A DNA stretch of 64,000 nt from Squalus acanthias (Eukaryota). Positions 1-64,000 of the stretch are shown here, in pieces. Each line of letters starts with the position of its first letter. Positions within the stretch are counted from its first letter, which is position 1. The notes beneath the pieces are model-generated. The model worked only from the letters and a program-made list of their open reading frames with translations, made no database searches and was not told where the DNA came from. The DNA lies in contig CM059432.1 in assembly GCA_030390025.1 (NCBI GenBank), positions 5,456,001 to 5,520,000 on the forward strand, read 5' to 3'. Position numbers and translations under genes: made by a program.

Positions 1-667
1 CGAGTTAGATCACCAGTGCATTGCATACAGGAGTCGCGACCCTTTGTGTGAAGAAGTGCTTCCTGACATCACCACTGAACGACCTAGCTCTGATGTTAAG
101 GTTATGCCCCCTTGTTCTGGACTTTTTTTAATATTCATTCACGGGATGTGGGCGTCGCTGGCAAGGCCGGCATTTATTGCCCATCCCTAATTGCCCTCGA
201 GAAGGAGGTGGTGAGCCACCTTCTTGAATACAACTGAGTGTCTTGCTCGGCCATTTCAGAGGGCAGTTAAGAGTCAACCACATTGCTGTGGGTCTGGAGT
301 CACATATAGGCCAGACCGGGTAAGGACGGCAGATTTCCTTCCCTAAAGGACAGTAGTGAACCAGATGGGTTTTTATGACAATTCGGTAGTTTCATGGTCA
401 CTATTACTGACACTACTTTTAATTCCAGATTTATTTAATTAACTGAATTTAAATTCCCCAGCCTCTGGATTACTAGTCCAGTAACATAACCACTATGCTA
501 CCGTACCCCGTACTCCCCCCATCAGAGAAAATGGTTTCTCTCTATCTACCTTATCAACTCCTTTGATCATCTTAAAACACCGCAATTAGTTTACCCCTCA
601 ATCTTCCGTACTCCAGAGAATACAAGCCTAGTCTGTGCAACCTGTCCTCGTAATTTAACCCTTTCAA
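1..667 (-). mobile_element. CR1 LINE 3' fragment interrupted by a SINE
   Basis: Reverse complement of the CR1 ORF2 C-terminus (RGH..K..F..DVRKHFFTQRV), resuming at about 512 after the SINE. Confidence 0.8.
124..511 (-). mobile_element. tRNA-derived SINE, family B
   Basis: Same sequence as 47109-47588 (+) and 5340-5760 (-). Its 3' tail is shared with the LINE at 708-1025. Confidence 0.8.
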
Positions 668-707
668 TGTGTGTGGGGGAGAGAATTTTTAGCTTCCAAT
701 ATATTTC

Positions 708-1025
708 GATATGCCTCCCAAACCCGCGACCTCTACCACCTAGAAGGACAAGGGCAGCAGGCGCATGGGAACACCACCACCTCCAAGTTCCCCTCCAAGT
801 CACACACCATCCTGACTCGGAACTATATCGCCATTTCTTCATCGTCGCTGGGTCACACTCCTGGAACTCCCTCCCTAACAGCACTGTGCGAGTACCTTCA
901 CCATATGGACTGCAGCGGTTCAAGAAGGCGGCTCACCACCACCTTCTCGAGGGCAATTAGGGATGGGCAATAAATGCTGGCCTTGCCAGCGACGTCCACA
1001 TCCCCATAACGAATATTAAAAAAAA
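708..1025 (+). mobile_element. CR1/L2-group LINE 3' end (partner of SINE family B)
   Basis: Encodes LPNPRPLPPRRTRAAGAWEH..HFFIVAGS.SWNSLP, then a tail ..gggatgggcaataaatgctggccttgccagcgacg..A-rich. Confidence 0.8.
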
Positions 1026-1422
1026 TTGCCGATTGAATCAGTGTCACCAATATTGAAAATGCTAACATTAAAAATTGGGTTGATTTACAGGGAGAATATA
1101 TTTTAAATTGGAATAAATTGCCAGAGACAAAGTTGTTTTATTTGCTTTTTTTTTTCATTTCTATTTTTTTTTTGGACATGTTTTTATCTGCTATGGGAAT
1201 CATCCATTTCAGTTCTCATCTCCTGAACATCTTTTGTTTCTTGAATTGCTCCTGCTGATTATCCAAGTTGTGGGGGTTAGTCTGTGACAGCCACAAGGAA
1301 ATGTTCTGAAAGTCTCATTCAAACACTTGGTGAAGAGGCCAGAAATTCTGATGTATTGCTTTAGATTTAAAATATTTTCAGCGGTGGGTTATATCCATAT
1401 TGGCTGATCAGATTCAGTCAGA

Positions 1423-2155
1423 TAAGAACATAAGGACGAGGAGCAGGAGTAGGCCTTTTGGCCCTTCTAGCCTGCTCCGCCATTCAGTAAGATCATGGCT
1501 GATCTTCTACCTCAACTCTACCTTCCTGCACTATCCCCATATCCATTGATTCCCCTAATATCCAAAAATCTATCGATCTCTGTCTTGAATATACTCAACG
1601 ACTGAGCATCCACAGCTCTCTGGGGTAGAGAATTCCAAAGATTCACCACCCTCTGAGTGAAGAAATTCCTCCTCACCTCAGTCCTAAATGGCCGACCCCT
1701 TATCCTGAGACTGTGACCCCTGGTTCTAGACTCCTCAGCCAGGGGAAACATCCTCCCAGCATCTACCCTGTCAAGCCCTGTAAGAATTTTATGTTTGAAT
1801 GAGTTTACCTCTCATTCTTCTAAATTCTAGAGAATATAGGCCTAGTCTACTCAATCTCTCCTCACAGGACAATCCCCCCATCCCAGGAATCAGTCTGGTG
1901 AACCTTCATTGCACTCCCTCTATGGCAAGTATATCCTTCCTTAGGTAAGGAGACCAAAACTGTAGACAATACTCCAGGTGTGGTCTCACCAGGGCCCTAT
2001 ATAATTGCACTAAGACATCTTTACTCTTATACTCAAATCCTTTTGTAATAAAGGCCAACATACCATTTGCTTTCCTAATTGCTTGCTGCGCCTGCATGTT
2101 AACTTTCAGTGATTCGTGTCCAAGGACACCCAGGATTCTCTGAATACCAACATTA
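1423..2155 (-). mobile_element. CR1 LINE 3' fragment
   Basis: ORFs LYRALVRPHLEYCLQFWSP and RTRGHSLRI..FFTQRVVNLWNSLP, with an (aagaacat) tail. Confidence 0.9.
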
Positions 2156-2419
2156 GCCAGTGTAGTCATAACTAAAGTTGTACAAGAATAATCTAAAATA
2201 TGTTATCAGACCACTTCTAGACGCTACAACCTGAACTGTCGACATACTTAAAACAACTAACTACGCCCCGTGAAACATGCTGTTTAGCAGAGAAAACTAT
2301 TTGAATTTACTACACATCTATATTTCTATATGCCACCAGTTTGACACGCTTTGTATGCTAGTACAGTTTGTACATCACTACGATTTATACCTGGCAACGA
2401 GTCAAACACAATGGTTGCT

Positions 2420-3445
2420 GATTGGCCTTTATCTAAAGGGGGTTGCAATACAAAGAGTTGGAAGTTATGTTAGTTATTTAAAACTCTGGTTTGACCCCAC
2501 CTGGAGTCACTGCGTTCAGTGCTGGGCTCCACACCTCAGGAAGGATATATTGGCCATGGACAGGGTGCAGCGCAGATTCACCAGAATGATACCCGGGGGC
2601 TAAAAGGGTTGCACAGACTAGGTTTGTGTTCCCTTGAATATTGAAGATTAATAGAGTTTAGAAGATTGAGAGGTGATCTCATTGAAAAATATAAAATTTT
2701 TAAGGGGCTTGACAGGGTAGATGCAGGGAGGATGTTTCCCCTGGCTGGAGAGTCTAGAACCAGGGGTCACAGTTTCAGAATAAGGGGTTGGCCATTTAGG
2801 ACTGAGATGAGGAGGAATTTCTTCACTCAGAGGGTTGTGAATCTTTGGAATTCTCTACCCCAGAGGGCTGTGGAGGCTCAGTCGTTGAGTATGTTCAAGA
2901 CACAGATCAGTAGATTTTTGGTTACTATGGGAATAGTGCAGGAAGGTGGAGTTGTGTTAGAAGATCAGCCATGATCTTATTGAATGGCGGAACAGGCTCG
3001 AAGGGCCGAATGGCCGACTCCTGCTCCTATTTCTTATGTTCTTATTAAGGGATGATCTAGTTAAGGTGTTTAAGATGATTAAAGGATTTGAGAGGGTAGA
3101 GAGAGAGAAACTATTTCCTCTGGTGGGGGGGAGGGGGAGTCCAGAACAAGAGGGCATAACCTTAAAGTTAGAGCAGGGCTGTTCAGGGGTGATGTCAGGA
3201 AGCACTTCTTCAGACAAAGGGGAACGGAAATCTAGAACTCTCTCCCTCAAAAAAAAAGCTGTTGAGGCTGGGGGGGTCAATTGAAAATTTCAAAACTGAG
3301 ATTGAAAATGTTTTATTGGGCAAGGGTATTAAGGGTTGCGGAACCAAGGCGGGCAGATGGAGTTAAGATACAGATCAATACAGTGATTGAATTGAATGAC
3401 GGAACAGGCTCAAGGGGCTGAATGGCCTCCTCCTGTTCCTATGTT
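2420..3445 (+). mobile_element. Nested CR1 3' fragments (inner ~2652-3047 inside another CR1)
   Basis: The outer reading ..gaagattaa resumes as attaagggatgatc after an inner copy ending (ttcttatg). Confidence 0.8.
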
Positions 3446-3849
3446 GCTATCACATGAATCCAGGATATGTACAAATCTGGCTGTTAAAATTAAGATGAAG
3501 AGTCGACCCGATATAAATCAACTGAAATACAAAAAAATAATTCAAGTGTAACATATCTTGGCAAACGAGTTCAGTTTGCCATGGTTCAGCTGTAAAAAGA
3601 GGCTCAGAAAAGCCCTATTGTATAAACACAAAGGCTGTTAGATCAAGTTTGTTATTCATATCTGACCATACAGCTTTCCTATTGTATTACAGGAACTAAC
3701 AATGACACAATTATTTCTTCTCCTCGTCCATTAACAACAATTCTCGACAGCAGTCCCTGGCTTGAGACATCCAATACGCAACGTGCTGTCAAATGTCAGC
3801 CAATGCCATTAGACTAAGCACAAGAATAGCCCAGAATAGCTCTCTGCTT

Positions 3850-4248
3850 TTTTTTTCATCCTTGTTTTCAAATCCCTCCATGGCCTCCCCCCCAATCTCC
3901 CATCTCTGTAACCTCCTCCAGCCCTACAAACCCCCCCCCCACCCCACCCCCGAGATCTCTGCGCTCCTCAAAATCTGGCCTCTTGAGCATCCCCGATTTT
4001 ATTCGCTCCACCATTGGCGGCCGTGCCTTCAGCTGCCCGGGTCCTAAGCTCTGGAATTCCCTCCCTAAACCTCTCCGCCTCTCCACCTCTCTCTCCTCCT
4101 TTAAGGCGCTCCTTAAAACCTCCCTCTCATCTGCCCTAATTTCTCCTTATGTGCCTCGATGTCAAATTTTGTTTGATAACGCCCGTGTGAAGGGACTTGG
4201 GATGTTTTACTACGTTAAAGGCGCTATATAAATGCAAGTTGTTGTTGC
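3850..4248 (+). mobile_element. L2 LINE 3' end
   Basis: Encodes IGGRAFSC.GPKLWNSLP, with tail aaaggcgctatataaatgcaag(ttg)n. Confidence 0.85.
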
Positions 4249-4499
4249 TTTTGAGGATTTTTCTCACCCCCCTCCCCACCCCCACCCAATTGGCCACTCG
4301 GTTATGCAGTCATTGCTTTGTATGAATAAGCAATGAGTTAACCTTTCCGTTCACGCGAGTTCATTCATAAAAGGGGAGAAAAATAATAAACTTATTTAAT
4401 GCACGGTGTGTTAGGGCAAATTAAACCCTCCTACCACTTCTAAGGTTAGTCTGTTTTCCTACTCTACAACAAAAACAACTTGCATTCACATAGCGCCTA

Positions 4500-4778
4500 G
4501 GGCCGCGACTTTAACTCCGGGCGGATTCCCCGCTCAGGCACGAGTTAAAATTACAGTCGGGTCTCAATTATGTCATCGGGCCGCAGCATGTATGTGTAAA
4601 GAAGGACCCTGTTGTCTCCGGGCGTGTGTCCTTTGCCGCCTGCTCAGGAGAGCAGGTTAAAAATCGCAGATGTTGCAGATTGTGGCGGCTTTCGGACAAG
4701 TAAGAGCCAGAGGCGATTTTAACTGCCCTCCCTCCCGCCAGGTTTCTGCTGAGCGAGTAAGGGTTAAAATCGCCCCCC
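4500..4778. mobile_element. Harbinger-type MITE (eroded)
   Basis: Imperfect TIRs gggccgcgactttaac / gttaaaatcgcccccc, about 50 nt upstream of a LAPTM4B exon. Confidence 0.55.
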
Positions 4779-4825
4779 TATAATGTGTGGTTTCTAAAGT
4801 GTACAACTCCCATTTTCTGTTTCAG

Positions 4826-4899
4826 ACATATGCATTGCTACTGCGATTTCCCTCCTTATGATAACGATCTGCGGAATGGCCACTTATGGCGCATATAAG
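4826..4899 (+). CDS. LAPTM4B: LAPTM4B internal coding exon (74 nt; xICIATAISLLMITICGMATYGAYK)
   Basis: Acceptor ttttctgtttcAG and donor AAG|gtacgg. The translation matches the LAPTM4B segment MCIAIAISLLMILICAMATYGAYK as I recall it. Upstream exons were not found in the window. Confidence 0.93.
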
Positions 4900-5339
4900 G
4901 TACGGTAAATTAATGGCAGAAATGGAGCTCCAACACTTCGCAGTTAAAATTTGATGGCTTTCGTTTAGCTGAGAATTATTTTATAATTAATTTTAATTAT
5001 GCATTTGATAAGATATTCAATTTGGAGCAAGTAAATGCAATTTTTTTGCAAATCTACATATCTTGAAATGAAAAGTTGTTTCATGTTTTCCAGAAAGGTA
5101 TGTTTAGCAAATTATAAGATTGACACCTTCCGCAATGTGTCAGACTAGTCAGGGTTCAATGGGAAAATCCCACTGAACAATAGGTTTGTTCTCCTAGCTT
5201 TATTGAGTACCATAGGTGAGACTAATTTTATTTTGCCAATGGTAGTTATCTGGCCAAGATTTCACTGTCTCCAGTTTTGTGCGTTTTGACTTTCAGCATT
5301 TGTACTGCAACTGAGAATGCTTCAATTTGAATATGTGAA

Positions 5340-5760
5340 TTTTTTTTTTAATTCATTCTCGGGATGTGGGCGTCGCTGGCAAGGCCAGCATTTATTGCCT
5401 ATCCCTAATTGCCCCCGAGACAGTGGTAGTGAGCCACCTTCTTAACAGCTGAGTCTCTTGCTGGGCCATTTCTGGAGGGCTGTTAAGAGTCAACCACATT
5501 GCTGTGGCTCTGGAGTCACATATAGGCCAGACCGGGTAAGGCCGGCAGATTTCCTTCCCTGAAGGACATTAGTGAACCAGATGGGTTTTCTAAGAACAAT
5601 CCAATAGTATCATCGTCACCATTACTGATACTAGCTTTATAATTCCAGATTTATTTAATTAACTGAATTTAAATTCCCAGCTGCTTTGGTGGGATTTGAA
5701 CTTGTGTTTCAATTAGGACATTACTAGTCCAATAACATTACCACTATGCTACCGTTCCCA
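5340..5760 (-). mobile_element. tRNA-derived SINE, family B
   Basis: Homologous to 124-511 and 47109-47588. Confidence 0.8.
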
Positions 5761-5852
5761 TAAAATGGGAATGCATTTTATGCATATTCAGTGGTGGCCA
5801 TTCTGTCAATAGAGCGAAGCATCACACCATCAACCAGTAACAACAACAGGAT

Positions 5853-7477
5853 GGCCTGGATTTTGCGGTCAGTGGCGAAGTGACGGCGCTCGCCGCTGAC
5901 CTCAAAGAAAGCCGCCCACGAATATTTAGCGGGCTCTGTGGCATCGATTTCCCCTTTTCCGACGTGAATTTCCATCTGGCGCCATTTGTAGGGGATCTGT
6001 GGGGTCCAAGCAACAGTGATGTCATCAAGCAGGCTGAGCAGCCAATCACATTGAAGAATTCTCACAGACAGCAAACCAGGAAGTAAAAAGCAGGTTTTTA
6101 TCATTCACGTTTTAATAATTTTACAGAAAGCGAAATAAAGATTGAGACATACACGAGATTAAGGTAGAAGTTGAAATATCATAAACCAAATTTTAAAATA
6201 AAAATAAAAATTATTTTTTTATTATTTTGAAAGTCTATGAAATTTTTATCATGGAATGGAAGGAATGACATTCCACAATATGAAATTAGTTTTTCAGGGC
6301 CAGAGAGGTTGTTCAGCAGTAATTATGGGCTAGATTTTCCCAGGTCCCACCCGCATGATGCGGGGGGACCCAGGAGATGGCGGGAAACCCCAAGGTTCGG
6401 GTTTCCCGGCATGCTGTAGAGTTTTAACTCCACAACATGCGTGCGACATCAGGGGAGGGTTCCCCACCCGGAAGTCAGCCTGATTGACAGGCTGGCTTCC
6501 AGTCAGGCGGGGAACGTAGAGGAGGCCACAGGACCAGGTAAGTGCCGGGCTCAATATGGTGGGGGAGGATGGGTCCAAGCCCGGGGCGGGGGGGGGCGGT
6601 GGGAGTCTGATGCCCTGGATGGGGGGTCCAATCCCCGGGGTGGGGGGGGGGGCCGTTGCAATCACTGGGGGTGGGGTCTGATTCCCCGACCCCGGGGACG
6701 AATCGCGATCCCGGCCGGGGGGGGGGAGGGGGGGAGAAACGTCCAATCCCTGGAGGTGGAGTGTCTGATCCCCCGACCCCGGGGGGGTGCAGGCTGATGG
6801 TGGGGAAGCTTGGGGGGTCTGAGAGGAAGCTCTCCTGCTCCTCCCGGCCCACAAGGATTGCTCCCCGAGGCTGAGGCCGCCTCGTTGCAGCCACCGGGAA
6901 TCCCGAGCCCCGGGATCCTCGGTCACCTGCAGTTAAACCTGTAAACCAGGTTAAAGTAGAGGCTTCAGGCCTCATTATCATATTTAAATTGCCAACCCGC
7001 CTCCTGGCAGTGGGATGTCAGCTCGCTCCCCCCCCCCCCCCGCCCCCCCGTCCCACCTCAGTGAAAGGTGAAAGTGGGCGGGTTGGGGTCGGGGTTCACA
7101 TTTTTTCAACTTTCACTTTCCCCCACAACGCCTCCAACCCACCTGTTCTTACCTCTGAAAATTCCGGCCTATACCTTAGCACGCCATTAAAAACTCAGTT
7201 GCACCTCATTCAACAAGGCATAACTTTTTCAAGGGTTTTTACAGCCAGAATAGTGCGTCAAAAGTTGAAGTTCGCGTCGAATCAGTGATTTCTAATTGAT
7301 TCTACCTGCGAGGACTGTGGAGGAGCGGGGCTCTCGGACAGCAACTTCCTGGTTTCCGCGTTTAACTGCGCGCGCGCGCGTGCGGACGGACGCCAGAAGT
7401 TGCTGTCCGGTTTCACACAGTAATGACGGCGAGCGCTGACATTCTTCGCCGCCATTACAACCGCAAATTCCGGGGCC
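5853..7477. mobile_element. Non-autonomous Harbinger-type DNA transposon hosting a nested element
   Basis: TIRs ggcctggattttgcgg / ccgcaaattccggggcc, flanks gat / aat. Confidence 0.65.
6327..7169. mobile_element. Nested GC-rich Harbinger-type MITE
   Basis: TIRs gggctagattttc / gaaaattccggcc with TAT TSD (6324-6326, 7170-7172). Related to 30440-31340 and 44468-45262. Confidence 0.75.
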
Positions 7478-7649
7478 AATATTCTGCTGCATCTGAAAGT
7501 GAAAGACGGATTAAATGCTTCGGGCCTCGTGGATTTAATCGGAATGAGTTTGTCTTTCTCTTTCAGGGGCTGAATGACCTGCTGTGCATTTCCAGCTGTT
7601 CCTGTGTTATTGTGTCTTCAGGCCCTTTGCTGAAACAGCAGCAGACAAA

Positions 7650-7835
7650 TCTTAAAGCAAAGGCAAAATGCTGCAGATGCTGGAAATCGGAAAGAACCCT
7701 CGTTGCCACCTCTACTCTTTGTCTGTTTTCATACTGCGTGGTTTATATCAGTGTATGGCTCCCATTTTCTATTCCAGACGTAGGCAGTGCGACTGACCTG
7801 CTGAGCATTGCCAGCATGTTCTGGTTTTATATCAG
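7650..7835. mobile_element. Old remnant of PLE family B terminal sequences
   Basis: gcaaaatgctgcagatgctggaaat is the reverse complement of the inferred tail; ctgacctgctgagcattgccagcat..ttatatcaga matches 39205-39250. Confidence 0.5.
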
Positions 7836-7977
7836 AGAAATCTTGCCTGGGTTTGCAGCGTGAATCCGGCTTTCCAAGGAGCGTAGGCAGATGAGAAAGA
7901 GGCTGAGTTCCATTGTTCCTCACCGACTCCTTCATTTGATCAGCTTCATCCTCGGAAAAACCGTGGAGCAACTGATT

Positions 7978-8763
7978 GAGCCGGAACTTGCCGGATAAAT
8001 AGCGGGGTGTTAACGACGCGCGCCATTATCAATGTGCAAAGCAGCCAGCAAGTTCAGGGGGATGGGGAGATACGGCGTGAGTCACGAATCGTCAGAACTT
8101 GCTGGTCGATTTGCGTCGCTCCTCCGTTAGCTTCGCGCAAACGGCATCTCGCCCTCAGCCTCCCCCCCCCCCCCCCTCGTTATTTATAGGAACTCGCTGG
8201 ATTTGCACATTAATTTCCCATTAAACTCGCCGCAGAAAGTTAGGGCTCATAATTAATAGCGTAAGGACCCTTTTTAATGAGGTGATCATTGTTCACGCAA
8301 TGCCAATCAACCTCTCCGGCCCAGAAAGGGAACAATTTAAACTGTTCAATCTCATTCCTGCAGGTAGTCAATTGTTGTTAGAAATTTTTAAAAATGTCAA
8401 ATTTTGCATTTTTTTAAATTTTACCTTTCTGTCTCTTTTTTCTCTCTCTCTTAATCCAATCTTTCTTTCCCTCTCTGTATTTCTCTTTCTGTGCTAGATT
8501 TGACTCTAATTCACCCGATTTCTTTCTCCATCATTGCTCTGTTTCTTTCTCAATGTTTCAACCTCATTGGTTAAGGAGACAGACTGTTGGTTCTGCCGTT
8601 CACCGAGGTCCCCAGATGCCCCGTTACCCTCGCTGCGCCGTTACCAGCTCGCTCTCCCAGCAAGTTACGGCGCAAACATTTTTTTCTAGCTGAAGGGTGC
8701 AAGGAAAAAGTCTAACTAACGGCGCACACCGTGAGATCCCCCCGCTGCTACAAGATCCGACTT
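7978..8763. mobile_element. Non-autonomous DNA transposon (Harbinger-type, eroded)
   Basis: Imperfect TIRs gagccggaacttg / caagatccgactt. Internal sequence resembles 5853-7477. Confidence 0.45.
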
Positions 8764-8945
8764 CTAATGTTCCACGAGAATTGAGTCTGGGGTATGAAAA
8801 AAGCTGAGCCTTGAAAGAACTTTTTTCCTCTCCTTTTACTAAATATTAGAAAAGTGTAAAACTCTTCCCCTTCATGGTCAGTGCACAGCTTTCATGGCGC
8901 ATAGGGGTATAAATTGGTTCGGGTTCCCTGCTTTCTTCAGCTACG

Positions 8946-9181
8946 TTGCGGAGATGCCGGTGTTGGACTGGGGTGGACAAAAATGAGAAGTCGCACAACA
9001 CCAGGTTATAGTCCAACAGTTTTATTTGAAATTACGAGCTTTCGGAGCGCTGCTCCTTCGTCAGGTGAAGTGAAGGAATACGTATTCCTTCACTTCACCT
9101 GACGAAGGAGCAGCGCTCCGAAAGCTCGTAATTTCAAATAAAACTGTTGGACTATAACCTGGTGTTGTGCGACTTCTCATT
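8946..9181. mobile_element. Palindromic mini Penelope-like element (family A), non-coding
   Basis: Perfect inverted repeat 8979-9184 centred on aata-CG-tatt. 33-nt one-sided tail at 8946-8978. 14-bp TSD tttcttcagctacg at 8932-8945 and 9182-9195. Homologous to the ends of 41406-43909. Confidence 0.9.
9094..9132 (+). ncRNA. Minimal type I hammerhead ribozyme motif (mirror copy at 9031-9069 on -)
   Basis: tcac-CTGACGA-aGGAGC-agc-GCTCC-GAAA-gcTC-gtaa: CUGANGA/GAAA core, helix II, very short helix III. Confidence 0.75.
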
Positions 9182-9453
9182 TTTCTTCAGCTACGACTGT
9201 GACTCAGTTTAAGTTACAAGCCTCTGCGCCACAAAGAAATTGAAGATGTCGATTACGTACGTGATGACCAGGGGTACGATTTGGGTGGTGTTTACAGTGT
9301 GGTACCAGGTCACTCGTTCTGCAGTGCACCTTTAATCGTGCTGTAGATTCTGGTACCAGTTTCAATAAAAATGCATCAGAGCGGAGCTCGTCAAACTGTG
9401 CCAGACTCAGTGTTTGCTAAACTTACGTTTTTTGTTTCCTCGTTGTTTTCCAG

Positions 9454-9576
9454 CAACACAGTGCTTGGATCGTCCCATTCTTCTGTTACCAGATCTTTGA
9501 CTTCGCCCTGAACACGCTTGTAGCGATCAGTGTGGTCGTCTATCCCAACTCCATTCAAGACTACTTGCGACAACTG
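9454..9576 (+). CDS. LAPTM4B: LAPTM4B coding exon (123 nt; QHSAWIVPFFCYQIFDFALNTLVAISVVVYPNSIQDYLRQL)
   Basis: Polypyrimidine tract ttgttttccAG, donor CTG|gtacgc, phase 0-0. Contains the LAPTM4 signature IPFFCYQ-FDF transmembrane segment. Confidence 0.96.
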
Positions 9577-9761
9577 GTACGCAACGGACAATTTTATTTA
9601 AAATAATTTAGTGTTGAAAGACCAAAGTGATTATAGTATCTCGGAACATAGGAACAAGAGCAGGCCATTTAGTCTCTCAAGCCTGTGCCGTCATTCAATT
9701 AGAGCATAAGAACATAAGAATTAGGAGCTGGAGTCGGCCGTACGGCCCCCTCGAGACATGG

Positions 9762-10376
9762 ACATGTCTCAGTATGCCTCAGAGACATGGACCATGTACA
9801 GCAGGCACCTCAAAGCACTGGAGAGGTACCACCAACGCTGCCTCCGCAAGATCCTGCAAATCCATTGGCAGGATAGGCGCACCAACATCAGCGTTCTCGC
9901 TCAGGCCAACATCCCCAGCACCGAAGCTTTGACCACGCTCGATCAGCTCCGATGGACAGGTCACATTGTCCGCATGCCCGATTCGAGACTCCCAAAACAA
10001 GCGCTCTACTCGGAGCTCCGACACGGCAAGAGAGCCCCAGGTGGGCAGAGGAAACGCTTCAAGGACACCCTCAAAGCCTCCTTGAAAAAGTGCAACATCC
10101 CCACCGACACCTGGGAATCCCTGGCCCAAGACCGCACAAAGTGGAGGAGAAGCATCCGGGAAGGCGCCGAACACCTCGAGTCTCTTCACCGGGAGCAAGC
10201 GGAAGCCAAGCGCAGGCAGCGCAAGGAGCGCACGTCAACCCAAGCACCCCACCCACCCGCCCCTTCAACCACCGTCTGCCCTGCATTGGACTCATCAGTC
10301 ACCTGAGAACTCATTTTTAGTGTGGAAGCAAGTCATCCTCGGTTCTGAGGGACTGCCTAAGAAGAAAAAGAAGAAG
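9762..10376 (+). mobile_element. RTE-clade LINE 3' fragment
   Basis: YASETWT..LERYHQRCLRKIL..QLRWTGHIVRMPDSRLPKQALY..GGQRKRFKD..SHLRTH, ending in an (AAG)n tail. Confidence 0.9.
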
Positions 10377-11056
10377 AACATAAGAATTAGGAGCAGGAGT
10401 AGGCCACATGGCCCCTCGAGCCTGCTCCGCCATTCAATAAGATCATGGCTGATCTTCGACCTCGACTCCACTTTCCCGCCCGATCTCCATATCCCTTGAT
10501 TCCCTAGAGTCCAAAAATTTATCGATCTCAGCCTTGAATATACTCAAAGACTCAGCATTCGCAGCCCTCTGGGGTAGAGAATTCCAAAAAATTAGATCAT
10601 GACTGATCTGTATCTTAACACCATCTATCCACCTTTGCTCCATATCCCTTGATACCTTTGCCTAACAAAAATCGATCAATCTTAGTTTTGAAATTTTCAA
10701 TTGACCCCCAGCCTCAACAGCCTTTTGGGGAGGAGAGTTCCAGATTTCCACCACCCGTTGTGTGAAGAATTGCTTCCTGACATCACCCCTAAACGGCCTG
10801 GCTCTAATTTTAAGGTGATGCCCCCTTGAACTCTCCCACCAGAGGAAATAGTTTCTCTCTCTATCAATCCTGTCAACTCCTTTAATCATCTTAAACACCT
10901 CGATTAGATCACCCCTTAATCTTCAAAACTCAAGGGAACACAAGCCTCGTCTATGCAACCTGGCCTCATAATTTAACCCTTTCAGCCCCGCTATCATTCT
11001 GGTGAATCTGCGCTGCTCCCCCTCCAAGGGCAATATATCCTTCCTGAGGTGCATTG
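10374..11056 (-). mobile_element. Two juxtaposed CR1 3' fragments
   Basis: Reverse-complement CR1 C-terminal peptides and tails. Confidence 0.8.
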
Positions 11057-11069
11057 CCCAGAACTCTAA

Positions 11070-11472
11070 AGAGAATGTTGAGGGGTGACCTGGTAGAGGT
11101 CTTCAAGATAATGAAAGAGTTCGATAGGGTAGACGTAGAGAAGATGTTTCCACTTGTGGAGGTATCCAAAACTAGAGGCCATAAATATAAGATAGCCACT
11201 AATAAAACCAATAAGGAATTCAGGAGAAACTTCATTGCTCAGAGAGTGATAGGAATGTGGAACGCGCTACCACAGGGAGTGGTTGAGGCGAATAGCACAG
11301 ATGCATTTAAGGGGAAGCTAGATAAATACAGGAGGGAGAAAGGAATAGAAGGATATGCTGATGGGGTGAGATGAAGAGGGGTGGGAGGAGGCTGGTGCGG
11401 AGCATAAACACCGGCATGGAGCAGTTGGGCCGAATGGCCTGTTTCTGTGCTGTAAATTCTAATGTAATTCTG
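11070..11472 (+). mobile_element. CR1 3' fragment
   Basis: LRGDLVEVFKIMK..TRGHKYKI..WNALPQGVV. Confidence 0.85.
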
Positions 11473-11521
11473 GATAGCTCAGTGTACAATATCATTTGTT
11501 TTCCACATTCTGTTTCCACAG

Positions 11522-11620
11522 CCTACTAATATCCCGTACAAGGAGGATATCATGTCGATGAACCCAACATGCCTGGTGTTTGTTGTTCTTATCTTCATCG
11601 GTATCATTCTGGCCTTTAAG
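11522..11620 (+). CDS. LAPTM4B: LAPTM4B coding exon (99 nt; PTNIPYKEDIMSMNPTCLVFVVLIFIGIILAFK)
   Basis: Acceptor tgtttccacAG, donor AAG|gtaagt, in frame with neighbours. Hydrophobic last transmembrane helix. Confidence 0.95.
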
Positions 11621-11875
11621 GTAAGTTTGAACTCCGAATTTATCAGACCCTGTTAACTTGAAAGACTGCTGAACTGTAAGAAAGATGCCTGATTGGCGCT
11701 ACCTGTCCTTGCTTGGTTTTTTTGCACCATGTCTTCGTTTCATGGCAAGTATGCTGTTAGCAATGATTTTGCCTCTAACATTATAATTTTTATGAATGAC
11801 TTTCAAAGAAGTAATCTTTTAACGACACCTACTCCTGCCAAAAGTACTGTGAAAAAATAAAGCCTAAAATTGAAC

Positions 11876-12742
11876 CTCTCTCAGGTGGACGTAAAAGATC
11901 CCACGGCGCTATTTCGAAGAAGAGTAGGGGAGTTATCCCCAGTGTCCTGGAGCCAATATTTCTCCCTCAATCAACATAACAAAAACAGATTATCTGGTCA
12001 TTTTCACATTGCGTTTTGTGGGAGCTTGCTGTGCGCAAATTGGCTGCCGTGTTTCCCACATTACAACCATGACTACACTTCATTGGCTGTAAAGCGTTTT
12101 GAGACGTCCGGTGGTCGTGAAAGGCGCTATATAAATGCAAGTCTTTCTTTTAAAGGACATTAGTAAACCAGTTAGGTTTTTCCAACAATCTGGTAGTTTC
12201 ATGGCCACCATTACTGATACTAGTGTTTTAATTCCAAATTTATTTAATTAGATGAATTTAAATTCCCCCAGCTGCCGTCATGGGATTTGAACTAGATCAT
12301 TAGTCCAGGCCTCTGGATTACTAGTCCAATAACATATGTCACTATGCTACCATACCCCTGAAACATACAAAATTCTTACAGGGCTTGACAGGGTAGATGC
12401 AGGGAGCATGTTCCACCTGGCTGGGGAGTCTAGAACCAGGGGTCACAGTCTCAGAATAAGGAGTCAGCAATTTTGGACTGAGATGAGGAGAAATTTCTTC
12501 ACTCAGAGGGTGTTGAATCTTTGGAATTTTCTACCCCAGAGAGCTGTGGAGGCTCAGTCGTTGAGTATATTTAAGACTGAGATCGATAGATTTTTGGATA
12601 TTAAGGGAATCAAGGGATACGGGGATAGTTCAGGAAAGTGGAGTTGAGGTCGAAGATCAGCCATGACCTTATTGAATGGTGGAGCAGACTTGAGGGGCCG
12701 AATGGCCGACTCCTGCTCCTAATCCTCATGTTCTTATGTTCT
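11876..12742. mobile_element. Cluster: Deu-type SINE 3' half (+), SINE B fragment (-), CR1 3' end (+)
   Basis: Matches full copies elsewhere in the window. Confidence 0.75.
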
Positions 12743-12744
12743 TA

Positions 12745-15550
12745 ACGAGGAAGGAGGCATTGCTGAATCTGGTTCTGGGGAATGAGGTGGGTCAAGTAGA
12801 GCAAGTGTCAGTCGGGGAACATTTAGGGAACAGTGATCACAGTATCATAAGGCTTAGATTAGCTATGGAAAAGGGCAGGGAGCAATCTAGAGTAAAAATA
12901 CTTAATTGGAGGAAGGCCAATTTCAGTGGGTTGAGAATGGATCTGGCCTGGGTAAATTGGAATCAAAGATTAGCAGGCAAAACTGTAATGGAACAATGGG
13001 CTGCCTTTAAAAAGGATCTGGTTCGGGTACAGTCGAGGTTTATTCCCACCAGGAGGAAAGGCAGGGCAACCAAAGCCAGAGCTCCCTGGATGATGAAAGA
13101 GATAGCGAGTAAGATGAAGCAGAAAAAGGGCATGTATGACAGATGTCAGGTTGAGAATACAAGTGTGAATCAGGCTGAATATAGAAAGTTCAGAGGGGAA
13201 GTGAAAAAGAAAATAAGAGGGGCAAAGAGAGGGTATGAGAATAGAATGGCAGCTAACATAAAAGGGAATCCAAAAGTCTTCTATAGGCATATAAATAGTA
13301 AACGGGTAGTAAGAGGAGCGGTGGGACCGATTAGGGTCCAAAAAGGAGACCTACGCATGGAGGCAGAAGGTATGGCTGAGGTACTAAATGAGTACTTTGC
13401 ATCTGTCTTTACCAAGTAAAAAGATGCTGCCAAAGTCATGGTGAATGAGGAGGTAGCGGAGATACTGGGTGGGATAAAAATTGATAAAGAGGAGGTACTA
13501 GAAAGGCAGGCTGTACTTAAAGTAGATAAGTCACCAGGACCTGATGGGATGCATCCGAAGATGCTGAGGGAAGTGAAGGTGGAAATTGAGGAGGTACTGG
13601 CCATAATCTCCAATCCTGCTTAGATACGGGGATGGTGCCAGAGGACTGGAGAATTGCAAATGTTACACGTTTGTTCAAAAAAGGATGTAAGGATAAACCC
13701 AGCAACTACAGGCCAGTCAGTTTAACCTCGGTAGTGGGGAAGCTTTTAGAAACGATAATCAAAGTTAACAGTCACTTGGACAAGTGTGGATTAATTAAGG
13801 AAAGCCAGCACAGATTTGTTAAAGGCAAATCGTGTTTAACTAACTTGATTGAGTTTTTTGATGAGGTAACAGAGGGGGTTGATGAGGGCAATGCGTTTGA
13901 TGTGGTGAACATGGACTTCCAAAAGGCGTTCGACAAAGTGCTACATAATAGACTTGCCAGCAAAGTTGAAGCCCATGGAATAAAAGGGACAGTGGCAGCA
14001 TGGATACGAAATTGGCTAAGTGACAGGAAACAGAGAGTAGTGGTGAACGGTTGTTTCTCGGACTGGAGTAAGATACATAGGGGGAGAAATTCAGTATCGC
14101 CCCATTTGGGGCGCAATTATCAGCCGGACGCAAAGATTAGCGCCTGGCGCTAATTATCGCCTCCGACTGCAAACTTGACTTTTATCACCCCGTGAGGTGA
14201 TTGGAGCGCTAAATCAGGCGCTTCACACCTGTCTTAAGGCGCAAAGGCCGAGGAGCGAGGCGCTACCTCAGAGCGCTGGCGAAGCTCATGTGATGTCAGT
14301 CAGCAATGGAACACACACACAATGACACGGGCCAGTTCTTAAAGGGGAGGGTTGATCTTGCTTTCCATCCACATCCTGCTCATTGCAGCGTTGAATCTCG
14401 GCCTGGATAGACCTGCACATCAAATCTGCTGGAAAGAACAATGGAGAGTACCAGGGAAAGAGCTCAGAGTGCAGCCCCCACAGTCTCTTCTAAATCGATA
14501 CAACGAAGGGCCAATCAAAATTAACCTGCAAAGTGCTGCTCAGTACCCAAAACTCCTTCACACAGCGTTGAATCTCTCCAGAAGTCTCTCTCTCTCTCTC
14601 TCAGAATGTGTGGTTCAAAAATGTCACCAACAATAAAAGGCAGGAAGCGGTCGCCTTTAAATAGCGCTCCCCCAGTCCCTTCCTGACTGCAAAACGCTCT
14701 CCTCAACCTGTCGTTGCTAGCGTCAGGCGGTAAGGCAGGGGGCGCCACTCAATATCCGCTCTGGGGCGATACCGGGGCGTTGCGCACTCGACTGACGTCA
14801 TGATCTGCTGGCGCAGGCGATCGTGACGGTAGTGTTTAGCGCCGCCGCAAAATATCTAGTTAATTTCGCGAGCGGCGCAAACATCGCCGCGCCCGGGCGC
14901 TAGTTGCCTCTTAAGGCGCTAACGGGAGGCGCAACCAACTAAATTTTTCCCCCATAGTGTTGTTCCCCAGGAGTCGGTTCTAGAACCACTGCTTTTCTTG
15001 ATGTATTTTAATGACTTGGGTGTACAGGGCACAATTTCAAAATTTGCAGATGACACAAAACTTGGAAGTTTAGTGAACAATGAGGAGGATAGTGATAGAC
15101 TTCAAGAGGACATAGACAGGCTGGTGGAATGGGCGGACACGTGGCAGATGAAATTTAATGCAGAAAAGTGCGAAGTAATATATTTTGGTAGGAAGAACGA
15201 GGAGAGGCAATATAAACTAAAGGGTACAATCCTAAAGAATGTGCATGAACAGAGAGACCTGGGGTATATGTGCACAAACCGTTGAAGGTGGCAGGGCAGG
15301 TTGAGAAAGTGGTTAAAAAAGCATACGAGATCCTGGGCTTCATAAATAGAGGCATAGAGTACAAAAGCAAGAAAGTTATGATGAACCTGTGTAAAACACT
15401 GGTTCGGCCTCAACTGGAGTATTGTGTTCAATTCTGGGCACCGCACTTTAGGAAGGATGTGAAGGCCTTAGAGAGGGTGCAGAAAAGATTTACAAGACTG
15501 CTTCCAGGGATGAGGGACTTCAGTTACGTGGATAGGCTGGAGAAGCTGGA
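12745..15550 (+). pseudogene. Long degenerate CR1 ORF2 (end of APE through RT), split by a DNA transposon
   Basis: HLGNSDH, KSPGPDGMHP, NYRPVSLTS, SCLTNL, DFQKAFDKV, KFADDTK and LVRPQLEYCVQFW motifs, with stops and frameshifts. Confidence 0.9.
14080..14953. mobile_element. Harbinger-type non-autonomous element (874 bp)
   Basis: TIRs gggggagaaatt / aatttttccccc with ATA TSD (14077-14079, 14954-14956). Removing it restores the CR1 frame. Inverted homologue of 28902-29764. Confidence 0.85.
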
Positions 15551-15559
15551 AAAACAGAA

Positions 15560-16760
15560 AGGCAGAGTATTTCCTAAATGGTGAAAGATTGGGGAATACA
15601 GATGCTCAAAGGGACCTGGGTGTTCTTGTACATGAGTCACTGAAAGTGAATGTGCAGGTGCAGCAAGCCATTAGGAAGGCAAATAGTATGCTGGCCTTCA
15701 TTACAAGAGGACTTGAGTACAGGAGTAAAGAAGTCTTACTCCAATTATATAGGGCCTTGGTGAGACCACACCTGGAGTACTGTGTACAATTTTGGTCTCC
15801 TTACCTAAAGAAGAATATACTTGCCATAGAGGGAGTGCAACGAAGGTTCATGAGATTGATTCCTGGGATGGCGGGACTGTCGTATGAGAAGAGATTGAGT
15901 AAACTAGGCCTGTATTTTCTTGAATTCAGAAGAATGAGAGGGGATCTCATTGAAGCATACAAAATTATTACAGGGCTTGATAGGGTGGATGCTGGGAGAA
16001 TGTTTCCATTGGCTGGGGAGTCTAGAACCAGGGGACACAGCCTCAGGATAAAGGGTAGGCCATTCAGGACTGAGATGAGAAGAAATTTCTTCACACAGAG
16101 GGTGGTGAATCTTTGGAATTCTCTACCCCAGAGGGCTGTGGAGGCTCAGGCATTGGGTATATTCAAAACAGAAGTTGATAGATTTCTGACTAGTAAGGGC
16201 ATCAAGGGATATGGCAATAGGGCCGGTGAATGGAGTTGAGGCAGAAGATCAGCCTTGATCTCATTGAATGGCAGAGCAGGCTTGAAGGGCCGAAGGGCCT
16301 ACTCCTGCTCCTATTTTTTATGTTCTTATGTTATTCTGTAAGCTGGGGTTGTTCTCCTTAAAGCAGAGAAGATTGAGAGGAGATTTGATAGACGTGTTCA
16401 AAATCATGAAGGGTCTGGACAGAGTAGAGAGAGAGAAACTGTTCCCATCGGCAGAAGGGTCGAGAACCAGAGGACACAGATTTAAGGTGATTGGCAGAAG
16501 ATCCAAAGGCAACGTGAGGAAAAACTTTTTTACTCAGCGAGTGGTTAGGATCTGGAATGCACTGCCTGAGAGGGTGGTGGAGGCAGACTCAATCGTGGCT
16601 TTCAAAAGGGAATTGGATAAGTACCTGAAAGAAAAAAATTTGCAGAGCTACGGGGAAAGGGCGGGGGAGTGGGACTAGCTGAAGTGCTCTTGCAGAGAGC
16701 CGGCACGGGCTCGACGGGCCGAATGGCCTCCTTCTGTGCTGTAACCATTCTATGATTCTA
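15560..16760 (+). mobile_element. CR1 3' fragment (15560-16335) nested in the 3' end of the preceding CR1
   Basis: 216-aa ORF 15589-16239 of the CR1 C-terminus. aagctgg is repeated at both junctions and the host CR1 resumes at about 16340. Confidence 0.85.
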
Positions 16761-16761
16761 A

Positions 16762-17469
16762 GGGGGAAAAATTGGGTTGATTTGCGCCTCTCATTAGCGC
16801 CCCCAGGGGGTGCAAATCCCCTAGCGCCCGGGTGCAGTGCCGTTACCGCCTCCCGCGAAATTAAGCGGGAGGTTAGCGGCGGCAGGTAGCCGGTAGCGCC
16901 CTGCATCGCTGCGCCACCGGTGATGACATCATTGCTGTGCGCAGCGCCCCGCTCGTGCCCAGGCCGCAAACTTCGGTCGCGCCCCCTGACCTATCGCTGG
17001 ACGATATGTCCGACAGGGTCAGGGGGGCGTTTCTGCAGCCGCCGCGGCGCAGGTGTCGGGCGGCCTATTTTTTTTGGCCGACTGCCAGCACCTGCCCCCT
17101 TCCCCTTTTTACCTCGGGGTGCCGGCCGCGATCGCTCAGCCCGGCGCTCCTCTTGAGTGCCGGGCTGTTTTCCCGGCCCCCCGCTCCAGCAGGGCCCCGG
17201 TGCGCGCGGGGCTAGGCCCCTCCCCTTTAATCAGGGGAGGGAGGCCTGCAATGACGCGGCGCGGTGCTACGTGCCAGACGCGCGTGACGCTGTTGCTCGT
17301 AGCGCCGCGATCTACGGTCGTAGCGCCCCGGAGAAGGAGGTGGAACGCCTCCAGTAGCGCCCCGCCTCCTGCTTGGGGCGCGACAACTGAATTTCCGGCG
17401 GAGGGGGCGCTAACTTATGTCGGGGCGCTAAAATTAGCCCCAAAAGGGCCGCCAGCGAATTTTTCCCCC
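16762..17469. mobile_element. GC-rich Harbinger-type MITE
   Basis: TIRs gggggaaaaatt / aatttttccccc with TAA TSD (16759-16761, 17470-17472). Confidence 0.85.
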
Positions 17470-19830
17470 TAAGTCTCTGGAGTGGGGCTTGAACCCACAA
17501 TCTTCTAACCTCGGGCGCTACCCACTGAGCCACAGCTGACACGGTTAAAAAAAAAAGTAGGCAATAGAACGGACGTGTTTTTATTTCTGAGATTATTAAT
17601 GGAAGTGGAGCAGAAGTGCTACTGCAATTTTCAAAGATCAAATAGCACATTTCTGTATATTTTGAGCTGGCGTCTCTTCCTGCTCTTTTTTTTTATATAA
17701 CGCTCAGTTTTCTTCTACCCACATATCCCCCAGCACAGGAGATTTGAAAATATTTATATATTTAAATATATACTTTAGCAGCTGCCAAAGAAAATGAATA
17801 GTCGATGGACTAAACCGATGTTAAAGGAACTGGAATCAACACAGTTGATAGGATAATATTGTTGCTGGCTGGAGCGGAATGTTTTCCCGTCCTGGTAACT
17901 GGACTCCAGCCCTCTTACAGTCATTGCAGTCCGAGTGTCAGGCTGCGAAGATTGATGGTGTCTGCCAGGCCCTGATGCTGTTATCAGATTTGACTCTGCA
18001 TCAAATAGCAGCAGCGATTGATCGACGAGCGCTTGGAATGGAAGAGTACGCGGAGGAGAACGCTTCTTTTTTTACGGCCATGTAAAGAAAACCCACTGAT
18101 GGAGGAAAACTTAAAATCTTAAGTGGAAACTGAAGCAAATGCACAGTGAGGCAGTCAGGGCCCGAAAGAGAGAAGGTCTTCCAGCGGAAATCTTTTTTTC
18201 AAGCTCTGTTGAAGATTGGCTCGGTGCCAGTTCCTCTTCTCAAAATAGGAGCGTAGGAATTGCTGGATGAATATAGGCCAAGGTCCGTCCAGTTCGCCGA
18301 CTGCCATCCCGGTCGCCGCACGATACAACAATAATGGAGTTGCTGGCTAATCACAGCAATCAATCCTCTATCAATGGGGGGGGGGGGGGCGGGCATATTA
18401 ACCTAAAATACAGGGGGGGGGGCTTGGGGCGTGTGGGAAGTTAGTGTGTCAAAAAATCGCAACCCCGACCTCAACCCGCCCACTTTTTCTGATTTTACTG
18501 GAGGCGGGCCAGGGCGGGCGCAGGCAGCCAATCCGCTGCCAGGAGGTGGGCCGTCTATTTAAATATTATAATGAGGCTGGAAGCCTCTTCTTTAACCTCC
18601 ATTTTGTATTTAATTTTAGCTGGTCGGGTTTGGCACTCCTCGTGAAACCCGCCAGCTAAAGCAAGGCGAGGACTGCTGGATCCAGGAGGTAAGAGCCTTT
18701 ACAATTACCTCCTGGATCCACTGACCCTGACTAACCCACCCCCCCCCCCCCCCCCCCCCGCGATCGGAGACACCCCCCCAACCACCCCGAGTACTGCACT
18801 GTCGGAGGTGCCGTCTTTCGGATGAGACGTTAAACCGAGGCCCCGTCTGCTCTCTCGGGTGGACGTAAAAGATCCCAGGGTCGCTATTTCGAAGAATAGT
18901 CACTGTTGTAATGTAGGGAACGCAGCAGCCACTTTGCGGCCAGCAAGTTCCCACAAACAGCAATGTGATAATGACCGGATAATCTGTTTTTTGGTTTATG
19001 CTCCACACCAGCCTCCTCCCACCTTTCTTCATCTAATCCCAAACATATCCTTCTATTCCTTTCTCCCTCATGTGTTTATCCAGCTTCCCCTTAAATGCAT
19101 CTGTGCTATTCGCCTCAACCACTCCCTGTGGTAGCAAGTTCCACATTCTCACCACTCTCTGGGTAAAGAAGTTTCTCCTGAATTCCCAACATTGGATTTA
19201 TTAGAGACTGTCTTATATTTATGGCCCCTAGTTCTGGTCTCGCCCACAAGTGGAAACATCTCCTCTACACCCTACCCTATCGAACCCTTTCAATATTTAA
19301 AGGCCTCTATCAGGTCACCCCTCAGCCTTCTCTATTCCAGAGAAACGAGCCCCAGCCTGTACTTTGCAAGGGCTCACTGAATTGCTTGGCGGGTTACAGC
19401 TCTTCTCCATATCACAGAAAACGATGCATTTAAAGGGAAACTAGATAGACACATGAGGGAGAAAGGAATAGAAGGTTATGCCGATAGGGTGAGATGAAGA
19501 GGGTGTTGGAGGAGGCTCGAGTGGAGCATAAACACCGACATAGAGCAGTTGGTCCGAGCGGCCTGTTTCTGTGCTGTAAATTCCATGCAAGATGGAAACT
19601 GATGGTCAGTCAGCTCTCTGCGAACTGTTTTAAGGTGACATTCTCCAGTCAAGTTTTTTTTTTATCCCCCCCCCCCTCCCTCAAGCTGTGCAAATGTAAA
19701 CCAGCAAAGAAATAGGGGAGGAAGCAAATCCCGAATTCATTAACAGTGAGGCGAGAGATCTTATAATAAAAGGAAAATATTGGACAAGTTAGTTAAACTA
19801 AAGGAGGACAAGGTGCCAGGACCATACTAT

Positions 19831-20541
19831 GGGGGGAAAATTCGTTAGCGCCCATTTTGGGGCGCTAACATCGCCAGGGCGCTAAATTTAGTGCCCGGCA
19901 AAAAATAGCGCCGGTGATCGCGAACTTCAGTTTTAGCGCCCCAAGAGGGAGGTGGAGCGCTAATTCAAGCCTGAATATCGGGGCGGTGCGTTCTGCAGCG
20001 CTGCGCACTGGGCCACGTAGCGCTGCCGCATGGAAGGGCTCCTCCCCTCATTAAAGGGGAGGGCCCAAGCCCACAACTCTGCGGGGCCCTACCTGGACCA
20101 CCGGGGAGCGGGGACACAAGAGGAGTGCCGGGCTGCCGGATCGCAGCACGAACCCCGCGTTCAAAGACGCAACGGGCCGCGACAAGTAAGTCGGACGATT
20201 TTCTTTCTCCCCACCCACCACCTCCCCTTTACTTATCGCCCCGCGAGCCTCCTGGCGCTCCGTTCCCGCCCCCCTGAATCGGTCGCTGTCATCGCCCGGT
20301 GCAGATTCAGGGGGCGCGGGCCAATTTTGCAGGCGGGGCGAAAACAGGGCGCTGCGCACGGGTGATGTCGTCACCGCCTGCACAGCGGAGCGGTCACTGC
20401 CGGTTACGGCCGCCGCTAAACTCCCGCTGAATTTAGCGAGAGTTGCTAGCGGCGCCGCGCCCGGGCGATAAGCTGTTTGTGCCCCGTTAGCGTCCGCCGG
20501 GGGCTCTAACAAGAGGCGCAGATGCACCAAATTTCTAGCCC
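19831..20541. mobile_element. GC-rich Harbinger-type MITE
   Basis: TIRs ggggggaaaatt / aatttctagccc with TAT TSD. Inverted relative of 16762-17469. Confidence 0.8.
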
Positions 20542-20569
20542 TATATCCTTTAGTGTAGAAGTCATGCAA

Positions 20570-21135
20570 CCGCTATATAAAGCCCTGGTTAGACCACACC
20601 TGGAGGACTGTGAGCAGTTCTGGGCACCACACCTTCGGAAGGATATATTGGCCTTGGAGGGAGTGCAGCGTAGGTTTACCAGAATGATACCCGGACTCCA
20701 AGGGTTAAATTACGAGGAGAGATTACACAAACTAGGCTTGTATTCCCTGGAATTTAGAAGATTAAGGGGCGATCTGATCGAAATTTTCAAGATATTAAGG
20801 GGAACAGATAGGGTAAATAGAGAGAAACTATTTCCGCTGGTTGGGGAGTCTAGGACGAGGAGGCATAGTCTAAAAATTAGAGCCAGACCTTTCAGGAGTG
20901 AAATTAGGAAACACTTTGACACACAAAGGGTGGTAGAAGTTTGGAACTCGCTTCTGCAAACAGCAGTTGATGCTCGATCAATTGTTAATTTTAAATCTGA
21001 GATTGATATTTCTGTTAACCAAAGATATTACGGGATATGGGGCAAAGGCAGGTAGATGGAGTTAGGTCGCAGATCAGCCATGATCTCATTGAATGGTGGA
21101 ACAGGCTCGAGGGGCTGAATGGCCTCCTCCTGTTG
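20570..21135 (+). mobile_element. CR1 3' fragment
   Basis: LYKALVRPHLE..RRLRGDLIEIFK..WNSL. Confidence 0.88.
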
Positions 21136-21254
21136 CTACGGATATACCAAGCTTCAGCGTCCCTGCGGTGGAGAGGAACAAATATCTTTCTGATCACTGT
21201 CTGGTAATTCCTGCTTCAAAGTGCACGAGTGTGAATATTCAGATCAGGACAACA

Positions 21255-21580
21255 TCTGAAATAGAAACAGAAAATGCTGGAAACACTCAGCAGGTCAGGC
21301 AGCATCTGTGGAGAGAGAAACAGAGTCAACGTTTCAGCTCGATGACTTTTCGTCAGAACTGGAGTAAGTTAGAGATGTAACAGGTTTTAAGCAAGTACAG
21401 AGGATGGGAAAGAGGAGAGAGGAGGAAAGACCGAAAGGGAAGGTCTGTGATAGGATAGAAGGCAGGAGAGATTCAATGACAAAAGGGATGATGGTGCAAG
21501 GCAAAAGGAGATGGTAATGGGACAAGTTAAGAAACACAAGTTGGGGCCAGAGGAGGTGTCAATGGCAACAGCAGATATCA
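21255..21580 (-). mobile_element. PLE family B 3' terminal fragment with hammerhead motif (21324-21360)
   Basis: Reverse complement of 38960-39250. The - strand reads agtt-CTGACGA-aaagtc-atc-gagct-GAAA-cgtt-gact. Confidence 0.75.
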
Positions 21581-22092
21581 GAAGTGGGGGGCAGAGGGGG
21601 GTCGGGGAAGCATGGACAATCTGGCAAAGGGGAGACGGCTCCCGTGGCCCGGGAATGTGGGGGAGAAAGGTGGGTAGAGCCCCGGGGTGCAGCCCACCCC
21701 ACCGGCCGTGTACTGATAGGGGTTCCCCACCCCAAGCACCAGCCCGCACCTCCCCCACTCCCAGTGGCTCTGGTGCAGCCACCCTCCGTCACCAGCGGCC
21801 GCCATCCGAGCGATGGCTAAGATCTAAAGCCTCCGCCCTGGCGGTGATGCTACCCATGTTCAAAAAGCCAAGCGGGCTTTCTCATCCATACTTATGAATA
21901 ACAAACATAAATAAATAGTGAAAAATGTGAAAAACAAAGACTGTAATATTGACAATACGGGTTTTCGGTCGATATGTTATCTCTTACCCCATTGAGTCTG
22001 TCACAGTTGTGTAACACAGCAAACTACAATGAAGCGGACACTGCACCTGTATTGAAACATGAATTAAAACGTCAATCTTCTGTACCTTATAG

Positions 22093-22185
22093 GCTTACCT
22101 AATCGGCTGTGTATGGAACTGCTACAGGTACATCAACGGCAGGCCTTCGGCAGATGTTTTAGTCTATGTCACCAATGACACTGCG
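22093..22185 (+). CDS. LAPTM4B: LAPTM4B coding exon (93 nt; AYLIGCVWNCYRYINGRPSADVLVYVTNDTA)
   Basis: Acceptor taccttatAG, donor GCG|gtaagc. The CVWNCYRYINGR..DVLVYVT motif favours the B paralogue over LAPTM4A. Confidence 0.96.
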
Positions 22186-22284
22186 GTAAGCATATACATC
22201 GATATTAAGGCTTTCATTTCTTTTCAATTTGCACTTTTTTGTTCCTATCTATTTTTCTCCTCGAGGAGCAGGTTTGCCTGATTG

Positions 22285-23070
22285 CAGAATGGTTCCGGGG
22301 ATTGGGGGGATCTGAGCTACAAGGACAGGTTGGAGAAGCTGGATTTGTTTTCATCAGAACAAAGGAGGTTGAGGGGTGATTTGATCGAGGTGTACAAGAT
22401 TATGACGGGTTTGGATAGGCTAGACGGGGAATGGCTGTTCCCACTAGTTGATGGTACAAGGATTAGGGGGACACAGATTTAAGGTTTTGGTCAAGAGATA
22501 CAGGGGGGATGTGAGGAAAAACTTTTTTACACAGCGAGTGGTGAGGACCTGGAACTCGCTGCCGACGGAAGTGGTGGAAGCGGAGACACTCAATGTTTTC
22601 AAGGGGAGACTGGATAGGCACTTGAGGGAAATAAACTCGCAGGGCTATGGGGATAGAGCGGGGAATGGGACTGACTGGATTGCTCCACAGAGAGCCGGCA
22701 CAGACTCGATGGGCCGAATGGCCTCCTTCTGTGCCGTTATGACTCTATGACTATGACAGTCCCCTCTTCGTTGGGATGGTAGATGACTGAACCACAACTT
22801 TCTTCCGAGGTGTCACACCGTTGGGTGAAATTTGAACTTGTTAAAAATCTGCCCGATACGTTTCTGTTTCATGACCGTGTCTTGCTGTCGGTTCATTCTT
22901 CAATGGTTTACAAGTGTTATCAGCCATATTTGGAACAGAGGAGGCTGAGGGAGACTTAATTGAGGTGTATAAAATTATGAGGGGCCTAGATAGAGTGGAT
23001 AGGAAGGACCTATTTCCCTTAGCAGAGGGGTCGATAACCAGGGGGCAGAGATTTAAAGTAATTGGTAGAA
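22285..23070 (+). mobile_element. Two CR1 3' fragments (~22285-22757 and ~22930-23070)
   Basis: RRLRGDLIEVYKIM..FFTQRVV..WNSLP, with a (ctatga) tail on the first. Confidence 0.8.
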
Positions 23071-23640
23071 GAGAGAGAGGGGAGAGAGAGCAAGGGGAGC
23101 GGGGGGGAGAGGGAGAGGGTGGAGATAGAGAGAGGAGGGGGAGAGGGGAGAGAGAGAGGGGGGGAGAGAGAGAGAGGGGAGGGGGAGAGAGAAAGAGGAG
23201 GGGGGAGAGAGGGGAGAGACAGGGGAGAAGAGGGAGAGGAGAGAGAGGAGGGGAGAGACAGGGGAGAAGAGGGAGAGAGAAGGGAGGGGGAGAGACGGGG
23301 AGAGGAGGGAGAGGGGAGAGAGAGGGTGAGAGAGAAAGGGGAGCAGCGGGAGAGGGAAAGGGGGAGAGAAAGGGGGAGAGGGAAGGAGGGGGAGAGGAGG
23401 GAGAGAGATAGGAGGGGAGAGGGAGGGGGAGAGAGAGAGAGAGAGGGGAGAGAGAGAGAGGAGGGGGAGAGAGAGAGAGGGGAGAGAGAGAGAGGAGGGG
23501 GGGAGAGAGAGAGAGGAGGGGGAGAGAGAGAGAGGGGAGAGAGAGAGAGAGAGGGGAGAGAGAGAGAGAGGGGAGAGAGAGAGAGAGGAGGGGAGAGGAG
23601 AGAGGGGGAGAGAGAGGGAGGAGTGGATGGGAGGTCAGGA
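23070..23640. repeat. Polypurine G/A low-complexity tract
   Basis: About 570 nt almost exclusively G and A on the + strand. Confidence 0.95.
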
Positions 23641-23944
23641 ACAGGAGGAGAGGCAGTCAGGAACTCTGGGGAGGGGGGTAAAGAGCACGGAGAGCACAGT
23701 GGGGATGGGGGAAGAAAGTGATCCAGGTCTAAAGTGGGGGGGTAGATGAGAGCGAGAACATGATCCAGATGGTAAGACAGATCACGTTCTTCTAACCATA
23801 CCCCCTTTACACCTGCACCACGTTCTCCCTCTCCCCCGCCTAGACCTGGTTGATTTCTCGGAAAGCTGTCACTATTCACTTCATATTCAATAAACCTGTT
23901 AACAATCCGTGACCCACGCGCAATGCCCCATCTATGGGGTGGGT

Positions 23945-24245
23945 GTGGGGGGGAAGGTCAGGAACTTGTTGGGGGGAGAAGTTCAGGAACCCGGGGTGGG
24001 GGGGGAGGGGAGGAACTTGGGCAGGGGGAGAAGGTCAGGAACCCGGGGTGGGGGGGGGGAGGAACTTGGGCAGGGGGAGAAGGTCAGGAACTTGGAGGTG
24101 GGTGGGAGGGAGGTCAGAAACGTAGGGCGGTGGAAGGTCAGGAATCTGGGGTGGGGGAGGGGGGAGAGTGGAGGAACTTGGGCAGGGGGGAGAATGTCAG
24201 GAACTTGGGGGGAGGTCAGGAACTTGGGCGGGTGGGAGAAGGTCT
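23945..24245. repeat. G-rich minisatellite (unit ~gaaggtcaggaacttgggcagggggga)
   Basis: Repeated aggtcaggaac / aggaacttgg cores separated by G runs. Confidence 0.8.
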
Positions 24246-24861
24246 TAACCCGCGAGGGTGAACCCTGTCTGTTCCAAGTGAGCTCTGTTCTGTCTGAGGT
24301 AGGCTTGAATTACACTTTGCAAAGTAATTGATTACTTAGGCAGGCAGGATCTAATTACACATTCCAGATAAACTGCTGGGTGTGTCTTGTCCTCCAAGGG
24401 GACCAATCAGCAAACAGGTCTTGTCCTCCAAGGAGACCAATCAGAACTTTGGTGTTGCGAATAGACACGTCCTTAAATAACATCTTCTGGCAGGCACCCA
24501 TTTTACAATATTTTCCACATCTAGTTTTAAACTTGATCGACTAAGCTCAGAATGTTCCATCAAAAAGGGGCGTGACCATTTTCTACTGCATTATTGATCA
24601 GTGTTCAGTCTAGTCTTGCATGAACTCGCCACAATAATACTGATACTGGATATCTCGCAGGTATCGTGTGTGTGTGTTTAGTTTAGAGCAACTGACCCAT
24701 AATTGTTGTTTTAAACAATCTTCTGTTGTCCAGGTGAATAGTAAAGATTTCAGTCTTATGGATATAATCATTTTATTTTTTTTCTACTTCAACATAAAAA
24801 CAATCTAAAGGCGGAGTATAATTTCTTCAGAGTATAACACAGTTTACAAGCGGAGATTTGT

Positions 24862-25330
24862 CAGCCGTGGCTCAGTGGGCAGCACCCTCGCCTCTGTGTC
24901 AATGGAAGGTTGTGGGTTCAAGTCCCACCCCAGGGACTTGAGCACAACAATCTAGGCTGACACTCCAGTGCAGGGCTGAGGGAGTGCTGCAGTGTCGGAG
25001 GTGCCGGCTTTCGGATGAGACGTTAAACCGAGGCCCCGTCTGCTCTCTCGGGTGGATGTAAAAGATCCCATGGCCACTATTTCGAAGAAGAGCAGGGGAG
25101 TTCCCCCCGGTGTCCTGGCCAATATTTATTCCTCAATTAACATCACTAAAAAACAGATGATTTGATCATTATCACATTGCTGTTTGTGGGAGCTTGCTGA
25201 GCGCAAATTGTCTGCCACATTTCCTACATTACAACAGTGACTACACTTCAAAAGTACTTAATTGGCTGTAAAGCACTTTGGGACATCCTGAGGTCATGAA
25301 AGGTGCTAAATAAATGCAAGTCTTTCTTTT
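24862..25330 (+). mobile_element. Full-length tRNA-derived Deu-domain-type SINE (family A)
   Basis: A box tggctcagtgg, B box ggttcaagtcc, central gtcctggccaatatttat..tgtttgtgggagcttgctg, and an L2-like 3' tail. Confidence 0.85.
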
Positions 25331-25677
25331 TATTTCTGCCATTTTCATAGTCTTTGTTTTTGTCACTTTAATAATTTCTACAGAAACCAAAATGTAAAGG
25401 TTTCATAAGGACATCAAAAAAATACCTCATCAGATACATTGAAAGGTTTAATGGATGTCTCCTATATTTGCTTTTCGGGCATGTTTTAATAAAGTTAATC
25501 TATATTAAGCACAAGATGCAAGATGTTAATTAGCTACACGTGAGGTTGACTGAAACAAAGGTAACACCAATCATTTCGTGCTGGAACTATCCCAGCAGCT
25601 ATTTAGTCAATAATTCATTATGGTTAATAGCTATTTGAATATTGTAGCTATTAGCAAGCTACATGAACATAATTAAC

Positions 25678-26215
25678 ACAGTTTTGGTCTCCATATTTAA
25701 GGAAGGATATACTTGCCTTAGAGGCGGTGCAACAAAAGTTCATCAGATTGATCTCTGGGATGAGAGGGTTGTCCTATGAGAAGAGATTGAGTGCATTGGA
25801 CCTATACTCTGTGGAGTTTAGAAGAATGAGAGGTGATCTCATTGAAACATATAAGATTCTGAAGGGGATTGACAGGGTAGATGCTGAGAGGCTGTTTTCC
25901 CCTGGCTGGAGAGTCTAGAACTAGGGGGCATAGTCTCAGGATAAGGGGTAGGCCATTTAGGACTGAGATGAGGAGGAATTTCTTCACTCAGGGTTGTGAA
26001 TCTTTGGATTTCTACCCCAAAGGGCTGTGGATGCTGAATCGTTGAGTATACTCAAGGCTGAGATGGATAGATTTTTGGACTCTAGGGGAATTGAGGGATA
26101 TGGGGAGCGGGCGGGAAAATGGAGTTGAGGTCGAAGATCAGCCATGATCTCATTGAATGGCGGAGCAGGCTCGAGGGGCCGGATGGCCGACTCCTGCTCC
26201 TAATTCTTATGTTCT
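25678..26215 (+). mobile_element. CR1 3' fragment
   Basis: EFRRMRGDLIETYKIL, with a (ttcttatg) tail. Confidence 0.85.
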
Positions 26216-26634
26216 CGGATTTATCAATTTAATTATGAGTGAGCTCCTCTTAATATTGAGTTGCAGCATCATTGCAAGAATGAATGTACCTTATGTTGAA
26301 TGTTATTGTAAGTAAAGAAAGAACTTGCATTGATAAAATAAACGTAGCTAAATAGTGCCTCATCTCAGTAATCGAGCAAATTACTCAGTAAAACGGTGCA
26401 CATTAAATTTGAACCCCAGCCATTTATGTAGCAAACAAATCTCTAAAGTTTACTCAATGTGGAGAAATCGAATGTGTAGAAACACACAGACGCACTGGGA
26501 CAAGACTACAATCTGTTACAAGGAAACAAAGGTTTCGACCTCCCTCAACACCACCCCCGCCTCCCCCCATCTCCATTTCAGGTCACTCGTCTACACAGAC
26601 AACTAAGGGAGAACTAAGAACATTTAGGATAGAG

Positions 26635-26950
26635 TAGGCTTCTTCGGCAGCATTTCCCAAACCCGCGATCTCTTCCACCTAGAAGGACAAGGGCAGCAGC
26701 CGCATGGGAACACCACCACCTCCAAGTTCCCCTCCAAGTCACACATCATCCTGACTTGGAAATATATCGGCCATTCCTTCATCGTTGCTGGGTCAAAGTC
26801 CTGGAACTCCCTCCCCTGTGGGAGTACCTTCGGACTGCAGCGGTTCAAGAAGGCGGCTCACCACCACCACCTTCTCAAGGGCAACTAGGGATGGGCAATA
26901 AATGCTGGCCTTGCCAGCGACGCCCACATCCCTTGAATGAATTAAAAAAA
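26635..26950 (+). mobile_element. CR1/L2-group LINE 3' end
   Basis: Homologous to 708-1025. Confidence 0.8.
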
Positions 26951-27473
26951 TAAGTTACAAAATGGGACCAAAAAATTTAGATTTTTTTTGAGCAATGTAA
27001 TTGACATCCAATCAATTGTTATGAAGCCTAAGAGTTAACTTGTACCTCGACCCCACTGTCTTGCAACCTTCAACAGTCCTTATAGTTTATTAATGACATA
27101 CAACCCGTCCCTGTTTTTATTGAATTTACAAAATCTCAAAGCAATATTGTCTAAATGCAGCGTGTGTCTCACTATGCCATGAGGATTAATACTTTGAATA
27201 CATGTTGGATTGTCTTTGGCCAGCTCTAAGCCGGCCGGCATGAATGAATGAATTTGATACCCAGGAATTGAAGTGCTTCTGCTGCCAAACACTTTGGCAG
27301 TCAAGTTAACCGCAGTGGCAAGCGAAGCCTTTTATTCCAGCTTGTGGTTTGGATAGAAGGATGAAGATGAATGGGTAACTTTCCAGCTCCTAAGATTGCC
27401 TTCCAGTAGTTTGTGTGTTGAGCATTTTGAACGACTAAGGCATGTAGCTGCATGTTCCAACTGTCGAGCAGAT

Positions 27474-28679
27474 CAGTGGTTCTCAAACTTTTTTGGTTGA
27501 AGGACCCCTTTTCATAGGAACACAGGAGGAGGCCATTCAGCCCCTCGAGCCTGTTCCACCATTCGATGAGATCATGGCTGATCTGCAACCTAACTCCATA
27601 TACCCGCCTTTGGCCCATATCCCTTAATACCTTTGGTTAACAAAAATCTATCAATCCCAGATTTAAAATTAACAATTGATCTAGTATCAATTGCCGTTTG
27701 CAGAAGCGAGTTCCAAACTTCTACCATCCTTTGTGTGTAGAAGTGTTTCCTAACTTCACTCCTGAAAGGTCTGGCTCTAATTTTTAGACTATGCCCTCCT
27801 AGTCCTAGAATCCCCAACCAGCGGAAATAGTTTCTCTCTATCTACCCAATCTGTTCCTTTTAATATCTTGAAAACTTCGATCTGATCAGCCCTTAACCAT
27901 CTAAATTTCAGGGAATACAACCCTAGCTTGTGTAATCTCTCCTCGTAATTTAACCCTTGAAGTCCGGGTATCAGTCTGGTAAACCTACGCTGCACTCCCT
28001 CCAAGGCCAATATATCCTTCCTAAGGTGTGATGCCCAGAACTGCTCACAGTGCTCCAGGTGTGGTCTAACCAGGGCTTTGTACAGCTGTAGCTTAACTTC
28101 TTCACCCTTCTATTCTAGTCCTCTAGATATAAAGGCCAGCATCCCATTAGCCTTTTTCATTATTTTCTGTGCCTGTTCATGACATTTTCAAATGGATTAG
28201 TAATCACAGATCCCCCATCTAAATTATAATACTCATAATATGAAAGTGCTGCATGTAAAGAGTGTTTTAATAATGCTTTTAAGAAAACAGGTATTTACTT
28301 ACAGATATCAGTGAGGTGGGTGCGCCTGCTTCTCGCTGCAGAGTCTGTCTATCCTTGGTGTGATTTTTTCTCTCCAGGTGAGGGAGGGAAAGTGTCCCTA
28401 AAATAGGGGATCAGCAGATAGTCCGAGCGAGCGGTCACAGGGCAGTTCCACCAGCTCCTCGCCTGGCGATCTTCGTGCCGCTCTCAGCGCTCCTCCATGT
28501 GCGCTCCCCTCCTGGTTGCGACAGCCAGCCCGCTCTGCGCTGCACACGTGGCGGCTGCACTCCGCTCCCAGCTCGCACCAAGCCCACCTTCGGCCGCACT
28601 TTCACCTTATTTCGCGGACCCCTTGGAAAGTCTCTTCAGACCCACCAGGGGTTCGCGGACCCCAGTTTGAGAACCACTG
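27474..28679. mobile_element. hAT (Charlie-like) non-autonomous transposon containing a CR1 (~27513-28185, -)
   Basis: Perfect 16-bp TIRs cagtggttctcaaact / agtttgagaaccactg, with 8-bp flanks gagcagat / aagtagat. Confidence 0.85.
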
Positions 28680-28901
28680 AAGTAGATCATATTGTCGTTG
28701 CCACATACTTTTTCTGTACATCCAGTAAAGCCAACTTATTGTTTAATTGTTCAGTATAATAAATAACACAACAAATAAGGACTAGGATGTCCTTGAAAAG
28801 GCAATAAGATGGGATTTGTTCCCCTTTTTTCCAATGAATGTTTGTTCTCTTTAAGTTTAAGGATGTTAGTCCTGGAAAATAGAATACTTTTCTCATATCT
28901 A

Positions 28902-29764
28902 GGGGGAAAAATTTGGTTGCTTTGTGCCTCCCGTTAGCGCCCTAAGAGGTCGCTAATGGGGCGCAAAGCAACTAGCGCCCAGGCGCGGCGATGTTTGCGC
29001 CGCTCGCGAAATTGACCAGACATTTTGTGGTGGCACTAAACACTACCGTCACGATCTCCTGCGCCCGCAGATCGTGATGTCAGTTGAGCGTGCAATGCCC
29101 CGGACCAGATATTGAGTGGCGCCCCCTGCCTTTCCGCCTGCCGCTAGCAACAACAGGTTGAGGGGAACGTTTTGCAGTCGGGAAGGGACTGAGGGAGCGC
29201 TATTTAAAGGCGACTGCTTCCTGCCTTTTTTTGTCGGCGACATTTTTGTACCACGCATTCTGAGAGAGAGAGAGAGACTTCAATGCTGTGTGAAGGAGTT
29301 TTGGGTACTGAGCAGCACTTTGCAGGTTCATTTTGATTTGACCTTCCTTGCATCGATTTAGAAGAGACTATGGGGGCTGCACTCTGAGCTCTTTCCCTGG
29401 GCCTTTCCATTGTTCTTTCCAGCAGATTTGATGTACAGGTCTCTCCAGGCCGAGATTCAAGGCTGCAGTGAGCAGAGTGTGGATGTAGAGCAAGATCGAC
29501 CCTCTCCTTTAAGAACTGCCAGTGTGTCTGTGTTCCATTGCTGACTGATATCACATGAGCTTCGCCAGCGCTCTGAGGTAGTGCCTCGCTCCTCGGCGTT
29601 AGCGCCTTAAGAGAAGTGTGTAGCGCCTGATTTAGCGCTCCAATCACCTCCGGGGGCGATAGAAGCCAAGTTTGCAGTCGGAGGCGATAATTAGCGCCAG
29701 GCGCTAAACTTTGTGCCCGGCCGATAATTGCGCCCCAAACGGGACGATACCGAATTTCTCCCCC
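28902..29764. mobile_element. Harbinger-type non-autonomous element
   Basis: TIRs gggggaaaaatt / aatttctccccc with CTA TSD. Reverse-complement copy of 14080-14953. Confidence 0.85.
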
Positions 29765-29834
29765 CTAGTACCCACTGTCGGCATCAAAATGTCCCAGGTC
29801 AAACAACGCAATGGGTTCAGGTTCTATTCCTTTC

Positions 29835-30340
29835 TCTGCCATATTATAAAAAGGATAGAGAGGCACTGGAGAGGGTGCAGAGAAGATTTACAAGGATGAT
29901 ACCAGAAATGCGAGGGTATACCGATCAGGAAAGGATGAACAGGCTGGGTCTCTTGGAAAAAAAAAGGCTGAGGGGTGACCTAATAGAGGTCTTTAAAATT
30001 ATGAAAAGATTTGATGGAGTGGATACACTTGTGGGGAAGAGCATAACTAGAGGCCATCAATATAAGATAGTCACCAAGAAATCCAATAGGGAATTCAGAA
30101 GAAACTTCTTTACCCAAAGAGTGGTGAGAATGTGGAACTCGTTACCACAGGGAGTGGTTGAAGCGAATAGTATGGATGCATTTAAGGGGAGGCAGGACAA
30201 GCATATGAGGGAGAAGGGAATAGCGGGTTATGTTGATAGATTTAGATGAGGAAAGACGGGAGGAGGCTCGTGTGGAGCATAAACGCCGGCATGGACTGGT
30301 TGCGCTGAATGGCCTGTTTCTGTGCTGTATATCCCATGTA
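29835..30340 (+). mobile_element. CR1 3' fragment
   Basis: PYYKKDREALERVQRRFTRMIP..WNSLPQGVV. Confidence 0.85.
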
Positions 30341-30439
30341 ATCCTATATCCTAAGAATGACACTGCCAATTCAACTGAGTTCAAATCCCACCACGGTAGT
30401 TTAAGAATCTGAATTCAGTTTCTAAAATCTGGAACTAAT

Positions 30440-31340
30440 GGGCCTAATATTTGGGGGGGGGAAACCCAGAAATCCCCGGGGACATGGAGATCGTGCCGAA
30501 TTTAACGGCAGCACCTCGTTCTCATTTTTTTACTCCGTTTCCCCTCCCGGCAGCCAGCCAGATTGACAGGCGAGCGGGAAAACCAACGGTAAGAGGCAGG
30601 AGCTGGGAACCGTTGGAGACGGTCAATCCCGGCCAATCGGGAAAGATCGGGGCTTGAAGGCAGTGGGAGGGGGTGGGGAGGGTGGAGGGCAGGTTCAGAG
30701 CCTGGAAATTGGGAGGGAGGGAAAGATCGGGGGTCGGGATCGGAGGTTGGAGAGGGGGGTTGGAGCCTGGCAATCGGGAGAGAGGGAGGGAAAGATCGGG
30801 AGTTGGAGGGGGGATTGGGACCACCCAATAGCGGGGCAGGCTGGAGATCGGGCGTTGGTGGGGGGGGGGTGGGGAAGGGGTCGGCCGATCGCAGCAGTGA
30901 GGAGTGGCCGCAATTGGCAAGAGGGCGGCCGAAGGTTTGCTTCAGGGGCCTGGGGGGGGGGTGTGGGGTAAGGGGGGAGCACTCCTGCTCCTCCTGGCCC
31001 ACAAGGAGTGCTCTAAAAAGCACTTGCCCGCCGGATCCGGCTGCTCCCGTCTCCATTCCACTGCCGGGTTTCCCGAGCCCTGGGAAACTCAGCCAGCAAC
31101 CGCTCAATTTAAATCAGGCTCCCAACAGCACTGCGGGAGCCTGATTTAAATATTATAATGAAGTATCCCGCCTCTTGAGAGTGGGAAACACACACGCCCG
31201 CCGCGCAACCCGCCGCCATAAAAATGGCGGCAGACGCGTACATGGCAGGTTGGGGCCGCGTTCCCTGATTTTTAATTTTTAACCCCAGCCCTCCCCCCGG
31301 ACCCTCTCCCGCCCATCGTGGGGGGTTAATATCGACCCCA
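30440..31340. mobile_element. GC-rich MITE (same family as 6327-7169)
   Basis: Ends gggcctaatattt / ttaatatcgacccc, with the shared internal ctcctgctcctcc.ggcccacaagg. Confidence 0.6.
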
Positions 31341-31739
31341 ACGTTTCCTATATTACAACAGGTGACTACCCTTTAAAAAGTACTTCATTGGCCTCATTGG
31401 CACTTTGGGACATCTTGAGGGTGTGAAAAGCGCTACACAAATGCAAGTTGTTACTTTATTTCATTCAAGGCAATTAGGATGTGTCCTCTGGTTACCAACC
31501 AGATTTTTTTTTTTTTCTTCCGGTTTTGTTTCAGTAACATTTGGATAAAGATGTTCAGAGAATGTACTGCTTTTGTTAAAAGGTGAATATGAGCTGTCAT
31601 GTTTGATGAGAAGATAAGAAAGCAGGAGTCGGCATTACGGCCCTTCGAGCCTGCTCCGCCATTCAATAAGATCAAGGCTGATCTTTGACCTCAACTCCAC
31701 CTTCCTGCACTGTCCCCATATCCCTGGATTCCCTTGCTG

Positions 31740-32490
31740 TTTATTTATTTGGTTAGTCCACACTTGGAGCACTGTGCACAGTTCTGGTCTCCATATTGCA
31801 GAAAGAATTTAGAGGCATTGAAGAAGGTGCAAAAAAGATTCACAAGGATGATACCAGAACTGAGAGGATATACCGATCAGGAAAGGCTGAATGGGGCTGG
31901 GGCTCTTTTATCATAGAATCACAGAAATTTACGACACAGAAGGATGCCATTCGGCCCATTGTGTCTGTGCCGGCCGAAAAAGAGCTCTCCAGCCTAATCC
32001 CACTTTCCAGCTCTTGGTCCGTAGCCCTGTAGGTTACGGCACTTCAAGTGCATATCCAAGTACTTTTTTGAATGTGATTTAAATTTTCTCCAGACAAGAG
32101 AAGGCTGAGGGGTGACCTGATAGATGTCTTTAAGATAATGAAAGGGTTTGATTGGGCAGACGTAGAGAAGATGTTTCCACTTGTGGTGTGGGCGAGACCA
32201 GAACTAGGGGCCGTAAATTGAAGATAATCACTAATTAATCCAAGAGGGAATTCAGGAGAAACTTCTTTATTCAGAGAGTGGTGAGAATGTGGAACTTGCT
32301 ACCACAGGGAGTGGTTGAAGCAAATAGCACAGATGCGTTTGAGGGGAAGCTGGATAAACTCATGAAGGAAAAAGGAATAGAAGGATGTGCTGATAGGGTG
32401 AGATGAAGAAGGATGGGGGGGAGGAGGCTCATGTGCAGCACAAGCACGGTCATAGTTGGGGCCGAATGGCCGGTCTCTGTGTTGTAGACT
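31740..32490 (+). mobile_element. CR1 3' fragment with a small inverted insertion
   Basis: PHLEHCAQFWSPY..; an opposite-strand CR1 tail lies at about 31910-32080. Confidence 0.75.
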
Positions 32491-32494
32491 CTCT

Positions 32495-34740
32495 GGGCTG
32501 GGTTTTTCCAACTTTAGCGGGTCCGGGGCGGGCGACGTCGGTGGCGTGTGGGGATCTCGCATCTGTGTCGATCCTGGCCTCCAACAAGATATTCCGACGA
32601 TGGGGCTTGTTAAACCCGCCCCTGCAAGGTTCCCGGCCAATTAATAGGAAGCGGGTCTGATGACGTCATTTGGTGACGCGTCATCAGCCAGTTTCCTTAA
32701 AGGGGCCATGCCCAAATTGATTTTCACAGTTCTGCTGTCAGTGTTCTGCAGCATTGAGGTGCTGCAAACACTGATAAGCACTGTACCTCTTCTGTCCATT
32801 TAATATCGAGGTAGTTGAAATCCCCCATGATTATTATTCTGTTTTTTACTCATTTCCCTAATTTATCTGCATATTTCTTCCTCCACCTCCCTTCCACTAT
32901 TAGGTGGTCTGTAGACTACGCCTATTAGTGTGATTGATCCTTTATTATCTTTTATCTCTATCCATATGGATTCTATTTTTGTCTTGCTGATAGCTGCGTC
33001 ACTTTTTTCTACTGCCATTATGTTATCCCTAATAAGTACAGCTACTCCACCTCCCCTTTTTCCTTCTCTATCTTTTCTAGATATGTTATACCCTGCAATG
33101 TTTAATTCCCAGTCCTGATTTTTCTGTAGCCATGTCTCAGTAATCCCTACTATGTCTGGTTCCTCACAACATATGATTGCCTCCAGCTCCCCTGTTTTAT
33201 TACAGACACTGTGTGCATTGCTGTACAGACAGTTTAACTCATTTTTAATAGTATTTCCTCTCACTTTATGTTTAACCATCTTTTTAGACTCCTATTCTAT
33301 AACTCTATTTATTCCCTCCCTTACTTTATTCTTTCCTATGCTTTCTTTTTTTGTTCTTGGACAGATTTGTGTGCACCTTTGAAAGTGTCTTAGTGAGTTG
33401 CAGTGAATGGTGAGACATAACGTCACCCCCCCCCCCCCCCCCACCCACCAATGGTGATGAGGGTGAAAGGAATGACATTGCAGGGATGCTTTATGGTGCT
33501 GGTGTGGGGTGGTGCCAACCTGGCGCATCATGTGGCAGCCAGGGTGTACAGTGTTAAGTGAAGTTAATCTGGACATGGTGAGTCCATCCCTGGCCTTCCG
33601 GCCAGCAATGTGCACGGGTGGTGATGCCCTGTGTCCAGTGCAGCATCAGTTGATTGCGGAGAAGGTTGGTGTGGATGTTGGTGCTGCTGGTGTGCCCGGT
33701 GATGCTGGTGTTGGGGCTGATCATGGTGGGATTCTGAGGACCAAGGTGAGATTTTTTCAAGGGCACCGATGCTGATGGAATAGATGGCAGGTGAGGTTGA
33801 GAGGACAGAAGCGATCTGTCAATGTTGAGGTAGCTTGTTCCAAGGAGGTGACAGTGGATAGAGAGATTACTCCAAACACTTCAAAAGTGCATAAAGCTCA
33901 AAAGTGGGTTCCAAATACTGAAGGCTGAAGCTTCTGAGATTGGAAAGTGACCAGCTGTAAAATGGCAGATTTTAAACCACTTTTGCAGCTGTGACTTTAT
34001 GAAACAAATGGAGATTTGTTCAGAACCCGACATACTGACCTGGCGTGATCCCCGAGTGATGGGAAACTCGAGGAAAACTTGGGAAAATGCTTTGGACGTG
34101 GGAAAATGTTGATTCAATTGCTTTAGCTACCCGGCTAACTATCAGAATTGCCTGATCCGCCATTTAAGAACATAAAAAATAGGAGCAGGAGTCGGCCACA
34201 CGGCCCCTCGAGCCTGCTTCGACATTCAATAAGATCATGGCTGATCATCGACCTCAATTCCACTTTCCCGCCCGATCCCCATATCCCTCGATTCCCCTAG
34301 AGTCCAAAAATCTATCGATCTCAGCCTTGAATATACTCAACGACTGAGCATCCACAGCCCTCTGGGGAAGAGAATTCCAAAGATTCACAACCCTCTGAGT
34401 GAAGAAATTCCTCCTCATCTTCAATGGCCGACCCCTTATCCTGAGTCTATGCCCCCTAGCTCTAGACTCTCCAGCCAGAGGGAAACAGCCTCTCAGCATC
34501 TACCCTGTCAATCCCCTTCAGAGTCTTGTATGTTTCAATGAGACCACCTCTCATTCTTCTAAACTCCGAGAATATAGGCCCATCCTACACAATCTCTCCT
34601 CATAGGACAGTCCTCTCAGCCCAGGATCCGCAACACGCGGGCCGAGCCGACCCTGGAGAAACTCACAAGGAGGCGGGTTCAGAGCGGGACGACGGACCCC
34701 CCTCCAAACCCGTCGTCTGAGCGCTGGCAAAATTCAGCCC
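32495..34740. mobile_element. Putative Harbinger-derived element with nested CR1 pieces
   Basis: Ends gggctgggtttttcca / tggcaaaattcagccc. Internal CR1 APE fragment (~32785-33340, -; NAHSV.NK..DIVGITETWL..GGGVA..GVVYRPP) and CR1 3' end (~34165-34622, -). Confidence 0.55.
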
Positions 34741-35061
34741 CTCGATGTAACTATGTATTTAAGCCCCATTAAAGACATACTAAAACTTTATTTCGATGCT
34801 GGCAACTAAATAAGAATTCAGTGCAGAATGATTTTTTATGCCAAGGAGTGGGATAGGCTAGAATTGTTTTTAAATAGAGCGTTACATTGAAATGTGATTT
34901 TTGGAAGATGTAAATATATCAGTGGTTGAAATTGGATTTAAAAAAATGTTTCCATTTAATGAAACGTACCTCCAGACTGCTTAACTGGGCAGAGTTTGTG
35001 AAGCCATTAAAGTTCAATCAACTTTACAGCACTTCACAATGAACTATTGATACCATTTGCA

Positions 35062-36320
35062 CAAAGCATTTTAAAACCCTCTTTTATATCAACAGATTTT
35101 TTTTTTGGTTAACTAATTAAAGAGCAGGGCAGTTTTACCCAGTATCCTGTCCAGCATTGAGGCAGCTGTGGCTCAGTGGGTAGCACCCTCGTCTCTGAGT
35201 CAGAAGGTTGTGGGTTCAAATCCCACTCCATAAGATTTGAGTATAAAAATCTAGGCTGACACTCCCAGTGCAGTGCTGAGGGAGCGCTGCACTGTCAGAG
35301 GTGCCGTCTTTTGGATGAGACGTTAAATCGAGATCTCTGCCTGCTCTCTCAGATGGACATAAAAGAGTCTGCCTCCACCACCCTGTCAGGCAGTGCATTC
35401 CAGATCCTAACCACTCGCTGCTTAAAAATGGTTTTTTTCACGTCGCCTTTGGTTCTTTTGCCAATCACCTTAAATCTGTGTCCCTGGTTCTCAACCCTTC
35501 CGCCAATGGGAACAGTTTCTCTCTATCTACTGTGTCCAGACCCCTCATGATTTTGAACACCGGGGAACAGCTCCACCAATGTATTTTGTAGGTACGTCAA
35601 AAGCAGCTCCAAAGGGCAGTTAAGAGTCAACCACGTTGCTGTGGGTCTGGAGTCACATATCGGCCAGACCGGGTAAGGGCGGCAGATTTCCTTCCCTAAG
35701 TGAACCAGATAGGATTATTACAAGCAATCCAGTAGTTACACTGAGTCACCATTACTGATACTCGCTTTTGGTTTTTAAATGCCAGATTTGTTGAATTAAC
35801 TGAATTTAAATTCCCCAGCTGCTAGGGGGCGGGTGTGGGGATTTGAACTCATGTCCCATCAGAACATTAGTCCTTGGATTACTAGTCCAGTAACATAATC
35901 GCTATGCAACCATTCAGACTGGCGTTGGCTGCTGGTTACTTGGATTGCCTGAAAGGGTGGTGGAGGCAGACTCTTTTATGTCCACCTGAGAGAGCAAGCA
36001 GAGATCTCGATTTAACGTCTCATCCAAAAGACAGTGCCTCTGACAGTGCAGCACTCCCTCAGCAGGGAGTGTCAGCCTAGATTTTTATGCTCAAATCTTA
36101 GGGAGCGGGATTTGAACCCACAACCTTCTGACTCAGAGGCAAGGGTGCTACCCACGGAGCCACAGCTGATGCAATGCTGGACAGGATACTGGGTAAAACT
36201 GCCCTGCTCTTTAATTAGTTAACCAAAAAAAAAATCTGTTGATATAAAAGAGGGTTTTAAAATGCTTTGGAGCTGCTTTTTTGACGTACCTACAAAATAC
36301 ATCGGTGGAGCTGTCCCCTG
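35062..36320. repeat. Local inverted duplication (35062-35392 / 35946-36269 and 35561-35614 / 36265-36320)
   Basis: Reverse-complement identity extends through unique flank, a SINE and a SINE/CR1 junction. Confidence 0.9.
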
Positions 36321-36780
36321 GTTTGTCGGGAAACGGGGATTTTACACCATGTTACTGGAATAGAGATGGAAGAGTTAATTTATATTGCAAGTAACCTTCA
36401 CTCCCCCCCCCCCACTCTATTCTTGTTCTTTAACACTTTAACACCATTAAGATTCCACTCTACACTTAAGAGGATTATCAATGCATTTTATTTTCCATAG
36501 CCTTGTCAGAAAGGTCACACATTCTTAGATAAATTTAGTGATGGCATTTGCTGTGCAAAAGAAATGATAAATCACCTTTATATATGTCTCTATAAAAAGC
36601 ACTGCTCTATTCAACCTGACTTACTAAAGAAATTGGTGCTGTTTGTCACTTTAAATGATGTCCAGTCTTGGCTATGAAAGGCATCTTTAAGTTTAGTTTG
36701 TGTTACATTTTTCACACTGATGAAAAGGAACAGTTCTATCTGAAAATTCAAAAATTTCAAAAACCATAAAGGCTTCATGT

Positions 36781-37235
36781 CAGCCGTGGCTCAGTTGGTA
36801 GCACTCTCACCGCAGAGTCGGAAGGTTGTGGGTTCAAGTCCCACTCCAGAGACTTAGAGCGTGAAAATCTAGGCTGACACTCCAGTGCAGGGCTGAGGGA
36901 GCGCTGCACTGTCAGAGGTGCCGCCTTTCAGATGAGACGTTAAACCGAGGCCCCGTCTGCTCTCTCAGGTGGATGTAAAAAATCTCACGCCACTATTATA
37001 AGAAGAGCAGGTGAGTTCTCCCCGGTGTCCTGGCCAATATTTATCCCTCAATCAACATCAATACAACAGATTATCTGGTCATTATCACATTGCTGTTTGT
37101 GGGAACTTGCTGTGCACAAACTGGCTGCCGCGTTTCCCACATTACAACAGTGACTACACTTCATTGGCTGTAAAGCACTTTGGGACATCCTGAGGTTGTG
37201 AAAGGCGCTATAGAAATGAAATTTTTTTACTTTCT
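36781..37235 (+). mobile_element. Deu-type SINE (family A)
   Basis: Same organisation as 24862-25330. Confidence 0.85.
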
Positions 37236-37372
37236 TTCATTCAAGGTAATTAGCATGGCACAGCGGTGGAGCACATGGGGATTGGAACACATTTTTTCTT
37301 CTCTCTCTTTCTTTCTCTCTTTCTTTCTTTCTTTTTCTCTTTGAATAAACTGTCTTTTTTTTTTACCTCTAG

Positions 37373-37447
37373 GTCCTTTTGCCGCCCTATGAGGAGGCTG
37401 TGATGATGCCTACAAAAGATCCACCTCCACCTTATATGTCCGCTTAA
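37373..37447 (+). CDS. LAPTM4B: LAPTM4B terminal coding exon (VLLPPYEEAVMMPTKDPPPPYMSA*)
   Basis: Long pyrimidine tract ending cctctAG. Two PY motifs (LPPY, PPPY) and a TAA stop at 37445-37447. Confidence 0.95.
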   Translation, partial: VLLPPYEEAVMMPTKDPPPPYMSA

Positions 37448-37977
37448 AGGTCATAATACAAGAAAATATGAGGAAACCCAGGGGGGCAAGAATTGAAACA
37501 ACCTTTATACATACACAGTCAGACCAAAAACGATTTAAGAAAATCTTCCATTCCATTGTCCGAACTGTTTTTTTTTGTTATTCTGGGAGTGAAGCGTTCT
37601 TCAACTAAGATTTTTTGTTGTTGTGCATTTTGATTGCTGGTTTCAGAAATAAAATCAAGTACATTTATCGCGTTTTATCATTTATTCTAATGTTAAAAAC
37701 GACGACGCGTCATCTAAAATCGATCATAAATCCTATTGTAATAATTCCCTGCGATTTCGGAGATTATTGTGAAAGAGGAAAAAAAATGACCACATTCAGT
37801 GTTTTACAAAGAAACTATTTTGTAAATGTGAAGAGTAGGGTCGACAGTTTTGAGCACTTTGATTCTTTGTAGTTGCTTTGAATAGTTTATTTTTGTTGGT
37901 AGCGCATTACATGTTTGTGTGTCACCCATTATAAGTTGTTCACCTTTCACTGATTATCAGCCGAGGGTAAAATTTCA

Positions 37978-38350
37978 CAGAATCATAGAATATTACAGCA
38001 CAGAAGGAGGCCATTCGGCCCATCGAATCCGTGCTGGCTCTTTCAAAGAGCGATCCAATTAGTCCCACTCCCCCCTGCTCTTTCCCCATAGCTCGGTAAT
38101 TTTCTCCCCTTCAAGTATTTATCCAGTCCCCTTTTGAAAGTTATTATTGAATCTGCCTCCACCACCCTTTCAGGCAGCACATTCCAGATCACAACAACTC
38201 ACTGCGTAAAAAATTCTCCTCATCTCCCCCCGGCTCTTTCACCAATTATCTTAAACCTGTGTCCCCCGCTTACCGACCCTTCTGCCACTGGAAACAGTAT
38301 CTCCTTATTTACTCTATCAAAACCCTTCACGATTTTGAACACCTCTACCA
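37978..38350 (-). mobile_element. CR1 3' fragment in the putative 3' UTR
   Basis: Reverse-complement VEVFKIVKGFDRV..GHRFKII and an (attctatg) tail. Confidence 0.85.
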
Positions 38351-38498
38351 AATTTAATTGAACAAATCTCTTTTTATTCTGGTTGATTATAAATTTTATT
38401 TCTTGCACGTTACACTTCACGGCTGATTTTTTTCCTGCCGTGTGCACATCCCGAACCTTCAAGTGAATATCAGGTTGAGACTAGTGCACAACTGTTTA

Positions 38499-39260
38499 AA
38501 ATAAAAAGAGAAGATGCTGGAAACGCTCAGCAGGTCAGGCAGCATCTGTGGAGAGAGAAAACAGAGAGTCAACGTCTCAGGTCGATGACCTTTCGTCAGA
38601 ACTGGAAAAAAGTTCTGCGATGCGGTCTCCTCTACATTGGGGAGACCAAACGCAGATTGGGTGATCGCTTTTGTTGAACACCTCCGTTCAGTCCGTAAGG
38701 GTGACCCCGAGCTTCCGGTCGCCTGTCACTTTAATTCTCCGCTCCACTCCTACTCTGACCTCTCCGTCCTCGGCCTCTTACACTGTTCCAATGAAGCTCA
38801 ACGTAAGCTCGAAGAACAGCATCTCATCTTTCGATTCGGCACTTTACAGCCTTCTGGACTCGACATCGAGTTCAACAATTTCAAATCATAACCTCTGCCC
38901 CCATTTTTTCGGACGGCAGCTGCTGATTGTCTGCCATTCCCATTTACACCTTTTCTAGACCCATCTTTTGTTTCTTTACTTGTCCCATTACCATCTCCTT
39001 TTGCCTCGCACCATCATCCCTTTTGTCATTTAATCTCTCCTGCCTTCCACCCTATCACAGACCTTCCCTTTTGTTCTTTCCTCCACTCCCCCCTTTCCCT
39101 GCCTCTGTACTTGCTTAAAACCTGTTAAATCGCTAACCTTTTCCAGTGCTGACAAAAGGTCATCGACCTGAAACGTTAACTCTGTTTCTCTCTCCACAGA
39201 TGCTGCCTGACCTGCTGAGTATTTCCAGCATTTTCTCTTTTTATTTCAGATTTTTGCTTT
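38499..39260 (+). mobile_element. Fold-back PLE family B insertion (GIY-YIG remnant plus terminal repeat, with inverted arm ~38499-38613)
   Basis: GLLYIGETKR..EHLRSV..PVACHFN..RKLEEQHLIFRFGTLQPSGLDIEF. Hammerhead-like motifs at 39145-39181 (+) and 38567-38603 (-). Confidence 0.85.
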
Positions 39261-39486
39261 TGGACAAACCTATTTAATCCTGGGAATGAAAATAAACATA
39301 TGAATTTGTTCGAACTGTGAGCATTTAAAGAGCTGTTTATATGTATGTTGAAATAAAGCAGAGAAATTAATCACTTGTTAGCATGTTATGCACCATAGGT
39401 CTGATTGTTAATGAATGAAATCACGGCATCTTTGCTTAAAGACGTGTCTGTTTATATGCGGACTTGCCTGTAAATATTTCTGGTTC

Positions 39487-39540
39487 AATAAATGCTGGGC
39501 AAGCTGACTCTATAAGTCTTGTGTCTGATTCCTGTGTCAC
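39487..39540 (+). terminator. Best candidate polyadenylation signal
   Basis: AATAAA at 39487-39492 followed about 25-45 nt later by GT-rich gtcttgtgtctgattcctgtgtc. Confidence 0.45.
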
Positions 39541-39689
39541 CTTATGCTTCCAAAAGAAGTAATGCATCTCCTCAGTCAACAGGCATGATGCAGGAAGTTG
39601 CACATGTGTCGTACACGCAACGATTTCAAAGGATAGGTAACTGTTTCAGGGTGTGATATGCAGCGATAGTACATCGTCAGCTGATAAGT

Positions 39690-40160
39690 CAGCTGTGGCT
39701 CAGTGAGTGGCACTCTCACCTTCTGAGTCAGAAGGTTGTGGGTTCAAGTCCTACTCCATGAAACTTTAGCACATAAATCTAGGTTGACACTCCAGTGCAG
39801 TACTGAGGGAGTGCTGCACTGTCAGAGGTACCGTCTTTCAGATGAGACATTAAACTGGGGCCCCGTCTGCCCTCTCAGGTGGATGTAAAAGATCCCACGG
39901 CCACTATTCCAAAGAAGAGCAGGGGAGTTCTCTCCGGTGTCTTGGGCCAATATTTATACTTCAATCAACATCACTAAAAAAACAGGTTATCTGGTCATTA
40001 TCACATTGCAGTTTGTGGGATCTTGCTGTGCGCAAATTGGCTGCTGCGTTTCCTACATTACAACAGCGACTACACTTCAAAAAAGTACTCCATTGGCTGT
40101 AAAGCGCTTTGGGACGTCCGGTGGTCGTGAAAGGCGTTATAGAAATGCAAGTCTTTCCTT
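39690..40160 (+). mobile_element. Deu-type SINE (family A)
   Basis: A/B boxes, central domain and L2-like tail. Confidence 0.85.
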
Positions 40161-40736
40161 TTATTAATGCATACAAGGTTGACAATTGCGCCAGGGAAAC
40201 AGAAGCAGCAACATTCTGCGTACTCCTTCCAAATCGTATTCCTGTCTGAGCCCCAACAGTAAACAAGGCAAGCTTGCGGGAGATTGTTACGGTGTTATCG
40301 CTCTGGTCCTACAGCACAGCCTCACTTACCATTCAACCTTTTGAAAGCGTTGCCGAGCAAAGGGCTGCCTGCTGATTTGTGCTGCCTCTTGCCTTCCGGC
40401 TGTTACGCTGCACAGAAAACAAAGAAAGAATTTCCTTCGATAAGGCCATTTTGACAACTCGATTTATTGCGCTGTGTTTATCTGTAAAGTTTACTTTTTT
40501 TGTGCTTACGTTGATCAGATACTGATCTTTTTAAAAATTGAATTGGGACATTTTGCTCCATTAAAGGCGCTATAAATGTGAACATTGGAACCTAGGAATG
40601 GGAGGAGGCCATTCAGCCCCTCGAGCCTGTTCCACCATTCAGTGAGATCACGGCTGATCCGTATCTTAACTCCATCCACCCGCCTTGGTTGCGTAACCTT
40701 TAATACCCTTGCCCAACAAAAATCTATCGTTCTCAG

Positions 40737-40963
40737 TGACGTAAGAAAACTACTAGGCACTTGGTCTAAGCGTTAAACAAAGCTTTAATCAACTGTTTTA
40801 CAACATGGAGGTCTAGTTGTGTCCGTCACTAGTTCCTGTTAAGAATGTCCTGCACAAGCTGGGCCCGTGCCCGAGTATTTATACTCTCCCTGGACAGCGC
40901 CACCCACAGGCCACTCAGTATTATTTCATAAGTCTTTCTTTCATGAATGACAGATTCATGTCA
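40737..40963 (-). mobile_element. Solo LTR (227 bp) inserted in a CR1 3' end
   Basis: TGAC..GTCA termini and 5-bp TSD ctcag (40732-40736, 40964-40968). On the - strand, TATAAA precedes ATTAAA. The host CR1 continues across it. Confidence 0.8.
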
Positions 40964-41828
40964 CTCAGTTTTGAAATTTTCAATTGACCGCCCCCCTCCC
41001 CCCCTCTGCCCCCCCCCCCCCCCCAGCCTCAACACCTTTTTGTGGGAGAGAGTTCCAGATTTCCACCACCCATTGTGCTTCCTGACATCACTCCTGAACG
41101 GCCTGGCTCTAATATTTAACGTCATGCTGGAGAAATGCAAGTTGTTGTTGTCTTTGTTGTTGTTGACGAGGATTCATTCATATTGTGGCATTTGCCTCCC
41201 TGATCACCGGCAACAGGCTTGTCACCGCCGGTAGCCTGGCTGTTTTATTGGGAGGGGCCACAGTTTGAATCAATTGGCACAAAACGGAGAGATGCGGGCT
41301 GGTGCCTAAAGCTGCCCCACTCTGCTGAACTTTTAGTCTCAGCCGCACTGCTTAAAGAAACTGCTAAACCTAATTGAAGCTCCAGCCCTGGGAAGGCAGG
41401 TAAAATTGAGAGGTCGCACAACACCAGGTTATAGTCCAACAGTTTTATTTGAAATCACAAGCTTTCGGAGCTATCGATTGCTCCTTCCTCAGGTGAAGTA
41501 AATTAGATACAGAATCGCCAAAGCATATATAGATAGAAAACAAAGCATGTGTACTTTACAATTGCAGACCAATAAATTAAATCATCCTGACTATCTGCCG
41601 AGGTGTGATAAAGTTAATTAAGTCAGCCAGGAAGGTACCACATCAAAGACATAGCAAGATACAACTGAGACAATGAGGTGTAGTCGCAGGGGTTCTAACG
41701 TGTCAAAAGCTGCCGTCTGTATGTAAAACGAAAAGCTTTAAAAAAATTTTACTTTTTTACTGGGAAAATTTTTACTTTTTTACTGGGAATCACATCTGTG
41801 AACAACCTAACGACGACTCGAGTCCGGA

Positions 41829-43415
41829 TCACGTCATGTATCGTGACATAAACCCAAGATCCCGATTGAGACCGTCTTCATGAGTGCGGAACTTGGCTAT
41901 CAGTTTCTGCTCGATGATTTTGCGTTGTCGTGTGTTTCTAAGGTTGCCTTGGAGAACGCTTACCCGCAGATCCGAGGCTGAATGTCCTTGACTGCTGAAG
42001 TGTTCCCCGACTGGGAGGTAACAATCCTGCCTGGCGATTGTTGCGCGGTGCTCGTTCATATGTTGTCTCAGTGTCTGCATGGTCTCGCCGATGTACCATG
42101 CCGCGGTGCATTCTTTCCTGCAACGTATGAGGTAGACAACGTTGGCCGAGTCACATGAGTATGTACCATGTACCTGGTGGGTAGTGTCCTCACGTGTGAT
42201 GGTGGTATCTGTGTTGATGATCTGGCATGTCTTGCAGAGTTTGCCGTGGCAGGGTTGTGTGGTGTCGTGGTCGCTGTTATCCTGAAAGCTGGGTAATTTG
42301 CTGCGAACGATGGTACTTCTGAGGTTAGGCGGCTGTTTGAAGGCAAGTAGTGGAGGCGTGGGGATGGCCTTAGCAAGGTGTTTGTCGTCATCGATGACAT
42401 GTTGAAGGCTGCGAAGAACATGGCGTAGTTTCTCCGCTCCGGGGAAGTACTGGACGACGTAGTTGTTGGTTGTGTCCCGTGTTTGCCTTCTGAGGAGGTC
42501 TATGCGATTTTTCGCTGTGGCCCGTCGGAACTGTCGATCGATGAGTCGAGCGTCATATCCCGTTCTTACGAGGGCGTTTTTCAGCGTCCGTAGGTGTCCA
42601 TCGCGTTCCTCCTCGTCTGAGCAGATCCTGTGTATTCGCAGGGCTTGTCCATAGGGGATGGCTTCTTTAACATGGTTAGGGTGGAAGCTGGAGAAGTGGA
42701 GCATCGTGAGGTTGTCCGTGGGCTTGCGGTAGAGTGAAGTGCTGAGGTGTCCGTCTTTGATGGAGATTCGTGTGTCCAGGAATGAGACCGATTCTGAGGA
42801 GTAGTCCATGGTGAGTTTGATGGTGGGATGGAACTTGTTTATGTTATCGTGTAGTCTTTTCAGTGATCCTTCGCCATGGGTCCAAAGGAAGAAAATGTCG
42901 TCGATGTATCTGGTGTACAGCGTTGGCTGGAGGTCCTGTGCAGCGAAGAAGTCTTGCTCGAACTTGTGCATGAAGATGTTGGCGTATTGGGGTGCGAATT
43001 TGGTCCCCATGGCTGTTCCGTGTGTTTGGGTAAAAAAATGGTTGTCGAAGGTGAAGACATTGTGGTCAAGGATGAAGCGGATGAGTTGTAGGATGGCGTC
43101 TGGAGATTGGCTGTTGTTGATGTTGAGTACTGAGGCTGTTGCAGCGATGCCGTCATCGTGGGGGATACTGGTGTAGAGTGCCGATACGTCCATCGTGGCA
43201 AGGAGTGTTCCTGGTTCAACTGGTCCGTGGGTGCTGAGTTTCTGTAAGAAGTCTGTAGTGTCGCGACAGAAGCTGGGGGTTCCCTGTACGATGGGTTTCA
43301 GAATGCCCTCGACGTATCCAGAGAGGTTCTCACACAGGGTTCCATTGCCTGATACGATAGGACGTCCGGGTGTGTTGGCTTTGTGTATCTTTGGGAGGCA
43401 GTAGAAGTCTCCCAC
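41829..43415 (-). CDS. PLE polyprotein fragment: reverse transcriptase + Cys linker + GIY-YIG endonuclease (Neptune-like)
   Basis: FYCLPKIHK..PGRPIVS, ATMDVSALYTSIP, GTAMGTKFAPQYANIFM, RYIDDIF, FLD, CHGKLCKTC and NVVYLIRC..WYIGET..EH. 528 codons without a stop; the N-terminus is lost at the inversion. Confidence 0.93.
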   Translation of the reverse strand: MGDFYCLPKIHKANTPGRPIVSGNGTLCENLSGYVEGILKPIVQGTPSFCRDTTDFLQKLSTHGPVEPGTLLATMDVSALYTSIPHDDGIAATASVLNINNSQSPDAILQLIRFILDHNVFTFDNHFFTQTHGTAMGTKFAPQYANIFMHKFEQDFFAAQDLQPTLYTRYIDDIFFLWTHGEGSLKRLHDNINKFHPTIKLTMDYSSESVSFLDTRISIKDGHLSTSLYRKPTDNLTMLHFSSFHPNHVKEAIPYGQALRIHRICSDEEERDGHLRTLKNALVRTGYDARLIDRQFRRATAKNRIDLLRRQTRDTTNNYVVQYFPGAEKLRHVLRSLQHVIDDDKHLAKAIPTPPLLAFKQPPNLRSTIVRSKLPSFQDNSDHDTTQPCHGKLCKTCQIINTDTTITREDTTHQVHGTYSCDSANVVYLIRCRKECTAAWYIGETMQTLRQHMNEHRATIARQDCYLPVGEHFSSQGHSASDLRVSVLQGNLRNTRQRKIIEQKLIAKFRTHEDGLNRDLGFMSRYMT

Positions 43416-43781
43416 GCGGGGAGTACGTGGGATGAGAGCGCGTAGGATGTTTTGAAGGTCTGGATCGAAGGTCTTGATCAGCTATTGAGTTGGCGGGTGT
43501 GTAAAAAAGTAAAAACAGTAAAAAAGTAAATTTTTTTTAAAGCTTTTCGTTTTACATACAGACGGCAGCTTTTGACACGTTAGAACCCCTGCGACTACAC
43601 CTCATTGTCTCAGTTGTATCTTGCTATGTCTTTGATGTGGTACCTTCCTGGCTGACTTAATTAACTTTATCACACCTCGGCAGATAGTCAGGATGATTTA
43701 ATTTATTGGTCTGCAATTGTAAAGTACACATGCTTTGTTTTCTATCTATATATGCTTTGGCGATTCTGTATCTAATTTACT

Positions 43782-43823
43782 TCACCTGAGGAAGGAGCAA
43801 TCGATAGCTCCGAAAGCTTGTGA
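43782..43823 (+). ncRNA. Minimal hammerhead ribozyme motif (mirror at 41455-41496 on -, sense to the ORF)
   Basis: TCAC-CTGAGGA-aGGAGC-aatcgata-GCTCC-GAAA-gctt-GTGA, with palindromic AAGCTT at helix III. Confidence 0.75.
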
Positions 43824-43980
43824 TTTCAAATAAAACTGTTGGACTATAACCTGGTGTTGTGCGACCTCTCAATTTTGTCCACCCAGTCCAACACCGGCAT
43901 CTCCGCATCAAGGCAGGTAAAACCAGAGTACAATTATTACTGAACCGCTGTAATGCACAATGACGTTCATGAATTGGTTC

Positions 43981-44440
43981 AAGAACGTAAGAAATAGGAG
44001 CAGGAGTCGGCCATATGGCCCCTCGAACCTGCTCTGCCATTCAATAAGATCATGGCTGATCATCGACCTCAACTCCACTTTCCCGCCCGATCTCCATGTC
44101 CCTCGATTCCCCAAGAGTCCAAAAATCTATCTATCCCTGCCTTGAATATGCTCAACGACTGAGCATCCACAGCCCTCTGGGGCAGAGAATTCCAAAGATT
44201 CACCACCCTCTGAGTGAAGAAATTCCTCCTCATCTCAGTCTTAAATGGCCAACCCCTTATTCTGAGACTGTGCCCCCTATTTCTAGACTCTCCAGCCAGG
44301 GGAAACAACCTCTCAGCATCTACCCTGTCAATCCCCCTCAGAATCTTGTATGTTTCAATGAGATCACCTCTCATTCTGCTAAACTCCAGAGAGTACAGGC
44401 CCATTCTACACAATCCCTCCTCATAGGACAGCCCTCTCAT
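43981..44440 (-). mobile_element. CR1 3' fragment
   Basis: MRGLSYEE..RMRGDLIETYKIL..FFTQRVVNLWNSLP. Confidence 0.88.
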
Positions 44441-44467
44441 CGCAGGAGGCATGCTTGAGGACTCCAA

Positions 44468-45262
44468 GGGGGTAATTTTAACCCCCAAAGATGGGTGGGT
44501 TTGGGTCGGGTGGGAAGCTACAATTTTAAAAATTTCAAACCCGATTCCAAACCATCTCGAACCCGCCCACTTCCGGTTTTAACGGAGGCGTGTCGCTCAT
44601 TTAAATATTTCAATGAGGCTGCGTGCCTCAGATTTTTCCTCTGTTCCAGCTTTAACCCCGATCATCCGGGTTTCCCAGACCTCGGGAAACGTGGCAGCTA
44701 AAGGGAGGCGAGGACTACTGCATGCAACAGGTGAGCGCCTTTCCTGCAGTGCTTGTGGGCCAAGAGCATCAGGAATGCTTCCTCCAGACCACCAAGCAAA
44801 CCTGTTAATCTCCCCAGCGATCAGACCCCCTCCCCATGACCCAATGCCCTCCTGATGTCCTCCAGGGCCCCCCGCGATCTCCCCTCCACCTGATATCTCC
44901 CTCGCAAACTTCTCTCCTCCCATAATCTCTTCCGCCTCCCCCAACAATGTCCGCCCTGACCCCCGATCTCTCCGGCTCCGCCCCCCCACCACCCTGTCGA
45001 TATCCCCCCCCCCCCGACCTCCGACCTCTCCCTCCCTCCACTCCACTCCTCGGCTGCGGCCTAGTGCCGCAGGCCTAACCCACCCGACAGCCAGTCAGCC
45101 TCTCAACCTGGCTGGCTGTGGCCGGGAAACAGATTTCAAAAATGATAATCAGGTCCTGCCGTTTAATTCAGCAGGTCCCGAGGGAGACCGGTTCTCCTGG
45201 GTTTCCCGACCGCTAAACTGCCCACCCACTCCCTCCCCACCTCCCACCTAAATCTCGGGGCC
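44468..45262. mobile_element. GC-rich Harbinger-type MITE
   Basis: Ends gggggtaatttta / taaatctcggggcc with CAA on both flanks. Inverted relative of 6327-7169. Confidence 0.6.
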
Positions 45263-45286
45263 CAATAATCTTCTCAGTGAAGGCTG

Positions 45287-45950
45287 TCTTCTTCTTAGGC
45301 AGTCCCTCGGAACCGAGGATGACTTGCTTCCACACTAAAAATGAGTTCTCAGGTGACTGATGAGTCCAATGCGGGACCTACAGTCTCTGTCACAGGTGGG
45401 GCAGACGGTGGTTGACGGGGCGGGTGGGTGGGGTGCTTGAGTTGATGTGCGCTCCTTCCGCTGTTTGCGCTTGGCTTCCGCTTGCTCCCGGCGAAGAAAC
45501 TCGAGGTGCTCGGCGCCTTCCCGGATGCTTCTCCTCCACTTTGTGCGGTCTTGGGCCAGGGATTCCCAGGTGTCGGTGGGGATGTTGCACTTTTTCCAAG
45601 GAGGCTTTGAGGGTGTCCTTGAAGCGTTTCCTCTGCCCACCTGGGGCTCTCTTGCCGTGCCGGAGCTCCGAGTAGAGCGCTTGTTTTGGGAGTCTCGTAT
45701 CGGGCATGGGGACGATGTGATCCGTCCATCGGAGCTGATCGAGCGTGGTCAAAGCTTCGATGCTGAGGATGTTGGCCTGAGCGAGAACACTGACGTTGGT
45801 GCGCCTATCCTGCCAATGGATTTGCAGGATCTTGCGGAGGCAGCGTTGGTGGTACCTCTCCAGGTGCTTTGAGGTGCCTGCTGTATATGGTCCATGTCTC
45901 TGAGGCATACAGCAGGGCGGGTATCACTGCTGCTCTGTAGACCATGAGCA
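45287..45950 (-). mobile_element. RTE-clade LINE 3' fragment
   Basis: Homologous to 9762-10376; retains the C-terminal CPTCDRDCRSRIGLISHLRTH zinc finger. Confidence 0.9.
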
Positions 45951-46059
45951 GTAGTCAGTGAGGGCTGTAGTCCACCCGTGGATCTGCCTGCAGTGTAGTG
46001 CGACCACAGAGCAGGAGTCCCTGAGAGGACTCATGAGGCAAGGGCACGGTGGATACGAG

Positions 46060-46810
46060 GAATGAGGAGGCCACATACTCCTTGGACAATAAGAGTGTAA
46101 ATGGAGTGGAGGAGCAGAGGGATCTGAGGGTACAGATACACAAATCACTAAAAGTAGCGATGCCACTTAACAAGGCCATAAAAAAATGTAAACCAAGCGC
46201 TGGGGTTCATTTCTAGAGGAATAGAATTGAAAAGCAGCAAAGTTGTGTTAAACTTGTATCGAACCCTGGTTAGACCACACTTGGAGTTACTGTGCACAGT
46301 TCTAGTCTCCATATTATAAAAAGGATCTAGAGGCACTGGAGAAGGTGCAAAAAAATATTTACAAGATTGATAACTGAGAGGTTATAACTATCAGGAAAGG
46401 CTGAGCAGGCTGGGGCTCTTTTCTCTTGAAAAAGGGAAGGCTGTGGGGTGAACTGATAGAGGTCTTTAAAATTATGAAAGGGTTTGAGAGGGTAGATGTA
46501 GAGAAGATGTTTCCACTTGTGGGTGAGACCAGAACAAGGGGCCATCAATATAAGATGGTCACTAATAAATCCAATAGGGAATTCGGGAGAAACTTCTTTA
46601 CCCAGAGAGTGGTGAGAATGTGGAACTCGCTACCACAGGGAGTGGTTGAGGCCAATAGCACAGATGCATTTAAGGAAAAGCTAGATAAGCACATGAGGGA
46701 GAAAGGAATAGAGGGATATGGTGATGGGGTGAGATGAAGAGGGGTGAGAGGAGTCTGGTGTGGAGCATAAACCAGTTGGACCGAATGGCCTGTTTCTGTG
46801 CTGGCAATAC
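46060..46810 (+). mobile_element. CR1 3' fragment
   Basis: LYRTLVRPHLE..FFTQRVVRMWNSLPQGVV. Confidence 0.85.
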
Positions 46811-47108
46811 TATGTAAGCAAGATGTCTGCCGAGGTCTTTGCCGCGATTTAGATTATAGCAGGTGAGTGCCCCTTTAATACCGCTGGAACTGGCCGTTTC
46901 CCCAGCCTGTGACACCCATGATTTGTGGGTGGGTTTAGGAAGCAGGCGGCGGTATCACTGACTCGCGCGAAATTGGCGGATGGATCCTAATCATGTCACA
47001 GGACTCCGCATCCCCCGCCACCCCATCCCCCGCCCAATTTTTGTCCCGCTCCTGCCCCATTCCACCGAAAAGCAGTGGAGAAGGCAGGCAAAGGTTGACT
47101 TTTAATAT

Positions 47109-47588
47109 TACGGTAGCATAGTGGTTATGTTACTGGTACTAGTAATCCAGTAGACCTAGACCTAGACTAATGATCCCAGAGACGTGAGTTCAAATCCCAC
47201 CACGGCAGCTGGGGAATTTAAATTCAATTAATTAAATAAATCTGGAATAAAAAGCTAGTATCAGTAATGGTGACCATGAAACTACTGGAATGTCATAAAA
47301 ACCCATCTGGTTCACGAATGTCCTTTAGGGAAGGAAATCTGCCGTCCTTACCCGGTCTGACCTATATGTGACTCCAGACCCACAGCAATGTGGTTGACTC
47401 TGAAATGGCCTAGCGAGACACTCAGTTGTACCAAACCGCTACGACAAAGTCAGCGCTGTGGGAGCACCTTCACCACACGGACTGCAGCGGTTCAAGAAGG
47501 CGGCTCACCACCACCTTCTCAAGGGCAGTTAGGGATGGGCAATAAATGCTGGGCCTTGCCAGCGACGCCCACATCCTGTAAAAAAAAA
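47109..47588 (+). mobile_element. Full-length tRNA-derived SINE (family B)
   Basis: A-box-like tagcatagtgg, B box gagttcaaatcc, and a 3' tail nearly identical to the LINE end at 905-1025. Confidence 0.85.
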
Positions 47589-47986
47589 ACTAATAAAATA
47601 ACTCACCATTGCAATGGGTGCATCCCCCCGCCCCCCCCCCATGCCTAAGTTAGCTCACCTTTGCGCTGCTAAGATATTTAAAGGCAGCTTAAGCCATCGT
47701 GGAAAGAGATTTATATTGTTCAGTGGAATGTGCTGTGGCCAAGCTTTGCTCAATAATATTTGGATAAGATGTATTTTTAAAATCGTACTGGCAAAACTAA
47801 ATTCTCTGTCAGCTCTCTGGCGTTGATGATTCGTTTCTAGTTTAGTCGTTGGGTTCAAGAACTGGGGCATTGTACAGATTCTGGGGCCAAAGCCAGTCGA
47901 GTGAGAGTGACAAGGGGTGAGGAGCAAGAGAGCGAATATTACTGGTTAGCAAAGTCTCAATGCAAACTGAGAGGGGTATTTGTCAC

Positions 47987-48111
47987 CAATGTTCCCGTTA
48001 AGCCGCGCAGAGGTCCCGTGCAGGCCGCTTGCCGGCTTTATAATGGAAAAAAAAAACCCGCGGAAATTTGAATGGGCCGTGCACCCTCCCAGAAAATTAG
48101 AGGGGACATTG
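47987..48111. mobile_element. Small hAT-like MITE
   Basis: TIRs caatgttcccgttaa / ttagaggggacattg, flanks tttgtcac / (t)tttgtcat. Confidence 0.65.
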
Positions 48112-48164
48112 TTTTGTCATTCCCCTTTACTGTGGAATGGAGGGTTATAGATTTTACAGATGAT

Positions 48165-48622
48165 TGTTAAGAGGAGATTTGATAGAGGTGTTCAAAATCA
48201 TCCACAGTTTTGATGGAGTGAATAAGGAGAAACTATTTCCAGTGGCCGATGGGTCGGTAACCAGAGGATGTCGATTCTTCGAAAGAGCCGGCGCAGAATC
48301 GATGGACCCAATGACCTCCTTCTGTGCTGTACTATTCTATGACTCTATTTAAGGTGATTGCCAAAAGAACCAGAAGCGAGATGAGGAGAAATTTTTCGAC
48401 ACAGCGAGTTGTGGTGATCTGGAACGCGCTGCCTGAAAGTGCGGTGGAAGCAGATTCAATAGTCACTTTCAAAAGGGGAATTGGATAAATACTTGAAGGG
48501 GAAAAATTTGCAGGGCTGTGGGGAAAGAGCAGGGGGGAAGTGGGACTAATTGGAGAGCTTGTTCAAAGAGCCGGCACAGGCACGACGGGCCGAACGGCCT
48601 CCTTCTGTACTGCATCATTCTA
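48165..48622 (+). mobile_element. CR1 3' fragment
   Basis: LRGDLIEVFKII..WNALP, with an internal extra tail fragment. Confidence 0.8.
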
Positions 48623-49149
48623 CGAAAGTAGATTTGAAAGAATAAGTCCACTTCTACCATCACACCATCATATTGAGAAATTAACCATTTAGCTGACATG
48701 CAATGCTGCAAATAATTCCTTCTGTCTGTGTGCTTCACCTGTCAGATTTTAATAGAGATTCAAAATGTAAATGAGGTGCAGTAAACTGATTTTTATTTAC
48801 TTCAAGCTTTTCAAAAAAAGCACACACACACAAGTTACAGTAAAAGCAAAAAAAAAAAACCTCAACGCAGTCATAACCGCAAAAAGCCTTCAGGCTCTTG
48901 TAAACTACTAGCACTTGGTCCCAATTCACCTCTTTTAATGCCTCGATGCAAAAGGATAAGGAACAGGAAAAACCACATCCATCTTGGCTTAGAAAGTAAC
49001 ATTCTTACCAAGCAGCCATGGTCCGAGTGCGGGCAGGGCTTGGCCAGCCTTGGCTCAGTAGGAAGACTCTTGCCACTGGCTCAGAAGGTTGTGGGTTCAC
49101 AGCTCCACTCCAGGACTTGAGCACAAAATCTCGGCGACACTTCAGTCTG

Positions 49150-49880
49150 TTGTGTATTCCTGATTTTCATCGCTCCATCATTGGCAGCTGTGCCTTCAAC
49201 TGCATGGGTCCTAAGCCCATGAATTCCCTCCCTAAACCTCTCTGCCTCCTTTAAGACACACCTGAGTGTGTCAGCCGTGGCTCAGTGGGTAGCACACTCG
49301 CCTCGGAGTCAGGAGGTCGTGGGTTAAAGTCCCACTCCAAAAGACTTGAGCATATAAATCTAGGCTGACACTCCCAGTGCAGTACTGAGGGAGTGCTGCA
49401 CTGTCGGAGGTGCCGTCTTTCAGGTGAGATGTTAAACCGAGGCCCTGTCTGCTTTTTCAGATGGACGTAAAAGATCCCACAGCTCTATTTCAAAGAAAAT
49501 TAGGGGAGTTCTCCCCGGTGTCCTGGGCCAATATTTATCCCTCAACCAACATAACAAAAACAGATTATCTGGTCATTATCACATCGCTGTTTGTGGGAGC
49601 TTGCTGTGCACTAATTGGCTGCCGCGTTTCCCACATTACAACAGTGACTACACTTCAAAAGTACTTCATTGGCTGTAAAGCGCTTTGAGACGTCTGGTGG
49701 TCGTGAAAGACGCTGTAGAAATGCAAGTCTTTCTTTCTTAAAACCTACCTCTTTGGCCATCTATCCTAATATCCCATGTGGCTCGGTGTCAAATTTTGTT
49801 TGATAATCGCTCCTGTGAAGCGCCTTGGGACGTTTTACTACGTTAATGGCGCTGTATCAATACAAGTTGTTGTTGTTGAG
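49150..49880 (+). mobile_element. L2 3' end interrupted by a Deu-type SINE (49272-49738)
   Basis: The L2 sequence resumes at cttaaaacctacctcttt after the SINE tail. Confidence 0.8.
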
Positions 49881-51525
49881 ATGAAAGCACTGATCAATGC
49901 ATCAATCATCCATGCGTGTGGGCAACATGTTGGCCCCGTGCTGTAAGAGGATCGGTTCGCTGGTCTAGAAGGAGGCAAAAGCAGGAAGTTGGTGGTTGTG
50001 GTGACCTTGCCTGTCAGGGGCAGGAGCATTCCTACAGCACCCGTTTGGGAATAGGTCTCCCTCTAGCAATGGCTCAACAGCAGAAAGGGTCGGTAACCAG
50101 ACGACACAGATTTAGGTAATTGACAAAAGAGCCAGAGGCGACACGAGGGGGAAAAAAATTACGCAGCGAGCCGTTATGATCTGGAACGCACTGAAGGGCG
50201 GCGGAAGCAGATTCAATAATAACTATCAAAGGGGAATTGGATAAATACTTGTTAAAAAAAGAAAGACCTACATTTCTATAGCGCCTTTCACGACCTCAGG
50301 ACATCCCAAAGCGCTTCACAGCCAATGAAGTACTGTTTGAAGTGTAGTCACTGTGGTAATGTAGGAAACTAGGCAGCCAATTTGCGCACAGCAAGCTCCC
50401 ACAAACAGCAACAAAGGAAAAATTTGTAGGGCCACGGGGAAAGAGCGGGGGGAGTGGGACGAATTGGATAGTTGTTTCAAAGAGCCGGCACAGGCACAAT
50501 GGGCCGAGTGGCCTCCTTCTGTGCTGTGTCATTCTATGATTCTAACTATTAAACCAGTCTGCAGCCCTTGTCCTTTGGCTTTGCCAGGTATGTGTGCCTG
50601 GACCTGCAGATACGTTTGATAGCATTATGGTACGTGCAGATAGTCTCGCTCTGGTGCCTGCTCATCTCATTGGAATGCCTTCCTTGATCTGGTATCACTT
50701 TTTAGTCACGACAAATTCTATTAGTGGCAGTTTAATACCATCACCCATTGCTAAGTTTAACTTGTATTGGTTACAACAGAGCTATGGGGAAAGAGCAGGG
50801 GGAGTGCGACCAATGGGAGAGCTCTTTCAAAGAGCCGGCTCGGGTGCGATGGGCCGAATGGCCTCCTTCTGTGCTGCAAGATTCTCTGAACAGGACTTTG
50901 CAGCTTACAATTAGAAGCCTTGTTACTGCCAGAGCTCCTGTGAATGTTTTTATTTTAATTGCCTTTTCTTGGTACACTGCTGAACTCTTGTAAATTCTTG
51001 AATTACAGTCAGCTTTCTGACGATTTTGCATTAAATAGTCCGCCCACACTGTTTCAACAACAAGAACAAATTGCATTTATATAGCGCCTTTGACGTAGTA
51101 AAGCGTCCCAAGGCGCTTCACAGGAGCGATTGTCAGACAGATTTTGACACCGAGCCACATAAGGAGATATTAGGACAGGTGACAAAGAGGTAGGATTTAA
51201 AGGAGCGTAGTGATGGGTTCAGGTCTGGAGCAGCAGCCAAAACGCACACGCTATCTACCACAATTCTCTGCCCCAGAGGGCTGTGGATGCTGACTCATTG
51301 AGTATATTCAAGGCTGAGATCGATAGATTTTTGGACTCTAGAAAAATCAAGGGATATGGGGATCGGGCAGGACAGTGAAGTTGAGGTCAAAGATCAGCCA
51401 TGATCTTATTGAATGGCGGAGCAGGCTCGAGGGGCCGAATGGCCGACTCCTGCTCCTAATTCTTATGTTCTTATGAATGGACACAGGGAAGCTCAAGTTA
51501 CATAGGCCTGGTTACATCGCAAGAC

Positions 51526-53225
51526 TGACCACTGGCTTTGCTTCTTTGACACTGTTAGAAAACTGTGTGGTGCTTAAACAAGTTAAATTGCCAGAAGTTA
51601 TTTTGTAACTTTTGCTCACTAGCTATGAAGAGTTGCACAGCAAAGGAGCTCCTCAGAGAGCTGCCAGCCCAGGAACCATCTTGTACTGTTTTCACCATCA
51701 ATGTGTACTGAAAAAAAATTCCCAAAATAATTTTTTAAAAACACAAAAAAAAACTTTGAGAAAAAAAAAACAAATGGTTTTTTAAAAATGTACTGAAAAC
51801 ATACTAGAACAATTCAAAAATGACACAAAAAAGTGTTTCTGCCCCTTCTAGCTTTGTTGCAAATGGAACTTCCCTTTTCGCTCACTCCAGGTGGGTGAGA
51901 AGAATACACACAAGACCTGCTCTAAACAGATGGATAATCCCACTGTGCATTCATTACAACAACAACTTGCATTTCTCTAGCACCTTTAATGTAGTAAAAC
52001 GTCCCAAGATGCTTCACAGGAGCGATTATCAGACAACATTTGACACCGAGCCACATACGGAGAAATTAGGGCAGGTGACCAAAAGCTTGGTCAAAGAGGG
52101 AGGTTTTAAGGAGCGTCTTAAAGGAGGAGAGAGAGGTAGAGAGGTTTAGGGAGCGAATTCCAGAGCTTAGGGCCCAGGCAGCTGAAGGCACGGCCGCCAA
52201 TGGTGGAGCGATTAAAATCAGGGATGCGCAAAAGGCCAGAATTGGAGGAGCGCAGAGATCTCGGAGGGTTGTAGGGCTGGAGGAGATGACAGAGAGATTA
52301 CATACATGACAATAGATTTAACTATTTAAATGAAGCTCTCGCCCATTTCTTGCAATAACACTTTGGGTTGGCCTAAAAAGCTGATTGGAAAATGATGCGT
52401 TTTTAAAAAATGTATTCATTCCTGGGATGTGGGCGTCGCTGGCAAGGCCAGCATTTATTGCCCATCCCTAATTGCCCTCGAGAAGGTGGTGGTGAGCCGC
52501 CTTCTTGAACCGCTGCAGTCCGTGTGGTGAAGGTGCTCAAGGCTTCTTGAGTGTTGTTGGAGCTGCACTCATCCAGGCAAGTGGAGAGTATTCCATCACA
52601 CTCCTGACTTGTGCCTTGTAGATGGTGGAAAGGCTTTGGGGAGTCAGGAGGTGAGTCACTCGCCGCAGAATACCCAGCCTCTGATCTGCTCTTGTAGCCA
52701 CAGTATTTATGTGGCTAGTCCAGTTAAGTTTCTGGTCAATGATGACCCCCAGGTTCAATCTGGGGGTAAACCATTGCACATATGGGCAGATATCCAGTGA
52801 TGTGGATTTCCCAAACCCTCTCATTCTTTCAGCAGATGTCAAAGACGAAGCAAAATGGAAAATATACCCCATATTGCGTGTGTTTGAATCAGGAGGTTGA
52901 GGTTAACAGTAGACCAGCAACCTACTTTCCATTCAGAATTCCTGCAATATATTATCAGATCCAGTGAGTTGTGCCAAGTGAATCAACTTTTAAAAGTTAA
53001 AATTTTGGAGTGGAAATGAAATATTTGGCAAATAATATTTCTTCCTCTAAGTTATATCAATACAAGACATACTGGAAGCATTGTGCCGAGGTTTCTCCAG
53101 AGATTAAATGGAAAATTAATTATATGACAACTTGCCTGGCTTCTTTGACACTGTTAGAAAATTGTGCGGTGCTTAAACAAGTTAAATTGTCAAATGTTAT
53201 TTTTGTAACTTTTGTCCAACAGCTA
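51526..53225 (+). repeat. Diverged ~100-bp direct repeat pair (51526-51625 and 53125-53225)
   Basis: Shared gcttctttgacactgttagaaaa.tgtg.ggtgcttaaacaagttaaattg..gttatttt.gtaacttttg. Confidence 0.85.
51956..52752 (-). mobile_element. L2 3' end (~51956-52297) and CR1/L2-group LINE fragment (~52400-52752)
   Basis: Reverse complements of families seen at 3850 and 708; LGILRRVTHLLTPQSLSTIYKAQVRSVMEY. Confidence 0.8.
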
Positions 53226-53319
53226 CTGTATTATAGTGTTCATAGCATGAGCAGCAAGTACCTGCACTCTGGCTCACTCGATGATAGCTGTGCAGACATG
53301 ATGGGTGTTAGCCGTGATA

Positions 53320-53755
53320 TTGGTATTGATGGTAGCGCTCTCACTTCTGAATCAGACGATTGTGGGTTCAAATCTCACTCCATGGACTTGAGTACAAAAT
53401 CTAGGCTGACACTCCCAGTGCAGTACCGAGGGAGTGCCGCACTGTCGGAGGTGCCGTCTTTCGGATGAGACGTTAAACCGAGGCCCTGTCTGCTCTCTCA
53501 GGTGGACGTAAAAGAGCAGGGGAGTTATCCCCGGTGACCTGGCCAATATTTATCCCTGAATCAACATCACTCAAAAACAGATTCACTGGTCATTATCACA
53601 TTGCTGTTTGTGGGAGCTTGCTGTGCGCAAATTGGCTGCCGCGTTTCCTGCATTACAACAGCGACTACACTTCAAAAAGTACTTCATTGGCTGTAGAGCG
53701 CTTTGGGACGTCCTGAGGTCGTGAAAGGCGCTATAGAAATACACGTTCTTTCTTT
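53320..53755 (+). mobile_element. Deu-type SINE (family A)
   Basis: B box ggttcaaatct, central domain and tail. Confidence 0.8.
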
Positions 53756-54059
53756 CCGGATCCTGCACACCCCCTGTGAAGTGCCTTTGGACATTTGATG
53801 AAGTGAAAGGTGCCATTAAAAGTCAGAATGGAGTATCGATTGGCCTCCAGTTGGCATTTTAGAACTGAGATATAATTTAGAAATATTTCCCGGTGTAGTG
53901 GAACTTGCTGAACAGGAGGTCTGGTAGTGTATGAGGGAACTTGTCTGAGGTAACATCCCCTTGCTGGATGGGGAGGGTAGAATGGACAACCAGGCATGGA
54001 AATTAGCTCATCACAAAGTCCTTCCAATTTATCAGTGATTATTTTCTCCTTCTTTACTC

Positions 54060-55315
54060 TATATATTGGCCTTGGAGGGAGTGCAGCGTAAGTTTACCAG
54101 AATGATACCCGGACTCCAAGGGTTAAATTACGAGGAGCGATTACACAAACTAGGGTTGTATAAAATTCCCTAGAAGTTAGAAGGTTAAGGGGTAATTTGA
54201 TCAAAGTTTTCAAGATATCATTGAAACATATAAGATAGTGAGGGGGATTGACAGGGTCGATGCCGAGAGGTTGTTTCCCCTCGCTGGAGAGTCTAGAACT
54301 AGGGGGGCATAGACTCAGGATAAGGGGTCGGCCATTTAAGACCGAGATGAGGAGGAATTTCTTCACTCAGAGGGTTGTGAATATTTGGAATTCTCTGCCC
54401 CAGAGGGCTGTGGATGCTGAGTCGTTGAGTATATTCAAGGCTGAGATCGATAGATTTTTGGACTCTAGGGGAATCGAGGGATGTGGAGATCGGGCGGGAA
54501 AGTGGAGTTGAGGTCGAAGATCAGCCATGATCTTATTGAATGGCGGAGCAGGCTCGAGGGGCCGTATGGCCTACTCCTGCTCCTATTTCTTATGTTCTTA
54601 TGTTCTTATTAAGGGGAACAGATAGGGTAGAGAGAGAGAAACTACTTCCACTGGTTGGGGAGTCTAGGACTAGGGGGCATGGTCTAAAAATTAGAGACAG
54701 ACCTTTCAGGAGTGAAGTTAGGAAACACTTCTACACACAAAGGGTGGCAGAAGTTTGGGACTCTCCTCCTCAAACGGCAATTGATCAATTGTTAATTTTA
54801 AATCTGAGATTGATAGATTTTTGTCAACCAAAGGTATTAAGGGATATGGGCAAAGGTGGGGAAATGGAGTTAGGTCGCAGATCAGCCACGATCTCACTGA
54901 ATGGTGGAGCAGGCTCGAGGGGCTGAATGGCCGACTCCTGTTGCTATTTTCCTGTTCCCATCAAAACCCTTCAAAATTATGAAGGGTTTTGATAGAGTAA
55001 ATAAGGAAAGTGTTTCCACTGGCAGGGGGTTCGGTAACCAGAGGACACAGATTTAAGGTAATTGGCCAAAGAATCAGAGGGGGAGATGAGGAGAATAATT
55101 TTTTAAGCAGCGAGTTGTTGTGATCTGGAACGCACTGCCTGAAAGGGCAGTGGAAGCAGATTCAATAGTAACTTTCAAACAGGGAATTGGATAAATACTT
55201 GAAAAGGAAAAATTTGCAGGGCTGTGGGGAAAGGGTCGGGGAGACGGTAGCTCTATCAGAGAGCCGGCACAGACACGGAGAGCCGAACAGCCTCCTTCTG
55301 TGCTGTAAGATTCTA
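54060..55315 (+). mobile_element. Three stacked or nested CR1 3' fragments
   Basis: Repeated CR1 C-terminal peptides with different microsatellite tails. Confidence 0.8.
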
Positions 55316-55589
55316 GGAAAATTAGGAGAGTCGCAATTTGGCTCCCAGGTAGCCCCTACCCAACTCTCCAATCTGATCTCCCCTCAAGCAAGAGTCTGCA
55401 CTGGGCGTGCTGGCTCGGGGAACTTGTATGCGCCTTCTCAGGGCAGTGCAAACCGTGGGGGCAATTCCCATCAGCAACCCCCAGTGGATCCAAAACCCCA
55501 TAACCGACCACCGCTGGTCAGTCCTGGCAGGCTGAGCTCTCGGCCTAACGCACTTTATCTCTGCACCACTGGTCCCTGTGGATCTTCTG

Positions 55590-56310
55590 TCGTATCTGAC
55601 CCCGCGCTGAGCTTCCGAACACATATCCGCGCCATCGCCAAGACCGCCTCCTTCCACCTCCGTAACATCGTCCGACTCCGCCCCTGCCTCAGCTCATCTG
55701 CTGCTGAAACCCTCATCCCTGCCTTCGTTACCTCCAGACTTGACTATTCCAACGCACTCCTGGTCGACCTCCTGTGTTGCACTCTCCATAAACTTGAGCT
55801 CATCAAAAACTCTGCTGCCCGTGTCCAAACTCTGCTGCCCGTGTCCTAACTCGCACCAAGTCCCATTCGCCCATCTCCCCTGTGCTCGCTGACCTACATT
55901 GGCTCCCGGTTAAGCAACGCCTCGATTTCAAAATTCTCATCCTGGTTTTCAAATCTCTCCATGGCCTCGCCCCTCACTAATCTCCTCCTGCCCCACAACC
56001 CCCCGAGATCTCTGCACTCCTCTAATTCTGGCCTCTTGCGCATCCCCGATTTTAATCGCTCCACCACTGGTGGCCGTGTCTTCAGCTGCCAAGGCCCTGA
56101 GCTCGGGAATTCCCTCCCTAAATCTCTCCGCCTCTCTTTCCTCCTTTAAGACTTAAAACCTACCTCTTTGACCAAGCTTTTGGTCATCTGCCCTAATTTC
56201 TCCTTATGTGTCTCGGTGTCAAATTTTGTTTGATAATCGCTCCTGTGAAGCGCCTTGGGACATTTTACTGAGTTAAAGGCGCTATAGAAATGCAAGATGT
56301 TGTTGTTGTT
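55590..56310 (+). mobile_element. L2 LINE 3' fragment
   Basis: LSFRTHI..FHLRNIVRLRP.L...AETLIPAFVTSRLDYSNALL, with a (ttg)n tail. Confidence 0.9.
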
Positions 56311-56423
56311 CGTCATCAGCGAAGTCGAGGTGGGTGCCGATTGATCTGCAAAAATCCGTGCGTCCGCACAGTCAGAGGGTTCCCAAGAGGATCCCGTCCC
56401 CCTGCAAAACCAAATCTCTGACT

Positions 56424-56890
56424 GGGGAGTGCTGTTAGGGAGGGCGTTCCAGGATTTTGACCCAGCGACGATGAAGGAACGGCCGATATATTTCCAAGCC
56501 AGGATGGTGTGTGACTTGGAGGGGAACTTGGAGGTGGTGGTGTTCCCATACGCCTGCTGCCCTTGTCCTTCTAGGTGGAAGAGGTCGCAGGTTTGGGAGT
56601 TGCTGCCGAAGAAACCTTGGCGAGTTGCTGCAGTGCATCTTGTAGATGGTACACACTGCAGCCACGGTGCGCCGGTGGTGGAGGGAGTGAATGTTTAAGG
56701 TGGTGGATGGGGTGCCAATCAAGCGGGCTGCTTTGTCCTGGATGATGTCGAGCTTCTTGAGTGTTGTTGGAGCTGCACTCATCCAGGCAAGTGGAGAGTA
56801 TCCCATCACACTCCTGACTTGTGCCTTGTAGATGGTGGAAAGGCTTTGGGGAGTCAGGAGGTGAGACACTCGCCATAGAATACCCAGTCT
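56424..56890 (-). mobile_element. CR1/L2-group LINE fragment
   Basis: LGILWRVSHLL..KLDIIQDKAARLIG..HSLHHRRTVAAVCTIYKMHC. Confidence 0.85.
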
Positions 56891-57365
56891 GCAGCAGGTG
56901 ACTGTCGCTCGGTGACAATCTCCTTGGTGAAGGGCAGGAACCTCACACATTGCTCCTCAGTGATGTTGAGGTAGGAGAAATGCTCCCCCGAGACCCGCTG
57001 TGGGTCTGGCCTCCTGCACAGTGCCCTCCGCCTCCTCCCTCTCCTCCCAGCTGCTCCTGCTCTCTCCTGTCTTCTTGTCTGCTCCTCCCTTTGTCCTCCA
57101 GACCCAAAGGAAGCCCTACCGGACAACCCATGGCGGCACTGAAACTGCTTTGAAGGCAGACAAAAGCAGTCCGGCACCGGCAAAGAGTTGTTAGCTGAAA
57201 TCAATTGTGGAAGGCAGAAAAATAGGCTGAAACAATGGCCAGAGTTCAACCAGCAGCCCGAAAGGACGAGCCAGCAACTAACCTGCGTATAGCGGAGGAG
57301 CCCTTTAAATATCGCGGCTGGAGGGTCTCTGCTGCCTCTTAGCGCCACGAGTAGCTGAGCGAGTT
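56890..57365 (-). pseudogene. 5' part of a Harbinger (HARBI1-like) transposase gene, degenerate
   Basis: RRRRALCRRPDPQRVSGEHFSYLNITEEQCVRFLPFTKEIVTE resembles, from memory, the N-terminal region of Harbinger DDE nucleases. No catalytic domain is present. Confidence 0.6.
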
Positions 57366-58386
57366 TATCATGGGCAAGAGATACAGGGGGGATGTGAGGA
57401 AATACTTTTTTACGCAGCGAGTGGGGAGGACCTGGAACTCGCTGCCGATGGAAGTGGTGGAAGTGGAGACACTCGATGTTTTCAAGGGGAGACTGGAGAG
57501 GCACTTGAGGGAAATAAACTTGCAGGGCTACAGGGATAGAGCGGGAGGAATGGGACTGACTGGATTGATCTACAGAGAGCCGGCACAGACTCGATGGGCC
57601 GGATGACCTCCTTCTGTGCCGTTATGACTATGTGCCGAGTCAAGACCAATATCACAAAAGCATCCTACAGCAAGAGGATAAAATATTTTAATGAAGCTTT
57701 TTAATTTTCCAACTCACGCCCTGGACTTACGATCCAATATGGCGGGTGGTGCACTTTTGGCGTGGATTGAATGCTTGCGCGCGCGCGCCTCCCACCAGTT
57801 TGGATCTTGCGCCACCCGTTTTACGTCTGGATCGGATTGCTAGACCGCAAGTGGTAATGAATTAGCATCATTCGATTGGCTGGGTAAATGCAATGATGTG
57901 TGTTTAAATGGGTGGCAGAATGAGGTTAAATACTGCAAATATAATTGGGTTGACATCTCTGTTAAAATAGCAGAGGTTGGAATTTGATACACGTGCTTTA
58001 AGCATTCGTACAAATAACATCAGCAATTTCCATCCTTGGACTTTAAGGATGACAACTATTGGAAAGAATTAGGTCACCAGCCTATTAGGAGGAAGTAGTT
58101 TAGCCAATCAGATATATCCATCTCCTTTATGAATTAGTATTTGGGCAGCTAATTTTATCCGCAGATTTTTTATGTAACAGGTTTTAACATCGTGTGTACA
58201 TGATACAACAACAACTTGAAATTATACAGCGCCTTTAACTTAATAAATCATCCCTAGGCGCTTCATAGGAGCGTTATCAGACAAGATTTGACACCGAGCC
58301 ACATAAGGAGAAATTAGTGCAGATGACTAAATGCTCGTTCAAAGAGGTAGGGCATTCTGGAGGGGGAGGGTGAACAGCCAGTTGTC

Positions 58387-58731
58387 GTGGTGCATATAGG
58401 TACCAACGATATAGGTAAAAAACGGGATGAGGTCCTAAAAGCTGAATATAGGGAGTTAGGGGGTAAATTAAAAAATAGGACCACAAAGGTAGTAATCTCA
58501 GGATTTCTACCAGTACCACGTGCTGGTCAGAGTAGAAATAGAAGGATATTTCAGATGAATACGTGGCTAGAGGAATGGTGCAAGGGGGAGGGATTCAAAT
58601 TCCTGGGACATTGGAACCGGTTCTGGGGGAGGTGGGACCAGTACAAACTGGACGGTTTGCACCTGGGCAGGACCGGGACCGATGTCTTAGGGGGAGTGTT
58701 TGCTAGTGCTGTTGGGGAGGGTTTAAACTAA
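58387..58731 (+). CDS. CR1 ORF1 C-terminal SGNH/GDSL esterase domain (5'-truncated)
   Basis: VHIGTND and DGLHL motifs. Confidence 0.85.
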   Translation: MVHIGTNDIGKKRDEVLKAEYRELGGKLKNRTTKVVISGFLPVPRAGQSRNRRIFQMNTWLEEWCKGEGFKFLGHWNRFWGRWDQYKLDGLHLGRTGTDVLGGVFASAVGEGLN

Positions 58732-58916
58732 AATGGCAGGGGGTTGGAAACCTGTGCAGGGAGACAGAGGAAAGGGAAGCGAGGATAGAAACAAAAGACA
58801 GGAAGGAAAAAAGCAAAAGTGGAAGGCAGAGAAATCAAGGGTGTAAATCAAACAGGGCTACAGTAAATAATAATTCTAAAAGGACTAAGAGTGTTAAAAA
58901 AACAAGCCTGAAGGCT

Positions 58917-61716
58917 TTGTGTCTTAATGCGAGGAGCATTCGTAATAAGGTGGATGAATTAGCTGTGCAAATAGATGTAAACGGATATGATATAATTGGG
59001 GTTACGGAGACATGGCTCCAGGGTGACCAAGGCTGGGAATTCAACATCCAGGGGTATTCAATATTCAGGAAGGACAGACAAAAAGGAAAAGGAGGTAGGG
59101 TAGCATTGCTGGTTAAAGAGGAGATTAACACAATAGTAAGGAAGGATATTAGCTCTGATGATGTGGAATCTGTATGGGTAGAGCTGAGAAATACCAAGGG
59201 GCAGAAAACGTAAGTGGGAGTTGTATACAGACCCCCAAACAGTAATGCTGAGGTTGGGGATGGCATTAAACGGGAAATTAGAGACGCATGCAATAAGGGC
59301 ACAGCAGTTATCATGGGTGACTTTAATCTACATATAGATTGGGCTAACCAAATTAGTAACAATACTGTGGAGGAGGAATTCCTAGAGTGTGTACGGGATG
59401 GTTTCCTGGACCAATATGTCGAGGAACCAACTAGAGATTAGGCCATCTTAGACTGTAATTTTATGTAATGAGAAAGGATTAATTAGCAATCTTGTTGTGC
59501 GAGGCCCCTTGGGGAGGAGCGATCATAATATGATAGAATTCTTCATTAAGATGGAGAGTGAAGTAGTTGACTCAGAGACTAGGGTCCTGAATTTAAATAA
59601 AGGAAACTACGATGGTATGAGGCGCGAGTTGGCTAGGATGGATTGGGGAACGTTACTTAAAGGGTTGACGGTGGATAGGCAATAGCAAACATTTAAAGAT
59701 CGTATGGATGAACTACAGAATTTGTTCATCCCTGTTTGGCATAAAAATAAAACAAAAAAGGTGACTCAACCGTGGCTAACAAGGAAAATTAGGGATAGCA
59801 TAAGATCCAAGGAGAGGACATATAAATTGGCCAGAAGAAGCAGCAAACCTGAGGATTGGGAACAGTTTAGGATTCAGCAAAGGAGGACAAAGGGATTAAT
59901 TAAGAGGGGGAAAATAGAGTATGAGAGTAAGCTTGCAGGGAACATAAAATCTGACTGTAAAAGCTTCTATAGATATGTGAAGAGAAAAAGATTGGTGAAG
60001 TCAAGCATAGTTCCCTTGCAGTCAGAATCAGGGGAATTTATAATGGGGAACAAAGAAATGGCTGACGAATTAAATACATACTTTGGTTCTGTCTTCACAA
60101 AGGAGGACACAAATAACCTCCCAGAGGTGTTGGGGAACAGAGGGTCTAATGAGAGGGAGGAATTGAATTAAATCAGTATTTGTAGGGAAATGGTGTTAGG
60201 GAAATTGACGGGATTGAAGGCCGATAAATCCCCAAGGCCTGATAATCTACATCCTAGGGTACTTAAGGAAGTGGCCCTAGAAATAGTAGATGCATTGCTG
60301 GTCATCTTCCAAAATTCTATAGAATCTGGCACAGTTCCCATGGATTGGAGGGTAGCTAATGTAACCCCACTATTTAAAAAAGGTGGTAGAGAGAAAACGG
60401 GGAATTATAGACCGGTAAGCCTGACATCGATAGTGGGGAAAATGCTAGAGTCCATTATAAAAGATGTAATAGCAGAGCATTTGGAAAACTGTGACAGGAT
60501 CGGACAAAGTCAACATGGATTTACAAAAGGTAAATCATGCTTGACTAATCTACTGGAATTTTTTGAGGATGTAACTGGTAGAATAGATAAGGGAGAACCA
60601 GTGGATGTGGTGCATTTGGACTTTCAGAAGGCTTTTGATAAGGTCCCGCATAAGAGATTAGCGTGCAAAGTTAAATCACATGGGATTGGGGGTAAGGTAC
60701 TGACTTGGATAGAGAACTGGTTGGCAGACAGGAAGCAAAGAGTTGGAATAAACGGGTCTTTTTCCGAGTGGCAGGCAGTGACTAGTGGGGTACCGCAGGG
60801 ATCGGTGCTAGGACCCCAGCTATTCACAATATATATTAATGATCTAGTCGAGGGAACTAGATGTAATATCTCCAAGTTTGCAGACGACACAAAGCTGGGT
60901 GGGTGTGTGTGCTGTGAGGAGGATGCAGAGAAACTCCAGTATGATTTGGACAGGTTGGGTGATTGGGCAGATGCATGGCAGATGCAGTATAATGTGGATA
61001 AATGCGAGGTTATCCACTTTGGTGGCAAAAACAGGAAGACAAATTATTATCTGAACGGCAATAGATTGGGAAAAGGGGAAGTGCAACGAGACCTGGGTGT
61101 CCTTGTGTACCAGTCACTGAAGGTAAGCATGCAGGTCCAGCAGGCGGTTAAGAAGGCAAATGGTATGTTGGCCTTCATAGCGAGAGGATTCGAGTACAGG
61201 AGCAAGGATGTCTTGCTGCAGTTGTACAGGGCCTTGGTGAGACCACACCTTGAGTATTGTGTGCAGTTTTGGTTGCCTTATCTGAGGAAGGATGTTCTTG
61301 CCATGGAGGAAGTGCAGCGAAGATTCACCAGACTGATACCTGGGATGGCAGGAATGACGTATGAAGAGAGATTGGGTCGATTAGGCTTATATTCGCTGGA
61401 GTTTAGAAGAATGAGAGGGGATCTCATTGAAACTTATAAAATTCTAACAGGACTAGACAGACTAGATGCAGGAAGGATGTTCCCGATGGCGGGGGAGTCC
61501 AGAACCAGGGGTCACAGTCTAAGGATAAGGGGTAAGCCATTTAGGACTGAGATGAGGAGGAATTTCTTCACCCAGAGAGTGGTGAACCTGTGGAATTCTC
61601 TACCACAGAAGGCAGTAGAGGCCAATTCATTAAATATATTCAAGAAGGAGTTAGATATATTTCTTAAGGCTAAAGGGATCAAGGGATATGGGGAGAAAGC
61701 AGGGACAGGGTACTGA
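58917..61716 (+). pseudogene. CR1 ORF2 (APE endonuclease + RT) with premature stops; RT half open at 60190-61716
   Basis: CLNARSIRNK, GVTETWL, MGDFN, SDHN, NYRPVSLTS, DFQKAFDKV, GVPQGSVLGP and FADDTK. Stops end at 59213, 59441, 59685 and 60171. Confidence 0.93.
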
Positions 61717-62604
61717 ATTTGGATGATCAGCCATGATCTCATTAAATGGCGGAACAGGGTCGAGGGGCCGAACGGCCTACTCCTGCTCCTATCTTCTATG
61801 TTTCTATGATTTAAGGAGCATCTTAAAAGCGGAGAGGGAGATAGAGAGGCAGAGAGGTTTAGGCAGGGAATTCCAGAGCTTGGGGCCTAGGCAACAGAAG
61901 GCACGGCCGCCAATGGTGGAGCGATTAAAATCGAGGATGCTCAAGAGGCCAGAATTAAAGGAGCGCAGATATCTCGGGGGGTTGTGGAGCTGGAGGAGAT
62001 TACAGAGATAGGGAGGGGGCCGAGGCCATGGAGGGATTTGAAAACAAGGATGACAATTTTAAAATCGAGGCGTTGCTTAACCGGGAGCCAATGTAGGTCA
62101 GCGAGCACAGGGGGTGATGGGTGAACGGGACTTGGTGCGAGTTCTGAAGACGTGAAAGGCCAAGTTTATAATAAACGTTGAGTGTGAAGAACGTCGTGTG
62201 TGAGATTATTTCTCAGGAGGATCCTTCTAAATTGATGCTAGAGACACAGACCTATTAGACTGAACCTCCATACACATGAAACGCAAATCCAAACTTAACT
62301 GATGAACTCTGCTGCACAAGAAGTCCCTGATAAAATACCCGCTATTTTGAGCACAGATGCTATCACCAGCGGCGCAAATGTAGCACACTGACACCAGCTG
62401 TTAGATGGTTGCAGCAACTTCTACACTGCCTGTCAGACAACTTAAGATCTTTGCACAGGGCAAGGTTTAGAAACAGGGGGCACCTAACGTGACTAATGCT
62501 GCCGTTATTCTCTGGGAATCATCGTAAGGTGCTTTGAACTTCACTCATGCTAGCCAGAAAGAAAGAATTTGTATTTGTAGATGGCCTTTCATGTCTTCAG
62601 GACT

Positions 62605-63072
62605 TGCACCGAGTCCCATTCGCCCATCGCCCCCTGTGCTCCCGGTTCAGGAACGCCTCGATTTTAAAATTCTCCTCCTTGTTTTCAAATCCCTCCGTGG
62701 CCTCGCCCCCTCCCTATCTCTGTAATCACCTCCAGCCCCACAACACCCCCCCCCCCCCACTCCCCCGAGATCTCTGCGCTTCTCCAATCCTGGCCGCTTG
62801 AGCATCCCTGATTTTAATCGCTCCACCATTGGCAGCCGTGCCTTCAGCTGCCAAAGCCCTAAGCTCTGGAATTTCCTCCCTACACCTGTCCGCCTCTCTC
62901 TCCTCCTTTAAGATGCTTCTTAAAACCTACCTCTTTGACCAAGCTTTTGGTCACCTGCCCTAATATCTCCTTATGTGGCTCGGTGTCAAATTTTGTTTGA
63001 TAATCGCTCCTGTGAAGCGCCTTGGGATGTTCTACTACGTTAAAGGCGCTATAGAAATACAAGTTGTTGTTG
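62605..63072 (+). mobile_element. L2 LINE 3' fragment
   Basis: RLDFKILLLVFKSLRGLAPS.L, with a (ttg)n tail. Confidence 0.85.
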
Positions 63073-63399
63073 TCCCAAAGCTTTTTACAGCCAGTGGGTT
63101 ACTGTTTTGAAGTGTACTCACTGTTGTTGTGTGGGCAAACACAGCAACCAATTCTATCATCGATGCATTTAAGGGGAAGCTAGATAAGTACATGAGGGAG
63201 AAAGGAATTGAAGGATATGCTGATCAGGTGAGATATAGTAGGGTGGGAGGAGGCTCGTGTGGAGCATAAAGACCGGCACGGACCAGTTGATCCGAATGGA
63301 CTGTTTCTGGCTGTAAATTCTCTGTAATTCTCTGTAATTTGCTCACAGTGAGGTCCCACAAACAGCAATGAGATAAATGGCCAGTTATTCTGATTTTGG

Positions 63400-63935
63400 T
63401 TGTGTTGTTTGAGGGATAAATGTTGACCAGAACATCAGGAGAACTCCTCTACTCTTCTTCAAAGAGTGGCAGGGGACCTTTTTTTGCCTACCTGAACAGG
63501 CAGATCTAAGTTTAGTATCCTATCTGAAAGACAGCACCTCTGACAATGAAGCACTCCTTCACTACTGCACTCACGTTTCAGCCTCAATTACGCACTCAAG
63601 CTTCAGAAGTGAACCCAACAGCCTTCTGACGCAGAGGTGAGAGTGCTACCAACTGAGCCAAGCTGGTCTCCCTTGTGTGGTACTCCAGCTTTCTCAGTAC
63701 CAAGTGTCACTGTCGTAAAATCCCATCTGGATCACTAATGTCCTTTAGGGAAGGAAATCTTCCGTCCTTACCCGGTCTGGCCTATATGTGATTCCAGACC
63801 CACAGCAATGTGGTTTTGACTCTTAACTGCCCCTCTGAAATGGCCGAGCGAGACACTCAGTTGTACCATAAGGAAGGACAATAAATGCTGGCCTTGCCAG
63901 CGATGCCCACATCCAGTGAATGTACAAAAAAAACT
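63400..63935. mobile_element. Eroded Deu-type SINE (-) followed by SINE family B 3' part (+)
   Basis: Homology to full copies within the window. Confidence 0.7.
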
Positions 63936-64000
63936 ATGCCATGCTACAACCAGTCATAGGAACAGGAGGAGGCCATTCAGCCCCTCGAGCCTGTTCCGCC

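Follow-up and report, generated by a model that had tools for sequence, protein, structure and literature searches.

We analysed a 64-kb window of Squalus acanthias DNA, part of a genome of 3.7 Gb, in which a long palindrome lies within an intron of a LAPTM4-family gene, between two plus-strand exons, as had been predicted (Table 1). Further LAPTM4-type exons occur near 22.1 and 37.4 kb of the window, and the gene may be LAPTM4B rather than LAPTM4A. One of its exons matches the Pfam family Mtp at an E-value of 7e-4, weaker than the curated cut-off, and a genome-wide Pfam search for Mtp did not recover the gene's short exons. Other repeat pairs of the window, inverted or near-identical (95-96%), lie at 35062-36269 and at 9818-10281 with 45399-45863.

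Table 1. Positions in the window of the palindrome, its putative hammerhead parts, the flanking exons and the larger Penelope-like element (PLE); TSD, target-site duplication; RT, reverse transcription or transcriptase; EN, endonuclease
Feature	Position	Strand	Remarks
Upstream exon, LAPTM4-type host gene	~4825-4899	+	Approximate limits
Left TSD, 14 nt	8932-8945	n/a	Direct-repeat match
PLE tail, 33 nt	8946-8978	-	Between two RT start sites; meaning after the available part of PMC11167929
Left arm, tail-bearing cDNA	8979-9081	-	Ends at -17 relative to hammerhead C3
Mirrored minimal type I hammerhead motif	9032-9068	-	C.A mismatch in helix I; predicted buried in hairpin
Palindrome centre, CG dinucleotide	9081-9082	n/a	2-nt microhomology or blunt join at G-17
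Right arm, tail-less cDNA	9082-9184	+	Last 3 T common to TSD
Minimal type I hammerhead motif	9095-9131	+	Predicted cut after 9127
Helix I, 5' strand	9095-9098	+
Hammerhead core	9099-9105	+
Extra A	9106	+
Helix II (5 bp)	9107-9119	+	Then GAA
Palindromic AGCU	9123-9126	+
Helix I, 3' strand	9128-9131	+
AATAAA	9137-9142		Right arm of palindrome
Right TSD, 14 nt	9182-9195	n/a	First 3 T common to arm end
Downstream exon, LAPTM4-type host gene	9454-9576	+
Large PLE insertion, other subfamily	41393-43922	-	13-nt TSD, 361-bp inverted arms, tail
RT-EN frame of large PLE, 550 aa	41829-43481	-	5'-truncated

The palindrome spans 8979-9184 and consists of two 103-bp arms with neither mismatch nor spacer, while the second-longest palindrome of the 64-kb window has arms of just 9 bp. 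These coordinates reproduce the original prediction exactly, and the other parts that it had named, a one-sided 33-nt tail, a 14-bp TSD and a hammerhead core with AATAAA in each arm, are present as well. The arms probably meet at a self-complementary CG, a dinucleotide that occurs at this point in some parent copies of the PLE family, or else are joined blunt. Folding predicts a 9-bp stem between the tail and the bases just 3' of AATAAA (8946-9030, minus strand), and the resulting stem-loop would have both RT start sites in or beside it. Palindromes are prone to mis-assembly, and an artefact could in principle produce such a structure. We regard this as scarcely credible here, since the palindrome has a clean 14-nt TSD, unique flanks and a tail on a single side, and thousands of loci share the layout yet differ in their junctions.

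The arms are 87-89% identical to the ends of the large PLE of the window (41402-43909), which repeats the same layout at a larger scale, and the palindrome is indeed a terminal segment of this family, as first proposed. The family is organized as TATA box, hammerhead, two-site terminal region, tail and ORF ATG, and its insertions have, in order, a TSD, the tail with an inverted arm, the second arm and the TSD again, the median TSD being 12 nt. The only full-length copy found, L199 (3078-6352 of that locus; contig C1, ~2.363-2.366 Mb), encodes an 848-aa ORF whose ATG lies immediately 3' of the tail and whose final residues look frameshifted. Its TATA-less 5' pLTR, with a 5' end at -15 to -17 relative to C3, is joined to an inverted, ORF-bearing partner arm. 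Both this ORF and the 550-aa window frame match Pfam RVT_1 above the cut-off; Pfam gave no GIY-YIG match in either, and the endonuclease was recognized by eye from the motif VVYLIRC..C...YIGE. The RT-EN ORF, the inverted arm with tail and the TSD are together the features of an EN+ PLE insertion. Both frames also carry a CX4CxxC linker, CHGKLCKTC, and a CX2-5CxxC linker upstream of GIY-YIG defines Neptune/Nematis in the available text of PMC8557442; judged by this linker sequence, the family is of Neptune/Nematis type, not Poseidon. In 26 of 27 long copies scored, the first base of a TATATA is 37-41 nt upstream of C3; the exception has no core. The palindrome element (8932-9195) is without this TATA box.

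The palindrome belongs to a very large population. The exact 36-nt tail occurs 22,082 times in the genome, and head-to-head pairs with both hammerhead halves at most 70 nt apart, hereafter minis, number at least 11,872 loci. Because the ATG directly follows the tail in L199, the minis correspond to the 5' UTR of the element. Structures were compared in a sample of 90 of the 100 tail matches listed, which are consecutive and come from the start of contig C1. Minis of up to 300 nt were the commonest product (42 of 90 tail-anchored loci), with differing junctions, and 40 of the 42 had a TSD-like repeat of 10-14 nt (median 12). The 40 junctions classified comprised 14 with microhomology, 7 blunt joins and 19 with inserts. 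Perfect spacer-free joins are uncommon but recurring, with arms above 100 bp in one of the 90 loci: L059, whose 119-bp arms form the sole perfect spacer-free palindrome above 24 bp. Symmetric joins on self-complementary words of the parent (the TATA region, AAGCTT, the helix II stem) were seen in L059, L099, L081 and L112. Six loci (L009, L020, L056, L098, L104 and L172) have short, repeated, templated inserts at their junctions, and such inserts are typical of end-joining by polymerase theta. Four others (L060, L094, L105 and L126) look like single-arm insertions, in which the tail-bearing arm is followed by flank or a TSD-like repeat, and L046 has two tandem tail-bearing arms ahead of an inverted one, as if three cDNAs had been inserted in a single event.

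One half of the original prediction held the palindrome to be a non-autonomous hairpin whose two strands each bear a working ribozyme, mobilized in trans and propagating by way of its own RNA. Retrozymes, non-autonomous hammerhead repeats that descend from PLE ends, do exist according to the part of bioRxiv 2026.07.22.740005 available, and the exact 18-nt centre of the palindrome is common to three loci of the genome. A shared centre had been set beforehand as the test for a self-propagating family, and the outcome speaks against one, with only 3 of 11,872 minis sharing it and the sampled junctions nearly all differing. The two other same-centre copies carry five identical changes relative to the window copy, mirrored in both arms, and one of them a further, likewise mirrored change. 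These changes are markers of source lineages, present in long copies too, so each same-centre palindrome was built anew; each also has its own TSD. With no TATA box, no tandem units and both ribozymes buried in the hairpin, we consider this half of the prediction very improbable. A MITE- or SINE-like family was also considered and rejected, as there is no large set of same-junction copies descended from each other.

The hammerheads themselves conform to the minimal type I in their core, extra base, G10.1-C11.1 pair and palindromic helix III. The 4-5-bp helix I of this type is not formed in the window copy, where UCAC faces GUAA and leaves a C.A mismatch, and an Rfam scan of the window returned no family matching the motif at E<=1. 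Among 224 other typed arms (some overlapping loci kept), helix I was TCAC/GTGA in 146, TTAC/GTAA in 19, GTAC/GTAA in 16 and CTAC/GTAA in 6; the mismatched TCAC/GTAA of the window copy appeared in a single arm, a further point against a self-propagating element. In 60 left arms, 43 had TCAC/GTGA and 11 (G/T/C)TAC/GTAA. Since helix I covaries in the family, the hammerhead fold is under selection in the source elements. The window allele has a predicted fold energy of -4.4 kcal/mol, as against -10.8 kcal/mol with an intact helix I, and the whole hairpin folds at -200.1 kcal/mol compared with -123.6 kcal/mol when the hammerhead is forced, a cost of ~76 kcal/mol. On either strand the antisense arm is transcribed first, and prefix folding shows the ribozyme zipped up as it emerges. 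An ambisense ribozyme function is therefore unlikely, the motif being buried in the hairpin and its helix I mismatched. The hammerheads would be passengers, and a transcript of the insertion is predicted to form a 103-bp duplex. The difference in the helix II loop between the palindrome and the large copy (agc against aatcgata), previously read, with the identical arms, as a sign of one template or of homogenisation, reflects a difference between subfamilies instead.

Ends at the ribozyme cleavage site were counted across the genome. Arms break right at the predicted cut in 449 cases, as against 86 and 260 at two neighbouring control positions, with patterns that 37.5%, 37.5% and 56% of random continuations, respectively, would pass. 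Among the matches listed, 61 of 100 cut-site breaks continue with letters that fit annealing via helix I, and many of the cut-site joins in 30 loci inspected were confirmed to be of this type, which confounds the count as a footprint of cleavage. The scarcity of cut-site ends is in line with uncleaved RNA as the template, as described in the part of PMC11167929 available.

Arm ends were mapped with C3 of the hammerhead as position 0, using 89 left and 64 right arms and leaving out ends beyond about -100, which are alignment limits. They are strongly clustered: of 116 at-risk arms, 54 have their ends at 0 to -12, and the per-base hazard there is 9.2-fold that of the interval from -13 to -100, which holds 22 ends (p ~1e-20). 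This pile-up lies ~30 nt below the TATA box, and with canonical TATA spacing transcription would be expected to begin at around -7 to -10, on a TCAC that resembles an initiator. The arm ends therefore likely mark the 5' end of the PLE RNA, whose start is here predicted from TATA spacing alone. A pair of TATA and TCACT is described for rotifer pLTRs in the text at hand of PMC3846280. The Penelope of D. virilis has a TATA-less internal promoter according to the portion seen of PMC2377424, so a TATA-start rule would not be general. The arms of the window palindrome extend 5 nt beyond the main pile-up, to -17; just 3 of the 62 arms at risk in this zone end there, and so the window copy is not itself a typical run-off product. 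As to a possible second start at -17, 48 breaks fall there genome-wide compared with 26 at -14, with 3,443 arms passing, but the count is confounded, as 33 of the 48 fit microhomology; the control at -20 gave 82, mostly a length variant.

How many templates an insertion uses can be read from differences between its arms. Helix II could be typed in both arms of 30 of 55 minis, and its alleles, mostly recurrent ones, differed in 13 of the 30, the background rate being 8 mismatches per 1170 nt (p 1e-6 for the helix II excess, counting 12). In a junction-trimmed comparison, 13 of 60 two-arm insertions were discordant, counting only sites with each allele represented in at least 4 other loci, and 3 of these 13 differ at 2-4 sites. 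Discordance is concentrated in the helix II loop, and beyond the loop it affects 4 sites in L127 and 3 in L118. Arm lengths are coupled (38 short-short, 18 long-long and 8 mixed pairs, n=64; p 5e-9). Two other common markers gave 0 and 1 discordant cases, so that pairing is not random: partners could be drawn from a restricted pool (same time or source locus), or a hot spot or gene conversion at the loop could explain part of the discordance. In the window copy the arms are identical, as in 32 of the 60 insertions, and its two templates were the same in sequence or there was one single template.

The other half of the original prediction was an extreme 5'-truncated fold-back insertion, and here the outcome is divided: a truncated PLE insertion it is, while fold-back fails as a general route, given arms with different family alleles. 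A fold-back, in which a single cDNA or antisense template turns back on itself and is copied into an inverted arm with a palindromic junction, is proposed for the junction palindromes of rotifer Penelope elements in the available text of PMC3846280, and it accounts for identical arms, for coupled lengths and for the symmetry of the window copy. It is expected to leave a loop, and the window copy has none; the tail-less arm halts at a recurring second site; L002, with nearly the same centre as the window copy, has discordant arms; and allele differences at several sites (L111, L118 and L127, also L110, L123 and L179) are beyond its reach. We judge fold-back rather unlikely, and slightly less probable still a reading in which one RNA serves both primers (twin priming), the loop is an RT-error hot spot or a site of gene conversion, and arm ends arise from RT stalling at the ribozyme. 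Coupled arm lengths do suit one template, the same helix II alleles are seen together with several marker backgrounds, and the other markers are rarely discordant. The multi-site discordance of L127 and L118 extends beyond the loop, and neither fold-back nor twin priming on a single RNA can yield differences of this kind. As for stalling, no predicted structure is left at the pile-up, which is situated upstream of the ribozyme and coincides with the region of the L199 5' end.

The hairpin is best explained as a TSD-flanked, head-to-head pair of PLE end pieces, which were probably produced by double priming, often on two RNAs, with both cDNAs running off near the RNA 5' end and then being joined. 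By analogy with an anole relative, for which a dimer is predicted, the PLE protein would nick both target strands 12-14 nt apart, and the two 3' ends would prime cDNA synthesis, one from the tail-bearing start site and the other from the tail-less site. The template would be uncleaved RNA, and the two primed cDNAs may often use separate molecules. With the complex at the 5'-UTR copy of the start sites, both cDNAs would run off the RNA 5' end after ~90-130 nt, a short pair that would resemble doubled strong-stop DNA, and their 3' ends would be end-joined with 0-6 nt of microhomology or with small inserts. In the window copy, both cDNAs would have reached -17/-18 and met at the CG, or blunt, to give a flawless palindrome. 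Without a TATA box, the mini product would be a dead end, and the hairpin was likely made in a single integration event and is likely unable to move again. The mini population as a whole suggests simultaneous copying of two RNA molecules by the element, likely as far as the RNA start, into both strands of the cut site. A wider and more tentative proposal, for which we would claim somewhat less than an even chance, is that PLEs are two-RNA machines, a dimer with perhaps AGCU-paired transcripts, one per strand, and that the ~12,000 minis, as doubled strong-stop products, show where the RNA 5' end lies. Pairing of the two RNAs through the AGCU palindrome, in the manner of a retroviral dimer signal, is speculation.

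Taken alone, the locus is an unremarkable dead insertion whose structural type has been described, and it is of value as a single entry in a very large natural data set. What is new is the pile-up of arm ends below the TATA box and, in 13 of 60 insertions, the presence of arms with different alleles. A literature search limited to titles and abstract openings, with restricted coverage, returned no report of two-template PLE integration, of mini-palindromes as a main product or of a 5'-end pile-up. Both observations bear on the PLE mechanism and are addressable with an existing in vitro system, and if the two-RNA reading is true, it explains the inverted-repeat-plus-tail structure of the whole PLE class. 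Thousands of ~100-bp intronic hairpins might also be a large source of double-stranded RNA for editing or for small-RNA silencing of the element.

An inverted copy with a tail is the layout described for PLEs in the available portions of PMC8557442, PMC3846280 and PMC2377424. In the first two, EN+ PLE insertions have an inverted 5'-truncated copy, a 30-40-bp tail, a TSD and palindromic junctions, and the window hairpin shares the TSD and palindromic junction as well as the head-to-head ends and one-sided tail. The minis differ from these published insertions in that both copies are cut to ~100-135 nt, with no ORF, and in being the commonest product of the sample. According to the section seen of PMC8557442, the way in which PLEs form their inverted repeats and tails is undefined, and the parts at hand of that paper and of PMC3846280 propose self-priming or endonuclease resolution, not two RNAs. 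The Poseidon element of Anolis carolinensis (PAc), in the available text of PMC11167929, cuts and extends both strands in vitro, starts RT at two sites flanking the tail and gives shorter products from 5'-truncated RNA; its upstream hammerhead is dispensable, ribozyme cleavage is not needed and a dimer is predicted. That text neither derives the inverted structure nor tests the number of RNAs. Unlike PAc, whose ATG lies within the ribozyme, the shark PLE has its ATG after the tail, and it carries the CX4CxxC linker of the Neptune/Nematis type.

The hammerhead motifs agree with the minimal PLE hammerheads of PMC4209133, as far as its available text describes them, in the core, the extra base at 9/10.1, the short helix I, the palindromic helix III and compensatory changes. 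The same source reports hammerhead pairs 100-700 bp apart on opposite strands, and monomers that are inactive, with low activity in dimers. The window copy departs from these in its helix I mismatch and in having motifs that are exact complements 30 nt apart, so that the two are expected to anneal to one another rather than fold. Non-LTR retrozymes (bioRxiv 2026.07.22.740005, in the part available) are likewise non-coding, hammerhead-bearing and derived from PLE ends, but consist of head-to-tail tandem units on one strand, whereas the window element is a single head-to-head pair. Identity with a non-LTR retrozyme was rejected, there being no tandem head-to-tail units at the palindrome locus.

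Two better-known systems offer the closest parallels to the proposed mechanism. Retroviral strong-stop DNA is a short run-off cDNA from the RNA 5' end, and in LINE-1 twin priming each target strand serves as a primer and the cDNAs are joined through microhomology. In LINE-1 the second primer anneals internally on the same RNA, and the arms do not overlap. PLE arms, in contrast, start at the same element end and can derive from different RNAs.

What the first reader, a model, noticed from the sequence alone, without database searches (positions are those of the whole stretch)
41393..43922. Young Neptune-like PLE with open RT-GIY-YIG ORF enclosed by ~380-bp inverted ribozyme-bearing arms
Seen: a 528-codon uninterrupted ORF (RT, CxxxxCxxC linker, GIY-YIG), near-identical inverted arms at 41402-41783 / 43501-43876, a perfect 13-bp TSD and a hammerhead motif in both arms. 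Inference: this is a recently active family that could supply the enzyme for the palindromic mini copy. Any transcript through it would fold into a panhandle.
Basis: partly seen in the sequence, partly recalled or inferred. Interest (0 to 1): 0.7.

Follow-up and report, generated by a model that had tools for sequence, protein, structure and literature searches.

The report
Young, truncated shark Penelope-like insertion
This is a recent, cleanly preserved insertion of a known kind of jumping gene (a Neptune-type Penelope-like retroelement) in a shark-type genome, but the copy is cut short and damaged, so it is a passenger and not a source of the enzyme.

Summary
The described features are real: 13-bp target duplication, inverted arms (345 nt perfect from the outer end), a minimal hammerhead motif in each arm, and a 528-codon stop-free frame with RT, Cx4CxxC linker and GIY-YIG. 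Youth is supported: about 0.8% from near-consensus contigs, and one other sample appears to hold the empty site (indirect). Motifs match Neptune, not Poseidon or Nematis; closest proteins are shark (91%). Inverted pLTR plus one-sided tail plus TSD is published PLE architecture. One mechanistic point: each half holds sequence the other lacks, so simple fold-back cannot build it; two cDNAs primed from the two target strands fit best. The palindromic mini copy (8932-9195) is a related subfamily (87-89%); this copy cannot serve it, an intact relative could. The scan noted similar Penelope insertions elsewhere in this genome. New member of a known kind; low interest.

The parts
41393..41405 (+). 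Left copy of the 13-bp target-site duplication; its last four A's are also the first four bases of the left arm
   Evidence: contig X4 record 17 matches the flank up to exactly 41405 and then leaves the window sequence
41402..41783 (-). Left arm: 3' pseudo-LTR contiguous with the ORF, sense on the minus strand, ending at the T-tract without the tail
41456..41495 (-). Minimal type I hammerhead motif in the left arm (same strand as the ORF)
   Evidence: descriptor scan; features as in PMC4209133; cleavage untested
41784..41828 (-). 3' untranslated stretch between the stop codon and the duplicated arm
41829..43481 (-). 5'-truncated RT + linker + GIY-YIG frame, 550 codons stop to stop, 528 from a GTG at 43415; lacks about 320 N-terminal residues
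42060..42062 (-). Codon 474, His where homologues have the conserved GIY-YIG Arg; a CpG-type change
   Evidence: Arg in 97 of 100 homologues covering the site and 15 of 15 Heptranchias-labelled ones; 95-100% of laid depth in four runs has the other letter
42461..42464 (-). Site of a net 6-nt in-frame deletion removing part of the conserved RVP(F/Y) motif
   Evidence: motif present in 18 of 18 close homologues covering it
42225..42251 (-). Cx4CxxC linker motif (aa 411-419)
43482..43502 (-). Last 21 nt of ORF-derived sequence, out of frame with the rest through a 1-nt deletion; family ORF continues beyond 43502
   Evidence: frames; extra base at 43481 in other copies; 255-nt loose end behind 43502
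43501..43502 (.). Head-to-head inversion junction with a 2-nt (GT) microhomology
43501..43876 (+). Right arm: inverted 5'-truncated copy of the pseudo-LTR
43783..43822 (+). Minimal type I hammerhead motif in the right arm (strand opposite to the ORF): 4-bp stem I, CUGAGGA, extra A, 5-bp stem II, GAA, palindromic AGCU, predicted cut after 43819
43877..43909 (+). 33-nt PLE 'tail', present on this end only
   Evidence: other copies carry the same letters next to the arm end (loose ends at 41402)
43910..43922 (+). Right copy of the 13-bp target-site duplication
8932..9195 (.). Related mini insertion: 14-bp TSD (8932-8945, 9182-9195), 33-nt tail (8946-8978), perfect palindrome of two 103-nt arms (8979-9184); 3 T's shared between untailed end and TSD

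Best explanation
A single, recent retrotransposition event of a Neptune-clade Penelope-like element in a shark-type genome, dead as a coding copy. Protein made by some intact copy elsewhere cut the two target strands 13 bp apart. The top-strand 3' end (ending in AAAA) primed cDNA at the inner start site of the element RNA (a U-tract) and ran about 2.1 kb, stopping two thirds of the way up the ORF. The bottom-strand 3' end primed a second cDNA at the outer start site, 33 nt further 3', and ran about 410 nt. The two cDNA ends were joined head to head over a 2-nt microhomology and filled in, giving inverted arms, a tail on one side and the TSD. Shown: the anatomy, the truncation and lesions, the clade motifs, low divergence. 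Indirect: absence of the insertion in another sample. Inferred: the two-primer order of events, mobilisation in trans, loss of endonuclease activity, any ribozyme activity.
For: Anatomy. Truncation: 36 homologues of 800 aa or more that align from the query start have a median of 322.5 extra N-terminal residues (226-382) and DKG upstream in 36 of 36; an organism-C contig runs on 255 nt past 43502 in ORF sequence. Lesions. Clade: RT motif 4 reads GTAMGTKFAPQYAN, like the published Neptune rows and unlike the Penelope/Poseidon and Nematis rows; linker CxxC-to-C spacer 23 aa, long as in Neptune rows (about 24-27) and unlike Nematis (about 7-10) (comparison by eye). Youth: 13 substitutions in 1679 nt (0.8%) against seven long organism-C contigs; arms perfect over 345 nt. 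Empty site: X4 record 17, 410 nt, depth 9.67, matches 41084-41405 with no difference and leaves 88 letters unlaid, which is the length expected for 58 unique right-flank bases plus 30 into the repeat that starts at 43981; its left end likewise lies 30 nt inside a repeat. Two primers: the long half lacks the tail and the short half lacks the ORF, so neither can be a copy-back of the other; both halves read as antisense cDNA attached to a target 3' end; the anole PLE protein cuts and extends both strands and starts at two sites that bound the tail (PMC11167929).
Against: The 88 letters of record 17 were not displayed, so the empty allele is inferred from length; run X1 had no cover of the flank. 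No named reference PLE could be put in the tree, so the clade rests on motifs. The organism-C contigs are a stand-in for a consensus and their origin is unknown. The extra base at 43481 is seen in 100% of depth in X8 and X12, 50% in X4 and 1% in X1, so that frameshift may be shared with part of the family. Many of the listed differences are shared with a large share of copies (subfamily variation), and 32 of 72 rows of that table were not shown. The catalytic role of the Arg is recalled (I-TevI Arg27), not found in a paper here (0 papers); PMC8557442 only calls it conserved. PMC11167929 found no homology between start site and cut DNA in vitro and no difference in start site between strands.
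Confidence: 0.85

Rival explanations
1. One reading: this copy still encodes a working RT-endonuclease (from the GTG or the codon-97 ATG) and can supply enzyme to mini copies.
For: 528 codons without a stop; RT motifs MDVS and YIDD, both Zn-binding motifs and the conserved E and N are intact.
Against: No N-terminal third, no DKG, no ATG before RT motif A, no direct upstream pLTR; the GTG is a wobble position where much of the family reads GTA (43413); RVP deletion; His at the conserved Arg.
Confidence: 0.03
2. The inverted arm arose by self-priming (fold-back) of one cDNA or by copying an antisense template, as proposed for rotifer Penelope elements, and not by two target-primed cDNAs.
For: PMC3846280 reads palindromic junctions as self-priming on an antisense template (passages); the mini copy is a perfect palindrome with equal arms, which fold-back explains simply.
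Against: In the long copy the junction is not palindromic, and each half holds sequence absent from the other (tail versus ORF), which intramolecular fold-back cannot give; an antisense template or a template jump to a second molecule is still possible.
Confidence: 0.25
3. The insertion is older and fixed; the arms look identical because inverted repeats were homogenised by gene conversion, and the ORF lesions arose in place.
For: At least four sites outside the arms differ from 95% or more of the laid depth in X4 (41806, 42061, 42786, 43120), plus a deletion, while the arms are identical over 345 nt.
Against: At that low divergence (about 0.2-0.8%) zero differences between the arms has a fair chance (about 0.2 at 0.24%, my estimate); TSD perfect; apparent empty allele in another sample.
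Confidence: 0.08
4. The inverted structure is an assembly artefact of a high-copy repeat.
For: PMC8557442 notes that such structures trouble assemblies; no laid contig was shown bridging the inversion junction.
Against: A clean 13-bp TSD, a one-sided tail and small differences between the arms at their inner ends; same architecture in the mini copy and in published elements.
Confidence: 0.03

Closest known systems
Neptune-clade Penelope-like elements (Neptune1_Ac, DrerioNep1, Neptune1_Nv, XtropNep4 rows in Craig et al. 2021, PMC8557442)
   Same: RT followed by Cx2-5CxxC linker with long spacer and C-terminal GIY-YIG with CCHH; AMG..FAP.YAN form of RT motif 4; inverted 5'-truncated pLTR, 30-40-bp tail at one end, hammerhead in the pLTR.
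   Different: A shark family not named in the papers searched; this copy is a truncated, damaged member.
Adineta vaga Pen2/Pen2a copies (Arkhipova et al. 2013, PMC3846280; passages)
   Same: Incomplete ORF flanked by inverted pLTRs, 9-10-bp TSD, optional 31-bp tail on one inverted pLTR.
   Different: Different clade (near Perere10); here the TSD is 13 bp and the junction is not palindromic.
PAc, Poseidon element of Anolis carolinensis (Frangieh et al. 2024, PMC11167929)
   Same: Tail = sequence between two internal RT start sites; AT-rich target; hammerhead just upstream.
   Different: Poseidon lacks the linker Zn-finger; start sites reported as non-homologous to the cut DNA, whereas here the untailed end shares 4 (long copy) and 3 (mini copy) T's with the target.
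Minimal hammerheads of metazoan PLEs (Cervera and De la Pena 2014, PMC4209133)
   Same: [quoted passage not shown]
   Different: Nothing notable; activity here untested, and theirs was low and needed dimers.
Unannotated PLE-derived proteins of sharks (Heptranchias perlo XP_067848012.1 and 53 cluster members; Scyliorhinus, Mustelus, Chiloscyllium models)
   Same: 82-92% identity over long stretches; window groups with the two Heptranchias rows (99/97 support).
   Different: They keep the Arg and the RVP motif; labelled 'uncharacterized protein'.

Membership tests
EN+ Penelope-like elements | Single ORF with PLE-type RT and C-terminal GIY-YIG endonuclease | tested here: met
   Pfam GIY-YIG hit on homologue P0023, not on the window protein itself
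EN+ Penelope-like elements | CCHH Zn-finger in the endonuclease (two Cys between GIY and YIG) | tested here: met
   CRKEC between VVYLI and WYIGET; His478 and downstream His present
EN+ Penelope-like elements | Pseudo-LTR in direct or inverted orientation, 30-40-bp tail on one end, variable TSD | tested here: met
   definition in PMC8557442
EN+ Penelope-like elements | Hammerhead motif in the pLTR | tested here: met
   descriptor scan and fold (z -1.5, weak on its own); no Rfam hit; cleavage not tested
EN+ Penelope-like elements | N-terminal conserved motifs and DKG upstream of the RT core | tested here: inconclusive
   absent from this copy through truncation; present in 36 of 36 long homologues
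Neptune clade | Cx2-5CxxC linker between RT and EN (shared with Nematis, absent in Penelope/Poseidon) | tested here: met
   CHGKLCKTC, aa 411-419; definition
Neptune clade | Neptune-type RT motif 4 and long linker spacer, as against Nematis | tested here: met
   by-eye comparison with Figs S1 and S2 rows of PMC8557442; spacer 23 aa, 22-26 aa in 82 of 120 homologues that fit the pattern
Neptune clade | Placement among named Neptune RTs in a phylogeny | not testable with these tools
   tree of 45 rows holds no named reference; the clade is paraphyletic in PMC8557442
Penelope/Poseidon clade | No linker Zn-finger; MGSP.SP form of RT motif 4 | tested here: not met
Naiad/Chlamys | N-terminal endonuclease | tested here: not met
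   endonuclease is C-terminal
Autonomous (intact) PLE copy | Full-length ORF with start codon, upstream direct pLTR and conserved EN residues R, H, E, N | tested here: not met

The most novel reading that the evidence does not exclude
The locus is a clean genomic record of double target-primed reverse transcription by a PLE: each target strand primes its own cDNA at a different one of the two internal start sites, the inner site using 3-4 A:U pairs between the cut DNA end and the RNA U-tract, and the two cDNAs are then joined head to head. This would explain inverted pLTRs, the one-sided tail and the TSD in one step, differ from the homology-free priming reported for the anole Poseidon element, and be testable on the very many copies of this young, apparently still polymorphic shark Neptune family.
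Probability: 0.5. Interest if true: 0.35.

Novelty: new member of a known kind. Interest (0 to 1): 0.17.

Why it matters
Little by itself: the architecture is in print for several PLE clades and the copy is dead. It does show that a Neptune-type family in a shark-type genome is very abundant and young enough that individuals seem to differ in this insertion, which makes it a usable marker and a large natural data set for how PLEs make inverted ends and tails, a step that the in vitro work leaves open. Sharks are thinly covered in the PLE papers found.

Tried and rejected
No genome is held, so genomic copies and full-length members could not be counted. Rfam at E<=1 gave two microRNA-family chance hits and no hammerhead. 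PDB sequence search gave one weak RT hit, E 0.4. The sigma-70 promoter scan is irrelevant to an animal and gave chance-level counts. The RNA-guess run X8 covers the element but not the unique left flank 41124-41375; X1 (55% read) does not cover 41208-41375; neither is evidence of absence. Summed contig depth (X4: 3.4 million at the pLTR end, 0.36 million at the 5' end, 9.67 on the flank) shows abundance and a 5'-truncation gradient but is not a copy number. The tree (first 45 rows of 81 eligible, the rest left out) cannot name the clade. Pfam scan of 84 of the 89 long frames of the window (the 5 inside the element left out) found only retroelement domains in 7 frames, no host gene, so an intronic position is neither shown nor excluded. 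The inverted pair at 35062-36269 is not related to this element (no blastn match). Literature: 'GIY-YIG, catalytic, Arg27, I-TevI' 0 papers; 'Penelope, twin priming' 3 papers, listing only, none on PLE mechanism by title; 'hammerhead, Penelope-like, shark' 1 paper, where shark is only a figure of speech. PMC9977147 passages added nothing. Searches of earlier scan findings by sequence and by nearby place returned nothing.

Full report
Observation. The 13-mer AAGGCAGGTAAAA stands at 41393-41405 and 43910-43922 and nowhere else in the window; 0 of 2000 shuffles of the two end regions gave such a match. The arms 41402-41783 and 43501-43876 are 98.2% complementary; the one mismatch and the 6-nt indel lie in an A/T-rich stretch at the inner end, and 345 nt from the outer end are perfect. 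The minus-strand frame 43481-41832 is 550 codons from stop to stop, 528 from a GTG at 43415. A minimal hammerhead motif lies in each arm (43783-43822 on +, 41456-41495 on -): 4-bp stem I, CUGAGGA, one extra A, 5-bp stem II, GAA and a palindromic AGCU in place of stem III. My descriptor gave 3 hits in the window, two of them these, against a mean of 0.1 in 50 shuffles; Rfam does not detect it. These traits are those listed for PLE minimal hammerheads in PMC4209133 (parts 1-2 of 4 read), which cleaved only weakly and as dimers.

First, 33 nt (43877-43909) lie between the right arm and the right TSD and have no counterpart on the left, where the arm end overlaps the TSD by four A's. This is the PLE 'tail'. 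Second, the frame is a fragment. The best homologues are shark gene models (Heptranchias perlo, 91%; 1688 proteins at E<=1e-20, 120 listed). Among these, 36 of 800 aa or more align from the query start and carry a median of 322.5 further N-terminal residues, with DKG in 36 of 36; the window frame has none of this and its first ATG is codon 97. A contig from run X12 follows the ORF to 43502 and goes on for 255 more letters in ORF-like sequence, so the family does extend 5'. Third, the copy is damaged: a net 6-nt deletion at 42461-42464 removes part of an RVP(F/Y) motif present in 18 of 18 close homologues that cover it; codon 474 is His where 97 of 100 homologues and 15 of 15 Heptranchias-labelled ones have Arg, and 95%, 98%, 100% and 100% of laid depth in runs X1, X4, X8, X12 has the Arg letter, a CpG-type change. 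This Arg is marked as conserved in the published alignment; that it is catalytic I recall from I-TevI and did not find in a paper here. A 1-nt deletion at 43481/2 also puts the last 21 nt out of frame; it may be shared with part of the family (extra base in 100% of X8 and X12 depth, 50% of X4, 1% of X1).

Clade. The linker CHGKLCKTC excludes Penelope/Poseidon and the C-terminal endonuclease excludes Naiad/Chlamys, by the definitions in PMC8557442 (Introduction, passages, supplement parts 1 and 54 and search hits read). The 23-residue spacer after CxxC and the form of RT motif 4 match the Neptune rows and not the Nematis rows of its Figs S1-S2 (by eye). A tree of 45 rows groups the window with the two Heptranchias proteins (99/97) inside a shark-containing set (100/99), but holds no named reference. 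I file it as Neptune on motifs.

Age. Seven long contigs of run X12 (labelled another organism, C) differ from the window by 13 substitutions in 1679 nt, 0.8%, plus the indels; an eighth, a variant with 6 differences in 120 nt, was left out of this count. Whatever their origin (a relative, or mixed DNA), they behave like a near-consensus of a young subfamily. In run X4 a single 410-nt contig of depth 9.67 matches the left flank 41084-41405 without a difference and then leaves the window sequence for 88 letters. An empty site predicts exactly this: 58 unique bases of right flank (43923-43980) plus 30 into the repeat starting at 43981, just as the contig's left end lies 30 nt inside another repeat. 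A filled allele would have gone on into the arm, and a heterozygote would have broken the contig at 41405. The letters were not displayed, so this is indirect. It suggests that the insertion is absent from at least one other sample. Summed depth over the element is about five orders above the flank and falls ninefold from the pLTR end to the 5' end in X4; this shows a very abundant, 5'-truncating family but is not a copy number.

Mechanism. Read 5' to 3', the top strand is target ending in AAAA followed by antisense element from the T-tract through 2.1 kb; the bottom strand is target followed by antisense tail and 376 nt of pLTR. The two meet at 43501-43502 over a shared GT. The long half lacks the tail and the short half lacks the ORF, so neither can have been copied back from the other. 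The simplest account is two target-primed cDNAs, one per strand, from the two start sites that bound the tail, joined at their ends. PMC11167929 (parts 1-2 of 4 read) shows for the anole Poseidon protein that both strands are cut and extended and that the tail is the stretch between two internal start sites; it does not, in what I read, spell out this joining model, reports no homology between start site and cut DNA, and sees no strand difference in start sites. PMC3846280 (passages) prefers self-priming on an antisense template for palindromic junctions, which fits the mini copy as well. In both insertions of this window the untailed end shares T's with the target (4 and 3); with n = 2 and an AT-preferring endonuclease this is a hint only. 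The likeness to twin priming of L1 is recalled; one search (listing only) showed no paper applying it to PLEs, which is weak evidence of absence, and supplements of bioRxiv papers were not visible.

The mini copy and the panhandle. At 8932-9195 lies a 14-bp TSD, a 33-nt tail and a perfect palindrome of two 103-nt arms, 87-89% identical to the long copy's end, with a different stem II loop. It is a sister subfamily's short insertion; the long copy cannot have supplied its enzyme, a related intact copy may have. A transcript across both arms of the long copy would pair over 345 bp (-678 kcal/mol), but the two hammerheads lie on opposite strands, so such an RNA carries one motif and its complement and the motif would be buried. 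No such transcript was shown.

Comparison and verdict. An inverted 5'-truncated pLTR, a 30-40-bp tail at one end and a hammerhead in the pLTR are described as general PLE traits, and rotifer copies with incomplete ORFs, inverted pLTRs and 9-10-bp TSDs are in print. A 2026 preprint (10.64898/2026.07.22.740005; part 1 of 5 and passages) finds Neptune and Poseidon widespread in vertebrates. Earlier notes of this scan describe hairpin insertions, short hammerhead-bearing ends and an intact tandem PLE elsewhere in this genome; they are unchecked, and a sequence look-up did not tie them to this family. The surroundings are LINE and SINE debris with no host gene detected. This is a new member of a known kind: real, young, non-autonomous. 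Interest 0.17.

Noticed in passing
window 38460-39260: A second, older PLE relic of another family: an endonuclease fragment (38676-38843, 46% to the long copy's protein) between inverted ends of about 135 nt that carry a CUGACGA-type hammerhead core; no clear TSD found.
   Followed up: partly
window 35062-36269: Nested inverted repeats (205-nt arms, 96%) around tRNA-like SINE sequence and LINE pieces; unrelated to the PLE by blastn.
   Followed up: no
runs X6, X12, X16 (organisms B, C, D) against window 40500-44000: Runs labelled as three other organisms hold 43-53% of the words; X12 contigs are 99.2% identical to this element at low, even depth. Close relatives, horizontal transfer or mixed DNA are all open.
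   Followed up: partly
window 60172-61713: A 514-codon open frame with RVT_1 (E 3e-32), with Exo_endo_phos and GDSL-like pieces upstream (58351-59210): a fairly well preserved CR1/L2-type LINE.
   Followed up: no
window 41741-41790 and 43501-43535: A short tandem duplication in the pLTR (two units of about 21 nt) is complete in the left arm and shortened by 6 nt in the right arm right at the inversion junction, perhaps a slip made during joining.
   Followed up: no
window 23037-23634: A 600-nt purine/pyrimidine-skewed low-complexity array.
   Followed up: no
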